This document shows positions 1 through 64,000 of a stretch of 64,000 bases of DNA, piece after piece (within the stretch, counting starts at the first letter, position 1; the number at the start of each line of letters is the position of its first letter). This DNA comes from Candidatus Bathyarchaeota archaeon. GTDB taxonomy: Archaea; Thermoproteota; Bathyarchaeia; TCS64. Made by a program: the position numbers and the translations under genes. Location: positions 434,208-498,207 of the forward strand of contig CAVYVF010000002.1 of NCBI GenBank assembly GCA_963771885.1, given 5' to 3'. Below the pieces are notes generated by a model. That model saw only the letters and a program-made list of their open reading frames with translations. It did no database searches and had not been told where the DNA came from.

Positions 1-486
1 CACCGCGTGTTGGCGAAGTTGTTTTACGACCGCGGCGTCAAGATCGATTCGACCTACCAACTCAACATCGGTGGCAACACCGACTTCCTCAACATGACTG
101 TCGAGAATAGGCTCAAGACGAAACGCGTCAGTAAGACCCAGGCGGTCCAGAGCCTAATCCCGTACGACGTGCCGACTAGGATCGGCCCCTCGGACTACGT
201 ACCGTTCCTAGAAGACCATAAGGTCTGCTACATCAGGATAAACGGCAAGGCATTCGGAGACCTCCCGCTCGTGATGGACGCTAAACTCTTCGTCAACGAC
301 AGCCCCAACAGTGGAGGCGTCGTCATCGATGTTGTCCGTGCCGTGAAGATAGCCCTTGACAGAGGCATCGGCGGACCTCTCCTTGGGATAAGTAGCTATA
401 GCTTCAAGCACCCGCCACAGCAGGTCCCTGACGATCAGGCCCACCAGTGGGTTGAGGACTTCATCGCTGGTAAGAAAGATCGTTAA
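1..486 (+). CDS. ino1: myo-inositol-1-phosphate synthase, C-terminal part (5' end lies outside the window)
   Basis: Motifs [46 protein letters not shown]. Confidence 0.93.
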
Positions 487-492
487 ATGATT

Positions 493-993
493 TTAATCTG
501 GGAACCAAAGGGCGAGTTCCGTATTCGCCTCATCCAGGTTTCCAGAAGCGTGTATAAGGTTCTCGCAGGCACGCTCCTCGGCTGTGCTCTTGGCGATCGA
601 GTCTGTGCCGAAGTCGCCTCTTATGGTGCCTTTTTCGGCGGCGGCGGGGTCAGTATAACCGGTAACCTTCCTGACAAGCAGGATTGCATCCTCACCTGCA
701 AAGCCTATCGCCAAGACGGGGTTGCGCATGAAGTACTTTCGGACACGTTCGAGAACCTTCATCCCGTGTGCCTTGGCGTCAGTGATCCCGGGGGAAGCAA
801 GCTGCGCCTTTTTCCCAAGCCCCTCAGCCATGGAGTCCGGGTAATGCTTCCTGAGAATGGCTTCATTCACGCAACGGTAGTAGTGCATGTCGACGATCTT
901 CAGCCCTGCCCTTTCGTAGCGGTCGATTATCGCCCCGACGAGGTTTCTCTCCAGGGCGTCGGGTTTCAGGATAACAAGCGTCTCCTGGTACAT
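493..993 (-). CDS. ndk: nucleoside diphosphate kinase
   Basis: TLVILKPDA, GTIRGDFG, NLIHASG catalytic His motif; follows rpl24e as is usual in archaea. Confidence 0.95.
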   Translation of the reverse strand: MYQETLVILKPDALERNLVGAIIDRYERAGLKIVDMHYYRCVNEAILRKHYPDSMAEGLGKKAQLASPGITDAKAHGMKVLERVRKYFMRNPVLAIGFAGEDAILLVRKVTGYTDPAAAEKGTIRGDFGTDSIAKSTAEERACENLIHASGNLDEANTELALWFPD

Positions 994-1200
994 TCTAATC
1001 CTGATATCGGGAACCCCATAGACTATAACCGCTTCGCCGCACGAAGGGGAGGGGCGTCATCTGAAAAAACTAAATAAAAGCCCTTTTAACCAAAATAACC
1101 CTAAATAGGAGACCGTTAGCGATCGACAGTGTACTAAAAAGTACACTTAACGCGTTGATATGTATCGCGAAAAGATGTTAAAAGAGGGTGAATAGCAGTC

Positions 1201-1386
1201 TTAGCGCTGCTGGCCCCACGCCTTAGTCCACTTGAACTTGCGCGGGTCCCTGTTCAGCTTTAAGCTGCACTTTCTGCACTTGCTCCCGCAGAACCTGAGG
1301 ACGCGCCCGTCCCTACGGACGAAGCCTATCCCGGTTCCCGGGGCAATGTCGCTCCCACAGAACGCGCACTTGTAGACAGTCGGCAT
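1201..1386 (-). CDS. rpl24e: 50S ribosomal protein L24e
   Basis: CAFCG..I.PGTG..FVRRDG...[15 protein letters not shown]. Confidence 0.97.
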
Positions 1387-1395
1387 ACACTATAC

Positions 1396-1608
1396 CTACC
1401 TGATCTTCCTAGCCTCGCGCTCCGTCTCCCTGAGCAGCAGCAGGTCGTCAATTCTCACCGGGCCCTTGACGTTCCTGGTGATGATGCGGCCCTTGTCCTT
1501 GCCATCCTCTATCCTGACGCGGACCTGCATCACCTCTCCGGTGAGACCCGTCCTGCCAAGTATCTGGATGACCGTAGCCTGCGTCAGGCTTTCCTGTTCC
1601 TCGGACAC
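1396..1608 (-). CDS. rps28e: 30S ribosomal protein S28e
   Basis: [32 protein letters not shown]. Confidence 0.97.
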
Positions 1609-1619
1609 AGAGGTTCACC

Positions 1620-2009
1620 CTACTTTACGATTGCCTTGAGCTTCTCGGCGATCTCGGCGACGAGCTTTTCCGAGTCACCCGTCTCCTCGATGGCGGCGGC
1701 CGCGCTGCCCACCGTGAGTCCGAGAGCCTCGCCGATGCGCTGCTTCTCGGGAACGTAGACGTACGCTGCCTTCCTCTCATCGCAGAGGAGTGGGAGATGT
1801 GCAACCACCTCAGGGGGTGAGACGTCCTCGGCTATGAGGACGAGTTTCGCTTTGCCCCTCTCGATCGTCTTGGTCGTCTCGTTCGTACCCTTCCGGATCT
1901 TACCCGTCTCGCGGGCGACCTTCAGAGCCTCGTAGGCGGCCTCGACTACTTCCTTGGGGACTTCGAACTTTACGTAGAATGGTTTCTTCGAAGGATCGGA
2001 CACAGTCAT
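1620..2009 (-). CDS. rpl7ae: 50S ribosomal protein L7Ae
   Basis: [30 protein letters not shown]. Confidence 0.97.
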
Positions 2010-2072
2010 TTCCTCCAGTTGTGCATACTAGCCACCGACCCTTTGTTTTTAAACGTTATGTAAAGGGTGGGG

Positions 2073-3799
2073 CTAGTCGTGGGCGTAGTAGAGCCTGAGA
2101 GGATCCTTGGAGTCGACGCGTACAAAGCCGAAACGCTCGAACTGAAGCATATCGTCCACCTTTAAGCCTGAGACGAGGCTCTCAGCTCTACCGGAGGCTA
2201 TTGACGCGTCTGCCATAACAACCTCAGTGGGAATGGACTTGTCATCGGTGACCCAATGGATGAAGGGCATCCCCTTCTCTCTCGCTACCTGGTGCTCCTT
2301 TGAGTGGTATTTCGCCTCGGCGATCTTTCCCACCTTGGTCACCTCGACGTTGACGAGTCCCATGAGACGAATAAGCTTCCCTTTAGCCTCTACGAGGTCC
2401 TTCGAGGGTAGGAGGAACGTGCACACACCCTTCTCGGACTCGATAGTGTACTCCCTGTGGCCTTTCTCGGGGTGGTCGGGGTGTAAGGGCAGTTTCGCGT
2501 GCAGCGCCTCCTTGACGCCCTTTACCATCAAGCTCCACCGGGTCCCTGACGAAGAAGTACCTGTTCGAGTGCGGGTCTATAATCTTCTTGTTCGCGGCGG
2601 CGAAGTTGCCCCAGCTAATCGTGACGTTGATTGGCTTTGGGCCGACCTGTACCATTATCTCGCGGATGGTCTCAGGTTGGATTCCACGGCGCTTGAGGGC
2701 ACGTAGGGTACCGAGCCTCGGGTCATCCCAGCCAGTAAACGAGCCAGCGTCCACGCCAGCCCTGATCTTTGACTTGCTGAGGATGCCCGCCTCCAATCCG
2801 AGACGTCCCACGTTGATGACCTCGGGGAACTGCCAGCCGAAGTGGTCGTAAAGATACTTCTGGCGAGCGCTGTTCACCTCGTGTTCCTTACCCCTGATGA
2901 CATGGCTGACTCCCATGAGGTGGTCGTCAACAGCGCAGCTGAAGTTGTAGAGAGGCCAGACGCGGTATTGCTTCTTTTGTATTGGGTGTGATCGCGTGCT
3001 TATTCTGAGGGCGGGCCAGTCGCGTATGGCGGGGTTCGGGTGAGCGATATCAGTCTTAATTCTCACCACCGCCTCGCCGCGCTTGAAGCTGCCATCCAGC
3101 ATCATTCTCCAACGCCTCAGATGCTCCTCAGGGGGCAAGTTCCCTGCAGAGGCACGGCTCCTTGGCCATGTAGAGCCTTTTGTACTCCTCCGACTCACAG
3201 GTGCAGACGTACGCCTGCCCCATCGAGAGAATCTTCTCCGCCCATTCGTAGTAAATGGGGAGCCGCTCAGATTGGACGTACTTCTCATCCACTTTGACGC
3301 CGAGCCACACGAGATCCTCGGGTATCCACTGGTACATCTGCGGGATCGGCGGTTTCACGTCGGCGCTCGTGTCCTCGAAGCGGAGTATGAAGTGGCCTTT
3401 GTACATCTTGGCGTACTCGTCGCTGAAGATTATCGACTCGGCGCTGCCGAGGTGGAGAGGGCCGTCCGGGTTGGGGGCGAACCGGACCTTGACCATGGGC
3501 CACTTGTCCACGTTCTTGAGCGGCGGCATTGTCTTCCTCTCCTCCGGCTTCTTCGCCTCGAAGAGCTCGGGCCACTGCTTGACGGTTTCCATGATTTTCT
3601 CTAGAGGCCAGGAGTTGACGTCGGCGACGACGCCCATGATGAGGCGCTGGACGTCCTTAGCGTTTGTCTTCGCGTCGGGGTACTCTGCGAAGATGCGACC
3701 CATAACGGAGCCTGGATTAGCCTTACCCCCGTACTGAGAGGCGTTGAATACGGCATACTTGATCGCGGATGCCTTGATCTTATCGAGATCGAGTCCCAA
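2073..3799 (-). CDS. gltX: glutamyl-tRNA synthetase, read across two apparent single-base insertions (~3135 and ~2530)
   Basis: Three consecutive ORFs carry RFAPNPDGPLHLG/LRFEDT, then IRGKEH/LSKS/GWDDPRLGTL, then QFERFGFVRVD. Confidence 0.93.
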
Positions 3800-3860
3800 A
3801 GGAGACCACTACGCAGCAATAGGCTGGCGGAAAACACTTATCCTTTTCCTAAATGGAAGT

Positions 3861-4865
3861 TCAGTACTTGCGCGCCGTGAAGTAGTCGACGAGGGCGAAC
3901 AGGTCTTTTTTCGCTTGCGTGTCTGGGAGGGCGTCAAACCTCCTCTTCGCTGAGGCGATGTACTTATCCCCCTTCTTGAGTGCGTAGTCGAGGGAGCCAA
4001 TATTGACCATGATCTTGTTGACCTCGGCTATCTCCGTAGGTGTCGCCTCGTGATTCCCGAGTACGCCGAGTATCTTCTCCCTCTGCTTCGGCTTCGCCTT
4101 ACGTAGGGCGTGTATCATGATGAGGGTCTTCTTTCCTTCCCTGATGTCGCTGCCGATTGGCTTGCCGAGTGTCTTCTCGTCCGCCGACGCGCCGAGGTAA
4201 TCGTCCATAATCTGGAAGGCTATGCCCGCCTCGTATGCGAACTTGCCGAGGGCATTTACCTGCCGCGTCTTCCCTCCACCGACGATGGCGCCGACCTCGG
4301 CGCAGGCGCGGAATAGGGCACTCGTTTTACCCCCGACCATCGCGACGTAGTCCTCTTCTGACACATCGACGGTATTCGGGAAGGAGACGTCGAGTACCTG
4401 TCCCTCGCAGACCTCTATTGTTGCCTCTGTCGCCTTCTCTATGCACATCTTTACCCGCCTAGGGTTGAGGCTGGCGGGGGCATACACAGTCATCGCCTCG
4501 AAGACCTTGGCGAAGAGGAGGTCACCTGCGCAGATCGCCATCGGTATCCCCCATCTAGTGTGGACTGTAGGTGCGCCGCGACGGACTGGATCGTTATCCA
4601 TCACGTCGTCGTGGACGAGTGTGAAATTGTGAAGCAACTCGAAAGCGGCGGCGAACGGAATCGCATCTGCAGGGTTCCCACCGACCGCCTCGCATGCCTT
4701 TAACGTTAGGAAGGGTCTCAGCCGCTTACCGCCGGCGAGTAAAAGGTGCCGCGACGCCTCATAGAGGATCTCGGGCCTCCGGGGCGTCAAGATCTCGTCG
4801 ATGAAAACGTCCACCGGTTTGGTGCTCTCGACGAGTTTTCTCTTTATCGCGTCGCCGCTCGACAT
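3861..4865 (-). CDS. idsA: geranylgeranyl diphosphate synthase (polyprenyl synthetase)
   Basis: GGKRLRP, HDDVMD..RRG, FQIMDDYL, GSDIREGKKT. Confidence 0.93.
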   Translation of the reverse strand: MSSGDAIKRKLVESTKPVDVFIDEILTPRRPEILYEASRHLLLAGGKRLRPFLTLKACEAVGGNPADAIPFAAAFELLHNFTLVHDDVMDNDPVRRGAPTVHTRWGIPMAICAGDLLFAKVFEAMTVYAPASLNPRRVKMCIEKATEATIEVCEGQVLDVSFPNTVDVSEEDYVAMVGGKTSALFRACAEVGAIVGGGKTRQVNALGKFAYEAGIAFQIMDDYLGASADEKTLGKPIGSDIREGKKTLIMIHALRKAKPKQREKILGVLGNHEATPTEIAEVNKIMVNIGSLDYALKKGDKYIASAKRRFDALPDTQAKKDLFALVDYFTARKY

Positions 4866-4908
4866 GGCAACCAGTGGTTAGCAACCCGCGTCAGAGATAA
4901 AAGCTGTC

Positions 4909-6000
4909 CTACCTTCCACGCGTCGCATATGCGGCGGGGTCGAAACCCCTCACACGTAACCACTCAGCTGTCCAGCCGGTGACGACGACGGGAACGCCCC
5001 GCATCTCAGCGACGCTTCGAGCACCCATGAGGAACATACTGATACGCATCTCTTCGATGATGGTCTTTATGTGCTTCTCGAGGACCTCCTCACCCTCGAC
5101 AGCCTTCTGGAGGAAGGGCTTAGCTATCCCAACTGCTTCCGCGCCGAGGGCGAGCACCTTTGCTACGTCAAGCCCCGTGCGTAACCCTCCGGAGGCGATT
5201 ATCTTCCCCTTGGAAGCTGCCCTGACCTCGACTAAACTGCACGTGGTGGGTATGCCCCAGTTCCAAAGAGCTTTACCGAGGTACTCCATCTTGTCATCTC
5301 CGACCTCGCGGGCGATATGGTGCTCGACCGCAGCCCAACTTGTACCACCGAGACCGCTTATCTCGAAACCCGCGACGCCTGCTGCCTCGAGCCTGCGCGC
5401 GTCCTCGTACGAGATACCTGCACCGGTCTCCTTCATGACTATCGGGACACCGAGCTCAGCGGTAAGAGCCTTAACTTTATCGACTATGCCTTTGAAGTTA
5501 GTGTCTCCGTCTACCTGGATGGCTTCCTGGAGGGGGTTCATATGTATTGCGAGTGCGTCTGCGTCAATCATCTTAACGGCCTTTCTCGCCTCCTTGATGC
5601 CCCAACCTAGGCTTAGTTGTGGGCAGCCGATGTTGGCGATTACGAGAGCGTGAGGCGCGGATTCGCGGACGATCCTGAAAGTCCGCTCTACTTCAGGTTG
5701 TTGAATTGCGATCCTCTGGCTCCCGACACCTATGCCTACGCCCAACTTCTCAGCGATCGTGGCAAGGGTCCTGTTGATCTTCTCAGCTTCCTCGGTTCCG
5801 CCCGTTATTGCAGAGATTATGAGTGGCGCGCTGAGGCTCTTGCCGAATAGCTCAATTCCAGTGTCAACGTCTTTGAGGTCGATCTCGGGTACTGCCCTAT
5901 GTACGAGGTTCACGTCCTCTAATCCCGTCGGCACGTCTGAGTTCACCTTCTCCTCGAGGCTTACCCTGATGTGTCTCTGCTTTCTCTTCGTGATGCTCAT
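4909..6000 (-). CDS. fni: type 2 isopentenyl-diphosphate delta-isomerase
   Basis: RKQRHI, GVGSQR, HMNPLQE, KETG, GGTSWAAVE, ASGGLR. Confidence 0.95.
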   Translation of the reverse strand: MSITKRKQRHIRVSLEEKVNSDVPTGLEDVNLVHRAVPEIDLKDVDTGIELFGKSLSAPLIISAITGGTEEAEKINRTLATIAEKLGVGIGVGSQRIAIQQPEVERTFRIVRESAPHALVIANIGCPQLSLGWGIKEARKAVKMIDADALAIHMNPLQEAIQVDGDTNFKGIVDKVKALTAELGVPIVMKETGAGISYEDARRLEAAGVAGFEISGLGGTSWAAVEHHIAREVGDDKMEYLGKALWNWGIPTTCSLVEVRAASKGKIIASGGLRTGLDVAKVLALGAEAVGIAKPFLQKAVEGEEVLEKHIKTIIEEMRISMFLMGARSVAEMRGVPVVVTGWTAEWLRVRGFDPAAYATRGR

Positions 6001-6004
6001 TTAT

Positions 6005-6784
6005 TCATCTCCTCAGCCACGTGCAGGGTACCTTCTCCCCACGCAGTGCAGCGTTAACGATCCCCAGCTTGAGGGCGTTAACTAGTTGGACTGAGACGCC
6101 CGCCTCGACGGCGGCGCCGGCTTCGCCTATTTTACCAAGCATTCCGCCGGTCACGTCGGTCGAAAGAGCTTCTCCTATTCGTATCATACCTTTCATCTGG
6201 CTCAGGGAGAGCTCCTCGATTAGCTTTGCCTCTTTTACTAGCTTGGGATTCGCGGTGAAGACGCCGTCGACATCGACACCGAAGAGCAGTTTGGACGCGC
6301 CTAGTTCCGTCGAGAGGCGCACAGCAAGCTGATCGCCTGATAGTATCGTGAACCTCCTCGCGGAGTCGAGCACAGCGTCCCCGTAGAGGACGGGCACCAT
6401 GTTCGACTCGAGGGCTCGTGTGACGAGTGAAAGGTTCACGTCAATAATGCGGCGATCCTCGGTGACTATGAATGAGGAGGGTGCGACCGACATAGCGGGT
6501 ATGCCCGCTTCTAGTAGTGCCTCGACAATCAGAGCATTGAGCTCGACCATCGCCTGATGGGTAAACGAGAAGCCCGTAAGTTGTCGTGGATATTTGTAGC
6601 CGTCGACGATCTCGTACTCCTTCGCGAGAGGATGACCGTAGGAGCCGCCGCCGTGGACTATGATTAACTGCCTCGGTCCGGCGGTCGCGATCTCTGAGGC
6701 GAGCCTCCTGATCGCCTCTTTATTCGCTGCCTTTGGGAGATCTTTGTGTGTGACAACCGAGCCGCCGAGTTTAAGGACTTCCAT
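6005..6784 (-). CDS. ipk: isopentenyl phosphate kinase
   Basis: KLGGSVVT, VHGGGSYGH, ILSGD, DVTGGM.GK; lies between mvk and fni. Confidence 0.92.
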   Translation of the reverse strand: MEVLKLGGSVVTHKDLPKAANKEAIRRLASEIATAGPRQLIIVHGGGSYGHPLAKEYEIVDGYKYPRQLTGFSFTHQAMVELNALIVEALLEAGIPAMSVAPSSFIVTEDRRIIDVNLSLVTRALESNMVPVLYGDAVLDSARRFTILSGDQLAVRLSTELGASKLLFGVDVDGVFTANPKLVKEAKLIEELSLSQMKGMIRIGEALSTDVTGGMLGKIGEAGAAVEAGVSVQLVNALKLGIVNAALRGEKVPCTWLRR

Positions 6785-7766
6785 CTTCGATCTTCCTCGT
6801 CTTCACTCCCTCGTCTGTAAGGTTCACTCTCATTGATTGACCCCGGGCAGCGCGTATCCCCTTCTCCACTTTACCGAGGTTCTCTGCGTCAGCCAGTGCT
6901 ATCATGCAGCCTCCACCGCCCGCACCGGTGAGTTTAGCACCGAGCGCCCCCTCCTGTCTGGCAACGTAGATGAGGTCGTCGAGTTCAATCGTCGATACGC
7001 CTATGGCTGAGAGGAGCCCCTGGTTGAGGTTCATTAGGTCGCCTAGCTTTCCCACATCCCTGCGGAGCAGGGCGTCAAGGCCTACCTGTGAGAGGCTTGC
7101 CATCGTGTATATGATGGGGTCGACGATCTCAGGATTCCTGTCCTTGAGTGCCTTGACGTTTTCGACCATGTTACGGGTCGACCGCTTTTTCCGCGTATTC
7201 CCAATGATGAACGGGAGAGGCTCGTCTAGTTGTAGTCTTTTTAGACCTACTCCTCTCTCGAAGCGCATGATGCCCCCGTAGGTTGCGACACTGTTATCAG
7301 CGCCGCTCGGGTTGCCGTGTATTACCTTCTCACCCTCGAAGCTTAGCTCCGAGATCTTCTCCTTCGTGAGGTTGCCGTCGAATAGCTCGCCGATGGCGGC
7401 GGTCGTGGCGACGCAGACGGCGGCAGATGAGCCGAGGCCGACGGCGATGGGTATCATGCTCCTGACCTTGAGGTTGACTCCCGAGTCTACGCCGAGGTGC
7501 TTCATGACGTTCCTCGCCGCGACCTCCAAAGCGGACATGTTCCTGCCTCTCCAAGCTTTACCAGTGACGGCGGTGTAATTTCCTTCATCGAAGAAGCCGC
7601 TGAATCCGAGGTCCTCGGAGTCTATGTAGATCTTCTTGTCATCGCGGCGGGAGGCGGTTACTGTAGCCCTACGGTCTACGGCTAGGAGTATGGCGGGTCC
7701 CTTGTAGACGACGCTGTGTTCTCCGAATAGTATTATTTTGCCTGGGGCGGTTGCCTCTGCGATCAT
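6771..7766 (-). CDS. mvk: mevalonate kinase
   Basis: APGKIILFGEHSVVY, GLGSSAA, HGNPSGAD, KLTGAGGGG. Confidence 0.95.
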   Translation of the reverse strand: MIAEATAPGKIILFGEHSVVYKGPAILLAVDRRATVTASRRDDKKIYIDSEDLGFSGFFDEGNYTAVTGKAWRGRNMSALEVAARNVMKHLGVDSGVNLKVRSMIPIAVGLGSSAAVCVATTAAIGELFDGNLTKEKISELSFEGEKVIHGNPSGADNSVATYGGIMRFERGVGLKRLQLDEPLPFIIGNTRKKRSTRNMVENVKALKDRNPEIVDPIIYTMASLSQVGLDALLRRDVGKLGDLMNLNQGLLSAIGVSTIELDDLIYVARQEGALGAKLTGAGGGGCMIALADAENLGKVEKGIRAARGQSMRVNLTDEGVKTRKIEDGSP

Positions 7767-8621
7767 CTAGAGCACCGTTCGGGTGAGCTTCGCAGAGGCG
7801 TATCCGACTACCGCCCCCCGGTCACCCGTTATATCCCCACTCGTATGATATGATAAGATTTCTGCCCTGTCGGCTCTGAGGAGCTTGGAGGCGACTATTG
7901 TGGCGGAGACCGGGCCGTAGCCGCACATCGTGATTCGATTCTTAGCGACAGCGTTTTGAACGCCTGCTTCGTCGAGCTTCTCAACAGAGTCGAGGACGAG
8001 ACGATCCTTCCTCGCTGCCGACTCTTGTGGTTCCTGATGAGTCATATCCGTCGAGGCGATTACGATGACGTTCCTGCCCTTCGCAGCCTCGGCTACCGCC
8101 TCACCGACGTTCCTGCTCGTCTCGAGGTCCTGTAACCCCATGCAGATGGGGACGATGCTGATCGATGAGCCGTAGATGAACTGGAGGAATGGCAGCTGGA
8201 CCTCTATTGAGTGCTCGTACTGGTGAGCAGACTCGTCGAGGTCGATCATGCCGGAGGCACGAAAGATGGCTTCCGATAACTCTATGTCTATCTTAACCTT
8301 GCCGAGAGGGGTTTCCCATGCGCCTTCACCCATGAGAGAGACTGCACTGCCTAGCCCCGTGTGGTTCGGACAGAGGATCACTGCTGTATCCGGCGCCTTT
8401 TGTTCTGAGAGGGCTAGGTAACCGTGGGCTGCAACGTGTCCGCTGTAGACGTAGCCGGCGTGGGGGGAGACGATGGCTGTGATGGTCCGGGGTTTATCAC
8501 CCTTCACCGGCAGCCTGCCTGGGCCGAGCTCGTGTTTGAATGAGTTTTCAATTTCACGCCTGAGGCGCTGCGGTTCGCGGGGGTAGAAGCTCCCCGCGAC
8601 GTAGGGGCGCCTCACCGACAA
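7767..8621 (-). CDS. amrB: MEMO1 family protein (AmmeMemoRadiSam protein B)
   Basis: VAGSFYP, PHAGYVYSG, PNHTG, EHSIEVQLPFLQ, TMCGYGP. Confidence 0.93.
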   Translation of the reverse strand: MSVRRPYVAGSFYPREPQRLRREIENSFKHELGPGRLPVKGDKPRTITAIVSPHAGYVYSGHVAAHGYLALSEQKAPDTAVILCPNHTGLGSAVSLMGEGAWETPLGKVKIDIELSEAIFRASGMIDLDESAHQYEHSIEVQLPFLQFIYGSSISIVPICMGLQDLETSRNVGEAVAEAAKGRNVIVIASTDMTHQEPQESAARKDRLVLDSVEKLDEAGVQNAVAKNRITMCGYGPVSATIVASKLLRADRAEILSYHTSGDITGDRGAVVGYASAKLTRTVL

Positions 8622-8632
8622 CTTAGAACCTC

Positions 8633-9259
8633 CTAACTAGTCTCGAAGTCGTCGATGCTATATCTCATCTCGCCGCTGGCGGGGAGCTCATTGTGCTCCT
8701 TGAGTATCTCACGTGCAATGAGCCAGAAGGCGATCGCGAGCGCGCGGCGACCCTTGTTGTTCATCGGAATGACGAGGTCGACGTTGCTTTTGCTGTTGTC
8801 GGTGCTTGCTAGGGCGATTACGGGGACGCCGTTCTGGGCTGCCTCGATTACGATCTGGTCGTCGGCGAGGCTGTCAGTCACTATGACTGCGGAGGGCTCG
8901 AAGAATCCTGCATATGCTGGGTTCGTGAAGGTGCCTGATGTGAATCTGCCCGTGATGGACTTGCAGCCGACGGTCTCGCAGAACATCTCGACGGGGCTCC
9001 TGCCGTACCTCTTGCTCGAGGCGACGACTACCTTGCTGAGGTTCATGCGGCTGAGGAACTTCGCGGCTACCTTAATCCGCTCGTTCATCTGCTCCATGTC
9101 GAGGACGTAGAGTCCGTCTGGGCGGACCTTGTAGATGAATGGCTCCATGTCCTTTGTTTTTACGCGAGTGCCGATGTGGACGCCCGCGGATAGTAGGACC
9201 TCCTGCGGTAGCAGTAGGTTCTCGTTGATCGGCTGCTGTGCCTCATTCTCCGGCTCCAA
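8633..9259 (-). CDS. rps2: 30S ribosomal protein S2
   Basis: AGVHIGT, GRFTSGTFTNP, IPMNNKGRRAL. Confidence 0.96.
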   Translation of the reverse strand: MEPENEAQQPINENLLLPQEVLLSAGVHIGTRVKTKDMEPFIYKVRPDGLYVLDMEQMNERIKVAAKFLSRMNLSKVVVASSKRYGRSPVEMFCETVGCKSITGRFTSGTFTNPAYAGFFEPSAVIVTDSLADDQIVIEAAQNGVPVIALASTDNSKSNVDLVIPMNNKGRRALAIAFWLIAREILKEHNELPASGEMRYSIDDFETS

Positions 9260-9487
9260 CTAGTTTCCTCCCTTTACCTCTAGACTCTTCTGTCCTTCGT
9301 GGAACTTGATCACGTCGTCTATGATCTCGACGTGGGAGAGGATCATGCGGCGGCAGCAGTAACGCGTTACGCCGAGGTCGTCGAGGACTTTTCCAGGCTC
9401 CTCTCCTGCATCGACGCGCTTCTTGAACGGCTCCCACTTGTCGCCTACGACCTTCCCGCATGAGAAGCATCTCACGGGTATTATCAT
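9260..9487 (-). CDS. rpoN: RNA polymerase subunit Rpo10/N
   Basis: [12 protein letters not shown] and RYCCRRM; start set to the ATG at 9487. Confidence 0.97.
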
Positions 9488-9560
9488 TTTTTCAGTCTCC
9501 TCTCCACGTCCCTGTGGCGATTCCACCTTGTCAACTATCAGGAGGAATAAAAATACTTCT

Positions 9561-9917
9561 CTATTTCGTTATCCGAGTATTTTTTGGCTTCTCTATTCCC
9601 GCCTTTTTGCGTAGTGTCTTTATGGTTCCACTGACGCGCTGGACGCGTATCGCGGTGGGGACTCCGGATACTTCGACTATCGAGGCGAGGGAGGCACGGA
9701 GGAATCTCTCCGTTTCGTGGGTGCAGCGGATTATCCCCGACTTCGCTGCCTCGTTATATTCAATTAGATTAGGGTCGATAAGTGAGAGTCCCTTCGAGCC
9801 GTAGAGGGTGAGTATGGAGTCGCGTATCGCCTCCCAGATCGCCTTCTCAACTATGGGGGATTCGATTGTGACACTGAAGAGCAGGTATCTGCGCCTCACG
9901 CTGCGTACGGGCATCAT
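9561..9917 (-). CDS. rnp2: RNase P protein Pop5/Rpp14
   Basis: RRRYLLF, GIIRC, RVSGTIK; adjacent to Rpp30. Confidence 0.9.
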
Positions 9918-10555
9918 GGTTCCTCCTCGTGCTCTGCGTGGTTTCTGGCGAGAATTGCCTCGGGTATTGTAGAGAGCATGTCGGCGGCGTAGTCCTCGTC
10001 TATGTCGAGGAGGGTTGCGAGTGCAGTAAGCGCACGTGGCTCCCGCATCAGAATAGACGATGTTGCGCCACTTGATAGGACGACGGGTATGTTATGACGG
10101 CTAGCGACTACTAGGTCTCTCTTGATGGTCGTTATGACCTTGGCGAGACGCATAGGGCTGGCTGCGAGCAATTCGGAGGCGTTGATCTCGTATGCACGCC
10201 CTGCTCCGTCGAGAAGCTCCGCCTCGTGGTGGTCAAGCCAGTTCTGTCTCCGCTGCGTGGGGTCCTCGGGGAAGAGAAGTATGTCTACGCGTTCGTCCCT
10301 TGCAACGATGCGTGCAACCTCTTTTGAGAGGCACCTTACAGCGACGATGTTGTATTTTCGCCTGCTTTTTCTCAGGGCATCCTGTAGCTCTTTGCCACGC
10401 TTCGCCTCGATGTCAATCCGGGTCACGACCTTCAACCCCTCAGTGGACTGGGTCGATGCGACGTGGCTGTATCCCAGTTGGGTAGCTAGCTGCACCATCT
10501 CAGGCGCCTGCTCAGGTGTCGACGGCTTGAGGTGAAGGTCGATGTAGTGCCTCAC
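9914..10555 (-). CDS. rnp3: RNase P protein Rpp30
   Basis: YIDLH, RVDIL, EIN, VLSSGA..MREPR. Confidence 0.88.
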   Translation of the reverse strand: MRHYIDLHLKPSTPEQAPEMVQLATQLGYSHVASTQSTEGLKVVTRIDIEAKRGKELQDALRKSRRKYNIVAVRCLSKEVARIVARDERVDILLFPEDPTQRRQNWLDHHEAELLDGAGRAYEINASELLAASPMRLAKVITTIKRDLVVASRHNIPVVLSSGATSSILMREPRALTALATLLDIDEDYAADMLSTIPEAILARNHAEHEEEP

Positions 10556-11004
10556 TCCTCGCCTGCCTCCAAGTTAAGAATGAACTCGCGTACGACGACG
10601 ACGGGGTCCGCCTTGTGGGGTAGCTGGAACTTGAACTTGACCCTGATGGGGTCGTTCTCGGCTATTACGGCGCGTCCATGGTATGCCTTTTGCTTGTCAA
10701 GGCGAATGTAGAGGCTTCCCTGTTGGTCTATGTGGTTAGGTAAATTCTGCACCAGGGTCGATTTGTCGAGGCTGCTGAACTTGTCAAGTATGTTAGCGAG
10801 GAAATTGGTCGCCTCCTTTTTCTTCACCGTCTTGGCAGTGAGGAGGTTTATGGGGTCTTCGTAGTGCCCGGAGAGGCGCTGGAACTCGAACTCGGGCTCG
10901 AAGCGTGCTAACCTCTTGACCGCCTGTTTTACCTTTTCCTCGTCCTCCGTAGCGTGGGCAAAGACGCTTATTTCGACGGCCTTTACGAGTCTCTCCTCGG
11001 GCAA
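10552..11004 (-). CDS. DUF54 family predicted RNA-binding protein
   Basis: HATEDEEKV, GHYEDPI, LYIRLDKQKAY. Confidence 0.85.
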   Translation of the reverse strand: MPEERLVKAVEISVFAHATEDEEKVKQAVKRLARFEPEFEFQRLSGHYEDPINLLTAKTVKKKEATNFLANILDKFSSLDKSTLVQNLPNHIDQQGSLYIRLDKQKAYHGRAVIAENDPIRVKFKFQLPHKADPVVVVREFILNLEAGEE

Positions 11005-11102
11005 AGTGAAACCCTTTCGCTGTATTTGTCATTCGCAGGCTTATTATGGGTTCGCACACCTTGGCAACACTTAACTTCAGGGATGCGCCCACTCTGCCCG
11101 GA

Positions 11103-11178
11103 GCGGCCGTGGCTTAGCGGATAGAGCATGGGCCTTCGGAGCCTATGGTCGAGAGTTCGAATCTCTCCGGCCGCGCCA
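11103..11178 (+). tRNA. tRNA-Arg(TCG), CCA encoded
   Basis: Acceptor GCGGCCG/CGGCCGC, anticodon arm TGGGC-CTTCGGA-GCCTA, T arm GAGAG-TTCGAAT-CTCTC. Confidence 0.95.
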
Positions 11179-11226
11179 TCCCTCAGCCTTTATCCGTGAA
11201 GAAACCAAACAGGGTATAGGTGCATA

Positions 11227-11823
11227 TTGTTGGAGAAGACTATCCTGTACTGCGATTCGCCAGGAAATAACACCGAGCTCGTCCTAGCGGCAGCGAAGAA
11301 ACGGGCGAAGGAACTGAAGATCAGGGATGTCGTTGTGGCGACTACCCATGGTGGGACGGCTATACGTGCAAAAGAGATCTTCGCCGACCCGAAGCTCAAC
11401 CTCGTCGCGGTTGGGATCGCCGAGGGGTACAGGGAGAACGGATGGTGCTTCACCGAGGCAGAGAAGGCGAAGCTCGATAAGGTGGGTATTAAACCGCTAG
11501 TCACGTCCCACGTGCTAGGGGACGGAGTCGCCAGCAGTTTCACCGAGAAGAGCGGCGGTAAGAGCATCGAGGAAGTTGTAAGGGACACACTCTACCGCTT
11601 CGGGCAGGGAATGAAGGTCGCCGTCGAAATCACACTCATGGCGGCTGACGCTGGGCTGATACCGATGGACCGGGAGGTCATGGCGATCGCAGGAACGGCG
11701 GAGGGTACGGACACCTGCATAGTGGTGAAGCCTTCGTACCCGAGAAAGTTTTACGACCTAGAGATTAGGGAGATCGTGGCGAAGCCCCGAAATCTGATGA
11801 CGGGCACGGAGATAGCGGCTTAA
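11227..11823 (+). CDS. pyruvate kinase alpha/beta-domain-like protein (COG1751/MTH1675 type)
   Basis: PGNNTE, VVVATTHGGTA, FGQGMKVAVEITLMAADAG. Confidence 0.82.
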   Translation: MLEKTILYCDSPGNNTELVLAAAKKRAKELKIRDVVVATTHGGTAIRAKEIFADPKLNLVAVGIAEGYRENGWCFTEAEKAKLDKVGIKPLVTSHVLGDGVASSFTEKSGGKSIEEVVRDTLYRFGQGMKVAVEITLMAADAGLIPMDREVMAIAGTAEGTDTCIVVKPSYPRKFYDLEIREIVAKPRNLMTGTEIAA

Positions 11824-11932
11824 ACTACCCTTTCGTAAGTAATAAACAGTTATTTGACATTTATCCGGGTTATGTATAGGAAAAGTGTCATTTCGTGGCC
11901 CCATTAGTTGGACCCGTCCCTCTTTTTTGGTG

Positions 11933-13216
11933 TTAGGGCTTGTAGAAGTAGGGGAAGCCCGCGTAGACCTTGATGCCGAGGACGAGGTTCTCGACGGTTA
12001 TGTACTCGTTGGGCTGGTGGGCTACGCCGCTTATGCTAGTGCCATAGCCTAGGCTGGGGATGCCGGCTATCTTGCTCGTACTTATTCCGTCGGTTCCACC
12101 TGTAAGTATCTTCATACTCGGCCTCTTACCAGTCACCTTCTTGATAGTCTTTGAAAACTGCTTGGCAAAGACGGTGTCGGGGCTCTCGTAGAAGCCCGCC
12201 TTGTCGCCTAGCCTAGCGTGGGTTTCGCGCCCCGACGCCACCTCGACGCCTGAAATGTTCGCCGCCTTTACTATGCGCTCTATCTCCTTCTTGACGGTGG
12301 ATACGCTGGCACCTGGGGTGAGACGTATGTCGAACTCCGCCTCAGCGTAGTCTGGGACGACATTGATCTTGACGCCACCATTGATGATGTTACATGTGAC
12401 GGATGGATAGTTGAACATGCGCCTGACCATCTTTTGAAGTTCAGGCGTCTTGGAGTCACCCATATAGAACTTGACGCTGTCCCTGATCGGCTTGTTGAGT
12501 GCCTCGGGGAGGTCGAGCTTGAAGTTGCCGATCTTGTAGACTTCGGGGATGACCTTGACGAGCTTCATGATGGCGTTGTCACCGAGGAATGGGGTGCTAC
12601 CGTGGGCTGTCTTACCCTTGGCGATGATGCGCGTCTGCGCCCCGCCCTTGCAGCCTAGGTCGATGCTCGGGCTCTCAGCGCCTCCTCCGTTGCCGTCGCC
12701 GATGATACAGACATCGCCCTTGAAGTGGCCTGACTCTGCGAGCCACTTGGCTCCGGCTCCGCCGCCTATCTCTTCGTCGCTTGTGAACCAGAACTCTACG
12801 GGGTGGGGTACCTTCATATTGCTGAGTATACGCGCGCTGACCATGGCGGATGCGCAGCTGCCCTTCATGTCGCTGCTACCCCTGCCGTGGACGACTCCAC
12901 CCTTTATGACACCGTCGTAGGCTGGGTATTTCCAAGCATCGGGCTTACCCTCGGGGACGACGTCGATGTGCCCCACCCATAGGACCTTGTGGTCGGACTT
13001 GCCGGGTATCTTTGCCACGATGTTCGGCTTCTTAGGGTCCTGCGCGTGAACCTCGTGCTCGATGCCGTATTTTTCTAGGTACTCACCTATGTAGAGAACG
13101 ATTTCGTCCGTGCGCCCCTCAGGGTGGGCGCTGTTGAACTTGACGAGCCCTGATGTGAGCTCGGCTACTTCCTTTCCAGACTTTTCTGCTTCCGTGAAAA
13201 TCTTCGAGATGCTCAT
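11933..13216 (-). CDS. M20 family ArgE/DapE-like deacylase/peptidase
   Basis: GHIDVVP, GRGSSDMKG, DEEIGG, GGTDG, AHQPNE. Confidence 0.9.
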   Translation of the reverse strand: MSISKIFTEAEKSGKEVAELTSGLVKFNSAHPEGRTDEIVLYIGEYLEKYGIEHEVHAQDPKKPNIVAKIPGKSDHKVLWVGHIDVVPEGKPDAWKYPAYDGVIKGGVVHGRGSSDMKGSCASAMVSARILSNMKVPHPVEFWFTSDEEIGGGAGAKWLAESGHFKGDVCIIGDGNGGGAESPSIDLGCKGGAQTRIIAKGKTAHGSTPFLGDNAIMKLVKVIPEVYKIGNFKLDLPEALNKPIRDSVKFYMGDSKTPELQKMVRRMFNYPSVTCNIINGGVKINVVPDYAEAEFDIRLTPGASVSTVKKEIERIVKAANISGVEVASGRETHARLGDKAGFYESPDTVFAKQFSKTIKKVTGKRPSMKILTGGTDGISTSKIAGIPSLGYGTSISGVAHQPNEYITVENLVLGIKVYAGFPYFYKP

Positions 13217-13261
13217 ATGGTGAAGAGGTGTGTGGAAGGTGGTTTTACCACTTTCCCCGAT

Positions 13262-13465
13262 TTACTTCGATTCTGTCTTGGATCGTGGCTTTAACAGCAG
13301 GAAGACGATGAGGGCAATGATGATGAAATCAACAAGCGCCCGCGCGCGCTTATTTAGGAAGTGAATGAACTCCTGACTGAAAGCCCTCTTCGGCGGGGGC
13401 AGTCGGCGCATGGTGGGCTTCGGGGTGAGCAACTCCTTGATCGTTCGAAACTCCTTTAAAATCAA
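13262..13465 (-). CDS. small hypothetical protein with a C-terminal hydrophobic helix
   Basis: 67-aa ORF filling an intergenic gap; one TM-like stretch. Confidence 0.35.
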   Translation of the reverse strand: MILKEFRTIKELLTPKPTMRRLPPPKRAFSQEFIHFLNKRARALVDFIIIALIVFLLLKPRSKTESK

Positions 13466-13532
13466 CTTCTGTTGTTCCTTAGTGACATTGAATCTGTGGA
13501 TATCTCGCTCTGGCGTTGAAAAAGTTGTTTGC

Positions 13533-14580
13533 CTAAGGAATGCTCCGTTCCTCGAGGCGTTTGAGCAAAGCGTCCATCTTCTCGGGTAAGAGCTTCCTTA
13601 TCGGCAATTGGTATGGGCAGCTAATCTCGCATGCGCCGCAATCTAGGCAAGCTGCGACCTTCGGGGCGACCTCTCTTGTCTGTTTCATGACACCTTCCGT
13701 CCATCCCATTCGGCGCAGGGTACTCATCTCGGTGCGGAGCACGAAGCTGATTGGTATCCCCGCTGGGCATGGCTGGCAGTAGTCGCAAGCGGCGCAAAAC
13801 TCGTCGCCGAGAGCGGTTCTATCCACCTCGATTGAGTCAAGTTCGTCCCTCGACAAAACTAGGTCTTCGCCGCAGACGGCGACGTTCTGCTCGACCTCAG
13901 TGATGCTTTGCATGCCGGGAATTGTGCAGTCGCAGTTCTTGTCGGCGAGTACAAACTTGAGGGCGGTCGAGGCGTTCGTGAAGGCGCCTCCCCCAAAGGG
14001 TTTCATGATGATTGTGCCGACGTCCATCCTCTTGCAGGTTGGTAAGAGTTCATTCCCCGGCTCGAGTGCAATGTAGTTGTAGCCGACCATGATGGTCTCG
14101 AATGGGCTGCCCTCGGCGATTATCCTGTTGAGGAAGGTTGGACTGTGGCTCGTCACGCCGATATGGCGGGCTATGCCCTCGTCCTTGATCTTTAGCAACT
14201 CCTCGAGGGCTCCGCCGGGCTCCTGCATTGTCTTCCATCCTATGTCGGTGACGTTGTGGAGCTGGTAGAGGTCGAGGTAGTCGGTGCGTAGGTTATTGAG
14301 GCTTTTAGCTAGATTCTCGCGGAGCTCCTTCGCCAGTCTTGGCGGGGCTCTTAGTGGCGATGAGTATCCTATCCCTGACGTCAGCGAGAGCCTTGCCTAT
14401 CCTCTCCTCACTCGTCGTATAGCCGCGCGCTGTGTCGTAGTAGTTTATCCCGAGCTCATAGCATCGCCTGACGACGCCGATCGCCTCCGCCTCGGAGACT
14501 CTCTGTATGGGTATGCCGCCGAAGCCCACCTCAGTTACCATGAGGTCGGTCTTGCCGAGCCTCTTCCTCCTAAGAACCAT
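13533..14580 (-). CDS. aldo/keto reductase with C-terminal Fe-S domain, apparent frameshift ~14330
   Basis: N-terminal GFGGIPIQR/YYDTARGY/ATKS continues after a one-base skip as LRTDYLDLYQLHN; C-terminal CAACDYCQPCP and CLDCGACEISCP. Confidence 0.88.
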
Positions 14581-14633
14581 AGATGAGGTTTAGGGATGAG
14601 GATTAATAAATGGTTTAGCAGCATGGGTAGTTC

Positions 14634-16526
14634 ATGAGCAATCCAGTCACGATGAACAAGCCGGGGGAGACGGTGCTTCTTATGGGCAATGAGGCAATAG
14701 TCCGTGGCGCCCTCGAAGCAGGTATAAGGATAGCTGCCTCCTACCCAGGCACACCGGCCTCGGAGATAGGCAACACTCTCGCTGAGATCGCAAAGGAGGT
14801 AGGCATCCACTTCGAGTGGTCGACAAACGAGAAAGTTGCCTTCGAGGTAGTCTACGGCGCCTCGATGTGCAACCAGCGTGGCCTCGTGCCGATGAAGCAC
14901 GTCGGGTTGAATGTAGCGCTCGACATTGTGGAGATGGCGGCACTCAGAGGCGTTAAAGGGGGACTCGTCTTCGTCAGCGCCGACGATCCGAGTCAGCATA
15001 GCAGCGGGCAGGAGCAGGATCAGCGCTGGGTGGCGAAGCAGAACTGTATTCCCGTCCTCGAGCCAAGCGACCCACAGGACGCCAAAGACTTCACCGTGCA
15101 GGCATTTGAGATATCGGAGAGGCATAAGCAGCCCGTCATGCTTCGTACAGTGACCCGCGTCAGCCACATGAGGAGTGGCGTTAAGCTCGGCGAGCTTAAG
15201 AAGCTTGACAGGGAGGCGAAGTTCGACTTCGAGCAGTTCAGCTACGTCGTCGCGGGTTTCGACAAGATGTTCTATGGCAGGGAGAAGGAGGCTAACTTGA
15301 AGATCGCCAGGATGGTTCTCGAGTTTGACATCTCTCCTCTGAACAGGCTCATGATGTCGGGGAAGGAGAAGGTCGGCGTAATCGCGACTGGGCAGACATA
15401 CAACTACGTCATGGACGCACTTGTCAAGTTGGGTGCAAAGGACAAGGTCGCCGTCCTCAAGCTGGGCACGTCAAACCCCCTCCCTGAGGGACTTGTAACG
15501 AAGCTACTCAAGGGCGTCGAAAAGGTACTCGTCACCGAGGAGCCCGACCCCTTCGTCGAGCTACATGTCAAGGCACTCGCCAAGGACGCCAACTCCAAGG
15601 TCGAGCTCTACGGGCGCATCGGAGGCAAGCTACCCGCAGAGGGCGAGTTGATGCCCTACATGGTCGACAGCGTCATCGCCGAGATGCTCGGGCAGAAACC
15701 TGAAGGTAACCCGCGCGCAGATGTCGAAAAGGAGGCGAAGGAAATGATTTTCGGCCGGATGCTCACAGTCTGCGCGGGCTGCCCCCACAGGCCTAGCATC
15801 TACGCCCTCAAGCGCGCTGTCAAGGCGGTCAAAGGCGACATCCATAAGGTCGTCGTCAACGGTGACATAGGCTGCTACGGGTTAGCTTGGGCGCCGCCTA
15901 TGAGCTACGAGGATACATACTTCTGCATGGGGGCCAGTTTAGGCGTAAGCCAAGGGATGAGCCAGGTAGGCGTCGATACCATCGCCTGGATAGGTGACGG
16001 TACTTTCTTCCACGCCGCTATACCCGCCCTCATGAACGCGGTTCAGACGAAGACAAACATAAAGGTCGTCGTCGCTGACAACAGCGTCACCGCGATGACG
16101 GGCTTCCAGCCCAATCCTCAGTCCGGTAAAATGGCGACAGGCGAGGAGACAAAGAGTGTCTCCATCGAGGAGATCGCCAAGGCAGTGGGCGTTGAGAATA
16201 TCGAGGTAACAGATGCCTACGACACGAAGGCGACCGAGGAGGCGTTCAAGAGGATGCTCAAGACGGATGGCGTCGCCATGGTCATCAGCAGGCGCGTCTG
16301 CGCCACCGAGGCGATCCGCAGGATGAGACCGAAACGCCCTGTCCCATACGAGGTCAACGAATCCAAGTGTGTTGGGTGTAAACTCTGTCTTAGTACATTC
16401 GGTTGCCCCGGTCTAAGTTTCGACGAGGCAGCGAAGAAAGCGAGCATAGACCCGACCATCTGCATGGGCTGCGGCGTCTGTGCCCAGGTTTGTAGCGTCG
16501 GCTGCATCCACGGGAGGGACGAGTGA
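14634..16526 (+). CDS. iorA: indolepyruvate:ferredoxin oxidoreductase alpha subunit
   Basis: MGNEAIVRGA, YPGTP, MKHVGLNVA, CAGCPHR, GDIGC, IGDGTFFH, C-terminal ferredoxin motifs. Confidence 0.93.
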   Translation: MSNPVTMNKPGETVLLMGNEAIVRGALEAGIRIAASYPGTPASEIGNTLAEIAKEVGIHFEWSTNEKVAFEVVYGASMCNQRGLVPMKHVGLNVALDIVEMAALRGVKGGLVFVSADDPSQHSSGQEQDQRWVAKQNCIPVLEPSDPQDAKDFTVQAFEISERHKQPVMLRTVTRVSHMRSGVKLGELKKLDREAKFDFEQFSYVVAGFDKMFYGREKEANLKIARMVLEFDISPLNRLMMSGKEKVGVIATGQTYNYVMDALVKLGAKDKVAVLKLGTSNPLPEGLVTKLLKGVEKVLVTEEPDPFVELHVKALAKDANSKVELYGRIGGKLPAEGELMPYMVDSVIAEMLGQKPEGNPRADVEKEAKEMIFGRMLTVCAGCPHRPSIYALKRAVKAVKGDIHKVVVNGDIGCYGLAWAPPMSYEDTYFCMGASLGVSQGMSQVGVDTIAWIGDGTFFHAAIPALMNAVQTKTNIKVVVADNSVTAMTGFQPNPQSGKMATGEETKSVSIEEIAKAVGVENIEVTDAYDTKATEEAFKRMLKTDGVAMVISRRVCATEAIRRMRPKRPVPYEVNESKCVGCKLCLSTFGCPGLSFDEAAKKASIDPTICMGCGVCAQVCSVGCIHGRDE

Positions 16527-17119
16527 TGGTGACTACTCGCATAGTCATTGCGGGTGTCGGAGGGCAGGGTACGCTACTTGCGACACGCCTCATCGCTGAG
16601 ACGGCAATAAGGAAGGGGCTACAGGTCCGCATCGGCGAAACGTATGGTATGGCTCAGCGTGGTGGCCCCGTTATGGGGCACATACAGATCGGTGAGGCGT
16701 ACTCGCCCCAGATCAGGCCGGGGGAGGCGGACGCCCTTCTCGGGTTCGAGATAGCCGAGGCAACGCGTAGGGGAGTCACCTATCTCAAGGAGGGGGGACT
16801 CGCTATAGTAAACAGCAAGAAGCTCCCACCGGTCGAGGTCATCAGCGGGATGCGCAAGTATCCAGAGGAGGGGGAATTGGTAAAGTTACTGAAGAAGGTG
16901 ACGAACAGGGTATCCGTCCTCGACGCCACAAAGTTAGCTGAGAAAGCGGGCGACCCCATCGCAACGAACATCGTCATGCTCGGCGCACTAGCCGTATCGG
17001 GCGTCCTACCCTTCAGCGAGGAGGAAATAATCGCCACGATGAAGGAGTCGATACCCGAGAGGTTCCTAGAGCTGAACACTAGGGCTTTCATGCTCGGCGC
17101 CGGGGCGCTGAGGAAGTAG
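16523..17119 (+). CDS. iorB: indolepyruvate:ferredoxin oxidoreductase beta subunit
   Basis: AGVGGQG, ETYGMAQRGG, NIVMLGAL. Confidence 0.92.
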   Translation: MMVTTRIVIAGVGGQGTLLATRLIAETAIRKGLQVRIGETYGMAQRGGPVMGHIQIGEAYSPQIRPGEADALLGFEIAEATRRGVTYLKEGGLAIVNSKKLPPVEVISGMRKYPEEGELVKLLKKVTNRVSVLDATKLAEKAGDPIATNIVMLGALAVSGVLPFSEEEIIATMKESIPERFLELNTRAFMLGAGALRK

Positions 17120-17120
17120 T

Positions 17121-18575
17121 CTATTCCTCCCAGAGTTTATAGCTAAGGGGGGAGATCTCGTCCGCCGTCTGTTTCTTGTAGTGGTGTTCGGGTATTCGAG
17201 CCCAGATATCCTCGCCTGCCTTCTGGACGTCACGTAGCAGCTTCATCTCATCGATCGTGGTGAGTTTACCGTCCTCGACTACTATCTTTCCGTCGACTAT
17301 GACCCATCTGATGTCGGCGCGTTGGCTGCTGTTTATTAGGTTCTTTATAGGATCGCGGTATGGGACGCCGTTGAAAGTCTCCATATCGACTACCGCGATG
17401 TCAGCGAGCGCGCCGGGAGCGAGTCGTCCGAGGTCGCTTCTCCCCAGCCCCTTGGCGCCGCCGAGTGTGGCGCTGTTAAAGATGTCTCTGCTCGCACCAC
17501 TGTGGCAATCCCAGTCAGCCAGCTTCGATGTGTAGCTCGCCATCCTCATCTCGTTCAGCAGGTCCTGGGGCACGGTGTCGGTACCGATACTGACGTTTAC
17601 GCCAGCCTTTAAGTAGGCGGTGTGACTGTGCATCTTGTTGCCTCTCTTAACGAAGACGAGTGGATCGTGGCTTACTGTGGCGCCGCTCTCGGCGAGTAGA
17701 GCGAGGTCGCCACCGTCGATGGGTGGGTAGCTGACCATCGGGTGGCCTGTGATCGCCCAGCCGTGGCCGATTATGAGGTCGGGGCCGAGCAGCCCGGTGT
17801 CTTTTAGGAACTCGACAGGGGTCCTACCGTACATCCTTATCATGTTGTTGAATTCAACGACCCATTGGCCGGCGTGGATAGTGAGGGGCACCTTGAGCTC
17901 GTTCGCCTTGACGCGTATCGCCCTCTGCAGGTCGGCACTGCACTTGTCGACTGTGTCGCCGTAGATGGCGGGGATGAGACGACCTCCGCAGGCACCCGTA
18001 TACTTCTTTACGAACTTTTCCGCCTCGTCTAGCTTCTTAAGCCCAACCTCGAGATCGAGCCACCTTGTTCGTAGGTCGGCGACGGGTACGCGGTCCCAGA
18101 CGCCGTCGGAGACTATGGGGCTCTCAGTCGCCCTGATGCCTAGCTCATCGATCGTCTTCACCGCCTTCTCAGCACCTAGGTTGGGCACCATGCTGATCTC
18201 GAGGATCGTCGTGTTACCGCTCTTGAGGCACTCGGCGAGGCTGAACTTGGCGAAGACCTCGTAGTCTGGCCCCCTCATCGCCTGCCCGAGGGAAGTGAGG
18301 TTCTCGCCTAGGCTACTCATGTAAAAGTGTCGGGCTCCCGTATCATCTATGAAACCCTTGTCCTTGGGAGCGCTAGCGGCGTGTATGTGGGTGTTGATGA
18401 GCCCAGGCATGACGAGCCCCGTCGGGGCGTCGATCCACCTGTCGACCTTCCCGTCGTAGCTCTTCCCGACGTGCTTGATTTTCTTACCCTCGACGACGAC
18501 TACGCCGTCGCGGATTATCCTATGCTCCTCGCCGTCGAAGCCGACGACGAACTTACCCCTGACACCGAGAGACAT
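17121..18575 (-). CDS. metal-dependent amidohydrolase (chlorohydrolase/deaminase-like)
   Basis: PGLINTHIH, GTD, LAPGALADI. Confidence 0.88.
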   Translation of the reverse strand: MSLGVRGKFVVGFDGEEHRIIRDGVVVVEGKKIKHVGKSYDGKVDRWIDAPTGLVMPGLINTHIHAASAPKDKGFIDDTGARHFYMSSLGENLTSLGQAMRGPDYEVFAKFSLAECLKSGNTTILEISMVPNLGAEKAVKTIDELGIRATESPIVSDGVWDRVPVADLRTRWLDLEVGLKKLDEAEKFVKKYTGACGGRLIPAIYGDTVDKCSADLQRAIRVKANELKVPLTIHAGQWVVEFNNMIRMYGRTPVEFLKDTGLLGPDLIIGHGWAITGHPMVSYPPIDGGDLALLAESGATVSHDPLVFVKRGNKMHSHTAYLKAGVNVSIGTDTVPQDLLNEMRMASYTSKLADWDCHSGASRDIFNSATLGGAKGLGRSDLGRLAPGALADIAVVDMETFNGVPYRDPIKNLINSSQRADIRWVIVDGKIVVEDGKLTTIDEMKLLRDVQKAGEDIWARIPEHHYKKQTADEISPLSYKLWEE

Positions 18576-18619
18576 GGGGGATGTGTACAGCCCAGCGGTT
18601 AAAAGGATGAATACGGGGC

Positions 18620-19465
18620 CTAGATGTTCTGGCCCAATAGGAGACTCGCGGTCACGGCGATTATGAGTATTATCACCGTCTCCGCTAGAGTGATCTTCCA
18701 GTTTACTCTCGTCTTCCGCGACCTGTAGCGGACGAGGAAGACGCCGACTATCACTCCGACGAAGCCGAGGGAGACGAGGATGTTGAGTGGGCTTGGCAGT
18801 AATAGATAGAGGCCGATGGGGATGATACCGGCGAAGAAGGTCGTGACACCGCTCACCACCGCCGCCTTAAGGTTCGACCGGTTCAGGTCCTTTCTGAAGA
18901 TGTTGAAGAGGCGCGAGATGAGGCGTAGGCTCTTCTCCCGCTCATCCTTGTCGGGGATGTCGTGGAGGCTGAAGTTGATTATCCTCTGCAGGCTGATGAT
19001 GTCGCTCAGGTCCTCCGTCTTGCCGCCTAGGAAGAAGCTGCTAAAGTTCGTTAGCGCCACGCTAGCGAGTGTAAGGAGTGTGGCGAAGATCGTGTGGGAT
19101 GTATCGAGGTTCGTCAGGTAGCTGCTCAAAATGACTACGAGGCCGGTGATGCTTCCGTCGGTGAGCCCGGTGACGGTCTCAAGAACGGGTTCTTCGCCGA
19201 CGAAGAGGTTCTCCCACTCCCCGCTTAGGAGGAGTCCGCTGCTCGTGAGCTCGACTATGCCCTCGGGTGTCACCACGACGAGGCCTTCAGCGGTCATCTC
19301 CACCATAGCATCGTCGAACTCCGTGGGTGTGATACACATGTCACGCCCGCAGATCTTGTCAAGCCTGCTCACTAGGCTGGTCCTCGACGCACGCTTCTTG
19401 TTCTGTAGCTCTAGCAGGGTGACGATTTTGATGACATCGGGGAGCTCCTGGATCTCGAAGGACAA
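18620..19465 (-). CDS. N-terminal winged-helix domain fused to a VIT1/CCC1-like membrane domain
   Basis: wHTH-like N-terminus ending in ELTSSG; TGLTDGSITGLV resembles VIT1 TM1; about 5 TM segments. Confidence 0.55.
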   Translation of the reverse strand: MSFEIQELPDVIKIVTLLELQNKKRASRTSLVSRLDKICGRDMCITPTEFDDAMVEMTAEGLVVVTPEGIVELTSSGLLLSGEWENLFVGEEPVLETVTGLTDGSITGLVVILSSYLTNLDTSHTIFATLLTLASVALTNFSSFFLGGKTEDLSDIISLQRIINFSLHDIPDKDEREKSLRLISRLFNIFRKDLNRSNLKAAVVSGVTTFFAGIIPIGLYLLLPSPLNILVSLGFVGVIVGVFLVRYRSRKTRVNWKITLAETVIILIIAVTASLLLGQNI

Positions 19466-19598
19466 GTTCTCACTCGCTGGGGACGGGCGTGGCTATAGCA
19501 TGTATCTTATAGAAGGCACGTAGAAAATGCTTACCCTCAGCCGTCCGTTGCGAGGCACCGCAAGATTTTAAAAGCGTCGCCCGTCTGCTTCTTGTCGA

Positions 19599-19994
19599 GT
19601 GGTGAACAATGTCCCACCAATTCGCTTGCTAGAAGCCGACGAGGGTGACCTCAAGCGGCTTCTACTCCGCGCGCTTAACGAGAACCAGGTTCTGATTCTG
19701 AGCAACATCGGTGGTAGCGGGGAGAGGGTCTCGCGCATCCTGCAGAGGATTAGCGAGACACGTGGCGTTCCGCTCTCGACGCTGAAGCTCAACGCTAAGA
19801 TACTAAGGGAGCTTAGACTCATCCGCTACGGCACGCTGTCGGAGCCGGATGAGGCGAAGCTGACGCCCCTCGGTAGGAACGTCCTCGATTTCGTGGACGA
19901 CCCCGCCCACAGGTGTGCGTCTGTCCAGCCGCCGCGGCTCCGCCCGGATCGGGGCAGGTGTTTTAAGTCATCCACCGCACATCTAGGCGACTAG
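19599..19994 (+). CDS. winged-helix DNA-binding protein
   Basis: GVPLSTLKLNAKILRELRLI...LTPLG wHTH pattern; C-terminus uncertain. Confidence 0.6.
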   Translation: MVNNVPPIRLLEADEGDLKRLLLRALNENQVLILSNIGGSGERVSRILQRISETRGVPLSTLKLNAKILRELRLIRYGTLSEPDEAKLTPLGRNVLDFVDDPAHRCASVQPPRLRPDRGRCFKSSTAHLGD

Positions 19995-19996
19995 CG

Positions 19997-21076
19997 ATGC
20001 CCGAAGCCAAGAAGAAGATGAACGCCGAGGAGGAGCTCAAAGACATATACACGAGGCTCCACCCCCAGGTTCTATCCGAGTTCGAGGACATGATGCCTCA
20101 GTACTGGGGCAGCAAGTGGAAGGCGAACACGAGCATAGGCAAGCTACGCACCGTGCTCGTCCACCGCCCCGGGAAGGAGTTCCTCAACGTTGGGAAGAAA
20201 ACGCCGTGGCCGCCCCACGAGGCGAGCCTGAACGCATGGCGCATGATGGAGAAGCCTAACCTCGACGAGCTCGTAAAGCATCACGAAAATCTAGTCAAGG
20301 CGTACAAGGACAACGGCGTCCGCGTCGTAGTCCGCGACCCCGATGAATCAGAGATGCCCTACCAGGTAAAGGCTATCTACACGGACGATGTCTGTCACCC
20401 CGCTGTCTACGGGCAGGTCATTCTGCGTATGTATGACTGGATCAGGATGGGTGAGGAGAAGCCCACCTACCAGACCCTCGCTAAGATTGGTTGCCCTGTT
20501 GTCGGCATGATCACTGGAAATGGCATGGTCGAGGGCGGTCCCTGCGGTTGGCTGGACGAGAAGCATATGATAATTGAGGTCCATTACCCGCGCGGCAACA
20601 CTGGTGACCCAGCTATACACCGCGCGAACGAGTCGGGCCACGAGCAGTATGTCCGCATCGTCAAGCAGCAAGACCCTGAGGTCGATATACGACTCGGCCC
20701 CGGCTACGGCACGAGGAAGGGCACCATCCACTACAGCATGATCGACCGTCACACGAGTGTCGCCGATCCCAGCTTCTATGACCAGTACCTCGTCGAGTGG
20801 ATGAGGAGGGAGATGAATTGGAACTTTATCACGCCCCCTGACGACCTCGTCAGCATCGACACCCGTGGCTTCAAGAAGGGTCCAGACACGGGTGTCGTCC
20901 TCGGCCCCATGAAGATCATGGTCCCGGCGGCGAATCCCAAGAACATAAAGTGGCTCGAGTCTATAGGTGTCGATGTCGTCCAGGTGGAGTGTAGTAGCCT
21001 CGTCCGCCCGCGGAACAGCGGTAGCATCCACTGTACGAGCGGTAGCCTTCAGCGCGATCCCGAACCCGTCGACTAA
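19997..21076 (+). CDS. amidinotransferase / arginine deiminase superfamily protein
   Basis: GKLRTVLVHRPGKE, VEGG, C-terminal GSIHCTS catalytic Cys motif. Confidence 0.82.
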   Translation: MPEAKKKMNAEEELKDIYTRLHPQVLSEFEDMMPQYWGSKWKANTSIGKLRTVLVHRPGKEFLNVGKKTPWPPHEASLNAWRMMEKPNLDELVKHHENLVKAYKDNGVRVVVRDPDESEMPYQVKAIYTDDVCHPAVYGQVILRMYDWIRMGEEKPTYQTLAKIGCPVVGMITGNGMVEGGPCGWLDEKHMIIEVHYPRGNTGDPAIHRANESGHEQYVRIVKQQDPEVDIRLGPGYGTRKGTIHYSMIDRHTSVADPSFYDQYLVEWMRREMNWNFITPPDDLVSIDTRGFKKGPDTGVVLGPMKIMVPAANPKNIKWLESIGVDVVQVECSSLVRPRNSGSIHCTSGSLQRDPEPVD

Positions 21077-21133
21077 CCGTTTTACCCGTAGCCGTGAAAC
21101 CGTTTTAATACTTGAGGAAACCATCCCCGTGTT

Positions 21134-21676
21134 ATGAAAGCCGGAGAAAAGGCAACGCATTTCTCAGTCAGGGATCTCGCTGTCATCGTTTTGATGGCCT
21201 CCCTCGGTGCCGTCGTCAGTGTCCCACTTGGCTACCTCGGCAAGGCGCTGAACGCCTTCGCCATACTGCCCTTTGGCGCTCCACAGCTCCTTTCGGGGGT
21301 ACACGTGCTCTGGCTACTCATCGCGGCACTATACACGCGGCGCGTGGGCTCCGCCGCGGTGACGAGTGTGATCAAGGGGCTAATCGAGGTCACCCTCTTC
21401 AGCGCGCAGGGGGTCACGGCGATACCGATCTCCATAGCTGAGGGGCTGCTCCTCGAGGCGGGGTTGCTGGCGCTGGGGAGGGATCGGTGGTGGTCTGTAG
21501 CCGTCGCCGGCGGATTATCAGCCGTGGGGAACGTGATAGTCCTGAGGCTGCTCGTTCTCTTTACCCTACCGTCTGAAGTCATTATCTTCATGGCGGTGCT
21601 CGCCTTCGCCTCGGGGGCGGTCGTTGGCGTCTTCTCGCTAAGGGTCAACGAGTTGGTGAATCGGGTCGTCCATTAG
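21134..21676 (+). CDS. ECF transporter S component
   Basis: About 6 TM helices; FSVRDLAVIVLMASL N-terminus. Confidence 0.75.
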   Translation: MKAGEKATHFSVRDLAVIVLMASLGAVVSVPLGYLGKALNAFAILPFGAPQLLSGVHVLWLLIAALYTRRVGSAAVTSVIKGLIEVTLFSAQGVTAIPISIAEGLLLEAGLLALGRDRWWSVAVAGGLSAVGNVIVLRLLVLFTLPSEVIIFMAVLAFASGAVVGVFSLRVNELVNRVVH

Positions 21677-22272
21677 GCGTACCTCGCCTTCATCTCATCG
21701 GCTCGCCCGCAGCTGAACTTACCCTCGGGACACTTGCCGAGCTGGACGCAATAGGGTCCCGCGCCCTCGAAGAGGGTCGGCTCCGCCTCCCTAACCTGTC
21801 TCAGCATCTCCTCCGCCATGGCGCGCACCTCCCACTGGGCTCTGCTGCATAGGCGGAGCCCGAAGAAGTGCATGAGGCTCGCGCCGTCCATCGTCATTAT
21901 TAGGCTCGTCTCGGTGGCGTTTGGTAGTACAAATCGGGCGTCCTCGCGGGGAACGCCGGCGTCTACGAGGCTTGTGTAGGCGTCGCTTGCCTCTGAGACG
22001 AAGTGGTTGAAGCGATCACGTCCCTTCTCCGCCACGGTTGGCGGCGTCACGATGTGTTCCCCGAGCCTCTTCACCTGTATGTAGCGTTGGCTTTGTTGGC
22101 TGAAGCTGGCGACCCTGTGGCGGACCAGCTGGTGGCTACACGCCCTGCTAATTCCCTCGATGGCGAAGGTGAAGGAAAGGTGTCTCAGGAATTCACTCTC
22201 AGGTACCTCGGAGATAGGCAGAGCTTCAAGCAGCTCCCTGCTGGGCGTATGGGTGAGTAGCTCGACCTTCAC
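21673..22272 (-). CDS. thyX: flavin-dependent thymidylate synthase, catalytic chain
   Basis: ISRACSHQLVRHRVASFSQQSQRY signature, EDARFVLP, RAQWEVR; GTG start with GGGAGG SD, overlapping the upstream stop (GTGA). Confidence 0.92.
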   Translation of the reverse strand: MKVELLTHTPSRELLEALPISEVPESEFLRHLSFTFAIEGISRACSHQLVRHRVASFSQQSQRYIQVKRLGEHIVTPPTVAEKGRDRFNHFVSEASDAYTSLVDAGVPREDARFVLPNATETSLIMTMDGASLMHFFGLRLCSRAQWEVRAMAEEMLRQVREAEPTLFEGAGPYCVQLGKCPEGKFSCGRADEMKARYA

Positions 22273-22679
22273 GGCTTCCGCCTCCCAAAGGCGTGGACAT
22301 GGGGCCACCTATCCTTGATTGAGTCGAGGAGCAAGTCCGCGAACTCTCCGCCCTCCGCCTGGTACTCGACTACGGCGCGAAGGTTAGCACTCACAAGCCA
22401 TCGGCTCGACGCAAGCCGCGTGAAGGTGAAGAACCTGTTCGCGAGCAGCACTTTGAGAACCTCGCCCTCCCCCGCCTCTAGGAGCCAGTCCAGCCTGTTG
22501 TGCTCCAGTATGCTCCCGTGCTGAACTTCTAGACGCCCAACAATCTCAGTCACCTTGCCAGGGTTGGCGGAGAGCCTGTGGAAAAGGCTTGATGGGGTAG
22601 CGCCGCTCGTGGTCGTTAGCATCGCGGTGGCGATGAGGATATCCACGTTCGGCGTCGAGGCGAGAAGGCTGAGCTTCAA
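22269..22679 (-). CDS. ThyX-like short partner protein
   Basis: MKLSLLASTP start, HGSILEH and SANLRAVVEY ThyX-type motifs; no RHRxxS signature. Confidence 0.65.
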   Translation of the reverse strand: MKLSLLASTPNVDILIATAMLTTTSGATPSSLFHRLSANPGKVTEIVGRLEVQHGSILEHNRLDWLLEAGEGEVLKVLLANRFFTFTRLASSRWLVSANLRAVVEYQAEGGEFADLLLDSIKDRWPHVHAFGRRKP

Positions 22680-22682
22680 ATT

Positions 22683-22955
22683 TTACACCGGGGGCATGCT
22701 GCTCTTCTTGGGCTTCGCCTTGACGGTGTCGGGTATGTCAACTGCCCTGACCACGTTCATCGAGTTTATGAGGTAGACGGGTGTACCGTCGGGTTCGAAC
22801 TGCGTGAGCCTTTTAACGCCTCGGATGATGAGCTTGACCTTGAGCTTTGTTCCGTCGCTGAGCTGATAGATGTTCCAGTGCTCTTCAACTTCGGTGAAGT
22901 CTAGGTCTACGGCTCCCTGTAGTGCGTCGGGTTGGATTGCCATCTCGTTTCTCAC
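22683..22955 (-). CDS. hypothetical protein (small, beta-rich)
   Basis: EHWNIYQLSDGTKLKVK; co-oriented in the thiI-thyX run. Confidence 0.7.
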   Translation of the reverse strand: MRNEMAIQPDALQGAVDLDFTEVEEHWNIYQLSDGTKLKVKLIIRGVKRLTQFEPDGTPVYLINSMNVVRAVDIPDTVKAKPKKSSMPPV

Positions 22956-22984
22956 AGTGATGTGGAGGCGACGCGTATTTCAGC

Positions 22985-24148
22985 TTAAGGGAGGCGGGTT
23001 ATTCCCTTAGCCGCTTCACGACAGAGTTCGTCGAGGCCGAGCACCGACTCGATTGACTCAATCTTATCGATCCTGCTGCGCGTCGCGGGGGTAGAGGGGA
23101 CGGCCTTGCAGCCTTCGACCTTATGAGCAGTGAGGGCGTAGGTGCCTATGTCGCGAGCCCTGTCCTCGATCTCCACCTTGTCGAGTCCGATGAGGGGGCG
23201 GAGGACGGGTATCCTGACGGCGGAGTCGAGTGTGTAGAGGTTGTCGAGGGTCTGGCTTGCGACCTGGCCGAGGCTCTCCCCGGTGACGACCGCTTTGGCA
23301 CGCTTATACCTGCAGAAGTCCTCGGCTATTCTGTACATGGCACGCTTGCAGAGTATGCAGGTCCAGCGAGGCTCCGGTGACTCGAGTATGCGCTCCATGA
23401 CGGGGCCCATCTTGGCGGAGTAGAGGCTGAAGCCCTCCGACGGCGCGTACTTCGCGATCCCGTGGAAAGCATCCTCAGCCCTGCGGAGATAGCTCTCCCC
23501 CACATAGGGTGTCTGATCCATAAAGAGGGGGAGAACGTCGACGCCGCGCTTCATTATGAGCCACGTGGCGACTGGGCTATCTATGCCGCCGCTGAAGAGG
23601 GAGATTGCTCGCCCCTGGGAGCCATAGGGGAGGCCACCGACGCCATCGAGGAGGCGAGAGTAGACGTAGGCGTTATTGTCCCGGACCTCTATACTGATGG
23701 TAACGTCGGGGGAGGAGAGGTTTACCTTGATACCCCTGTCCTTGTATACCTCGTTTATCGCCGCGCCGGCCTTTATGGCTAGATCCCTACCTCCGTAGGG
23801 GTGGTCACCCACGACCTTGGGCCGCACCGCGAATGTGGAGCCGTTTTTCAGCGTGTCGCCGGCGACCTTGACTGCGAGGGAGACGACTTCGCCGATCCCA
23901 GAGCACGTTTCCTCAGCAGGTATGGCGTGGACAACTCCGAAGACGTTACCCACGGTGGGGGCGGCTTCAGGTGGCGCTCCGTCGACGATTATTCTACCGA
24001 ACTGCCTCCTTGCTTTCGCCGGGTAACCCTCCCTGCGCAGTACGTGCTCGATCTGGGCGGCGAGCCTCTTCTCGAGGGTGCTTCGCACGAACCTGCTCTT
24101 GAGGGCTATCTCGTCGTAGGCGGCTAGGATGGGCATACTGGGAGGCAT
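22985..24148 (-). CDS. thiI: tRNA 4-thiouridine synthase (THUMP + PP-loop)
   Basis: YDEIALKS, SGGIDSPVA, CILCKR, TGESLGQVASQT, RPLIG; start uncertain (24136-24196). Confidence 0.93.
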   Translation of the reverse strand: MPPSMPILAAYDEIALKSRFVRSTLEKRLAAQIEHVLRREGYPAKARRQFGRIIVDGAPPEAAPTVGNVFGVVHAIPAEETCSGIGEVVSLAVKVAGDTLKNGSTFAVRPKVVGDHPYGGRDLAIKAGAAINEVYKDRGIKVNLSSPDVTISIEVRDNNAYVYSRLLDGVGGLPYGSQGRAISLFSGGIDSPVATWLIMKRGVDVLPLFMDQTPYVGESYLRRAEDAFHGIAKYAPSEGFSLYSAKMGPVMERILESPEPRWTCILCKRAMYRIAEDFCRYKRAKAVVTGESLGQVASQTLDNLYTLDSAVRIPVLRPLIGLDKVEIEDRARDIGTYALTAHKVEGCKAVPSTPATRSRIDKIESIESVLGLDELCREAAKGITRLP

Positions 24149-24215
24149 GGGTCGTGGGCGCCTCTTAAGCTGCTCGGGATAATCTTTTACCGGCACGCCC
24201 CGAGTGTAGTTCTCG

Positions 24216-24822
24216 GTGAGTTGAGACGTCGTTCTGGGAGGAGTGGGAGAAGCGGAGGAAGCGCGGCACGCCGTTCTTCTTCCCTGACCTGGAGAGGATG
24301 GTCGATGAGATGGAGAAGGAAATGTCCGACTTCTTCAAGGAAATTGAGGGGGAGATACCTGATGACCTATCGACGGAGCGCAAGCTACCCGATGGTTCAG
24401 TGAAGAAGGAGTATGGTCCCTTCGTTTACGGTTACTCCGTCAAGGTGGGCTCCGACGGGAAGCCCGTTGTACGCGAGTTTGGCAATATGAAGCCGGGCAC
24501 CTCCATCGGGGAGGACAAGAAGAAGCCCTTAAACCTCCAGGAGGCGAGGGAGCCACTCGTCGACGTTATTCAGGAGCAGGAGCAAGTAAAGGTCATTGCG
24601 GAGCTACCCGGCGTAGAAAAGGAGGACATACAGCTCTACGCAACGGAGAAGACGCTCACACTCGACGTGACGAACCCCGACCACCGTTACCATAAGGAGC
24701 TCGAGCTGCCCTTCGAGGTAGACGAGGACTCGGCGACGAGCACTTACAGGAATGGTGTACTCGAAACAGTGATGAAGAGGAAGCGGGCTCGCGAAGGTGG
24801 ACGCTCAATAAAGATACAGTGA
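24216..24822 (+). CDS. hsp20: archaeal small heat shock protein Hsp20; 5' end probably frameshifted
   Basis: GPFVYGYSVKVG.DGKP..REFGN, AELPGVEKEDI, YRNGVLE; the in-frame FWEEWEKRRK..PFFF segment upstream of ATG 24298 has no in-frame start unless one base near 24221 is removed. Confidence 0.9.
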
Positions 24823-25054
24823 CAATAGCGCCACAGGTTAATTACATATTTTGTGAGGTTCACTTCGAGAAGCGGTGGGGGAATAGTTTTCCACTTTGAC
24901 GAGAGGTGTTCCTGTACATTTACACGAGACTATTGTGCGTGTAACTTTCCTGTGTCAACACGCAATATGATACCAACACTATTTGGTAGTAATAGAGGAA
25001 TTATATGCGAGCATCTTGGGAACCTATTTATCCTGTGGAGCATCCCTGTTTGTC

Positions 25055-25110
25055 GCCAATGATGTGAAGGCATTAGTGCGATCCGTGAGCGATCAGAGTT
25101 ACACTGAGGC
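25055..25110 (+). ncRNA. box C/D guide sRNA (candidate)
   Basis: Terminal stem GCC/GGC, C box ATGATGT (25059), D box CTGA (25104), internal D'/C'-like GCGA..GTGAGCGA, upstream TATTTAT, downstream T-run. Confidence 0.7.
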
Positions 25111-25273
25111 ACCTTTTTCAAATCGCGAGAAATCGTTTTGAGTTAAAGAAATCGTGAGACTATGTATTTGATGCTGGTTTTAACATTTCTAAAAGGAGTA
25201 TTGGGAGACAGTTTTGATGCAGTACTTCGACGACGTGAACATAAATTGGGGATATTAGCCATCGCATTGCATT

Positions 25274-25726
25274 CTACGATGCGAGTTTTGGTGAGCTGAA
25301 CCATAGCCCGGAAACCTGCGCTTGACCACTCGTGTTCACGGTGAAGACTACCCTGACGGTCACGCCTGAGGGCTCGTTTGAGTAATCCGCAGTATAGTAG
25401 GCAATGATGTACTCGCCGGAGCGCTCCGCTTTAGTGAATGTCTTGCCCTCGTAGTTGCCGACCTTGGCGTGGAGCGTGTCCTGTATTTCATTGAACTGCG
25501 CCTCCGTATAGGCGGCTTTCATAGCCGTGTCCATGTCTCTCGTGAAGCTCGCGAGGTCTTCTGACTCGATAGAAGCCAGGATGTTCTCCGCGGCTGGGTC
25601 AGCGTAGATGCGCACAGACATCTCGTCAACTCGAGTGGACGCATCCATGTAGTACCAGACGCCCGCCGCGACGACAATAATTCCTGCTATAAGCAGGATT
25701 GCTATGTTTCGCCCGCTTAGTCCCAT
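25274..25726 (-). CDS. membrane-anchored DUF3887-like protein
   Basis: N-terminal TM; MDTAMKAA..F..I...VGNY; C-terminal VSGLWF. Confidence 0.7.
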   Translation of the reverse strand: MGLSGRNIAILLIAGIIVVAAGVWYYMDASTRVDEMSVRIYADPAAENILASIESEDLASFTRDMDTAMKAAYTEAQFNEIQDTLHAKVGNYEGKTFTKAERSGEYIIAYYTADYSNEPSGVTVRVVFTVNTSGQAQVSGLWFSSPKLAS

Positions 25727-25748
25727 TGGTACAGGACTACGCTGGCGT

Positions 25749-26459
25749 CTAATAGGAGTTTATGAGCGCCTTCCAGAGTTTGGCGGAGGGTTTTCGAGGG
25801 GTGAGCCCGAAGCTCATGATAGGCGGGCGCGATCCCCCGACCATGGCGGCCGTGATCTGGGACCTCGCCGCGTTCTCCAGAGCTATCGTGAGCATGCACG
25901 CCTCCTCGACGCTGCCTCCGACGATGATGGGACCGTGCGCCTTGAGTATGATGGCGCTAGCCGAGCCGAGCTTCCTCGCCGCTATCCTCCCCTGCTCCTC
26001 GTTTCGAATCAGCGTCCCAACCTCCTTAGAGAAGTAGGTCGGGTCATCGGCCTCATCGTAGGTCGGCACTCCGTTCGTAAAAGCGAGTGTGCTCGGATCG
26101 AGCAGCTCTAGCTGGAGCCCTAGCGTCCCCAAGAGGGTCGCGTGGGTCTGGTGAGTATGAACCACTGCGCCGACGTCGGGACGCGCCTTGTACATCTCGA
26201 TGTGGATGGGTATCTCCACGATCTCGAAGTCTGGCCCAGACACTTTGCGGTAGTCGAGTGTGTAGGTGACGAGGTCCTCCTCAGTGACCTTGTTCCAGCC
26301 CACGTCCCGCGGCTTTATCACAACCTTGTCCGTCCCCGGCAACCTAGCGCTGAAGTGGCCCATCGGGTTCGGGTTATGAACTGATGGCACCTCTCTGTAG
26401 AGAGCCTTGCAGGATTGTATCAGCTTCTCGACGATCTCCGATCGGATATCACTTGTCAA
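25749..26459 (-). CDS. class II aldolase/adducin family protein
   Basis: GHFSAR, EIPIHIEMYKARPDVGAVVHTH, LKAHG. Confidence 0.88.
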   Translation of the reverse strand: MTSDIRSEIVEKLIQSCKALYREVPSVHNPNPMGHFSARLPGTDKVVIKPRDVGWNKVTEEDLVTYTLDYRKVSGPDFEIVEIPIHIEMYKARPDVGAVVHTHQTHATLLGTLGLQLELLDPSTLAFTNGVPTYDEADDPTYFSKEVGTLIRNEEQGRIAARKLGSASAIILKAHGPIIVGGSVEEACMLTIALENAARSQITAAMVGGSRPPIMSFGLTPRKPSAKLWKALINSY

Positions 26460-26579
26460 TGGGGAACAAGAATGGGGTATCTAACTCCCAATAAGTAACT
26501 TATCCCTAAGATATCGCCGCATCGATTTTCCCAAGATTTATGAATCGGGCTCCTCCGGGGCAACACAGGGCGACGACGA

Positions 26580-26984
26580 TTGGCGAAAACCATTACTATA
26601 ATTCAGAAGGCGAGCATCTCCGCGACGCCAGCGGAAATCTACGAGACGTATACAGATGCGGAGAAGCACGCGGAGTTAACTGGCAGCCCGGCTACGTCGA
26701 TCCCGAAGGTTGGGGGCGGTTTCACTGCGTGGGACGGTTACATCAAGGGTAAGTACATAGGGCTTGAGCCTGGGAAGAAGATAGTTCAGGAATGGGCGTC
26801 GTCAGACTTTCCCGAGGGAGCAGCTCCATCGAGGCTCGAGATTGTCTTAAAAGAGGTAAAAAGTGGGACCGAATTGACTATGACACACTCCGGGGTGCCT
26901 GAAGAAGTGGCCGAGGACATCGCGCAGGGATGGAAGGACTACTACTGGGAGCGTTTGAAGAAGTTCTTCAAGCGAAAAAGCTGA
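26580..26984 (+). CDS. SRPBCC/AHSA1 domain protein
   Basis: VGGGFTAWDG, KIVQEW, LTMTHSGVP, GWKDYYW. Confidence 0.88.
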   Translation: MAKTITIIQKASISATPAEIYETYTDAEKHAELTGSPATSIPKVGGGFTAWDGYIKGKYIGLEPGKKIVQEWASSDFPEGAAPSRLEIVLKEVKSGTELTMTHSGVPEEVAEDIAQGWKDYYWERLKKFFKRKS

Positions 26985-27044
26985 AGATCGGTCTGCTGAA
27001 TTTTTCGATCGTTTGCTATTATGATGAGTGATTGTGTTGTGCTC

Positions 27045-27677
27045 TCATTCACGCATTGAGAGGAGCAGCCGCCGGAGTTCCCTCATCAACGCGAGCGACT
27101 CCTCGAACTCCGCGTCGCTCATGGAGAGGAGTGAGTTGTACTGGATCACCCTGTTTAGTAGGCTTGGGTCCATTGGGCCAAACTTGGTGAAGTAACCGGA
27201 TGAGCCGCAGAAGGAGCAGACGTCGGGGTTTGTCACCGGCGTCTTTCCTAAACTTGATTTCTTTCCGGCGAGCACCGCGAGCACCTCGGCGTTCGCCTCG
27301 GATACCTCAACGCCTGCCCCGAGCTCGTTAAGACCGTTTAGCACCTCGATGAACCTGTGTCTGTCGTCTTCGGGTATCTCGTCTTCCCTATAGACGAAGG
27401 TGTCTGCGGTCGCCGTGTAGTAGCTCTCGATGATATGGCCGCTTCGCCTCTCGGATGTCTCTGAGACGAGTCCAGCTTCCACGAGCTTCCGCAGGTGGTG
27501 ATAGACGTTCTGGGGGGTCATCACTAGGCGAGCAGCGATCTCCGTTGCTGAAAGCTCGCTCTCCCGGAGGAGCAGCAGCATCCTGCGCCGCGTCCTGTCC
27601 TCCAGCAGCGTGAACGCCCTCTCGTCTATCGCCTTCAGGAGCCTGTGGGATTCACTAGCATCAGCATCGCCCACCAT
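27045..27677 (-). CDS. ArsR-type winged-helix regulator
   Basis: TRRRMLLLL..ELSATEIA..TPQNVYHHLRKLVEAGLV; C-terminal CxxC. Confidence 0.85.
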   Translation of the reverse strand: MVGDADASESHRLLKAIDERAFTLLEDRTRRRMLLLLRESELSATEIAARLVMTPQNVYHHLRKLVEAGLVSETSERRSGHIIESYYTATADTFVYREDEIPEDDRHRFIEVLNGLNELGAGVEVSEANAEVLAVLAGKKSSLGKTPVTNPDVCSFCGSSGYFTKFGPMDPSLLNRVIQYNSLLSMSDAEFEESLALMRELRRLLLSMRE

Positions 27678-27750
27678 TAAAATCCCATTTTAATGTTAAA
27701 ACGGAAGCGATATAAGAATTTACTGCTAATCGACACTTGAGGGAGTACGG

Positions 27751-29478
27751 ATGGCTGAGAAGGAAGCATACCTGATAGTTGACATAGGGGAGTCCACGAG
27801 GGCCGTTCTCGTTAGGAGGGAGAACGGAACATTTAGGCTCGCAGGGACCGGGGAAGCTGAGACCACGATCGAGGCGCCGGAACTAGACGTCACCATAGGC
27901 ATCAGGCGCGCTGCGGAGAAGCTGGACGGCGAGACGCTCATTGGTAGAGATGGGCCCAGGGGAGTCAGTCTCCTCTGCTCCAGCGGCGACGGCGGCGGAC
28001 TTTACATGATGGTCGCCGGCGTCATCGGGATGATAAGCGGCGAGAGCGCACAGAGGGCGGCACTCGGTGCGGGCGCTCACCTCGTTGGCACCTTCTCCGT
28101 CGACGACCCTCGCCCCGACTACCGTCTTGTCGAGACGATGCGCGCCACTAGACCCGACATATTCCTCTTAGCCGGCGGAACAGATGGCGGAGCCGTCCAA
28201 CAGGTCAAGAAGATGGCGGAAGTCATTAAGGAGGCGGACGTCAAGCCCCGCTTCGGCGACGACTACCGGCTCCCAGTCATCTTCGCCGGTAACGTCGAGG
28301 CTCGGGAGGAGATAGCTGAGACACTCACCGAGGAGTACGCGACGAGGGCTGTCGATAATGTCCGCCCCTCTATCGAGCGGGAGAACCTCGGTCCCGCAAA
28401 GGAGGCTATCTACGATTCCTATATGGAACACGTCATAACACACTCCCCCGGCTACGAAAGGCTCGCCAAGTGGGTTACGCGTCCAATACTCCCCGCTCAA
28501 GCCGCGATAGGGAAGATACTCTACGCTTACGCTGAGCGCAGGCGCGTCAACCTCCTCGCTGTAAACGCGGGTGGCTCAACAACCGACATTTACTCAGTCT
28601 ACAGAGGAGTTTTCAACAGGTCACTCGACGCGGATGTCGGGCTTGAGTATGGCGCCTTGACTATACTCAATAAAACAGGGGCAGAAGGCGTCTCAAGGTG
28701 GCTTCCTAAGCCCATGGATGAGAGGACTATTAGAAACACCATCGGTAACCTCATGGTCCTTCGCCCCCGAAAATACTCGGATGAGGAAAGTATGGTATTT
28801 AGAGCACTGGCCAGAGAGGCGATAAAGCTTGGGGTCGAGGAGCATAAGAAACTCGCGAGCCGCCTCAAGGGGGTGCATATACAGAGGACAATCGCGGACA
28901 CATTCACCCAGAGCGTCGAGTCGACCTACCTCGACCCCGGCGACACCCAGGTCTTGATAGGCATGGGTTCAGCATTCACTACACCCGGTGAGTCGGCTGC
29001 ACTACTCCTAGACTCCGTCGAGCCCCTCTATATCACGGAGCTATACATGGACAGAGCGGGGCTTGTTCCCCACGCCGGTATGCTCCTCGGTGAGGCACCT
29101 GAGGCGGCTTTCAACCTCTTCACCGGCGAGACGCTACAGAGGCTCGGGACGTGCCTCTGCGCCGACGGGAACGGCGACGGAGACGCGATCAAATTGACCC
29201 TTACCCGACAGGATGGCAAGACCATCCTTGAAACCGTCAAATCGGGGGAAATCAAGGCGCTTCCCTTACTCGACGGAGAAACCTGCAAAATAGAGGCGAA
29301 AGCAGGCAAGAGGTTCAGCCTGGGAAAGGGCAAGGCAAAGCGCATCGACGCGACGGTGACAGGCGGCTCACTCGGCTTCATAGTCGACGCGCGGGGCAGA
29401 CCATTGAGAGTCCCCGATGACAAGGTGACGCTAGTTAAATGGGCCAAGGCGCTTACGTCCGAAGCGGCGGGTGAGTAA
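27751..29478 (+). CDS. glutamate mutase L (GlmL/MutL) family ASKHA-fold protein
   Basis: VDIGESTRA, CSSGDGGGL, RAALGAGA, PDIFLLAGGTDGG, AGN, NVRP, GGSTTDIYS, VDARGRPL. Confidence 0.8.
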   Translation: MAEKEAYLIVDIGESTRAVLVRRENGTFRLAGTGEAETTIEAPELDVTIGIRRAAEKLDGETLIGRDGPRGVSLLCSSGDGGGLYMMVAGVIGMISGESAQRAALGAGAHLVGTFSVDDPRPDYRLVETMRATRPDIFLLAGGTDGGAVQQVKKMAEVIKEADVKPRFGDDYRLPVIFAGNVEAREEIAETLTEEYATRAVDNVRPSIERENLGPAKEAIYDSYMEHVITHSPGYERLAKWVTRPILPAQAAIGKILYAYAERRRVNLLAVNAGGSTTDIYSVYRGVFNRSLDADVGLEYGALTILNKTGAEGVSRWLPKPMDERTIRNTIGNLMVLRPRKYSDEESMVFRALAREAIKLGVEEHKKLASRLKGVHIQRTIADTFTQSVESTYLDPGDTQVLIGMGSAFTTPGESAALLLDSVEPLYITELYMDRAGLVPHAGMLLGEAPEAAFNLFTGETLQRLGTCLCADGNGDGDAIKLTLTRQDGKTILETVKSGEIKALPLLDGETCKIEAKAGKRFSLGKGKAKRIDATVTGGSLGFIVDARGRPLRVPDDKVTLVKWAKALTSEAAGE

Positions 29479-30358
29479 CATGACCAAACCGATAGTCGAG
29501 AGGGACGTCGTCATCAGTAAGGTGCGGCGCCTCCCCGCACCCGGCGAGGTCCTCGTACACATAGGCGAAAGGGTAAAGGTGGATACGCCCATCGCGAGGG
29601 GGAAGGTCCGGAACACCGAGCTCGTCGAGGTTAGAGTAGACCAAAAGCTAGGAGTTGACGCTATGGATGTCGCTCCCTATATGCTCAAGAGAGAGGGGGA
29701 CACTGTCAAGAAGGACGAGGTCATCGCCCTCCGTCGCTCCTTCTTCGGAAGTTCGACCAAGATCCTCAGAGCCCCCCTCGAAGGTACCATAGAGGCGTTT
29801 AGTCGCACATCGGGTAAACTGCTCATAAGGGGTCTCCCCATACAAATCGAGGTCAACGCATACATCCCAGGGAGGGTGACAGAACTGTTTCCCCTCGAAG
29901 GGGGTGTCGTCGAGTGCAGAGGTGCGATCGCGAGGGGAGCCGTTGGTGTCGGCGGAGAGGCGAGGGGACCACTCGAGGTGCTCGCAAACGGACCCGGCGA
30001 CGTGCTTACAGAGGATCCGATCACAAAGAGCCACACCGGAAAGGTAGTCCTCGGCGGGGCGACCGCCACACCCGAGGCACAGAGAAAGGCACAGTCGGTG
30101 GGTGTAGCCGCTCTAGTAGTCGGTGGTGTAGATGAGAAGGACCTGAGCGGGCTCCTCGGTCACGAGTTAAACCTCGGAGACACAGGCAGGGAGCATATCG
30201 GCTTTACTCTTGTTTCCCTCTCAGGTTTCGGCACTGAACCCCTCGATGAGGATGCATTCCGCTTATTCAGAGAACACGAGGGCCGGCTCGCATGCGTAGA
30301 CGGTACGACTCAGATAAGGACGAGGATGCTCCGCCCCGAGGTCATCCTCCCCGACTAG
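29471..30358 (+). CDS. conserved hypothetical protein co-encoded with GlmL-like genes
   Basis: RRLPAPGEVLV..GERV, A.IPGRV, GAVGVGGE, GFG, DGTTQIR...RPEVI. Confidence 0.7.
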   Translation: MSNMTKPIVERDVVISKVRRLPAPGEVLVHIGERVKVDTPIARGKVRNTELVEVRVDQKLGVDAMDVAPYMLKREGDTVKKDEVIALRRSFFGSSTKILRAPLEGTIEAFSRTSGKLLIRGLPIQIEVNAYIPGRVTELFPLEGGVVECRGAIARGAVGVGGEARGPLEVLANGPGDVLTEDPITKSHTGKVVLGGATATPEAQRKAQSVGVAALVVGGVDEKDLSGLLGHELNLGDTGREHIGFTLVSLSGFGTEPLDEDAFRLFREHEGRLACVDGTTQIRTRMLRPEVILPD

Positions 30359-30402
30359 CCAAGTCTTATGAACCCTAGAAACGCCGATCCTGCAGTGGTG
30401 TA

Positions 30403-31689
30403 ATGCCAGACGCATATACGGAAAACTCCGTCAGGAGCGTTGACGAGTTCAAACCTAGTATCCTCTCTTTGAGGCGCCGCGCGGCGCTGAGGAACGAGTG
30501 GCTCAGAGACCGCCTTGACAGCTACTTACCCGAGCTCATGCAGAGAGAGGGATTCCCCATGTGGGTAGTGATAGCGCGGGAGTACAACGAGGATCCTGTC
30601 ATCATGTCTTTGCTCCCGGAGCCATTTATGTACGCCCGCAGGAGGACCATCCTGCTCTTCGTGAGGAGGAAGGACGGGAGCGTCGAACGCCTTACATTCG
30701 CGCGCTATGGAATGGGCGACTTCTACAAGACTCTCTGGGACCCTGACAAGGAGGAGCAGTACGAGTGCCTTGCACGGGAAATAAGGAAGCGCCGACCCGG
30801 GAAGATTGGTATCAACGTCTCCGAGACGACGGCCTTTGGAGATGGCCTTACCCACGGAGAGTATAAACAGCTCGTGAGGGCTCTCGGGCCAGGGTATTCG
30901 AGAAAGCTCGTAGGCGCCGAGACGCTGGCAGTGGGTTGGCTCGAACATAGGACGGCAAAACAGCTTGACGCCTATCCTGGAATAGTCGCTATTACTCACT
31001 CCCTCGTCGAGGAGGCATTCAGCTCACGTGTCATTCACCCCGGCGTCACGACGACGGAGGACGTAGCCTGGTGGCTTCGCCAGAAGATGGTAGATCTGGG
31101 ATTGGAGCCTTGGTTTCCGCCAACGGTCGATCTCCAGTCCCGCGACCAGCCCCATGACAAGCCTGCAAGTAGGAGCATTATACGCCCCGGCGACCTCCTA
31201 CACTGTGATGTTGGATTCTACTACCTTGGACTCGCGACCGACGTCCAAAGGAACGTCTACATACGAATGGATGGTGAGACAGATGCTCCAGAAGGCCTCA
31301 AGGCGGCACTGAGGGACGCTAACCGGCTGCAGGACATACTCGCTGGTGAGATGAGGATAGGGCGCACTGGAAACGATGTCCTCAAGACGACGAGGGAAAA
31401 GGCGATCGCCGATGGCATCAACCCTTCCATCTACACTCACCCCCTCGGAACCCACGGGCACGCCGCCGGCACAACGATAGGGCTTTGGGACAAGCAAGAG
31501 GGCGTCCCCGGTAACGGGGATTATCCGCTCCATTCCGACACCTGCTACGCGATCGAGCTCAATGCGAAGAAGAAGGTGCCAGAGTGGGGTGGGCAGGAGG
31601 TGAGGATGAGCCTCGAGGAGGACGCGGTATTGAATGCGGATGGGTTACGGTGGCTCAGTGGGAGACAGACCCGCCTATACCTCATCTAG
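30403..31689 (+). CDS. M24 family metallopeptidase
   Basis: REYNEDP, GDLLHCDVG, TDVQ, YTHPLGTHGH, IELN, LEED. Confidence 0.88.
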   Translation: MPDAYTENSVRSVDEFKPSILSLRRRAALRNEWLRDRLDSYLPELMQREGFPMWVVIAREYNEDPVIMSLLPEPFMYARRRTILLFVRRKDGSVERLTFARYGMGDFYKTLWDPDKEEQYECLAREIRKRRPGKIGINVSETTAFGDGLTHGEYKQLVRALGPGYSRKLVGAETLAVGWLEHRTAKQLDAYPGIVAITHSLVEEAFSSRVIHPGVTTTEDVAWWLRQKMVDLGLEPWFPPTVDLQSRDQPHDKPASRSIIRPGDLLHCDVGFYYLGLATDVQRNVYIRMDGETDAPEGLKAALRDANRLQDILAGEMRIGRTGNDVLKTTREKAIADGINPSIYTHPLGTHGHAAGTTIGLWDKQEGVPGNGDYPLHSDTCYAIELNAKKKVPEWGGQEVRMSLEEDAVLNADGLRWLSGRQTRLYLI

Positions 31690-32837
31690 TCGTAGACAAA
31701 CTTGCCGTAGGGAGACTTTAGTTCTAGTGCGTTGGCGCCTCTCGACTCCTCGCACCGGCCTATGACCTGAGCACCAAGTCCGAACCGTTCTACGGCGCTT
31801 AGAACATCGTCGACGCAGCCTGGGGCTACGACGAACTCGAAGCCGATGCCCATGTTAAAGTCTTGGTACATCTCCCTCCACTCGACGCCCGATTCCTTTT
31901 GTATGAGGTGGAAGATTGGGTCGGGTTCAGGGAGGCTGTCCTTAACGTACTTGATGTTCTTACCGACGCGTAGGCACTTCGTCTGCCCGCCACCCGTGTT
32001 GTGGATCATCCCGTGGGCTGCTCTGTCGACCTTTCTCAGAACGGCGGCTGCGACGGGGGAGAAGAGCCTCGTGGGGGAAAGAAGAGCTTCCCCGACAGTC
32101 GCGTCCAACTCCTCCGGCTCATCATCGAGCCCGAACCGGCCAGTGTACCTGCCACGAGCCGGGTGGGAGATCTCGGGGTACTTCTCTAGGTACTTCGGCG
32201 AGAGTAGGCAGGTCCTCGCGAGGGTGTGCCCGTTGCTCATAATGCCGCTGTTGTAGGTTCTCTCGAACCTGCAGGGTCCACCGCTTTGGAGCCCGACGAT
32301 AATGTCGCCCGGCTTCACGGCTTCACCCGATACGACGTCGCTCAACTTGATGCGTCCATAGGCTGTGACGCAGACGTCCAGCGTCCTGAGAAGGTCGGGG
32401 AGGTCTGCCGTCTCGCCCCCGGCGAAGGCGACCGGGGAACCCTCACGCTCAAGCGTTTCCTTGCAGTCGGCGAAGCCGTCTGCGAGGGCGCTGAGCATAG
32501 CAACCCTGTCGATGTTCAGTGGGTTGTATGCGACGTAGTCGACGAAGCTGACTGGGGTGGCGCCGACGCAGAGTACGTCGTTAATGTTCATCGCTAGGGC
32601 GTCCTGTGCCAGCCCGTGGAACCACTTCGCGTCTCCCGTCTCCTTGTACATGATGTACGCCTGAATTGGTTTGCTGCCCGCTGAGTCTGTGTGCAATACC
32701 AGTCCAATTGAGGCGTCGATTGGGTCACGCTGTATTACGCAGAAAGCGCCGGGATACAGGTTCTCTATAGCGCCTTTGAACTTCTCAATCCCCGGCTTCC
32801 TGACGTCAACGCCGAGTTCCCTATAGCGTGACCCCAT
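31686..32837 (-). CDS. purM: phosphoribosylaminoimidazole (AIR) synthetase, long type
   Basis: YRELGV, HTDSAGSK, AMNINDVLCVGA, GGETAD, SNGHTLAR, HNTGGG, FNMGIG. Confidence 0.85.
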   Translation of the reverse strand: MGSRYRELGVDVRKPGIEKFKGAIENLYPGAFCVIQRDPIDASIGLVLHTDSAGSKPIQAYIMYKETGDAKWFHGLAQDALAMNINDVLCVGATPVSFVDYVAYNPLNIDRVAMLSALADGFADCKETLEREGSPVAFAGGETADLPDLLRTLDVCVTAYGRIKLSDVVSGEAVKPGDIIVGLQSGGPCRFERTYNSGIMSNGHTLARTCLLSPKYLEKYPEISHPARGRYTGRFGLDDEPEELDATVGEALLSPTRLFSPVAAAVLRKVDRAAHGMIHNTGGGQTKCLRVGKNIKYVKDSLPEPDPIFHLIQKESGVEWREMYQDFNMGIGFEFVVAPGCVDDVLSAVERFGLGAQVIGRCEESRGANALELKSPYGKFVYD

Positions 32838-32880
32838 GACCAATCAACGGGGTAAAATGAGGCTTGACCGTTATAAGTGG

Positions 32881-33369
32881 TTAGGGCTCAAGAGGGACGT
32901 CCATACTCTCCTTAACTGGGTCGAAAACCATGATGGTAAGGGTCTTCGATATGCCTGGCACAGTCCTTAGCTTGTCCACGACGAACCTGCCCACCGCGTT
33001 TACATCCTTCTCCTTGACCTTGATGAGAAAGTCCCAGTCACCGGTGATTATGTGTACCTCCTGCACTTCGGGGTACTTGCCGACGATCTTGGCGACCTCC
33101 CTCTGGTTGAGGTCCTTATCCGCCCCGGGGGGCCTGTATGTGAAGCTGACGAAGATGAATGCCGTTGTGGGGCGCCCCAGCTTCCCGGCGTCGAGTATCG
33201 GCTTATAGCCGCGTATCACGCCTGTATCCTCGAGCCTCTTTATTCGGCTGTAGACCGTCGTGATCGGCGACTCTATCCTTATGCTGATGTCCTTCGCCGA
33301 CATCTTCGCGTCCTCCATCAATAGTCCGAGTATATCACGGTCCTTCTCATCCAGGGTGACAGTTGACAT
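32881..33369 (-). CDS. Lrp/AsnC family regulator
   Basis: LDEKDRDIL, TVYSRIKRLE..GVI, ITGDWDFLIKV. Confidence 0.92.
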   Translation of the reverse strand: MSTVTLDEKDRDILGLLMEDAKMSAKDISIRIESPITTVYSRIKRLEDTGVIRGYKPILDAGKLGRPTTAFIFVSFTYRPPGADKDLNQREVAKIVGKYPEVQEVHIITGDWDFLIKVKEKDVNAVGRFVVDKLRTVPGISKTLTIMVFDPVKESMDVPLEP

Positions 33370-33680
33370 GGAAAAAATACAGTGTTGAAACACTATTTAA
33401 GAACTTTTTATACTGCCTAACCGAAAATCCCGTAAAGCTCCTAGGGGTTGACGAAGTAGACCTTGATCACGGACTCCTCGTATGACAACGAGAAAGTTGG
33501 GTGAGATGCATTTTACCTCTGAGAAGACGACCTCGGTATCCGCACTAGTCGTTCTGTGGTTGGTTAGCCACTTTAAACATTCCAACGAAATCAACCAGCT
33601 CGTGTGCGAAAAACAGATCCTGAAAAGGATGAAGATCACGTACCAACAGAAAATATTGAATATTAAACCAAGTTGGAGAA

Positions 33681-34055
33681 TTAGAGGAGGCTCTTGAGTC
33701 CGGGGTCAGTCTTCTCGAGCTTCCTGCAGTTGTCGATCGTCTCGAACGCCCGCCTTATGTGGGGAACGGTGATCGAGCCGCCGACTATAACGCACACATT
33801 AAGCGCGTCGTAGAGCTCCTTATCGGTTGTGCCGAGCTGTAAGAGGCGGACAAGATGGTAGGTAACGCAGTCGTCGCAACGTAGAACCATGCTCGTTGTT
33901 AATCCGAGAAGCTCAAGCGTCTTCTCGTCGAGCGCTCCCTCCTCGTATGCCCTGCTGTCGAGCGCCCAGAAACGCTTGAGGCCTAGGTGCCCGCAGTTGA
34001 GTATGCGCTCGTTCATCTCCTTCCTGAACTCGTTGTACTCCTGTAGGTTCTTCAT
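33681..34055 (-). CDS. carboxymuconolactone decarboxylase / AhpD-like protein
   Basis: GALDEKT.EL.GL..S.VLRCDDCVTYH. Confidence 0.85.
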   Translation of the reverse strand: MKNLQEYNEFRKEMNERILNCGHLGLKRFWALDSRAYEEGALDEKTLELLGLTTSMVLRCDDCVTYHLVRLLQLGTTDKELYDALNVCVIVGGSITVPHIRRAFETIDNCRKLEKTDPGLKSLL

Positions 34056-34137
34056 AGGCGTGGTTTTCTCCTAGCGAGGCTAAAAACCCTGCCACTTAGG
34101 GTGAAGGTTTTATTCCGCCTCACGCCTTTGCTTCGCC

Positions 34138-34908
34138 GTGAATACAATAGCCGAGGGCGACGACGTCCTCCTCTACCTCGATAGGGAACGTACCTACCAG
34201 CTCAGGGTCAAGGCTGGGGAACAGTTCCACACCCATAAAGGCTTCATCGTCCTCGATGACCTCATCGGCAAGCCCTTCGGCTCAACCGTCGTCAGTAGCC
34301 TCGGCATCAGCTTCTACGCGATACGCCCACTAATCAGGGATAGAGTACTAAAGACGGATAGACGGACACAGGTCCTCTATCCAAAAGATATCGGCTACAT
34401 ACTCTACCAGCTTGGGATAGGCAACGGATCGACGGTGGTTGAGGCGGGGACGGGCAGTGGTGCGCTCACCATGTCTCTAGCGAACGCGGTCTGGCCCGAG
34501 GGTAAGGTCTACACATACGAGATCGACGCGAGGAGCCAGAAGATCGCTGCGGGCAATATCGACAGGTCGGGTCTACGCCCCGTCGTGGAGATGAAACTCG
34601 GCGACATAACACAGGGGATCGAGGAGAGCGGAGTTGACGCCGTGTCACTTGACTTAGCGACTCCGTGGCTTGTCATCGACCACGCATGGAACGCCCTCGC
34701 GGGGAGCGGCGTCTTCCTCAGCTTTAGCCCGACGATAGAGCAGGTGATGAAGACTACTTACGCCCTTGAGGCGAAGCCCTTCATAGAGGTTGAGACCGTG
34801 GAGCTCATCATGCGCCGAATAACCGTAGCGGAGAACAAGACTCGCCCCGAGACACTAATGATAGGGCACAGTGGCTATCTCACCACTGCGCGCAAGATTA
34901 TTCCCTAG
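34138..34908 (+). CDS. trmI: tRNA (adenine57/58-N1)-methyltransferase
   Basis: FHTHKG, TQVLYPKD, EAGTGSGAL, LDLATPW, FSPTIEQV, GHSGYL. Confidence 0.93.
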   Translation: MNTIAEGDDVLLYLDRERTYQLRVKAGEQFHTHKGFIVLDDLIGKPFGSTVVSSLGISFYAIRPLIRDRVLKTDRRTQVLYPKDIGYILYQLGIGNGSTVVEAGTGSGALTMSLANAVWPEGKVYTYEIDARSQKIAAGNIDRSGLRPVVEMKLGDITQGIEESGVDAVSLDLATPWLVIDHAWNALAGSGVFLSFSPTIEQVMKTTYALEAKPFIEVETVELIMRRITVAENKTRPETLMIGHSGYLTTARKIIP

Positions 34909-34943
34909 TTAATTTATCTATCCCCTTGAAGTTCTTCTGATTC

Positions 34944-35952
34944 ATGGAGCTAGTCAAGCCGAGGCGCCTATCTGTCGGAGCCAGGGTGCGAGTCATCGCA
35001 CCAGCTAGTAGCATGGACATCCTCGACACAGGCGCCGTCAAGAGGGGCGTAGAGAACCTGGAGAAGATCGGGCTTAGGGTCGAGATAAGTCCTCACGCGA
35101 CGCGTCGGCATGGTCATGCCTCTGGGAACTCCTGAGGAGAGGGCAGCCAGTCTCATGAGCGCCTTCAAAGACAAGAGCATCGAGGGAATAATCTGCGCCT
35201 GGGGAGGCTGGAACTCAAGCGACGTCATAGACCTCCTCGACTACCCGGTTATACGAAGTAATCCCAAGGTCTTCATCGGCTACAGCGACATAACCACCCT
35301 TAACGTCGCCCTGCTCGAGAAGGCTGGGCTCGTCAATTTCCAGGGGCCTGCTCTTATCACGTGGACGCACCAACACCTCATGGACTGGGAGGTCGAGGAC
35401 TTCAAGAGGGCGACGATGACTACTGCCGTCCCACGCATACTCGAGGCAGCACCCACCTACATCGACGACCCATACTACTGGCAGCACCCAGAGAAGGCGC
35501 CTCAACCAGTCGCCAACCCCGGCTGGAAGACTTATAGGGATGGTATAGTCGAGGGGACGCTCATCGGCGGGCACCTCGGCACGCTGCTCTCCCTCGCGGG
35601 CACAGATTACTGGCCGGAGCTAGAGGGAAGGATACTCTTCATCGAGGAGGATGAGGAGGGAGGCCCGACGGGCAGGATAGCGCGCGAGATGAGGCAGTTA
35701 AAGCAGACAGGCGCCTTCGGTGAGATCGCGGGGCTTATGGTTGGGAGGATCCCCACCGTGGCTGGTCTGAAGGAGGGCGACTCGCTGGATATGATCCTGG
35801 ATGAGTGCCTTGGGGGGTATGAGTTCCCGGTCGTGACTGGGGTGGATGTGGGTCACACAAATCCGATAGCCAGTGTCCCGGTAGGTATACGAGCGAGACT
35901 GGACGCTTTGGATAAGAAGTTAACCTACCTCGAGTCCGGGGTTGAGGATTAA
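34944..35952 (+). CDS. S66 peptidase (LD-carboxypeptidase/MccF family), apparent frameshift ~35125
   Basis: VIAPASS N-terminus, then GGWNS, FIGYSDIT, ILFIEE, DVGHT. Confidence 0.87.
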
Positions 35953-36045
35953 TACATTCTCAATAATTTGAGACAATCCGATCTATATTGGGTTATTCTT
36001 ATTTCTTGAGAGAATAACCTTTTACGTTGATACAATTATAGTTAA

Positions 36046-36420
36046 AAGGTGCCGTAGCCGCGGGCAACGGGCTTCCAAGGAACAGTAAGGCTGCGCTCTC
36101 TACTTGCCCAAGGGGGAGGCCGCCCCAACGGTAACGCGGAACGACGTTTGACGCGGCGCGGCTCCTTACTTCTAAAGCCCCGATGACATACGGATAAAAC
36201 CCCCACCCCGCATACTAATGGCGATAACGCGCAATACAGTTGCGTGTTAGAAACCATTGTTGACTGTGATCAGTTAAAAATAGGGGATTCTACAATAAGC
36301 CTCTGACGGTTCATCATAACGACACCTAACACGAAACAATGAGGGGTCTCCACTGGTTCAGTTTCAAGTGGGAAGCAAACAGTGTACGATGGATTGGTAA
36401 CACAGAATCTATATAGGTAC
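36046..36420 (+). ncRNA. candidate large structured non-coding RNA, family unknown
   Basis: Many complementary stems whose non-Watson-Crick pairs are mostly G-U on the + strand; promoter-like AATAACCTTTTAC at 36013-36025; no credible ORF. Confidence 0.55.
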
Positions 36421-36500
36421 GAGAATATGCTAGCCAAAAAAAATCTGCGGTCGATAAGATAAATCTAAATCACACTCGCAACCAACGATTATCGACAGCA

Positions 36501-37589
36501 TTGTTCGACAAAGAATCCATGAAGCTCATGAAGGAGATGATGGAGGCCTTCGGTCCAAGCGGCTTCGAGAGAGAGGTTAACAAATTATTCAAGAAGCACA
36601 TGACACCCTACGCGGACGAGGTCATACAGGATAAGCTCGGCTCGGTCGGCTTCGTCGCAAAGGGCACGAGTGACCGCCCACGCGTCCTCGTCACGGGGCA
36701 CACCGATGAGGTCGGCTTCATAATCTCGAGCCTTACCGATGAGGGCTACCTGACTTTCAACCAGCTCGGCGGCTGGTTCGACCAGGTGCTCCTCGGGCAG
36801 CGCGTCGTCATCAGAGGCAGCAAGGGCGACGTTCATGGCATCATCGCGAGCAAGCCGCCCCACGTCCTCTCTGAGGAGGAGAGGAAGAAGGTCGTTGAGA
36901 AGAAGGATATGTTCATCGACGTCGGTGCCACGAGTAGGCAGGAGGCGGAGGAGTGCGGGCTCAAGGTTGGCGATCCCGTCGTCCCGTACAGTATGTTTGA
37001 GGTTATTCAGAATGGCAAGGTCGCGATGGGCAAGGCGTTCGACGACCGCATTGGCGCCTTCGTCTTCGCTGAGGCTATGAAGAGGATGAAGAAGCAGAAG
37101 ATGACGCACCCTAACACCCTATACGGTGTAGCCACCGTCCAGGAGGAGGTGGGACTCAGGGGCGCACAGACCATAGCGCACGTCGTTGACCCAGACGTCG
37201 CCATAATCCTCGAGGTCGATATCGCCGGCGACGTTCCCGGAATAAAGCCGCAGGATGCGCAGGCCAAGATGGGGAAGGGTCCGAGCATGCTCACCTTCGA
37301 CGCGGGCATGATCCCGAACCAGCCGCTGAAGGAGTTTGTGATCGAGGTGGCGAGGCAGAGCCAGATCCCACTCCAGCTAAGCCAGATGAAGGGCGGCAGA
37401 ACGGACGGCGCCCCCATACACATGAGCAGGGCGGGCTGCCCCACCGTCGTCATAAGCGTCCCCACGCGCCACATACACAGCCACAGCGGGATGCTCAGCC
37501 TCAAGGACACCGAGAACACGGTTAGGCTCGTCATGGAGCTCGTCAAGAGGCTTGACGCGAAGACCGTCGAGGGATTCACCGCCCTCTAG
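36501..37589 (+). CDS. M42 family (TET) aminopeptidase
   Basis: GPSGFE, GHTDEVG, KAFDDRIG, QEEVGLRGA, GRTDG, RHIHS. Confidence 0.92.
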   Translation: MFDKESMKLMKEMMEAFGPSGFEREVNKLFKKHMTPYADEVIQDKLGSVGFVAKGTSDRPRVLVTGHTDEVGFIISSLTDEGYLTFNQLGGWFDQVLLGQRVVIRGSKGDVHGIIASKPPHVLSEEERKKVVEKKDMFIDVGATSRQEAEECGLKVGDPVVPYSMFEVIQNGKVAMGKAFDDRIGAFVFAEAMKRMKKQKMTHPNTLYGVATVQEEVGLRGAQTIAHVVDPDVAIILEVDIAGDVPGIKPQDAQAKMGKGPSMLTFDAGMIPNQPLKEFVIEVARQSQIPLQLSQMKGGRTDGAPIHMSRAGCPTVVISVPTRHIHSHSGMLSLKDTENTVRLVMELVKRLDAKTVEGFTAL

Positions 37590-37630
37590 GGCGGAAACCT
37601 GATACCCAGCTCACGAATATCTATCCCTCG

Positions 37631-38425
37631 ATGGGCGAGATCACCGTAAGGGATGTAACCGAAGCAAACATCGAGGACGTTTTCCGGGTTTGCAGCCACT
37701 CCATGCTCGACGACCCACTCCAGAAGGAGGGCATCGAGATTCGCCGTCACTGGATACGCGAAATGCTAAGGGAGTACGGAAGCTGCGTGAAGATTGCCTA
37801 CCTCGGTGAGAAGCCGGTCGCCCACCTCATGTTCTACCCCGAGGAGGCGGCGGAGTATCTCCCCGCCCCGCGCAGGGGAGTAGTCCTCCTCCGATGCGTC
37901 TACAATCCCTTCGAGGAGGCGCGTGGGAAGGGCGCCTCGACGGCTCTCGTGAAGGATCTGATCGACGAGTGCAGGGGAGACCCACCGTACCTGAAGGGTG
38001 TGCCCTGCGACTTCATCGCCTCCGAGCCCTTCAACACCGGAGAGGGAACTCCTATGGAGAAGTTCTACGCATCAAACGGCTTTACGAGGAGAGGCGACGA
38101 GATGATCTACGAGTTGAAGGGCAGGTACGCCCCGCCTGTAAAACCCGTGTGGAACCCAGCCCACGCAAACAAGGACGCAGCCACGATCATCTACAATCCT
38201 ACATGTGAGTGGTCCTACGCCTCAGCCATCCGTGTGAGGGACGCGATTCAAAGTCTCTACCCGGACCTGTCCGTCTGGCTCATCGACCAGTGGCAGAAAC
38301 CCGAGGTCTCACTCAGCCTCGCCAACAAGTGGCTGATAGTAAAAGGTACACCCATCGTGAGCGGGCTCAGGGACAGGGAGGCCTTCGACCGCGAGGTCAG
38401 GCTGGCGGTCGAAGGCAGGTTATGA
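37631..38425 (+). CDS. GNAT family N-acetyltransferase with C-terminal extension
   Basis: ARGKGASTALV acetyl-CoA motif, FYASNGF. Confidence 0.75.
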   Translation: MGEITVRDVTEANIEDVFRVCSHSMLDDPLQKEGIEIRRHWIREMLREYGSCVKIAYLGEKPVAHLMFYPEEAAEYLPAPRRGVVLLRCVYNPFEEARGKGASTALVKDLIDECRGDPPYLKGVPCDFIASEPFNTGEGTPMEKFYASNGFTRRGDEMIYELKGRYAPPVKPVWNPAHANKDAATIIYNPTCEWSYASAIRVRDAIQSLYPDLSVWLIDQWQKPEVSLSLANKWLIVKGTPIVSGLRDREAFDREVRLAVEGRL

Positions 38426-39039
38426 GGGGCGCCATCTTCGACCTCGGCGGCGTCGCCGTAGAGTGGAGCAACGAGACCACATACAGGCACATCCAAGAAA
38501 GGTACGGGATACCCGCCGAGGATTTCAGACGCGAAGCCGAGAAGCACATGCCCAACGTCCAGACGGGGGACGAATCAGAGGAGCACTGGATGACTGATAT
38601 CTTCCACCACTTCGGTTTCCAAGGCTCAAGCGACGTCTGGGGCAAGACATTCGAGGCGGCGCGTTACAACGAGAAAGTCATTGATATCGTTCAGAGGCTG
38701 CGGAGAAACGGCTACCGCGTCGCGGCGCTCTCGAACCTGGAGCCTTCTAGGGCACGCTGGCTAAGGAGTCACGAAATAGACGCTCTGTTTGACCACGTCA
38801 TCTTCTCCTGCGAAGTAGGCATGCGGAAGCCCGATCTCCAGCCTGGGGGAAGACAGGATCTGAAGATTTACACATTGACACTTCAACGACTTGGACTCAA
38901 AGCCTGCGATTGTGCATTCATCGACGATAACGTCAACTGCGTCAACGCCGCGGAGTCCGCGGGCATGAGTGGGATCAGGTTCATAGATGCGCCTCGGCTC
39001 GATGCGGAGCTAAGGAGCCTGGGATTCAAAACGGACTAG
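38422..39039 (+). CDS. HAD family phosphatase
   Basis: IFDLGGV, LSN, GMRKPD, FIDDN..NV; ATG overlaps the GNAT stop. Confidence 0.9.
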   Translation: MRGAIFDLGGVAVEWSNETTYRHIQERYGIPAEDFRREAEKHMPNVQTGDESEEHWMTDIFHHFGFQGSSDVWGKTFEAARYNEKVIDIVQRLRRNGYRVAALSNLEPSRARWLRSHEIDALFDHVIFSCEVGMRKPDLQPGGRQDLKIYTLTLQRLGLKACDCAFIDDNVNCVNAAESAGMSGIRFIDAPRLDAELRSLGFKTD

Positions 39040-39464
39040 ATTATGGGGAAGGACCACCGCAGAACGTCCTTGACAGACTTGTTCACGTAGTCCCCGCACC
39101 TCTGGGCGATATTCGTCGCGGTGATCACACCGTAGATGACGCCCTGCTTGACGACCGGTACTCTCTTGATCCCCTTTGCCTGCATAAGCTCGGACGCCTT
39201 CAACAAGTCTTCGTCGGGGTCGATGGTAATCAGGGGTGTGGACGCGATCTGTTTTAATTCCACTCTCTTGGGGTCCTTCTCGGCGGCAAGGATCTTTGTG
39301 ACGAGGTCAAGCTCTGTGACTATGCCGTAGGGTTTGCCCTTTTCCAGCACGATGACGTAGCCCTTATTCTTGGCTACTAGTAGCTTCGCTGCGTCGACAA
39401 CCGACGCCTCGATTTCCAGAGTCGGGAACTCCTTGTCCATGTAGTCCTTTACATAGTATGACAT
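39036..39464 (-). CDS. CBS domain pair protein
   Basis: VKDYM, GIVTELD, IKRVPVV..GVIT. Confidence 0.9.
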   Translation of the reverse strand: MSYYVKDYMDKEFPTLEIEASVVDAAKLLVAKNKGYVIVLEKGKPYGIVTELDLVTKILAAEKDPKRVELKQIASTPLITIDPDEDLLKASELMQAKGIKRVPVVKQGVIYGVITATNIAQRCGDYVNKSVKDVLRWSFPII

Positions 39465-39512
39465 TGTCTCTTGTTCTAGGTAGAAGCCGGCGTATTTATA
39501 GTAAAGTTAGTG

Positions 39513-39597
39513 TGGCGCCGGGGATGGGATTTGAACCCATGTGAGCAAGCTCACGGACTTAGCAGGCCCGCTCCCTACCAGGCTAGGAGACCCCAGC
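39513..39597 (-). tRNA. tRNA-Ser(GCT), long variable arm, CCA encoded
   Basis: Reverse complement GCTGGGG...CTGCTAA...GTGAGCTTGCTCAC...GGTTCAAATCC...CCCCGGCGCCA. Confidence 0.95.
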
Positions 39598-39670
39598 GCG
39601 CGTCCCCCGTCGGGGTACGCTTTCATAGCAACTCAGCCAGCCATTTTAAGGCTTTCCCAGAACGGGGCGG

Positions 39671-40387
39671 CTATTTTTTCAACGTGGCGTCGGGCTGGGG
39701 TTTGAGCCTCTTGACGCTGCCCCTGCCGCCGACGTAAGCGAGGTGGGCGTAGCCGAGGAACATCCCGGTCTCGATGACTCCGGGGATAGCGTGGAGCTCG
39801 CGGTTCAACCACCAGGGGTCGGCTATCGGGCCGAAGTCTGCGTCGATTATGTAGTTGCCGTTGTCGGTGACGAGGGGGCCGAGCTTACCCGAGCTAAGTC
39901 TCAGGCTCACCTTCGCGCCTAGCTTTTCAACTCCCTTAAGGGCAGGTGTGACTCCGAAGGGGTGAATCTCTATCGGTACAACCTTGCCGTTGCCGAGGAC
40001 GTCGGTGAGTTTGGAGTCGTCGGCGATGAGTATGTACTCCTTGCACGCGGCGGCGACAATCTTCTCTCTCATCAGGGCGCCGCCTCCACCCTTTATCGCG
40101 TTGAGCTTCACGTCGAGCTGGTCTGCGCCGTCTATGCCGAGATCGAGCTGCGGGTGCTCATCGAGCGATGTGAGTGGTATCTTCGCTTTTATTGCCTCGA
40201 AGGCGGTTTGGATGCTCGTTGGTACGCAAAGGATATCGTATAACTCATCGGTGGCGATCAGCTCCCCTATGTATTTTATGGCGAAGGAGACGGTCGTCCC
40301 GCTCCCGAGCCCGAGCACCATGCCGTTCTCGATGTGCTTGACGGCCCTCATGGCTGCCTTCTTCTTCGATGCAGAGCCAGCGCTCAA
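39671..40387 (-). CDS. rpiA: ribose-5-phosphate isomerase A
   Basis: GLGSGTT, DGAD, KGGGGALMREKIV, TDNGN. Confidence 0.95.
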   Translation of the reverse strand: MSAGSASKKKAAMRAVKHIENGMVLGLGSGTTVSFAIKYIGELIATDELYDILCVPTSIQTAFEAIKAKIPLTSLDEHPQLDLGIDGADQLDVKLNAIKGGGGALMREKIVAAACKEYILIADDSKLTDVLGNGKVVPIEIHPFGVTPALKGVEKLGAKVSLRLSSGKLGPLVTDNGNYIIDADFGPIADPWWLNRELHAIPGVIETGMFLGYAHLAYVGGRGSVKRLKPQPDATLKK

Positions 40388-40389
40388 GT

Positions 40390-41170
40390 TTAGTTCTCCA
40401 GTTCGAGCTTATCGAGCTCGTCTAGCTCCTTCATTACCTCTTTCTTAAGCTGTTCGAGTCTGCTCTCAACGTCGCCCTTAGCGGGCTGCTTCTCCTCGCC
40501 CTCCGCCTCGAGAGACTCCTCCTGCTCCTCCTCACCCTCCTCCGTCTTTGCCTTCGGCGCGACGACGCGCCTCTTCTTCGCGGCGGCGGGCACCTTGGGG
40601 CGCTCCTCCTCCACCGGCTTCGAGGGCTCCTCAATCTTCAGTTCTTTAATTATAAGGTCGATGCGGCTCTGCGTCTGCCCCATGCTCTCCTCGAACTTCT
40701 TCACGATCTCCTCGCGTATCGACTCGAGTTCGGCGAGGCTGACGAGCATCTCGCTCCTCTTTAGATCGTCGGCGATCTGTTGTCATCTCGTCCTCGTAGA
40801 CCTTGCCGAGTCGTACACGTTCCTCTCGGCTGATCTCGCCCTCGTCCTCAGCCTCGAAGAGGCGGCGGAGGACCATGCTGTTGATCTCTTGCTTTAATGT
40901 GAGGGTCCTGATCTGGCTCTTCGCCCTCTCGACGTCGCCGCTGGCGATCTTCTTGTCGATCGGCGGGACCTTGACCTTCCTCTCCGTCATTTGCAACTCG
41001 ACTCGAAGCGGGTCCTGCTCCTTCGGGGGATCCTCGGAGGGCTTCTCTTCCTCCTTCTTCTTTGTGCCGCCCGAGGCGCGCCAGAACATGAAGATGGCCA
41101 CAGCCGCGACGGCAACGATGACAACTCCGAGAATTAGATCAGTTGAGAGGAGATCGCCCATTTCCTTCAC
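40390..41170 (-). CDS. membrane-anchored coiled-coil hypothetical protein, apparent frameshift ~40780
   Basis: N-terminal TM, RRLFEAEDEGEISREER, acidic tail ending LKKEVMKELDELDKLELEN in the next frame. Confidence 0.65.
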
Positions 41171-41421
41171 CTACTGCAATATTTGACTAATATATTTAAG
41201 CCTGAACCCGGATCCGCTGTTTTTGTCTCTGGAAACGAGGATTAGGCGATGTTTTTCACTACGTTTCCTGAAACATGGTTTTCGTCGTCCCGATTGTATA
41301 TGAGGGGTTGACCATACTTCTCCACATTTTCCTCCAACGCCGTCTCCAGGTTCTTTTTTACATGCCTTAGGCTACGCGCACCCATTTTGTAAGATTTATA
41401 TGCGGAGGGGGGTGTGGCTAT

Positions 41422-41515
41422 GGACAGAGGGGAGCTGGGTTAAGGCCCGGCTGAGAGGACGGTAATCGTCGACCCTAGGAACCTGATCCGGGTAATGCCG
41501 GCGTAGGGAGGTGCG
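41422..41515 (+). promoter_or_regulatory. TPP riboswitch 1
   Basis: GGGGAG-P3-CTGAGA...GACCC..GAACCTGATCCGGGTAATGCCGGCGTAGGGA matches the TPP aptamer consensus; TATA-like TTTATA at ~41395. Confidence 0.92.
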
Positions 41516-41562
41516 CGTTATCGTCAACCTGCCAAGCGGTTGACGCCTGCATCCCCTCTAGG

Positions 41563-42111
41563 ATGCAAAGAGAGATGGAATCAAGGTTCAAGACAACGAG
41601 TGGTAAGTTGGCGCTTTTTGCCATAATGACCGCTGTCACAGTGGTCGCTAATTTAATCATGGTGCCGATGCCGCAGCCGCTGGCGCAGTACGACGCCTCG
41701 CCCGTGCTCATCTACGCCCTCGGCGTCCTGCTTGACCCGCTCATGGCGGGCGCGACCATCGCCGCGGCGATGGGGATAGGTGTTAGCTACAAGATGATTA
41801 CGCTCGGGTTCCCGCCAGTCTTCGTCGTGGGGGCGATGCTAGTGAGGGGAATCGAGGCGATGCTCATCAGCTACCTTGTGCGTATGAGGAAGGGTGAGAA
41901 CCCTAGGACGGTCAGCAGGTGGGAGATCGCCGCTATGTGCGTGGGATGCGTCTGGGAGACCGTCGGCTTCCTAAGTCTCGACTGGGTACTCTTCGGCCCT
42001 GGGCTGGCGCTGATAGACCTGGCGACGCTAGTCGACCTCATCTTTGTTCCCGTCGCTATCGTCGTCGTTGCCGGGGTGAGGAGCAGGCTAGGAATTTATA
42101 GGCTAACCTAG
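41563..42111 (+). CDS. ECF transporter S component, predicted thiamine-precursor substrate
   Basis: KLALFAIMTAVTVVA, about 5-6 TM; directly downstream of TPP riboswitch. Confidence 0.75.
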   Translation: MQREMESRFKTTSGKLALFAIMTAVTVVANLIMVPMPQPLAQYDASPVLIYALGVLLDPLMAGATIAAAMGIGVSYKMITLGFPPVFVVGAMLVRGIEAMLISYLVRMRKGENPRTVSRWEIAAMCVGCVWETVGFLSLDWVLFGPGLALIDLATLVDLIFVPVAIVVVAGVRSRLGIYRLT

Positions 42112-42130
42112 GAGTAATGAGGGAAAGCTG

Positions 42131-43565
42131 ATGAGCGGCGTCCTGGGGCTCGGAAAAGTCTCGCGGGAAGTCTTCGAGAGGAGTGTTCTTCCGTACATTC
42201 CACTCGATAGGGAACTTGAGCTCGATGGGGCGACAGTGAGTCTCACCGATAAAACAGTTATCGCCCACAGCCCCAGCATCGGTGTGCCTCTTGAGGCACT
42301 GGGCTTCTTCGCCTTCCACTATGCGGCTAGCAATGTTGCCTGCAGATTCGGCGTTCCAACACACATGATAGCCGGCATCTACCTCCCCCTGAAAACGAGG
42401 GAGAGTGACCTCAAGATAATCGCTAAAAGTTTAGGCGACGAGGCGAGGAAGTACGGCGTAGTAATAGTGGCAGGCCAGACAGCCACATACTATGGGCTGG
42501 AGATACCCTTCGTCTCGACAACGTGCCTCGGCGAGCAGAAGCGGAAACCTTCGAAGCTCTGCGTAGGGGACATAGTCCTCCTCGTCGGCGAAGTTGGGGG
42601 GGAGGCGGTCTGGATAACGGGCCTCAGCAGGGGGGCGGAAGACGACAGGTGGAGGGATTTCACTGCGCTTCCGAAGATACGCGCCATATCCGACGTCGAG
42701 GGGGTGAAGTTACTCCACGACGTGTCCGAGGGGGGAGTCAAAGGCGCTCTAGGCGAAGTCCTCAGAAGCTTTGGGTTGGGACTCAGTTTCGACTCCTCAA
42801 GCCTCGCCTACGTGAAGGGGGCGCAGAAGCTCGAGCAGGACCTCCTCAGGGCACCGACCTATGGTACACTCATCGCTATTGTTGACCCGTCTTCACGTTG
42901 ACGAAGTGAAGAAAAGGTGCGGGGTGATAGGCGCCCACGTCAGCATTCTCGGCGCCCTACTGGAGAAAGAGGGGCTAACGGTCGATGGCGCAAGAGTTGA
43001 GGAGCAGGCACGCATAGAAATTGACGAACTCTACGGTAGTTTCAGGAAGCTCGACGAGCTCGAGGAGGCGGTGAGTCTCGCTCTCGGCGAGATCGAGGGA
43101 CTCAAGGGAGCCGAACGTCTCATCCCCCAAGTGGGATTGAATCTCGTCTATTCGAAGACCGATCCGATGGGTCCCCTTGACGTTGTAGGCTTGAACGGCC
43201 GCGTCGTCGTTAGCAAGGGCAGACCAAAAGCGTGCGGCGAAGTCGAGTATGGGGGCTCGCGCTTCATGGCCTCCGTCGTCATCGAGGCGCAGAGGAGGGA
43301 CGCGAGGCTCCGCACCGCTGTCGTCATAAGAGGAGGAGAAGACGTGGCGGATGCTCTCAGACAGATAGGAAAAACGGTGATCAGCCTACCGCCCGAGACA
43401 CTCGGGGAGGGCTGCCCCGTCACGCGCTTCATCCTCTCCGGCGGCAAAATGGCGGACGCCTACAGCCACCCGGGGGCATTAGGTATCGAGCCGACGACCA
43501 CTATACTGGATGAGTCCCCGGAAAAGCTCGTCGCCACACTGCGAGAGTTGCTGAAGCATGTCTGA
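42131..43565 (+). CDS. AIR-synthase/ThiL-fold domain fused to ThiN-like (thiamine-phosphate synthase) domain, apparent frameshift ~42896
   Basis: GLGKVS, LHDVSEGG (PurM fold), then LIPQVGLNL, GRVV, EYGGS, GIEP (ThiN fold). Confidence 0.72.
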
Positions 43566-44221
43566 AGCTGTAGACGCCTTCGATAGGGTGGCGTTTAGCT
43601 ACGACACCTGGTACGAGACAGAGAAGGGGAGGCAGGTGCTCTCAGCCGAGAGGAGGATTGTGGCCGGGTTTCTTCCCAATGAGGGCATCGGGTTAGAGAT
43701 TGGCGCGGGTACCGGCGTTTTCGCCGAGGCCCTCACCAACTCTATGAGGTGCGTTGTATGTCTCGATCTTTCAACCAAGATGCTCACAAGAGCAGCGGGC
43801 AGGGGGTTACCATGCGTCCTCGGTAGCGCCGAGGCTATGCCCCTTAGAGGATGAGTCACTCGGCTTTGCCTACATGGTCACTGTCATAGAGTTTCTAGAA
43901 GACCCTGTCGCCTCCCTGAGGGAGGCATCGCGTGTAACGATTCAGAACGCGCCGATTGTGACACTGTTCATCAACAGGGAGAGCGACTGGGGAGAACTCT
44001 ACACCGCTATGACGGAGAAGGGAGACCCCGTCTTCAGCCACGCCCATCTCTACACGCTCGATGAGGTTGAGGAGATCGCCCGTAGGGCGGGTTTGAAACG
44101 CGGTGGAGCGCTCGGCACACTCACCGAGAGCCCCACCTCCCCTGATGCGGGCGACGAGTTGATCGTACCAAGCAGGGAGACTGGCGTCATCGCCGTCAAG
44201 CTCGCGAAAAACCCCGCCTAG
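43558..44221 (+). CDS. class I SAM-dependent methyltransferase, apparent frameshift ~43849
   Basis: FDRVA.SYD.WY, LEIGAGTG, LDLS..ML, AEAMP, then VTVIEFLEDP..LREA.RV. Confidence 0.85.
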
Positions 44222-44265
44222 CAAGGAGTTAGGTAAGTTTTATTAGCCCGCCCAAGCCCATACGA

Positions 44266-44356
44266 GGCGAAGGGGAGCTGGGCGAAAGCCCGGCTGAGAG
44301 GACGAAAGTCGTCGACCCTAGGAACCTGATCCGGGTAATACCGGCGAAGGGATGTG
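44266..44356 (+). promoter_or_regulatory. TPP riboswitch 2
   Basis: GGGGAG-GGGCGAAAGCCC-CTGAGA...GACCC..GAACCTGATCCGGGTAATACCGGCGAAGGGA; TATA-like TTTTATTA at ~44238. Confidence 0.92.
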
Positions 44357-44358
44357 TC

Positions 44359-44883
44359 ATGAGCGGTAACGGTACAAGGACGAATACCAGGGAACTGGCA
44401 GAGATATCCGTAACCGTGGCACTATCCGTTGTCCTAAACTACATAAAGATCTACCAGCTCCCGTGGGGTGGCTCCATCACCCTAGGAAGCATGGTACCGA
44501 TCATGCTGCTCGCCTACAGGCGCGGGCCGAAAGTCGGGATCATGGCTGGGATAGTCTTCGGCCTGGTCCAGATGGCTCTGGAGGGGTACATCTACTACCC
44601 TGTCCAGATCATCCTCGACTACCCGCTTGCCTTCGCGTGTCTGGGACTCGCGGGCCTATTCAAGAAGCAGCCCCTTATCGGCGTCGTGGTCGCGTTGACC
44701 GGCCGATTCCTCTCACACTTCATTAGTGGTGTCGTATTCTTCGCAGAGTATGCCCCACCTGATTTAGGACCGTATGTTTACAGCGCGATATACAATGGCA
44801 GCTACATACTCGGGGAGATGGTGATCAGCGGCATCATCATCTACCTGTTATGGAAACGGGCGCCACAGTTGTTTAATGTTTAG
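44359..44883 (+). CDS. thiT: energy-coupled thiamine transporter S component ThiT
   Basis: LPWGGSITLGSMVPI..AYRRG, QIILDYPLAF, RFLSHFISGVVFFAEYAP, YSAIYNGSY; TPP riboswitch upstream. Confidence 0.9.
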   Translation: MSGNGTRTNTRELAEISVTVALSVVLNYIKIYQLPWGGSITLGSMVPIMLLAYRRGPKVGIMAGIVFGLVQMALEGYIYYPVQIILDYPLAFACLGLAGLFKKQPLIGVVVALTGRFLSHFISGVVFFAEYAPPDLGPYVYSAIYNGSYILGEMVISGIIIYLLWKRAPQLFNV

Positions 44884-44917
44884 CCAGTAACAACTCTACT
44901 TTTTTTCTTTTATTGAC

Positions 44918-45184
44918 CTAGATGCTAGGATGCACCCTGTTGCCTATGTCCATTATACCCTGTATCCAGTAGAGGTAGCTGTTGACGGCGGCGCGCAGCG
45001 CCACCATGTCGTCAGCCACTACCTTGACGACCACTCCGCTATCGGACGCTTCGAGGACGACGTTGGACCTCTCTGAGAGACCCCGATCAAGCTCGGGCTT
45101 GAGGGAGCTGATGATGATGTCGACAACGTCTCTCGTGGCTTCTACGGTTATCTTTGCCTCGGCTTGACTTCGTCGAGGCTCCAA
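44918..45184 (-). CDS. pcc1: KEOPS complex subunit Pcc1
   Basis: SLKPE..RS.V..A.D..ALRAAVNSYLYWI; follows rpl37ae; TTG start inferred. Confidence 0.85.
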   Translation of the reverse strand: MEPRRSQAEAKITVEATRDVVDIIISSLKPELDRGLSERSNVVLEASDSGVVVKVVADDMVALRAAVNSYLYWIQGIMDIGNRVHPSI

Positions 45185-45213
45185 AATTAGTCTTCTCCGG
45201 GAGGACGGTGGGT

Positions 45214-45462
45214 CTAGGCCTGGACCCTTGTGGATGCCTGGCCCAGCTTCGTCGTTGGGACGTATGCACCGCCGGCGAACTTGTAGCCGCACTTGCTGCA
45301 GGACCAGATGCCGACGACGCTACGCGTAACCCTCGGGCTCGCGCAGCTCGGGCACTTGTGTGGCTCCTTTAACTGGAGCATTATGCGTGTCCAGCGCTTC
45401 TGTATGGCGGCTCCTCCGCGGGTCCTGAGTCGCAGACCGTACGTCTTCTTCTTTCTTGTCAT
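45214..45462 (-). CDS. rpl37ae: 50S ribosomal protein L37Ae
   Basis: CPSC, GIWSCSKCG..FAGGAYVP. Confidence 0.93.
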   Translation of the reverse strand: MTRKKKTYGLRLRTRGGAAIQKRWTRIMLQLKEPHKCPSCASPRVTRSVVGIWSCSKCGYKFAGGAYVPTTKLGQASTRVQA

Positions 45463-45464
45463 CG

Positions 45465-46253
45465 TTAGTCGCCTGTGGCCTTAGCCCTTAACTGGGGCGC
45501 TTTAGCTTGCGCCATATTTATGCATTTCTTAATCTCCTCGGGTGTTAGGCCTTCGGAGCCGCTCTTCTGCATGGTGCAGAGGTGGCCGTCCTCGTCGAAG
45601 GTGATGGTCAGGCGGGCGTCCATGACCTCTTCCTCGTCCGCGGTGGGATCCATGATGAAGTTGTCCCCGATCTTTATGACGCTGACTGGGATGGGCCTCT
45701 TGCACACTGTGAGCGGCACCTTCTCGCCGGTCGGCTTCCCCTCGCTGAATACGGGTTTCTTTGCCCCGAGGAGCGCCGCTACCGCGCCTGCACCGCAGGC
45801 ATCGATGAGGTTGCCGTCGTAGTTGAGGACGTAGAGGTCCACGAAGACTATCTGTACGAGCTTGCCGGGTGTGATGCATAGGTCCTTTGTGTTGAGTGTG
45901 TCAGCGCTGCGTAGTCCCCTGTCGACGACACGGGCGAGCTCTATGCTCTCCTCGCTTGGCGGACCGGGTTCCCACGCTGCGTTGGCGATGGGGGTGAGCT
46001 CGGCGTTTGTCATGAGTACGCCCTCGTCAGGCGTGTCCTCGAAGGGTGTGCCGGTGCCTACCTTGACTCCGACCATTACATGGGACTTGCCGAGCCAAAC
46101 CTCGGCGCTGCCCTCGCTCTTGTAGAGTACATTACGCTTTATCGAGAGTTCGCGGAAGTCGTCGAAGGCGCGGCCGTCCATTCGCTTACCGGTGGACAGG
46201 ACCTCCATGATCTTTTTCTGCTTAAGGTGGCTGACTATGTTGTTCTTGCTCAT
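45465..46253 (-). CDS. rrp42: exosome complex component Rrp42
   Basis: RMDGRAFDDFR, GSAEV.LG, EPGPP, ELARVVDRGLR, DGNLIDA. Confidence 0.95.
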   Translation of the reverse strand: MSKNNIVSHLKQKKIMEVLSTGKRMDGRAFDDFRELSIKRNVLYKSEGSAEVWLGKSHVMVGVKVGTGTPFEDTPDEGVLMTNAELTPIANAAWEPGPPSEESIELARVVDRGLRSADTLNTKDLCITPGKLVQIVFVDLYVLNYDGNLIDACGAGAVAALLGAKKPVFSEGKPTGEKVPLTVCKRPIPVSVIKIGDNFIMDPTADEEEVMDARLTITFDEDGHLCTMQKSGSEGLTPEEIKKCINMAQAKAPQLRAKATGD

Positions 46254-47090
46254 CTATGGTTCCTCCTTGGTGGGCTGGTCCTCGGACTCAGGCTCTTCCG
46301 GGGGTAGCTCTTGGGGCTTGTCCTGTGGCTGGTCGATGCCGTACTTCTTCTTTAGTGCCTCGCGCTGTATCTCGTAGATCTTTTTGCATCCCTCGATTCC
46401 GAGGGCGAGCGCCTTCTCCGCTTCCTCGGGGGTCAATGTGCCGTCCTGTTGGAGGAGTGTGACCTTACCGAGTTTCGGCATGTAGGCTATGGGCATGTCG
46501 CTCTGCCCCTTCTTGTCCTCGTAGTCGCCGAGGTCGACGACGAGCTTGTCCTCGATCTTGCCGACGGCGCACGCGGAGACGAGGTCCTTCATGGGTATGC
46601 CCGCGTCTACGAGAGCTACTGCGGCGGCGTTGATGCTCGCGCACCTCGTTCCACCGTCAGCCTCGATGATCTCGATGTATACATCGATGCTAGCCCGGGG
46701 GTAGCGTTCGAGGAAGACCGCCGGCTCTAGGGCGGACCTCATGACCATGCTGATCTCCTGGTCCCTACGGGAGGGAGCGGGGGACCTGCGTGGGTCGACG
46801 CTGAATGGCGCCATGTGGTATCTGCAGCGGAGCACAGCCTGGTTGGGCTTGGCGTTGTGCTTGGGGTGCATCTCGCGGGGCCCGAAGACGCCGGCGAGTA
46901 TCTTGTTATTGCCCATTTCGATGTAGGCGGAACCGTCCGCGTTGGGGAGGACGCCGCTCTCTATCTTGATGGGGCGCAGCTCGTCGAAGGCACGCCCATC
47001 GGCGCGCTTCCAGCTGTCAATCTTTGGCTTCTTGGTCCTCGCTGCTGGCTTCCGGGCTGCCGTCTTCTTTGTCGTTGGTTTCTTGCTCAT
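46254..47090 (-). CDS. rrp41: exosome complex exonuclease Rrp41
   Basis: [33 protein letters not shown]. Confidence 0.95.
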
Positions 47091-47779
47091 TGTTTTCTCT
47101 CCTTAAGCTGTCGTAAAAACTCTTGAGTCCTGTTCGTGAGCCCGGAGGTGTGCGCCTCCAGCTCTATCTTCTCTATCACCTTGAACACCATCGCCTCTTT
47201 TTCGCGATTTGGTCCGGAGACCAGTATGCGGCCGTTCTGCCCTATGGCAACGCGGCACCCAGTCTCCCTGATGATCATGTTAATCATGCTCCCCTTCTTA
47301 CCGATGAGTCGGGGTATCTTGGAAGGCGTCAGCTTGACGATGAACCCATCGTACATTTTGCCGAGGCCCGGCCCTAATATGCTGAGCACTGGGGTCCTCC
47401 TTCTATCGAGGTCTACTATCCTGGCGACTATTGTGTCGCCGATGTCGAGAATTCGAGTCATGACGAAGTCGGTTCTGAAGGGACGGTCGACGGCGTCGGG
47501 TATACCCATGACCGCCTGATCCTGCGTCCCGATGTTTATCCGCCATTCGCCGAGGTCCATGTCGACAACCACGCCTATGACCTGATCGCCCACAAGCGGC
47601 ATGTAGCCAGTTGAGAGGGCGGTTACGGATACGTTGTCGGGGCGGTAGTTCACGAGGCCCAGGCGCGTGGCGTACACCTGATCCTGGTTGCGGTAGGTAT
47701 TCTCACCCGTCCTGATCCGTCCCTCAAACACTACGTCGCCCGGGAGAACCAGATCCCTGTCCTGGAAGTTCGCGCTCAT
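47087..47779 (-). CDS. rrp4: exosome RNA-binding protein Rrp4
   Basis: VLPGD, S1 domain, KH motif [19 protein letters not shown]. Confidence 0.93.
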
Positions 47780-47789
47780 ACATGTTCAA

Positions 47790-48479
47790 CTACTTGAGTA
47801 TTCTTGACTGGAGGTTACCCTGAGTCGCTTTGCCAAGTTTGTCGAGAAGCTCCAATTGCATGGCAGCGGGGAGCTCCAGCACAGCTACCCAGCTTCCATC
47901 TTTCTGCCACTCGTCACGCTTGATTTCACCGTAGTTCTTGACAATGCCGTAGCATTTGGCCGAGTGCTCGGGCGGGACTTTGAGGGCGAGTTGGATGTTC
48001 TCACTGCTCATGGGCAGGATGGGCCTGAGGAGTTGGACGAGGTCCTTGACCTGCTCCTCCGCCGACTTGAATGGGTCGACGTTGAATCGGACCTCCTCCA
48101 TCGCGTTCTCTATCCTTAGGGGAGGGTGGGGAAGCTTCGTGGCGGGGTCGACGTAGGTCCTCGAGATGATGGTTATGATCTGTCTGAGCTTTTGCTCATT
48201 CATCTCCTTGCGCTGCGCGGAGGTCAGGAGGAACGTGCCCTTCTCGAACATTATTTTGGCGATTTCGAGGGGGTCATCCGTCTTGAACTCGTCCTTGAGT
48301 TTTGACTCGGACGCTTTCTCGCCCTTGTTCGCGTCGGTGAAAATGGTGTCTATGAGGATGACGTTGGCGATGTCTATCGGTTCGCCTTTCTTGTATGAGA
48401 GTCCCTTGTCGGGGTCTACGAGAATCTCGTATTTCTCTCCGCCGTGCTGGTAGCGTACCAGCGTGTAGTTGCTCCCCAT
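47790..48479 (-). CDS. ribosome maturation protein SBDS/Sdo1
   Basis: YEILVDP, IFTDANKG, PHPPLRIENAM. Confidence 0.93.
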   Translation of the reverse strand: MGSNYTLVRYQHGGEKYEILVDPDKGLSYKKGEPIDIANVILIDTIFTDANKGEKASESKLKDEFKTDDPLEIAKIMFEKGTFLLTSAQRKEMNEQKLRQIITIISRTYVDPATKLPHPPLRIENAMEEVRFNVDPFKSAEEQVKDLVQLLRPILPMSSENIQLALKVPPEHSAKCYGIVKNYGEIKRDEWQKDGSWVAVLELPAAMQLELLDKLGKATQGNLQSRILK

Positions 48480-48493
48480 TCCGTTTGGCCCTT

Positions 48494-49198
48494 CTACCTC
48501 ATGTGCTTCTGCACTTCGGAGTCGGGGAGTCTTCGGAATACCTTAGTCTCTAAGGGAACGACGCCAACCTTGACGTTCTCAGGCGTTATGTTTCCGTCGG
48601 ACGCCGTCTTCACTGCCTCTATCGCTAGGCTGATGGCGCCGTCTAGCGTTATGTCGTCCTTGTATTTTTCCTCTAGGAGCTTGTTGGCCTCGTCGCTCTT
48701 CCGCCCTACGGCGGTGGCCTTGTAGCCCCGGTAACTGCCGCTCGGGTCGGTTGTCATTACCCTGCTGCCCTCCGTGTCTACACCTGCTATGATGGTGCTG
48801 ACGCCGAAGGGGCGTACGCCGGCGTGCTGCGTGTATATCTGTGCGATGTCTCCGAGGCGCCTTGCCAGCATCTCCACGTCAACGGGCTCGTCGTAAAGGA
48901 GCCTGTTGCTCTGGGAGAATACGCGAGCCTGACTGATCAGGACTCTAGCGTCGCTGCTCAAACCTGCTATCGCCATTGCTACGTGCTCGTCGAGCTGGAA
49001 TATCTTGCGGAAGTAGTCTCCGTCCTCCAGCACGCTCTCAGGGGACTCGTTAGCCGCTATGGCTACCCCCTGTGGTGACGAGACGCCGACGATGGGAGCG
49101 CCTCTCTTCACCAGCTCCAGGGCGTATTCGACCTGGTAGAGTCTTCCCTCTGGTGAGAAGATCGTTATGGCGCGGTCGTAGGCACGGGGCATGAACAA
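48494..49198 (-). CDS. psmA: proteasome alpha subunit
   Basis: AYDRAITIFSPEGRLYQVEYA, RPFGVS, TDPSG. Confidence 0.96.
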   Translation of the reverse strand: MFMPRAYDRAITIFSPEGRLYQVEYALELVKRGAPIVGVSSPQGVAIAANESPESVLEDGDYFRKIFQLDEHVAMAIAGLSSDARVLISQARVFSQSNRLLYDEPVDVEMLARRLGDIAQIYTQHAGVRPFGVSTIIAGVDTEGSRVMTTDPSGSYRGYKATAVGRKSDEANKLLEEKYKDDITLDGAISLAIEAVKTASDGNITPENVKVGVVPLETKVFRRLPDSEVQKHMR

Positions 49199-49331
49199 AG
49201 CGCTGGTTCTCCTCGACTCTCCTTCTCTCGATCGCCCAATCTAATCTAATCTACCTTAAAAAGGGTTTGCCGGCATCGGTCAATAACACCAGAGCCGGCG
49301 AGCGATTTTTTACCCGTGTATGTAACCGGTG

Positions 49332-50528
49332 CTAGTCGACCTTGACCCCGAACTGGAGGACTGGTACGCATAGGAGGAGAATCGCGGTCGCTGTGAAGAA
49401 GACGGGGAGCAGCCCGTAGTTGCTCGCGATGAATGCTGAGACCATGGGTGCGAGGACGCCCATGATGCTTCCGGGGAGGAAGTAGAGGGCGAAGCCGAGA
49501 CCTCTCTGTCGGGATGGGGAGAGCTTCGCGGTTAGGCTCGAGTTTGATGCCATGCTCAAGAGGTTGAAGAAGCCGTAACCGAGGTAGAAGGCTGTGAAGG
49601 CGAATCCCCACGGTACGAGGAAAGCTATCCCAAAGCTGATGGCGCAAGCGGTCGTAGTCAACACTGTCCACTTCTTCTCCCCGACCTTGTCAGCGAAGAA
49701 GCCACCGAGAGGCGCCGCGATGACACCCATCATGCTCGCGCCGCTGATCACCAGAGCAGCATCACCGACGCTCCAACCCTGATTTTGGACGAGGTATAGG
49801 CTGATGAAGCCGGATACCATGACTGTGCCAAGCGTCTTCACGGCGTTGAACATGATGAAGAAGAGCATGCCACGAGTCACGATTGTTTTCGCCTCGCCGA
49901 CGGGGACCTCCGCTTTCGCCTTGGGCTTTGAAGGCTCTGACGGCTCAGATTTCAGCTTCAGTATCATGAATGTGCCTATGAGGATGGGAAAGAACCAGAA
50001 GAGGTAGACTTGTCTCCACTGGAACGCGAAGAATCCCATGAGGAAGCTGATACTCAGGGGGCCGATGGCCATACCGAGGGTTCCTCCTGCGCCTAAGATA
50101 CCAAGAGCCTTTGATCGATCCTGAGGTTTGGATGTTTTTGTGACGTAGCTGTAGCTCGGCGGATGATAGAACGTCGTGTTTAGGTAGAGTAGGCTGACGG
50201 CGGCTACGAGCATCCAGGGGTTCAGTGTGAATCCTGCGATGAGACTGCCGACGCAGCTGAGAATCTGGCTGAAGAGGATCATCTTCTTCGTTCCGAGTTT
50301 GTCGCTGAGCATCCCAGCGGGAATAGAAAGAATAGCCTGGCAGAGGGGGGGAATTGCCGCGATCAGCCCAAGCTCGTAGTACCCGAGGTTGAACTCCTGC
50401 TTTAAGAGGGGGAAGAGCGTCGTGTGAATATTCTGGAAGGTGTGCGTCAGGGTGTGCGTCAGAACCATCGTGAACAGGCCGAAGGACATTATTGACGTGA
50501 ATTGCTTGAGGCTCGGTTTCTCCAACAT
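49332..50528 (-). CDS. MFS transporter
   Basis: About 12 TM; GMLSDKLG and GFFADKVG motif A. Confidence 0.9.
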   Translation of the reverse strand: MLEKPSLKQFTSIMSFGLFTMVLTHTLTHTFQNIHTTLFPLLKQEFNLGYYELGLIAAIPPLCQAILSIPAGMLSDKLGTKKMILFSQILSCVGSLIAGFTLNPWMLVAAVSLLYLNTTFYHPPSYSYVTKTSKPQDRSKALGILGAGGTLGMAIGPLSISFLMGFFAFQWRQVYLFWFFPILIGTFMILKLKSEPSEPSKPKAKAEVPVGEAKTIVTRGMLFFIMFNAVKTLGTVMVSGFISLYLVQNQGWSVGDAALVISGASMMGVIAAPLGGFFADKVGEKKWTVLTTTACAISFGIAFLVPWGFAFTAFYLGYGFFNLLSMASNSSLTAKLSPSRQRGLGFALYFLPGSIMGVLAPMVSAFIASNYGLLPVFFTATAILLLCVPVLQFGVKVD

Positions 50529-50625
50529 ATCACCGGCTGTATGGGATTAGCACCAATTCACTCGGTCTGGATTTAAAGCCACCGAGGCTGCAAGGCTTAA
50601 ACGCACTGGAAATGGTGCATATGGT

Positions 50626-51177
50626 ATGATTACCCGCGAGGAGTCACTGGCGGTCGTGAGGCAACATGTGAAGAACGAGAACCTCGTGAAGCACATGATC
50701 GCAGTGGGCGCGATAATGAGAGGGCTCGCCGCAAAGTTCGGAGGCGATCCAGATACGTGGGAAGCAGCAGGCATACTCCACGACGTCGACTACGAGGAGG
50801 TCGGCCAGGACTGGACTAAACACGGCGCACGCTCCGCGGAGATGGTAAAAGATCTCTTCTCCGAGGATGTTCTCTACTCAATCAGGGCGCACAACCCGCA
50901 GACGGGTTCGTTACCCAAGAGTAAGATGGATTGGAGCCTCTACGCTGCTGACGGCCTCTCCGGCCTTATAATCGCGCAGGGTCTCATGATGCCCGACAAG
51001 AAGATCGCCTCGATCAAGGTATCCAGCTTAGGCAAGAGGATGAAGGACAAAAGCTTCGCTAAAGGCGTAAATAGGGAGAATATATTAAAATCGGTCGAGT
51101 TGGGACTGACCCTCGACGAATTCTTCCAGATTGGTCTTGAATCGATGGCGAAGGTCAGTGGGGAGTTGGGGCTGTAA
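50626..51177 (+). CDS. HD/HDIG domain protein
   Basis: NLVKH, GILHDVDYE, IRAHN, KDKSFAKGVNRE. Confidence 0.87.
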   Translation: MITREESLAVVRQHVKNENLVKHMIAVGAIMRGLAAKFGGDPDTWEAAGILHDVDYEEVGQDWTKHGARSAEMVKDLFSEDVLYSIRAHNPQTGSLPKSKMDWSLYAADGLSGLIIAQGLMMPDKKIASIKVSSLGKRMKDKSFAKGVNRENILKSVELGLTLDEFFQIGLESMAKVSGELGL

Positions 51178-51178
51178 A

Positions 51179-51637
51179 ATGGTTGACCAGTCGATTCTGA
51201 AGAACAGGATTATCAGGATAATCGCGGCGACGAGGTTCCCTTTCGTCGACCAGGAGGACTGGGGCGAGGGTTACATTACTATCGTCAATGATGAGATGAA
51301 GCGCCGTGGCATCGAGACGGGAACCGAGATCGTCTACCCGAGCATAGTCATCACACACGCAGATGGGCGCATACAGGAGATAGGCGAGGTAGAATTCGAG
51401 GAAGACGTGAGCGTCGCCAACGTTCCCAAGTGGAGGCTCTTCAGCGACTCCGCCGGTAAGGGACGTTTCGTGAAGAAGTTCTTCCTCTATATCCCCGAAG
51501 GGGTTGAGGAGAAGGCGGTCAAGTTGCTTGAGAATAATAACATCGAGTTTAGCGGTGTCCGCACCTTCGCAGTGAAGAACGGGAACCTCGTCCTTACTCC
51601 CATAATGAGCAATGATGGGCCGCATGACCATCGCTGA
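51179..51637 (+). CDS. hypothetical protein, possible PD-(D/E)xK-like fold
   Basis: Starts 1 nt after the HD stop; YPSIVI...IGEVE...FFLYIP. Confidence 0.6.
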   Translation: MVDQSILKNRIIRIIAATRFPFVDQEDWGEGYITIVNDEMKRRGIETGTEIVYPSIVITHADGRIQEIGEVEFEEDVSVANVPKWRLFSDSAGKGRFVKKFFLYIPEGVEEKAVKLLENNNIEFSGVRTFAVKNGNLVLTPIMSNDGPHDHR

Positions 51638-51639
51638 TT

Positions 51640-53325
51640 CTAGCGGAAGGCTGTGAAGGGGAAGAGCCCCGCGCAGACCCAAGAGTAGAGAAGGGCGTTC
51701 AGTATAATGCCCACCCAGATTCTGCCAGTGAGCCTGTAAAGCCACCACGAGGAGAACGTTGAGAGGGCCATCAGGGGCACAATCGCCCAGATGAACTCGA
51801 TGAAGAAACCAAGCTGCCCGGAGAGGATGCGGGTGTTCGCGGCGAACATGGGGAGGTATTGGATTACGAGCAGGGCGATATACGGCCCTAGCTTGATGAG
51901 AAGCGCTCGTGCCATGTTCCCCGCCGCTGAGCCAGCGCCTTGACGAGTCCTGTAGACGTGTAGGTAGAGCCCCTCCACGGCGAAGTAGATGAGGCAGAAG
52001 GGGAGGAAGAGGGGGAAAACGGCGGCGCGGCTCTGGATGAGGGGTACAAAGAGGGGGACGAGAAGCCGTAGCTTTTCACCAAGCTGAGCAGCCGCGTAGC
52101 CCATTGCGTAGAGCAGGAGAAAGAGAAGGGCGCCTAAGATGGCGTCCCTCAGACCGAAGGACTCCCGGAGGTATCCGAGGGGATTAATACTACCCTTCGA
52201 CCTCCACGCGAAGTATGCCATGATAGCGTAGCCTACGACACCCGTGGTGAGAAGCCACCACGCCATCGAGGCTCCGAAGATCAGCGGCGGAAAAGGTAGG
52301 AGGGCACCGAGGAGCATCCCCGGCAGGTATAGCAATAGACCGAGTAGGCCCCAGAAAAGTAGTGCACGTCTCTCTCTCAGGAATCTTTCCCGAACTGTTA
52401 TCGACGCTCCGACCGTTCCTGGGAGAGTAGAATACAGAATCTGGGAGAGGGGCACGATCGATGCCGTGAAGGCGAGTAGGGCTATCGCCATCAGTGCCTC
52501 GCGGAGTAGGTACGTCTGCTCCCCTGCGATTACTAACTGGACTGGGATCTCGGGATTTAGCGCGTAGCGTGCCCATATGATCACCTCAGAGATGGTTGTG
52601 GGATCCACGGGTTCGAGGAGATGGATGGTGCCGAGGAGTATGAGTCTACGGGCTGTGCCCTCTGCGAAGTCGCCGTATGTGGTTCCGGGAGCGATGGCGC
52701 CCGTAGTGTTGAACACGGGTCTAAGATAGGCGTCGAGGCTAGTGATGTTGAATAGGACATCGTTTCTCCCGACTACGAAGAGGAGGTTGCGGGGGAAGGA
52801 AGCGTTCATCGGCTTGTAGCTTGAGTCGCCCTGCCCTCCCCCGATGAGTACGGTTGCTGCGATCGTGGGGTTCTGGGATATGGTTGCCCTGACGGCGCCC
52901 GCCCCCATGCTGTGTCCGGCGATGCCGATGCGGTTGGCTTCGACGTAGGGCAGCGATGCGAGGTAGTCGACGGCGGAGCTCAGTCCGAGTGTGGGATCGG
53001 TTACCCCTACGCCCGAGTCGGATTCACCGTGTCCCTTCTCGTCTATAGTTAGCGCCACGAAGCCGTTCTTTGCTAACTCTAGGGCGAGTCCGCCGAGCGT
53101 CTCCTTCGCGTTGCTCACGCCGTGGGCAAGTGCGAAGGCTGAAGCCTTGCCGTTGATGTGGCTGGGCACATAGAGGGTGCCGCTTACGCTGTACCCCGTC
53201 GCCTGAATCGTTACATCACTGACGTCGATGGTACCATAGTTACTGCCTACCTGAGCCGCGGCGTAGACCGAGCCAAAGAAGACTGCGAGAATCAGAAGCA
53301 GTAGGAGAAACTTGCGCGGTGCCAT
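51640..53325 (-). CDS. alpha/beta hydrolase with signal peptide and multi-TM C-terminus
   Basis: LAHG, GHGES, GHSMGA nucleophile motif; about 8 C-terminal TM. Confidence 0.85.
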   Translation of the reverse strand: MAPRKFLLLLLILAVFFGSVYAAAQVGSNYGTIDVSDVTIQATGYSVSGTLYVPSHINGKASAFALAHGVSNAKETLGGLALELAKNGFVALTIDEKGHGESDSGVGVTDPTLGLSSAVDYLASLPYVEANRIGIAGHSMGAGAVRATISQNPTIAATVLIGGGQGDSSYKPMNASFPRNLLFVVGRNDVLFNITSLDAYLRPVFNTTGAIAPGTTYGDFAEGTARRLILLGTIHLLEPVDPTTISEVIIWARYALNPEIPVQLVIAGEQTYLLREALMAIALLAFTASIVPLSQILYSTLPGTVGASITVRERFLRERRALLFWGLLGLLLYLPGMLLGALLPFPPLIFGASMAWWLLTTGVVGYAIMAYFAWRSKGSINPLGYLRESFGLRDAILGALLFLLLYAMGYAAAQLGEKLRLLVPLFVPLIQSRAAVFPLFLPFCLIYFAVEGLYLHVYRTRQGAGSAAGNMARALLIKLGPYIALLVIQYLPMFAANTRILSGQLGFFIEFIWAIVPLMALSTFSSWWLYRLTGRIWVGIILNALLYSWVCAGLFPFTAFR

Positions 53326-53363
53326 CGTCTATCAGCGTGGCTCTGCGCGGATAAAAGCTGGGG

Positions 53364-54995
53364 CTACGCCTCGAAGACTGTCTTGCCACCGAGGATGGTG
53401 CGGAGGATCTTTGTGTCCTTTATGTCATCCTCGGGGCATGTGAGGATGTCGCGGTCGAGGACGATCATATCAGCGAGCATGCCGGGCTCTAGGCTGCCCT
53501 TGATGTTCTCCTCGAAGCTCAGGTATGCGCCGTTTGTGGTATACATCCTGATCGCCTCCTCGCGTGTGACGCGCTGGTCGGCGCCCATGACCGTCTTCTT
53601 GAGTTCAGTCTTCCTCGCGACGGCGGCCCAGAGGCATGGGAATGGTGGGTAGGGCGTCACGGGTGAGTCAGTGCCCGCGGCGACCATAATGCCCTTGTCC
53701 ATCCATGCCCTGTGCGGCTTGAGCCATGCCCCTCTCTTGACGCCGACGTTCTCGACGTAGCTGTCGCCGAGGTAGTAGAGGAAGTCGGGCTGGCTTGCCA
53801 CCGGGATGCCGTACTCGATACAGTCCTTGAAGTTCTGCTCGCTGGGCTGGTAGGCGTGTATGAGGTAGAAGCGGCGTCCTTTGATTGGCTTGACCTTGTC
53901 AGTCTTCTTGAAGGTGTTTATGACGATGTCCATAGCCTTGCCTCCGCAGCAGTGGATACCCGAGAGTATGCCTCTCTTGTTGGCGGCGTCGACGAGGTGT
54001 TGGAGCTTCGCCTCGGGTACCGTGAGGAGTCCGCAGCGGGTGTCCTCTTCGTATGGCTCACGGAGGAGCGCCGTCTTTCCGCCGATGCCGCCGTCGATGA
54101 GTATCTTCAGCCCTTGGAAGCGGAGCATGTCGTTTCCGTAGCCGGATATCATCGGGAAGCCGTTGATGCGTTTTAGACTACTCTCTTCGGATTCGTTGCC
54201 GTCGATGGCGCGCAGCATGTAGTTGACGCGCACGTGGAGCAAGCCGCGCTCGAGAGCAAGCTGATAGGCGACTATCTGATCCTCGGTTATGCCTGCCTCG
54301 ACGACACTCGTGATGCCTACTGCGTTGAAGGCGTCAGATGCGATCTTGATCTGCTCTACCGTGTCCTCGATGCTATCGGGTGGGATGAGCTTCGTGCAGA
54401 GGCTCATCGCGGGGGTTTCCTCGAGCATACCAGTGGCCTCGCCTTTCTCGTCGCGGACGATCCTGCCACCGACTGGGTCCTTCGTGTCCTTCTTTATCCC
54501 TGCCATCTCGAGCGCTTTGCTGTTTACCACCGCGAGGTGGCCGCAGGTCCTCGTGAGGTAGACGGGGTTGTTAGGCGCGACCTTGTCGAAGTCGTAGCGG
54601 GTCGGGTTCCTATGGTCGGAGAGCTTGACCTGGTCCCAGCCCCTGCCGACTATCCACTCTCCCGGTTTAGCCTTCTTCACCTTATCGCCAACCGCCTTCG
54701 CCATATCGGCTATGCTCTTCATTGGGGGAGTCCTGAGGTTGATGATCTGCAGCGCCACGCCCGTGAATATCATGTGAAGGTGGCTGTCGTATAGACCAGG
54801 CATGACCATCTTGCCCTTGACGTCTATGACCTCTGTGGCGTCGTTCTGAAGCTTCATCATCTGTTTCGTGGAGCCGACCGCCATCACCTTGCCGTCTTTG
54901 ACGGCGATCGCCTCGTGTGTGCTGAACTTATCATTGACTGTGACGATCTTACCGTTCACTAGCAGGAGATCGGCCTTGCATGTGCTCGCGCTCAT
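53364..54995 (-). CDS. amidohydrolase 3 family (YtcJ-like)
   Basis: PGLYDSHLH, GRGWD, KILIDGG, GTDSP, GSLEPGMLAD. Confidence 0.9.
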   Translation of the reverse strand: MSASTCKADLLLVNGKIVTVNDKFSTHEAIAVKDGKVMAVGSTKQMMKLQNDATEVIDVKGKMVMPGLYDSHLHMIFTGVALQIINLRTPPMKSIADMAKAVGDKVKKAKPGEWIVGRGWDQVKLSDHRNPTRYDFDKVAPNNPVYLTRTCGHLAVVNSKALEMAGIKKDTKDPVGGRIVRDEKGEATGMLEETPAMSLCTKLIPPDSIEDTVEQIKIASDAFNAVGITSVVEAGITEDQIVAYQLALERGLLHVRVNYMLRAIDGNESEESSLKRINGFPMISGYGNDMLRFQGLKILIDGGIGGKTALLREPYEEDTRCGLLTVPEAKLQHLVDAANKRGILSGIHCCGGKAMDIVINTFKKTDKVKPIKGRRFYLIHAYQPSEQNFKDCIEYGIPVASQPDFLYYLGDSYVENVGVKRGAWLKPHRAWMDKGIMVAAGTDSPVTPYPPFPCLWAAVARKTELKKTVMGADQRVTREEAIRMYTTNGAYLSFEENIKGSLEPGMLADMIVLDRDILTCPEDDIKDTKILRTILGGKTVFEA

Positions 54996-55171
54996 CGTGA
55001 ATCACATTAATGATGATTGGGGGGATTTAATTTATACCCCAAACACTATCATTCTATGATCTTCCTTTCCCTACTCTCTCCCACTCTTTCTACAAACACA
55101 AACAAATAGGGTAAAATGAAAGTGGTCGATGGTCTGCGCTTGCAAAGTAACTCAGGTTTAATAAAAACAGG

Positions 55172-55972
55172 CTAGAGTTTTGTAGCTTTAACACTCCACA
55201 TCTGTGGTAATGGATCCCCCTCGATGCTCCATTCACCGCGATCATTAACAGCCTTCCGGACGTACTTCCAGGGAAGGATTGGGTACTCTCTCACGTCATC
55301 TATACATAGCCCTGATTTAATCAGGCTGTTCAAGATGTCGCTGATTGTATGCTGCCATTCATAGCTCCTCTTGTTCTGTACCTTAGCAGCTTCATCCGCA
55401 TAAGTGCCGTCAGCATCCCAGCTCAGCGGCTCGTCGTTGTGCCAGTAACTGTACTTGATCCTCAATTCATCGGATTCGTCGTCGAATATCCCCATGATAG
55501 GGTGAGACTCTACGAGTAGGAAGGTACCACGTGGCTTGAGATAGTGGGCGACTATTCTCCCCCACTCGTCGATGTCCTGGAGCCAGCAGAGAACCCCGAT
55601 GCTGGTGAATACGATGTCGTACTTTTTGTCTAATACCTTGGGGAGGTCGTATACGTTGCTGCAGATGAACTCGGCTTCTGTTTTCGTCTTTCTGGCTATT
55701 TCGCGGGCGAGTTCGATTGCCGTGTCGCTGAAGTCAACGCCTGTGACCTTCGCCCCTAAGCGTGCCCAGCTGATGGTGTCTAGGCCGAAGTGGCACTGTA
55801 GATGTAGGAGGCTCTTGTCCGTCACATCTCCTAGGAGGTCTAGCTCGGGTTGATGGAGGCTGTTTTTTCCAGCGATGAAGCCGTTTAGATCGTATTCCTG
55901 TGATTTGGCGTGGATGTCAACTAGTTCATTCCAGCGTGCTTTGTTTGTTTCGTAGTATTTTTTCTCCGCCAT
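55172..55972 (-). CDS. class I SAM-dependent methyltransferase
   Basis: LLHLQCHFGLDT, GVDFS, DIVFTS.GVLCWL. Confidence 0.9.
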   Translation of the reverse strand: MAEKKYYETNKARWNELVDIHAKSQEYDLNGFIAGKNSLHQPELDLLGDVTDKSLLHLQCHFGLDTISWARLGAKVTGVDFSDTAIELAREIARKTKTEAEFICSNVYDLPKVLDKKYDIVFTSIGVLCWLQDIDEWGRIVAHYLKPRGTFLLVESHPIMGIFDDESDELRIKYSYWHNDEPLSWDADGTYADEAAKVQNKRSYEWQHTISDILNSLIKSGLCIDDVREYPILPWKYVRKAVNDRGEWSIEGDPLPQMWSVKATKL

Positions 55973-56130
55973 CTCTTTTCACTTAGACTCTGGTAAGGTA
56001 ATTGTTGTGATTGCCAGTTAAATTAATCCCGTAAATTTGTTGTATTTTCGCGGTGTTGCCAAAGAGTATTCCATCTAATGCGCGTGCGCAGTGTGTATGC
56101 ACGTTTGGGTTTTGGGATTTAGTTTATGCC

Positions 56131-56598
56131 CTAGCCGAGGAGGATTGTGACCTCTTGCACGAGTAGCTCGGGCACTAAACTTTTACCCTCTTTAACTAGG
56201 CGTATGAAGCCGAGGTGCTCAAGGACACGCAGGTCCCCGTAGACATTCTTGACGTCTCTCCCCAACTTATCTGCAAGCTCGTTTATCGAGGATGCGTGCT
56301 CGTCGGCTAGGTAATCGAGGAGCTCGATTCTTCGTGTTGTGAGGCTTTCGAACTCCTCGGGAGTGAGGTCTAGGTCCTCCTCTGCGTAGTAGTCGAAGTC
56401 CTCACCCTCTCCTGCGGCGCGGAGTGCGTGTATCATGCTGCTCCACTCGATGTAGTCGTCGAGGCGGTCGCGGGGCATCTTTCCCGACTCGAACTCTCGG
56501 CTCAACTCCGGGTATTGGTTGCCGTACTTGGCGACGAAAGCCGCCACTCGTTCCCTGACCTCGTTCAGTGGGATTCTCCTGACTACGCGCCAGCGCAT
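56131..56598 (-). CDS. HTH protein (HVO_A0114-like C-terminus) with antitoxin-like N-terminus
   Basis: LT.RRIELL..SINELA..LGRDVKNVY.DL..L..LG. Confidence 0.72.
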   Translation of the reverse strand: MRWRVVRRIPLNEVRERVAAFVAKYGNQYPELSREFESGKMPRDRLDDYIEWSSMIHALRAAGEGEDFDYYAEEDLDLTPEEFESLTTRRIELLDYLADEHASSINELADKLGRDVKNVYGDLRVLEHLGFIRLVKEGKSLVPELLVQEVTILLG

Positions 56599-56668
56599 AA
56601 GGTCATCATTGGTCTATGCACCAATAAAGGTTTATAATCGCTCCACGGGCGTGTAGGGTTAGATAATA

Positions 56669-58118
56669 ATGAAACCACTGTATAACAGGGTAAGTGAGCT
56701 CGTCTGGGAGATACCCCAGTCCTTTGACCCCAACATGAGGGTTCCGGCGCGGGTCTATGCGGATGAGCACCTCTTCGCGGCGATGCGGGAGGACGCTACC
56801 CTTACTCAGAGCATCAACCTAACACAGCTCCCCGGCATCTTGAAGTACGGGATAACCCTCCCGGACGGCCACCAGGGCTACGGGTTCCCCATCGGGGGTG
56901 TCGCCGCCTTCGATGAGGAGGAGGGCATAATCACTCCCGGCGGTGTCGGTTACGACATTAACTGCGGGGTCCTGCTCATGCGCAGCGACCTTACCTACGC
57001 TGAGGTGAAGCCGAAGGTGGACGAGCTGATAGACAGAATCTTCAGCCTCGTCCCCTGTGGCGTTGGCGTCGGAAGCAAGATCAGGCTTAGCAACATTGAG
57101 CTCGATAAAGCGGTCACCGGCGGCGTCGAGTGGGCCATCGAGAAGGGCTACGGTTGGGATGGCGACCACCTCCATATGGAGGAGAACGGCTGCATGAAGG
57201 AGGCGAACCCCGACATGGTGTCGCAGAGGGCGAAGAGCCGCGGTGCTTCACAACTAGGACACTCTAGGTGCAGGTAACCACTTCCTCGAGGTCGCCAAGG
57301 TAAGTGAGGTCTACGACAAGGAGGCCGCTAAGACCTTCGGTATCACCGACCCCGAGCAGATTGTCTGCTGGATACACACGGGAAGCAGGGGATACGGTCA
57401 CCAGATCGCCACCGACTACATTCGTGTCATGGAGCAGGCGACGAGCAAGTACAAGATCAAGCTCCCAGACAGGGAGCTCGCCTGCGCCCCCATTAAGAGC
57501 AGGGAGGCGGAGGACTACTACGGCGCCATGGCTTGCGCCGTCAACTGGGCGTTCATCAACCGCCACCTCATACTCCATCAGGTCCGCACCGCCTTCGAGC
57601 AGACTTTCAACAAGAAGGCATCAGAGATGGGCATGGAACTCGTCTACAGCATGACCCACAACACGGCGAAGAGGGAGGAGCACATCGTCGACGGGAAGAG
57701 GATGAAGACCGTCGTGCATCGGAAAGGGGCGAGCCGCGCCTTCGGACCCGGTCGCGAGGATCTTCCAGCCGACTACAAGAGCGTGGGGCAGCCAGTGCTC
57801 CTCGTGGGCACGATGGGCACAGCGAGCTATCTGCTTAAGGGCACCGAGAAGGGGGAGGAGATCAGCTTCGCCTCGACTGCCCACGGCGCGGGCAGGGTAC
57901 TCTCAAGGGCGGGAGCACGCCGCCAGTGGACAGCGAACGAGATAATCGCGGACCTCAAGAAGAAGGGTATAGTCATACGCGCCGCATCGGGGAAGGTCGT
58001 CGAGGAGGAGAGCCCCGAGAGCTACAAGGACATACACAGGGTAGCAGACGTCAGCCACCGCCTCGGCATAGGGCGCAAGGTGATGATGTCGGTCCCCGTG
58101 GCTGTCGCAAAGGGATAG
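56669..58118 (+). CDS. rtcB: RNA-splicing ligase RtcB, apparent frameshift ~57260
   Basis: PDGHQGYGFPIGGV, GYDINCG, (G)TLG.GNHFLEV, IHTGSRG, HRKGA, HGAGR, EESP.SYK. Confidence 0.93.
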
Positions 58119-59168
58119 CTAGAGCCAGCCTTTCCTCTTTATGTACCAGATCATCACCCCGGCTGTGGCACTCATGACGAGCAGTGCCATCGGGTAGCCC
58201 CACCACTGCTCGATCTCGGGCATGAGCCGGAAGTTCATACCATAGACGCCGGCGATGAAAGTCAGCGGTATGAAGATTGTGCCGATTATCGTGAGGAACT
58301 TCATGATCTCGTTAAGCCGGTTGCTGATGTTGCTCACGTAGATGTCGAGCAGTCCTGCCAGCACGTCCCTGTAGGTCTCGACGTTGTCCATAATCTGTAT
58401 CGTGTGATCGTAGACGTCGTGGAGGTAGAGTTTCGTCAGCTCTGAGAGCAGTGGAGACCCACATCGCTCCAGGTGGGAGACTACGTCTCTGAGGGGCCAC
58501 ACGGCGCGCCTGAGTGTCAGCATCTGCGTTTTGAGGTCGTGTATCGAGGTAAGTACTGCCGGCGCAGGGTTCTCGACCACGCGGTCCTCGATGGTCTCTA
58601 TCCTGTCGCTCAGGTTCTCGAGGATGAGGAAGTAGTTGTCGACTATTACATCGAGTAGGCTGTAGACGAGGAAGCTGGCGTCGCTGCTCCTTAAAGGTCC
58701 CTTGTCGTTGCGTATCCTTTCCCGGACAGGGCCGAAGACGTCGCCTCTGCGCTCGCCGAAGGTTATGACGATGTCCTTGGTTAGCACAATGCTCAGCTGC
58801 TCGAACCTGACCTCGTCCATGAAGTCGTCGTAGGAGAGCATCTTGGCTATTATGAAGAGGTGGTCCTTGAACTCCTCTATCTTGGGGCGCTGGTTTGGGG
58901 ATGTAATGTCCTCGCGGAGCAGCGGGTGTAGGCCGAAGTGGTGACCTATCGCCTCAATGATCTCCGGGCTAGTGCTGTTATCTATGTTGATCCAACGTAT
59001 AGTGCCCTTCTTCTTGGGTGTGAAGCATTCGCTCACGTCGAGTGCGAGGCGCTCCGAGTAGCCCTTCTTGTCGTAGTCTATTATCGCCATCGTCGTTTCC
59101 CCGACGACGCCTTTGAAGTGAGCCTCAATAGGAGGTTGGGCTGTCTGAGTATCTTTGTCGGTCTGCAT
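58119..59168 (-). CDS. corA: magnesium/cobalt transporter CorA
   Basis: LHPLL.EDI, QRPKIEE, PLTFIAGVYGMNF. Confidence 0.95.
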   Translation of the reverse strand: MQTDKDTQTAQPPIEAHFKGVVGETTMAIIDYDKKGYSERLALDVSECFTPKKKGTIRWINIDNSTSPEIIEAIGHHFGLHPLLREDITSPNQRPKIEEFKDHLFIIAKMLSYDDFMDEVRFEQLSIVLTKDIVITFGERRGDVFGPVRERIRNDKGPLRSSDASFLVYSLLDVIVDNYFLILENLSDRIETIEDRVVENPAPAVLTSIHDLKTQMLTLRRAVWPLRDVVSHLERCGSPLLSELTKLYLHDVYDHTIQIMDNVETYRDVLAGLLDIYVSNISNRLNEIMKFLTIIGTIFIPLTFIAGVYGMNFRLMPEIEQWWGYPMALLVMSATAGVMIWYIKRKGWL

Positions 59169-59311
59169 CGTTGCGCCGCCTTACTTGTGGTTGCCATTCT
59201 CCGGTGTTAAAGGGGTTTCCATACTTTTTCGCCTGTAGATCAGTTTGACTGCATCTGGTTACCATTAAATAAGTTAAAATATTGTACTGCTACCCATTTC
59301 GGTGATTCTCC

Positions 59312-60010
59312 ATGGAGAAGCAAATTAAGCCGCATCTTTGGTTCACGCTGTACAGCCTGCTGATGCTGGGCGGGGGGAAGTCTCCCGTCAAGGTGTCGAC
59401 CACGGAGTTGAGCCGCGTCCTCGGGGGCAGCCAGCAGTCGGCTTCACGACACCTGCAGCTCCTAGAGGAATCGGAGCTTGTAACGAGACGCATAGACTCG
59501 GATGGGAGCCTCGTCACGATCACAGAGGCGGGTCTCTCGGCGCTAGACGAGGTGCTTCAGGAGCTGAAGACCCACTTAGAGGGTTCTGGGTCAGAGGTCT
59601 TCGTCTTCGATGGCACCGTTGTCTCCGGGCTCTTTGAGGGGGCCTACTACATAAGCCGCGATGGGTATCGGAACCAGATTAGGGAGAAGCTGGGCTTCGA
59701 TCCCTTCCCGGGCACCCTGAATGTCAAGCTTAAGCAGGAGGACTTCGAGAAGAGGAGGAGGCTTGAGAAGCATCCCTCGGTGATCCTTGAGGGGTTCAAG
59801 GATGGTGAGAGGAGCTTCGGTGCCTGTAAGGTTTACCCGCTTCTGCTAAACGACGAGATCAGGGGGGCGCTCATAGTGGCGGACAGGACGATACATGACT
59901 TGTCTACTATGGAGATTGTGAGCCCCGTCTATCTGCGCCGCCACTTTGAGCTGAGCGACGGTGATAAGATCAAGGTCTCCTTCCTGAGCCCTCGGCGATT
60001 CGCCGCTTGA
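59312..60010 (+). CDS. ribK: CTP-dependent riboflavin kinase with N-terminal HTH (RbkR type)
   Basis: SQQSASRHL HTH; VVSGLFEGAYY, PFPGTLN, RTIH, LR..L.DGD. Confidence 0.92.
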   Translation: MEKQIKPHLWFTLYSLLMLGGGKSPVKVSTTELSRVLGGSQQSASRHLQLLEESELVTRRIDSDGSLVTITEAGLSALDEVLQELKTHLEGSGSEVFVFDGTVVSGLFEGAYYISRDGYRNQIREKLGFDPFPGTLNVKLKQEDFEKRRRLEKHPSVILEGFKDGERSFGACKVYPLLLNDEIRGALIVADRTIHDLSTMEIVSPVYLRRHFELSDGDKIKVSFLSPRRFAA

Positions 60011-60413
60011 TCTTGCTGCTGCTGTTCAGATCCTCGAGGCCGAAGCGTCCAACTCGCTTGACTTGTGTCTTGTATCCATTCTCAGCGACGAGGCGCTTGA
60101 CCTCGTCCTCGATGTCGCCTTGGTCGTGACCAACGGCGACTATGTCGGGTTTTATGGTCTTCATGATCTTGTCGAGGTCCTGGTCCTTGTAGCCGAGGAT
60201 TGCCTCGTCGACGACTTTTAGTGATTCGACGACGGCTCGGCGCTGGTCCTCGGGGATTATGGGGGGCTTGCCCTTGGCGCGTGCCACGGTGTCGTCTGAG
60301 GCGACGATTACGACGAGCTTCGCGTTTGGTTCTCCGAGTTTCTTTGCTTCCTCGAGGAAGCGTATGTGGCCGTAGTGGAGTAGGTCGAAGACGCCGCTTG
60401 CGAGGACCTTCAT
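59970..60413 (-). CDS. ribL: FAD synthase
   Basis: ASGVFDLLHYGH, PDIVAVGHDQ, SSSKIK. Confidence 0.87.
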   Translation of the reverse strand: MKVLASGVFDLLHYGHIRFLEEAKKLGEPNAKLVVIVASDDTVARAKGKPPIIPEDQRRAVVESLKVVDEAILGYKDQDLDKIMKTIKPDIVAVGHDQGDIEDEVKRLVAENGYKTQVKRVGRFGLEDLNSSSKIKRRIAEGSGRRP

Positions 60414-60417
60414 CGTA

Positions 60418-61443
60418 TCACCACTCGAAGTCGGCTGCGCCTAATAACTTTAGGGCGTCGAGTATGCCCTCGGCGTAGGCGACGCTGGTCAGGGCGGTGG
60501 GCTTCCGGTCAGCCTTGTAGTACTCGGCGTCGGCGAGGTATCTGTCGACGTGGTCTAGGAGGCTGCGTATCTGCGCCTCGGTGAGCGGTGCGCCCTGGGG
60601 CTTGAGCGTCATCTCGCCACGTACCCTTCGGCAGCCGGCGATGTACTTGTCTATGAGGCGGTCCAACTCGGGGACGATCCTCCTGCCCTTGAGGACTTCT
60701 GGTGGGCATCCGCCTATCGCCTTAAGGGCGTCCTCCTCGAGGAAGTGGAGTGGCCCGGGGACCACGATACAGTGGGGTGCCTCGCCGAAGTCAACACCGA
60801 CAAAATCACCCATCCTGCCGGCTCTGATGAGTGGGTTGGGGTGTCCGAGCCGCGCCACACCAACGATGAGCGTGTCAGGCGACACACCCGCATCGGTGAG
60901 CCGCCCGATTGCCTGTGTTACGCTCATGTAGGCGCCTTTCTCCATGTCGAGGTCGAGGAGGATGAGTGTGTGTAGCCCGGTTGATTGGTTCTGCTCTATT
61001 CCGAGGAGGACGGTGTCGGCGGGGCCTTTCTCGGGGAAGGGCATGGTGACGGTTCTGCCGAACTTGTAGATGCTGAGGCCGGTCTCGGCGACTGCGCTGA
61101 AGATGCTGCTGCCGTGGACGATGCGGGTCTCGACTCCTGCGGCGCGTGCCTCGAGGATGAGTGTGATGTGTGTCGTGGCGCTGAGGCAGTCGCCCCCGAC
61201 TAGGACGCCGACGCTCTTGGTCTTCGCCTCCTCAACGAGTTTGCCGCTGCACTCCTCCAGGTCTCCCCGCTGGAGTAGTGTAACGGGTTTGCCTGTTAAC
61301 TCGGTGAGGCGAGCGAGGGTTGTGGCGAGCTTCATCGTGTATAGCTCGGCGTAGAGGGCGTCGCAGCCCCGCGCCTCCTCTAGGGCGCGTAGGCTCATGT
61401 CCCTCTCGTCTGCGAGTCCTGTGCTGATGAGGCTGAGGGTCAT
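60418..61443 (-). CDS. dph5: diphthine synthase fused to DUF357
   Basis: ELYT, GDCLSATTH, YKFGRTVT, HTLILLD, LHFLE; C-terminal RYLADAEYY..AYAEGILDAL. Confidence 0.9.
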   Translation of the reverse strand: MTLSLISTGLADERDMSLRALEEARGCDALYAELYTMKLATTLARLTELTGKPVTLLQRGDLEECSGKLVEEAKTKSVGVLVGGDCLSATTHITLILEARAAGVETRIVHGSSIFSAVAETGLSIYKFGRTVTMPFPEKGPADTVLLGIEQNQSTGLHTLILLDLDMEKGAYMSVTQAIGRLTDAGVSPDTLIVGVARLGHPNPLIRAGRMGDFVGVDFGEAPHCIVVPGPLHFLEEDALKAIGGCPPEVLKGRRIVPELDRLIDKYIAGCRRVRGEMTLKPQGAPLTEAQIRSLLDHVDRYLADAEYYKADRKPTALTSVAYAEGILDALKLLGAADFEW

Positions 61444-61748
61444 GGCTTCCTGCTCCTGAGTGGGATGCGTGTGACGTGTCCGCAGCGGAGGCAGGTGATG
61501 GCGACGTGTGGCTCGCGTTCCTGCCTTATTCGTGTGCGGCTGCCTGAGGGACCCATGTAGCTCTTGCACATTGGGCAGACGAGGCGCCCGAGTTCGCGGG
61601 GGATGTGGACGCGGTTCCTGCTGGCTATGCGGCGGGCGAGCTGTGCGTATCGCTGGGATCGTTCAGGGTGGGTGCGCTGGAACCGCTGGGCGAGGCTGAA
61701 GAGTATTCTGATCCTCTCGCTGGCGATCCGCTTCGGGTCTTCGGGCAT
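61440..61748 (-). CDS. rnp4: RNase P protein Rpp21
   Basis: IASERIRILF, RYAQLARRI, CPMC, ITCLRCG..RIP. Confidence 0.92.
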   Translation of the reverse strand: MPEDPKRIASERIRILFSLAQRFQRTHPERSQRYAQLARRIASRNRVHIPRELGRLVCPMCKSYMGPSGSRTRIRQEREPHVAITCLRCGHVTRIPLRSRKP

Positions 61749-61817
61749 GTTGCTCCCCCGCGTGGCTTGGTGAGCCGGGAAGAGTTTATAAGAGTTGGGC
61801 GGATATCATGGAGGCGG

Positions 61818-61895
61818 AGCGGGGTAGGGCAGCCAGGTTAGCCCGTGGGGCTCATAACCCCAAGGTCGGTAGTTCAAATCTACCCCCCGCTACCA
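61818..61895 (+). tRNA. initiator tRNA-Met(CAT), CCA encoded
   Basis: A1-U72 pair (AGCGGGG/CCCCGCT), anticodon stem GGGG/CCCC around CTCATAA. Confidence 0.95.
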
Positions 61896-62039
61896 ATGAT
61901 ACTATCCAACCTTAGTGCTGAGATCATCAAGACGTTATGGTCTATTAGAAATCTTAGTAAAGATACCAAACGTACATACGCAGAGATGCTCAAGAGGCTG
62001 GCTGATAGCTGTCGACCGGGGCCCGCGAAAATAATTTGA
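61845..62039 (+). pseudogene. truncated tyrosine-integrase N-terminal fragment overlapping the tRNA 3' half
   Basis: IIKTLWSIRNLSKDTKRTYAEMLKRL resembles integrase N-terminal SAM-like helices; frame runs through the tRNA; lower GC. Confidence 0.5.
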
Positions 62040-62594
62040 TCTCCGCTTCGCGATAAAAAAATATACGCGCATAGAGGTGCCTAGAGACGTTAAGTGACTA
62101 TCTCGCATCCGACTATTTTAGTAATCGAGTACTATTCTTCACCATCCTCGCCGCGGTTCTAATCATAGGCATATGATGGAAGAAGCTCAAGCCAAGCAGT
62201 TGGAGGATCGAAGAGTTCTCCTTCAATCGCTCGTTATCCACCGATATTCCTCCAAAAAGAGCGCCATCAGATGCAAGATATGCAGAGCCTCATGGATTCA
62301 CCCAGAGAATAGGTTAAGTGGGGCATAAATTGGCTCGGTGAAGAAAGTATAAAGTGGAAGTGCCCGGGATGCGGTCACGTTGTTGTCTGGGAGAGGCCGC
62401 TTCAGTTTCCGCATAGTAATTATGGGCCGAATGAAGACATCGGGAGTCTATCTAGGGTACTCCCTGAGGAGTATGAAGGTTAGGTGCACATGTTTCTAAT
62501 CCGGACATTTGTAGATTCAACTTAGTTTAGCTATATAGAAAGTTGTTAATACTCTCTGATGTCCAGAGAATAATTTATCCAGCGTTGACCCGAT

Positions 62595-63881
62595 ATGGCG
62601 GACCGCGAATTTGGGATAGGGATGCTGAGGGGAAACCTCTTCTGGCTAGTCATATGCCAATGCATCTGGCAATTCACAACCAACATACCCCGCCCCTATC
62701 TCCCACTCTACATCGAGAACCTCGGCGGAACACCGGCGAACATCGGGATGGTCAACTCCGCATCCGCAATCGCAGGATTATTCCTATATCCCCTCGGAGG
62801 CTACATTGCAGACAAGTCCGGCAGAGTCAAGCTCGTAAGCCTAGCAACATTCGGATACGCATTCAGCTTCATCCCATTCGCGTTCGCGCCACATTGGGAG
62901 TGGCTCGCAGTAGCTAGCTTCTTCCAGAACCTTGTACTCTTCTACGCCCCTATACTAACGGTGCTCATGGCAGACTCCATGAAAGTAGGACATCGTGGCC
63001 AAGGCTTCGCCCTCGCCATCTCTCTACCAGCTGCCCTTGGAGTCATCTCTCCCTTCATTGGTGGCTTCCTTGTAGACTCATGGGGAATAATCCCCGCTAT
63101 GCAATTCATCTACAACATCGGCTTCGGAGCGGGAATACTGGTTGCATTAATACGAATGTTCACGCTCAGGGAGACCCTTGATCCTACAAGGGTTGAAAAG
63201 ATTGATTTCAAAAATGTGCCTAGGCTCCTGAAGGACTCGTACCTCAGCTTCATCGAGACTATCAAATGGATGCCAGATTTGATCAAGGTCCTAGCCATCA
63301 TGCAGATGCTTCAGGTCTTCTTCAACGGAATAGCAGGGGCGTTCTGGATAGTATATGCAACTTCCTTACTTGGAATCACCGCGACCAGCTGGGGGGTCAC
63401 ATCTGCGATCCAGGGAGGCACGCGACTCGTTCTCTCTCAGTGGTCGGGTAAACTATTGGACAAGTTTGGGAGAAGGCGGCTTCTAATTCCCTTCATGTTT
63501 CTTGTTCCGCTTTACCCTCTTGCATTCATCTATTTGGTAAAGGACTTCACTGGTTTGGCTCTATTGGTTTTAGTGATGGCTGTTGGGAATGCCTTCTTGA
63601 TGCCGGGTTTTCAGTCTCTTCTAGCTGACGCGGTGCCCAGGGAGAGAAGAGGTCGAGTGACCTCGGCGGTTGGAGGTGGGAACTTCTTCATCGACATCAG
63701 GAATACGGGTATGGGTGGTGGGATGCTTCTCTTTGTACCTATGGCTGTGGCTCAGATACTGGGTGGAATTCTATATGAGAGTGATCCTACTCTTCCCTTT
63801 TACTTCATGTCTGTGGGGATGGCTGTTGTGGCTGTTTGGGCCTTTTTTAAGATGAAGGATCCCAAGGACTTGTACGCGTAG
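62595..63881 (+). CDS. MFS transporter
   Basis: GGYIADKSGR and GKLLDKFGRR motifs; about 12 TM. Confidence 0.9.
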   Translation: MADREFGIGMLRGNLFWLVICQCIWQFTTNIPRPYLPLYIENLGGTPANIGMVNSASAIAGLFLYPLGGYIADKSGRVKLVSLATFGYAFSFIPFAFAPHWEWLAVASFFQNLVLFYAPILTVLMADSMKVGHRGQGFALAISLPAALGVISPFIGGFLVDSWGIIPAMQFIYNIGFGAGILVALIRMFTLRETLDPTRVEKIDFKNVPRLLKDSYLSFIETIKWMPDLIKVLAIMQMLQVFFNGIAGAFWIVYATSLLGITATSWGVTSAIQGGTRLVLSQWSGKLLDKFGRRRLLIPFMFLVPLYPLAFIYLVKDFTGLALLVLVMAVGNAFLMPGFQSLLADAVPRERRGRVTSAVGGGNFFIDIRNTGMGGGMLLFVPMAVAQILGGILYESDPTLPFYFMSVGMAVVAVWAFFKMKDPKDLYA

Positions 63882-64000
63882 TTGCGAGGCGCGTGCATCA
63901 TTCGACTTAATTGTAAATAAACGCGAGATCGGTGTAATTGGCTGGTCTCACGCGCGCGCATCTATCTTGGCCAATGGGATTAAGGGGTAGACAATGTGAC

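Follow-up and report, generated by a model that had tools for sequence, protein, structure and literature searches.

A conserved rod-shaped RNA candidate behind a palindromic promoter box in a family of Bathyarchaeia

The gap between an S66 peptidase gene and an M42 aminopeptidase gene in a genome of Bathyarchaeia contains a conserved structured element of about 118 nt that folds as one irregular rod. It lies at 36048-36165 on the plus strand of the window, by which is meant the whole stretch of 64,000 nucleotides that was analysed. Sequence comparison shows it to be a real and apparently undescribed structured RNA family without a catalogued relative. Its best explanation, to which we give about an even chance, would be an independent small RNA, switched by the box that also precedes smc, ftsZ and gins-mcm, and acting in trans through a protein bound at its internal loops. 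A well-supported structured RNA family is thereby added for an abundant uncultured archaeal group, and the promoter box common to smc, ftsZ and gins-mcm provides a functional handle of a kind that is rare among orphan RNAs.

Fold and covariation of the rod

The rod comprises an outer stem, a pair of 4-bp helices set between 3x3 loops, a conserved core and a variable apical hairpin, located as follows.

36048..36165 (+): rod-shaped structured RNA candidate, with inferred ends
36069..36091 (+): 5′ strand of the conserved core, with GGCU, GGAAC, RGUAA and GG as invariant columns
36092..36121 (+): apical stem-loop, whose length varies between homologues (about 10-50 nt)
36122..36145 (+): 3′ strand of the conserved core, with CCC, AC, GGYAAC and GAC as invariant columns

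This single irregular rod is the RNAalifold consensus of 15 loci and also forms the 5′ domain in the window's own minimum-energy fold. Covariation, one of the checks proposed in the preliminary description of the region, was assessed with 41 distinct sequences, aligned by MAFFT without fitting to the structure, the 18 core pairs being taken from the RNAalifold consensus of 15 of those loci. In this alignment 96% of the cells of the core pairs are paired, and compensatory changes on both sides occur in 9 of the 18. None of 500 shuffles matches the covariation of the rod, and pairing with slid partners drops to 34-56%. As the relatives in the alignment are not independent of one another, the result is strong but does not translate into a probability. 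The same pairing and covariation are found in 52 distinct metagenome sequences, here in an alignment fitted to the model, and one pair adjoining the core occurs as C-G, U-A, A-U and G-C.

Throughout the rod the letters of the loops are invariant and those of the helices swap, which looks like the pattern of a binding surface and not that of an antisense RNA. Each core strand reads AAC-RG-YAA, giving a pseudo-two-fold arrangement with loops that are purine-rich on the plus strand, and a GGC/CGA 3x3 loop is present twice in the rod. A small ORF within the rod was considered and rejected, since the lengths of the model matches fall in all three frames.

The preliminary description had envisaged a large non-coding RNA of about 370 nt. 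All of the stems that it listed occur in the sequence near the places it gave and pair in the window. Comparison with homologues reduces the proposal to an element of only about 118 nt: the conserved and covarying part is confined to the rod, and the 250 nt on its 3′ side have no shared fold. The supposed junction of three hairpins gives way to another structure, as its small hairpins decay outside the genus and the conserved fold uses the same bases in other pairings. A helix thought to close the ends forms 8 of its 9 pairs in the window, and the enclosing helices decay outside the genus (17 homologous loci). Of the 10 pairs of the 3′ hairpin 36225/36240, all form in the window and 9 in the closest relative, but only 1-6 in any of the remaining 16 loci. 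In folding energy, the 375 nt of 36046..36420 surpass shuffled sequences by a small margin (z -1.38, with 10 of 100 shuffles equally good), and 36040-36330 gives z -1.93. BLAST against 101 related genomes found the region in 21, chiefly its first 200 nt, and in 18 aligned loci a conserved block at about 36048-36165 is followed by a drifting 3′ part.

Distribution and gene neighbourhood

Covariance models, as a search for homologues that the preliminary description had called for, match 47 of the 71 genomes of the family, whose name we take to be TCS64. The two models used, R1 and R3, agree on these 47 genomes and detect a single copy in each. By genus (labels g1 to g12), copies occur in 17/17 genomes of g1, 23/32 of g8, 3/5 of g5, 1/1 of g2, 1/1 of g7 and 1/5 of g12; neither model finds one in g10 (0/4), g11 (0/1), g3, g4, g6 or g9. 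Eight of the nine g8 genomes without a match also have no orthologous M42 match, so the locus is probably unassembled there.

Outside the family, R1 and R3 found no copy in class samples (151 genomes) or a phylum sample (151), in searches that score only 22-26 candidates per genome. An exact pattern run on 185,579 species genomes gave 42 loci, which by title belong to Bathyarchaeia or Bathyarchaeota (39), an uncultured archaeon (1) and bacteria (2). Metagenomes gave 67 loci with the exact pattern, all passing R3 and with the same kinds of neighbours as in genomes. A looser pattern, applied to viral contigs, matched 120 loci in 27 of the 64 parts of the collection, and none of the 100 tested passes E 0.2. 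Short matches to the core elsewhere in the genome are at chance level, lie inside genes and were discarded.

The core is eroded in three genomes, namely G021 (beside rpl14e), G024 and G025 (both at the trmI-M42 locus with the box intact). Decay forms in which the rod is kept and the core deleted or eroded lie at L147:600-700 (-), L358:520-660 (-) and L361:1745-1885 (+). Absence from g10, g11 and four of five g12 genomes, together with core erosion in three genomes, indicates that the RNA is dispensable; on these comparisons it appears to be under selection in most of the family all the same.

The neighbours of the rod in the window are the following.

34944..35952 (+): gene of an S66 peptidase, divided between two frames in the assembly used
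36501..37589 (+): M42 aminopeptidase gene (PF05343, E 3e-95), outside the RNA

In relatives, S66 is one ORF of 333-341 aa, and its split here is a frameshift or an assembly error. In 41 of the 47 copies, the rod has trmI or S66 on one side and M42, on the same strand as the rod, on the other; 38 of these were identified by script, and the other three are at contig ends and have S66 upstream. Five further copies point towards the end of rpl14e and are preceded by a KaiC-like, TrmB or ArsR gene; the last one lies elsewhere.

Predicted promoter and palindromic box

Upstream of the rod, two adjoining elements have been recognized.

35993..36017 (no strand assigned): palindromic box, consensus TTRYTCTCA ... 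AGARTAR, 25-bp variant
36018..36027 (+): TATA-like element, the predicted promoter of the RNA, abutted by the box

The promoter claimed in the preliminary description, a word at 36013-36025, holds up as a predicted plus-strand promoter, with a TATA at fixed spacing; what had been missed is that this word forms the right arm of a palindrome, the box. In form, the TTTTA at 36020 matches what stands ahead of the SRP RNA gene and several tRNA genes in the same genome. From the TATA to the invariant GGCT of the RNA the distance is 50 nt in 32 of 38 loci and 47-51 nt in all 38, and this fixed spacing places the start at the first paired base (about 36048).

We infer the box to be the binding site of a dimeric transcription factor. 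It is present in all 40 trmI/M42-type loci having upstream sequence. The 6 copies outside this locus have neither the box nor a clear TATA, so that control by the box is not family-wide. A matrix of two half-sites detects 6 box sites in this genome but not one when the genome is reversed; searched as a pattern in 40 family genomes, the box gives 76 strand matches, spread over 32 of them (palindromic sites counting twice), against 4 for the reversed pattern. Outside the family the pattern is near background and falls mostly inside genes. Box sites include G000:C2:226875, G000:C22:100641 and G000:C22:354201, and loci L380-L429, L444 and L445.

Fifty-two box loci were examined, comprising 30 from the pattern search, 20 hand-picked non-RNA sites and 2 from another search. 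The box stands before the gene of an 83-aa protein in 15, smc in 11, the RNA in 7, ftsZ in 5, gins-mcm in 3 and other genes in 11; these labels rest on short protein words, and Pfam confirms one each of smc, ftsZ, gins and gins-mcm. Before the RNA and gins, the box has a common 25-bp form abutting the TATA, while before smc, ftsZ and the 83-aa gene it is 23 bp long and farther upstream. In the window's genome, a box lies about 190 nt before smc and another before the 83-aa gene; no box was found before gins, and no match to ftsZ, which indicates that the regulon varies. The motif is thus common to division, segregation and replication genes, and seems to outline a family-specific, apparently undescribed archaeal cell-cycle regulon. 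As the RNA stands behind the same box as these chromosome and cell-division genes, joint switching of the RNA and the genes is likely.

One half of the box also occurs in another RNA family, 49 nt upstream of the copies at G000:C2:169323 and 172638 (-) and beside their TATA, and a further copy of that family has no half box.

Strand of the element and the 3′ spacer

Two further features lie between the rod and the promoter region of M42.

36184..36201 (no strand assigned): TGACA...ATAAAAC motif, TATA-like on either strand, kept in g1, g8 and g9
36202..36457 (no strand assigned): spacer whose length is conserved, with short A/T motifs at intervals and without a common RNA fold

The spacer is probably regulatory DNA outside the RNA. 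Its 3′ part gives almost no consensus fold in 12 g1 loci (-3.6 kcal/mol, covariation term -0.01) and no consensus pair in 12 g8 loci. Across two genera the sequence of 36184-36457 drifts while its length (about 320-345 nt from the rod to the M42 start) and its A/T motifs are kept, and the region looks like an array of protein sites. The motif at 36184-36201 could be a second promoter or an antisense promoter.

The latter possibility is the basis of a competing interpretation, in which the opposite strand would be functional, transcribed from the TATA-like part of the motif (36193-36201), with 36202-36457 as its upstream control region. In the rpl14e context, such an RNA would be co-directional with the ribosomal protein operon. 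This interpretation draws on the conservation of the motif in the three genera, on a TATA-like word at a fitting distance in some rpl14e-type loci, and on C/U variation in the core that keeps the pair only on the minus strand. Ribosum-scored RNAalifold also slightly prefers the minus strand (-35.8 vs -34.2 and -38.4 vs -36.6). Against this, the default RNAalifold scoring favours the plus strand (-12.6 vs -10.7 and -12.7 vs -5.0), the loops are purine-rich on that strand, and the 18 pairs, which were chosen on the plus strand, contain 51 G-U against 18 A-C there. The preliminary description had read the plus strand from G-U pairs; the excess stands, with the ribosum result as a counterweight. 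Promoter geometry adds to the plus-strand case: the TATA on that side keeps one distance in 32 of 38 loci and is abutted by the box, as before gins, whereas the downstream motif lies at a variable distance from the rod (27-37 nt in 39 of 40). Single-sequence z-scores are alike on both strands (-1.50 and -1.32, for 60 of 95 sequences). A single RNA run (6% of words) covers parts of both flanking genes and not the element, and is uninformative either way. Covariation of the outermost stem was dropped as a sign of the minus strand, because those ends pair with each other. On the sum of these comparisons the functional strand is quite likely the plus strand, and a functional opposite strand is unlikely.

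Alternatives arising from the genomic context

A cis-acting 3′ element of the upstream transcript, serving as a stabiliser or as a processing or termination signal without a free RNA, would account for the same-strand gene found upstream in most loci. In the rpl14e context, the rod even lies about 20-130 nt past the stop codon of the KaiC-like or TrmB gene with no clear TATA between. However, the upstream gene differs from locus to locus (S66, trmI, KaiC-like, TrmB or a divergent ArsR), and in 40 loci the box and TATA stand between it and the rod, which makes this proposal improbable.

Slightly less probable still is an element that acts as DNA, be it as an origin of replication, a site of recombination or a hairpin of single-stranded DNA, proteins binding at the box and at the spaced motifs. 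It would fit the single copy, the conserved length of the spacer with its periodic A/T motifs, the link of the box to replication and segregation genes, and the fact that neither cdc6 gene is preceded by a long intergenic region. Yet the cdc6 genes are about 200 kb off or on another contig, neither a cluster of the origin-box-like words used nor a skew turn was found here, and the rod moves without the spacer and keeps its G-U pairs. The origin of the lineage is not obvious: at L169 (G000:C2 about 265800-265875) a word resembling the canonical origin recognition box lies just upstream of cdc6, with no long intergenic region.

The 5′ leader or riboswitch of M42, an alternative already raised in the preliminary description, now appears very improbable. 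In its favour are the 41 of 47 copies at the trmI/S66-M42 locus on the M42 strand and a symmetric core that could hold a ligand. However, about 330 nt without shared structure separate the rod from the start codon, M42 is present in 61 of the 71 family genomes, and the gene has a promoter-like word of its own whether or not the RNA is present.

36458..36470 (+): predicted promoter belonging to M42 itself, with a similar word in relatives

Evidence on this point comes from 18 M42 loci, all from genomes without a model match at M42. The promoter-like word stands about 30-45 nt before M42 in most of them, and in 16 of the 18 genomes the gap before M42 is short, with trmI usually directly upstream. 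A short gap and a retained promoter word in the absence of the RNA identify the RNA as an insert with its own signals and not as an M42 leader. A riboswitch or 5′ leader class in general was rejected on the same ground and because 6 of the 47 copies, all away from this locus, have no same-strand gene directly downstream.

Comparison with known RNA families

The Rfam check proposed earlier was carried out with Rfam 15 and gave no gathering-level match on the element, in the window or at 16 homologous loci; all that overlaps, and weakly, is a miRNA model, which falls on the 3′ hairpin at E 9.9. The preliminary description was right to set SRP RNA, RNase P RNA and tmRNA aside. The SRP RNA (RF01857) and RNase P RNA (RF00373) genes of this genome lie on another contig, at G000:C23:4201-4512 and G000:C23:455651-455945, and ARAGORN calls no tRNA or tmRNA in the region. 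The element has no SRP helix-8 motif, and its local alignment to the genome's SRP RNA is no better than with shuffles; nor does the rod give an RF00373 match with the P4 conserved regions of RNase P RNA. A Y RNA was rejected, as was a TROVE protein as partner, since PF05731 (Ro60/TROVE) is unmatched in the window's genome (92% complete).

Likeness to known RNAs is of a general kind. Archaeal SRP RNA (RF01857) and small SRP (4.5S) RNA are also rods with internal loops, and 4.5S RNA is a rod of similar length; the element differs in the missing helix-8 motif and in its variable apical loop. Bacterial 6S RNA and decoy RNAs of the CsrB/GlmY type are protein-binding RNAs, and the resemblance to them is one of possible working only: a stand-alone rod with paired ends, conserved central loops and a putative protein site. 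The present rod is shorter than these, archaeal, without an Rfam match and restricted to one family.

A modification guide of the H/ACA or C/D type, or an antisense RNA, is suggested by a hairpin with a large conserved internal loop and by a k-turn-like GA/GA arrangement (consensus letters) in 46 of 77 sequences, but is the most improbable of the readings considered, as the rod alignment has neither box C/D nor a conserved ACA tail, no bipartite match of the plus-strand loop strands to the genome's 16S/23S rRNA was found, the window's copy does not have the k-turn A, and no Rfam snoRNA matches. The longer rRNA-complementary words of the rod involve mainly stems or variable parts. The co-change from GA/GA to AA/GC seen among the sequences fits a tandem non-canonical pair better than a k-turn.

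In titles and abstract openings of the literature, no description of the rod RNA or of the box was found. The word 'Bathy' is absent from the main text of a 2026 preprint on clustering of the intergenic DNA of all prokaryotes (bioRxiv 10.64898/2026.10.21.760802), whose supplements may include the element without a name.

Proposed mode of action and relation to archaeal cell-cycle regulons

Invariant loops within swapping helices, and the finding of no guide-like match between the plus-strand loops and rRNA, point to protein binding. The preferred reading is an independent small RNA acting in trans; its independence from neighbouring genes is supported by the different gene neighbourhoods of its copies and by the promoter-like word that M42 retains where the RNA is missing. 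In such a mechanism, a dimeric factor at the box beside the TATA would set transcription from about 36048, and the same factor would also control smc, ftsZ and gins-mcm. The RNA would fold into a stable rod with paired ends, in which the outer stem and apical loop would only keep the core in shape. The pseudo-two-fold purine-rich loops of the core would be read by a probably dimeric protein, and the RNA may either sequester this protein as a decoy or serve as its scaffold. A more specific version, which must be considered unlikely, is that of an RNA timer: the RNA would be made in step with the transcripts of smc, ftsZ and gins-mcm, and its symmetric core would titrate a cell-cycle protein that acts as a dimer. 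That protein could be the factor that binds the box or the 83-aa protein under the same control. If true, this would amount to RNA-based timing of archaeal replication or division.

Co-occurrence gave no partner protein among the candidates examined (KaiC-like, 83-aa and TROVE). The KaiC-like protein was rejected because it occurs in 22 of 71 genomes and is absent from the window's genome. The 83-aa protein was likewise rejected as RNA partner, its gene being present in 65 of the 71 genomes of the family, among them some that have no copy of the RNA; it is often in several copies and often behind the box. This lysine-rich, highly conserved protein, encoded for example at L167:2423-2674 (+) and G000:C22:100316-100567 (-), matches no Pfam family and only unnamed Atlas clusters. 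Its structure is predicted with confidence as helix-strand-helix-strand-strand (pLDDT 88.5). Foldseek gives no match to this model at E 0.001, the best rows, at E 0.25-0.46, being ribosomal chains and an R3H domain. It is perhaps a nucleic-acid-binding or chromatin protein.

Comparable regulons have been described in other archaea. According to a study of Haloferax volcanii, the CdrS regulon includes ftsZ, smc is down on cdrS-ftsZ2 repression, and the regulon contains an RNA gene, HVO_1885s, described as of unknown function, whose start is preceded at a distance of about 41-43 nt by a symmetric factor site (PMC8406309). The likeness to the present case lies in an RNA gene behind a symmetric upstream site, with ftsZ in the regulon. 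Binding and down-regulation were measured for HVO_1885s (PMC8406309), whereas here the regulon is deduced from a common box. In Sulfolobales, another report describes aCcr1 binding to AGTATTA before division and replication genes (PMC9976892). A promoter motif common to ftsZ, smc and gins recalls both systems (PMC8406309, PMC9976892), but the box is a palindrome of 23-25 bp that occurs in a single family of Bathyarchaeia and differs from the aCcr1 motif given there (PMC9976892). Judged by its motif, the box regulon would seem to be a third regulon of the archaeal cell cycle, next to those of CdrS and aCcr1. Since CdrS of Haloferax also controls an RNA, small RNAs may recur in archaeal cell-cycle control.

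Elsewhere in the window, two TPP riboswitches (RF00059, above gathering score) lie within 3 kb of each other in this archaeal genome, at 41418-41527 and 44261-44370.
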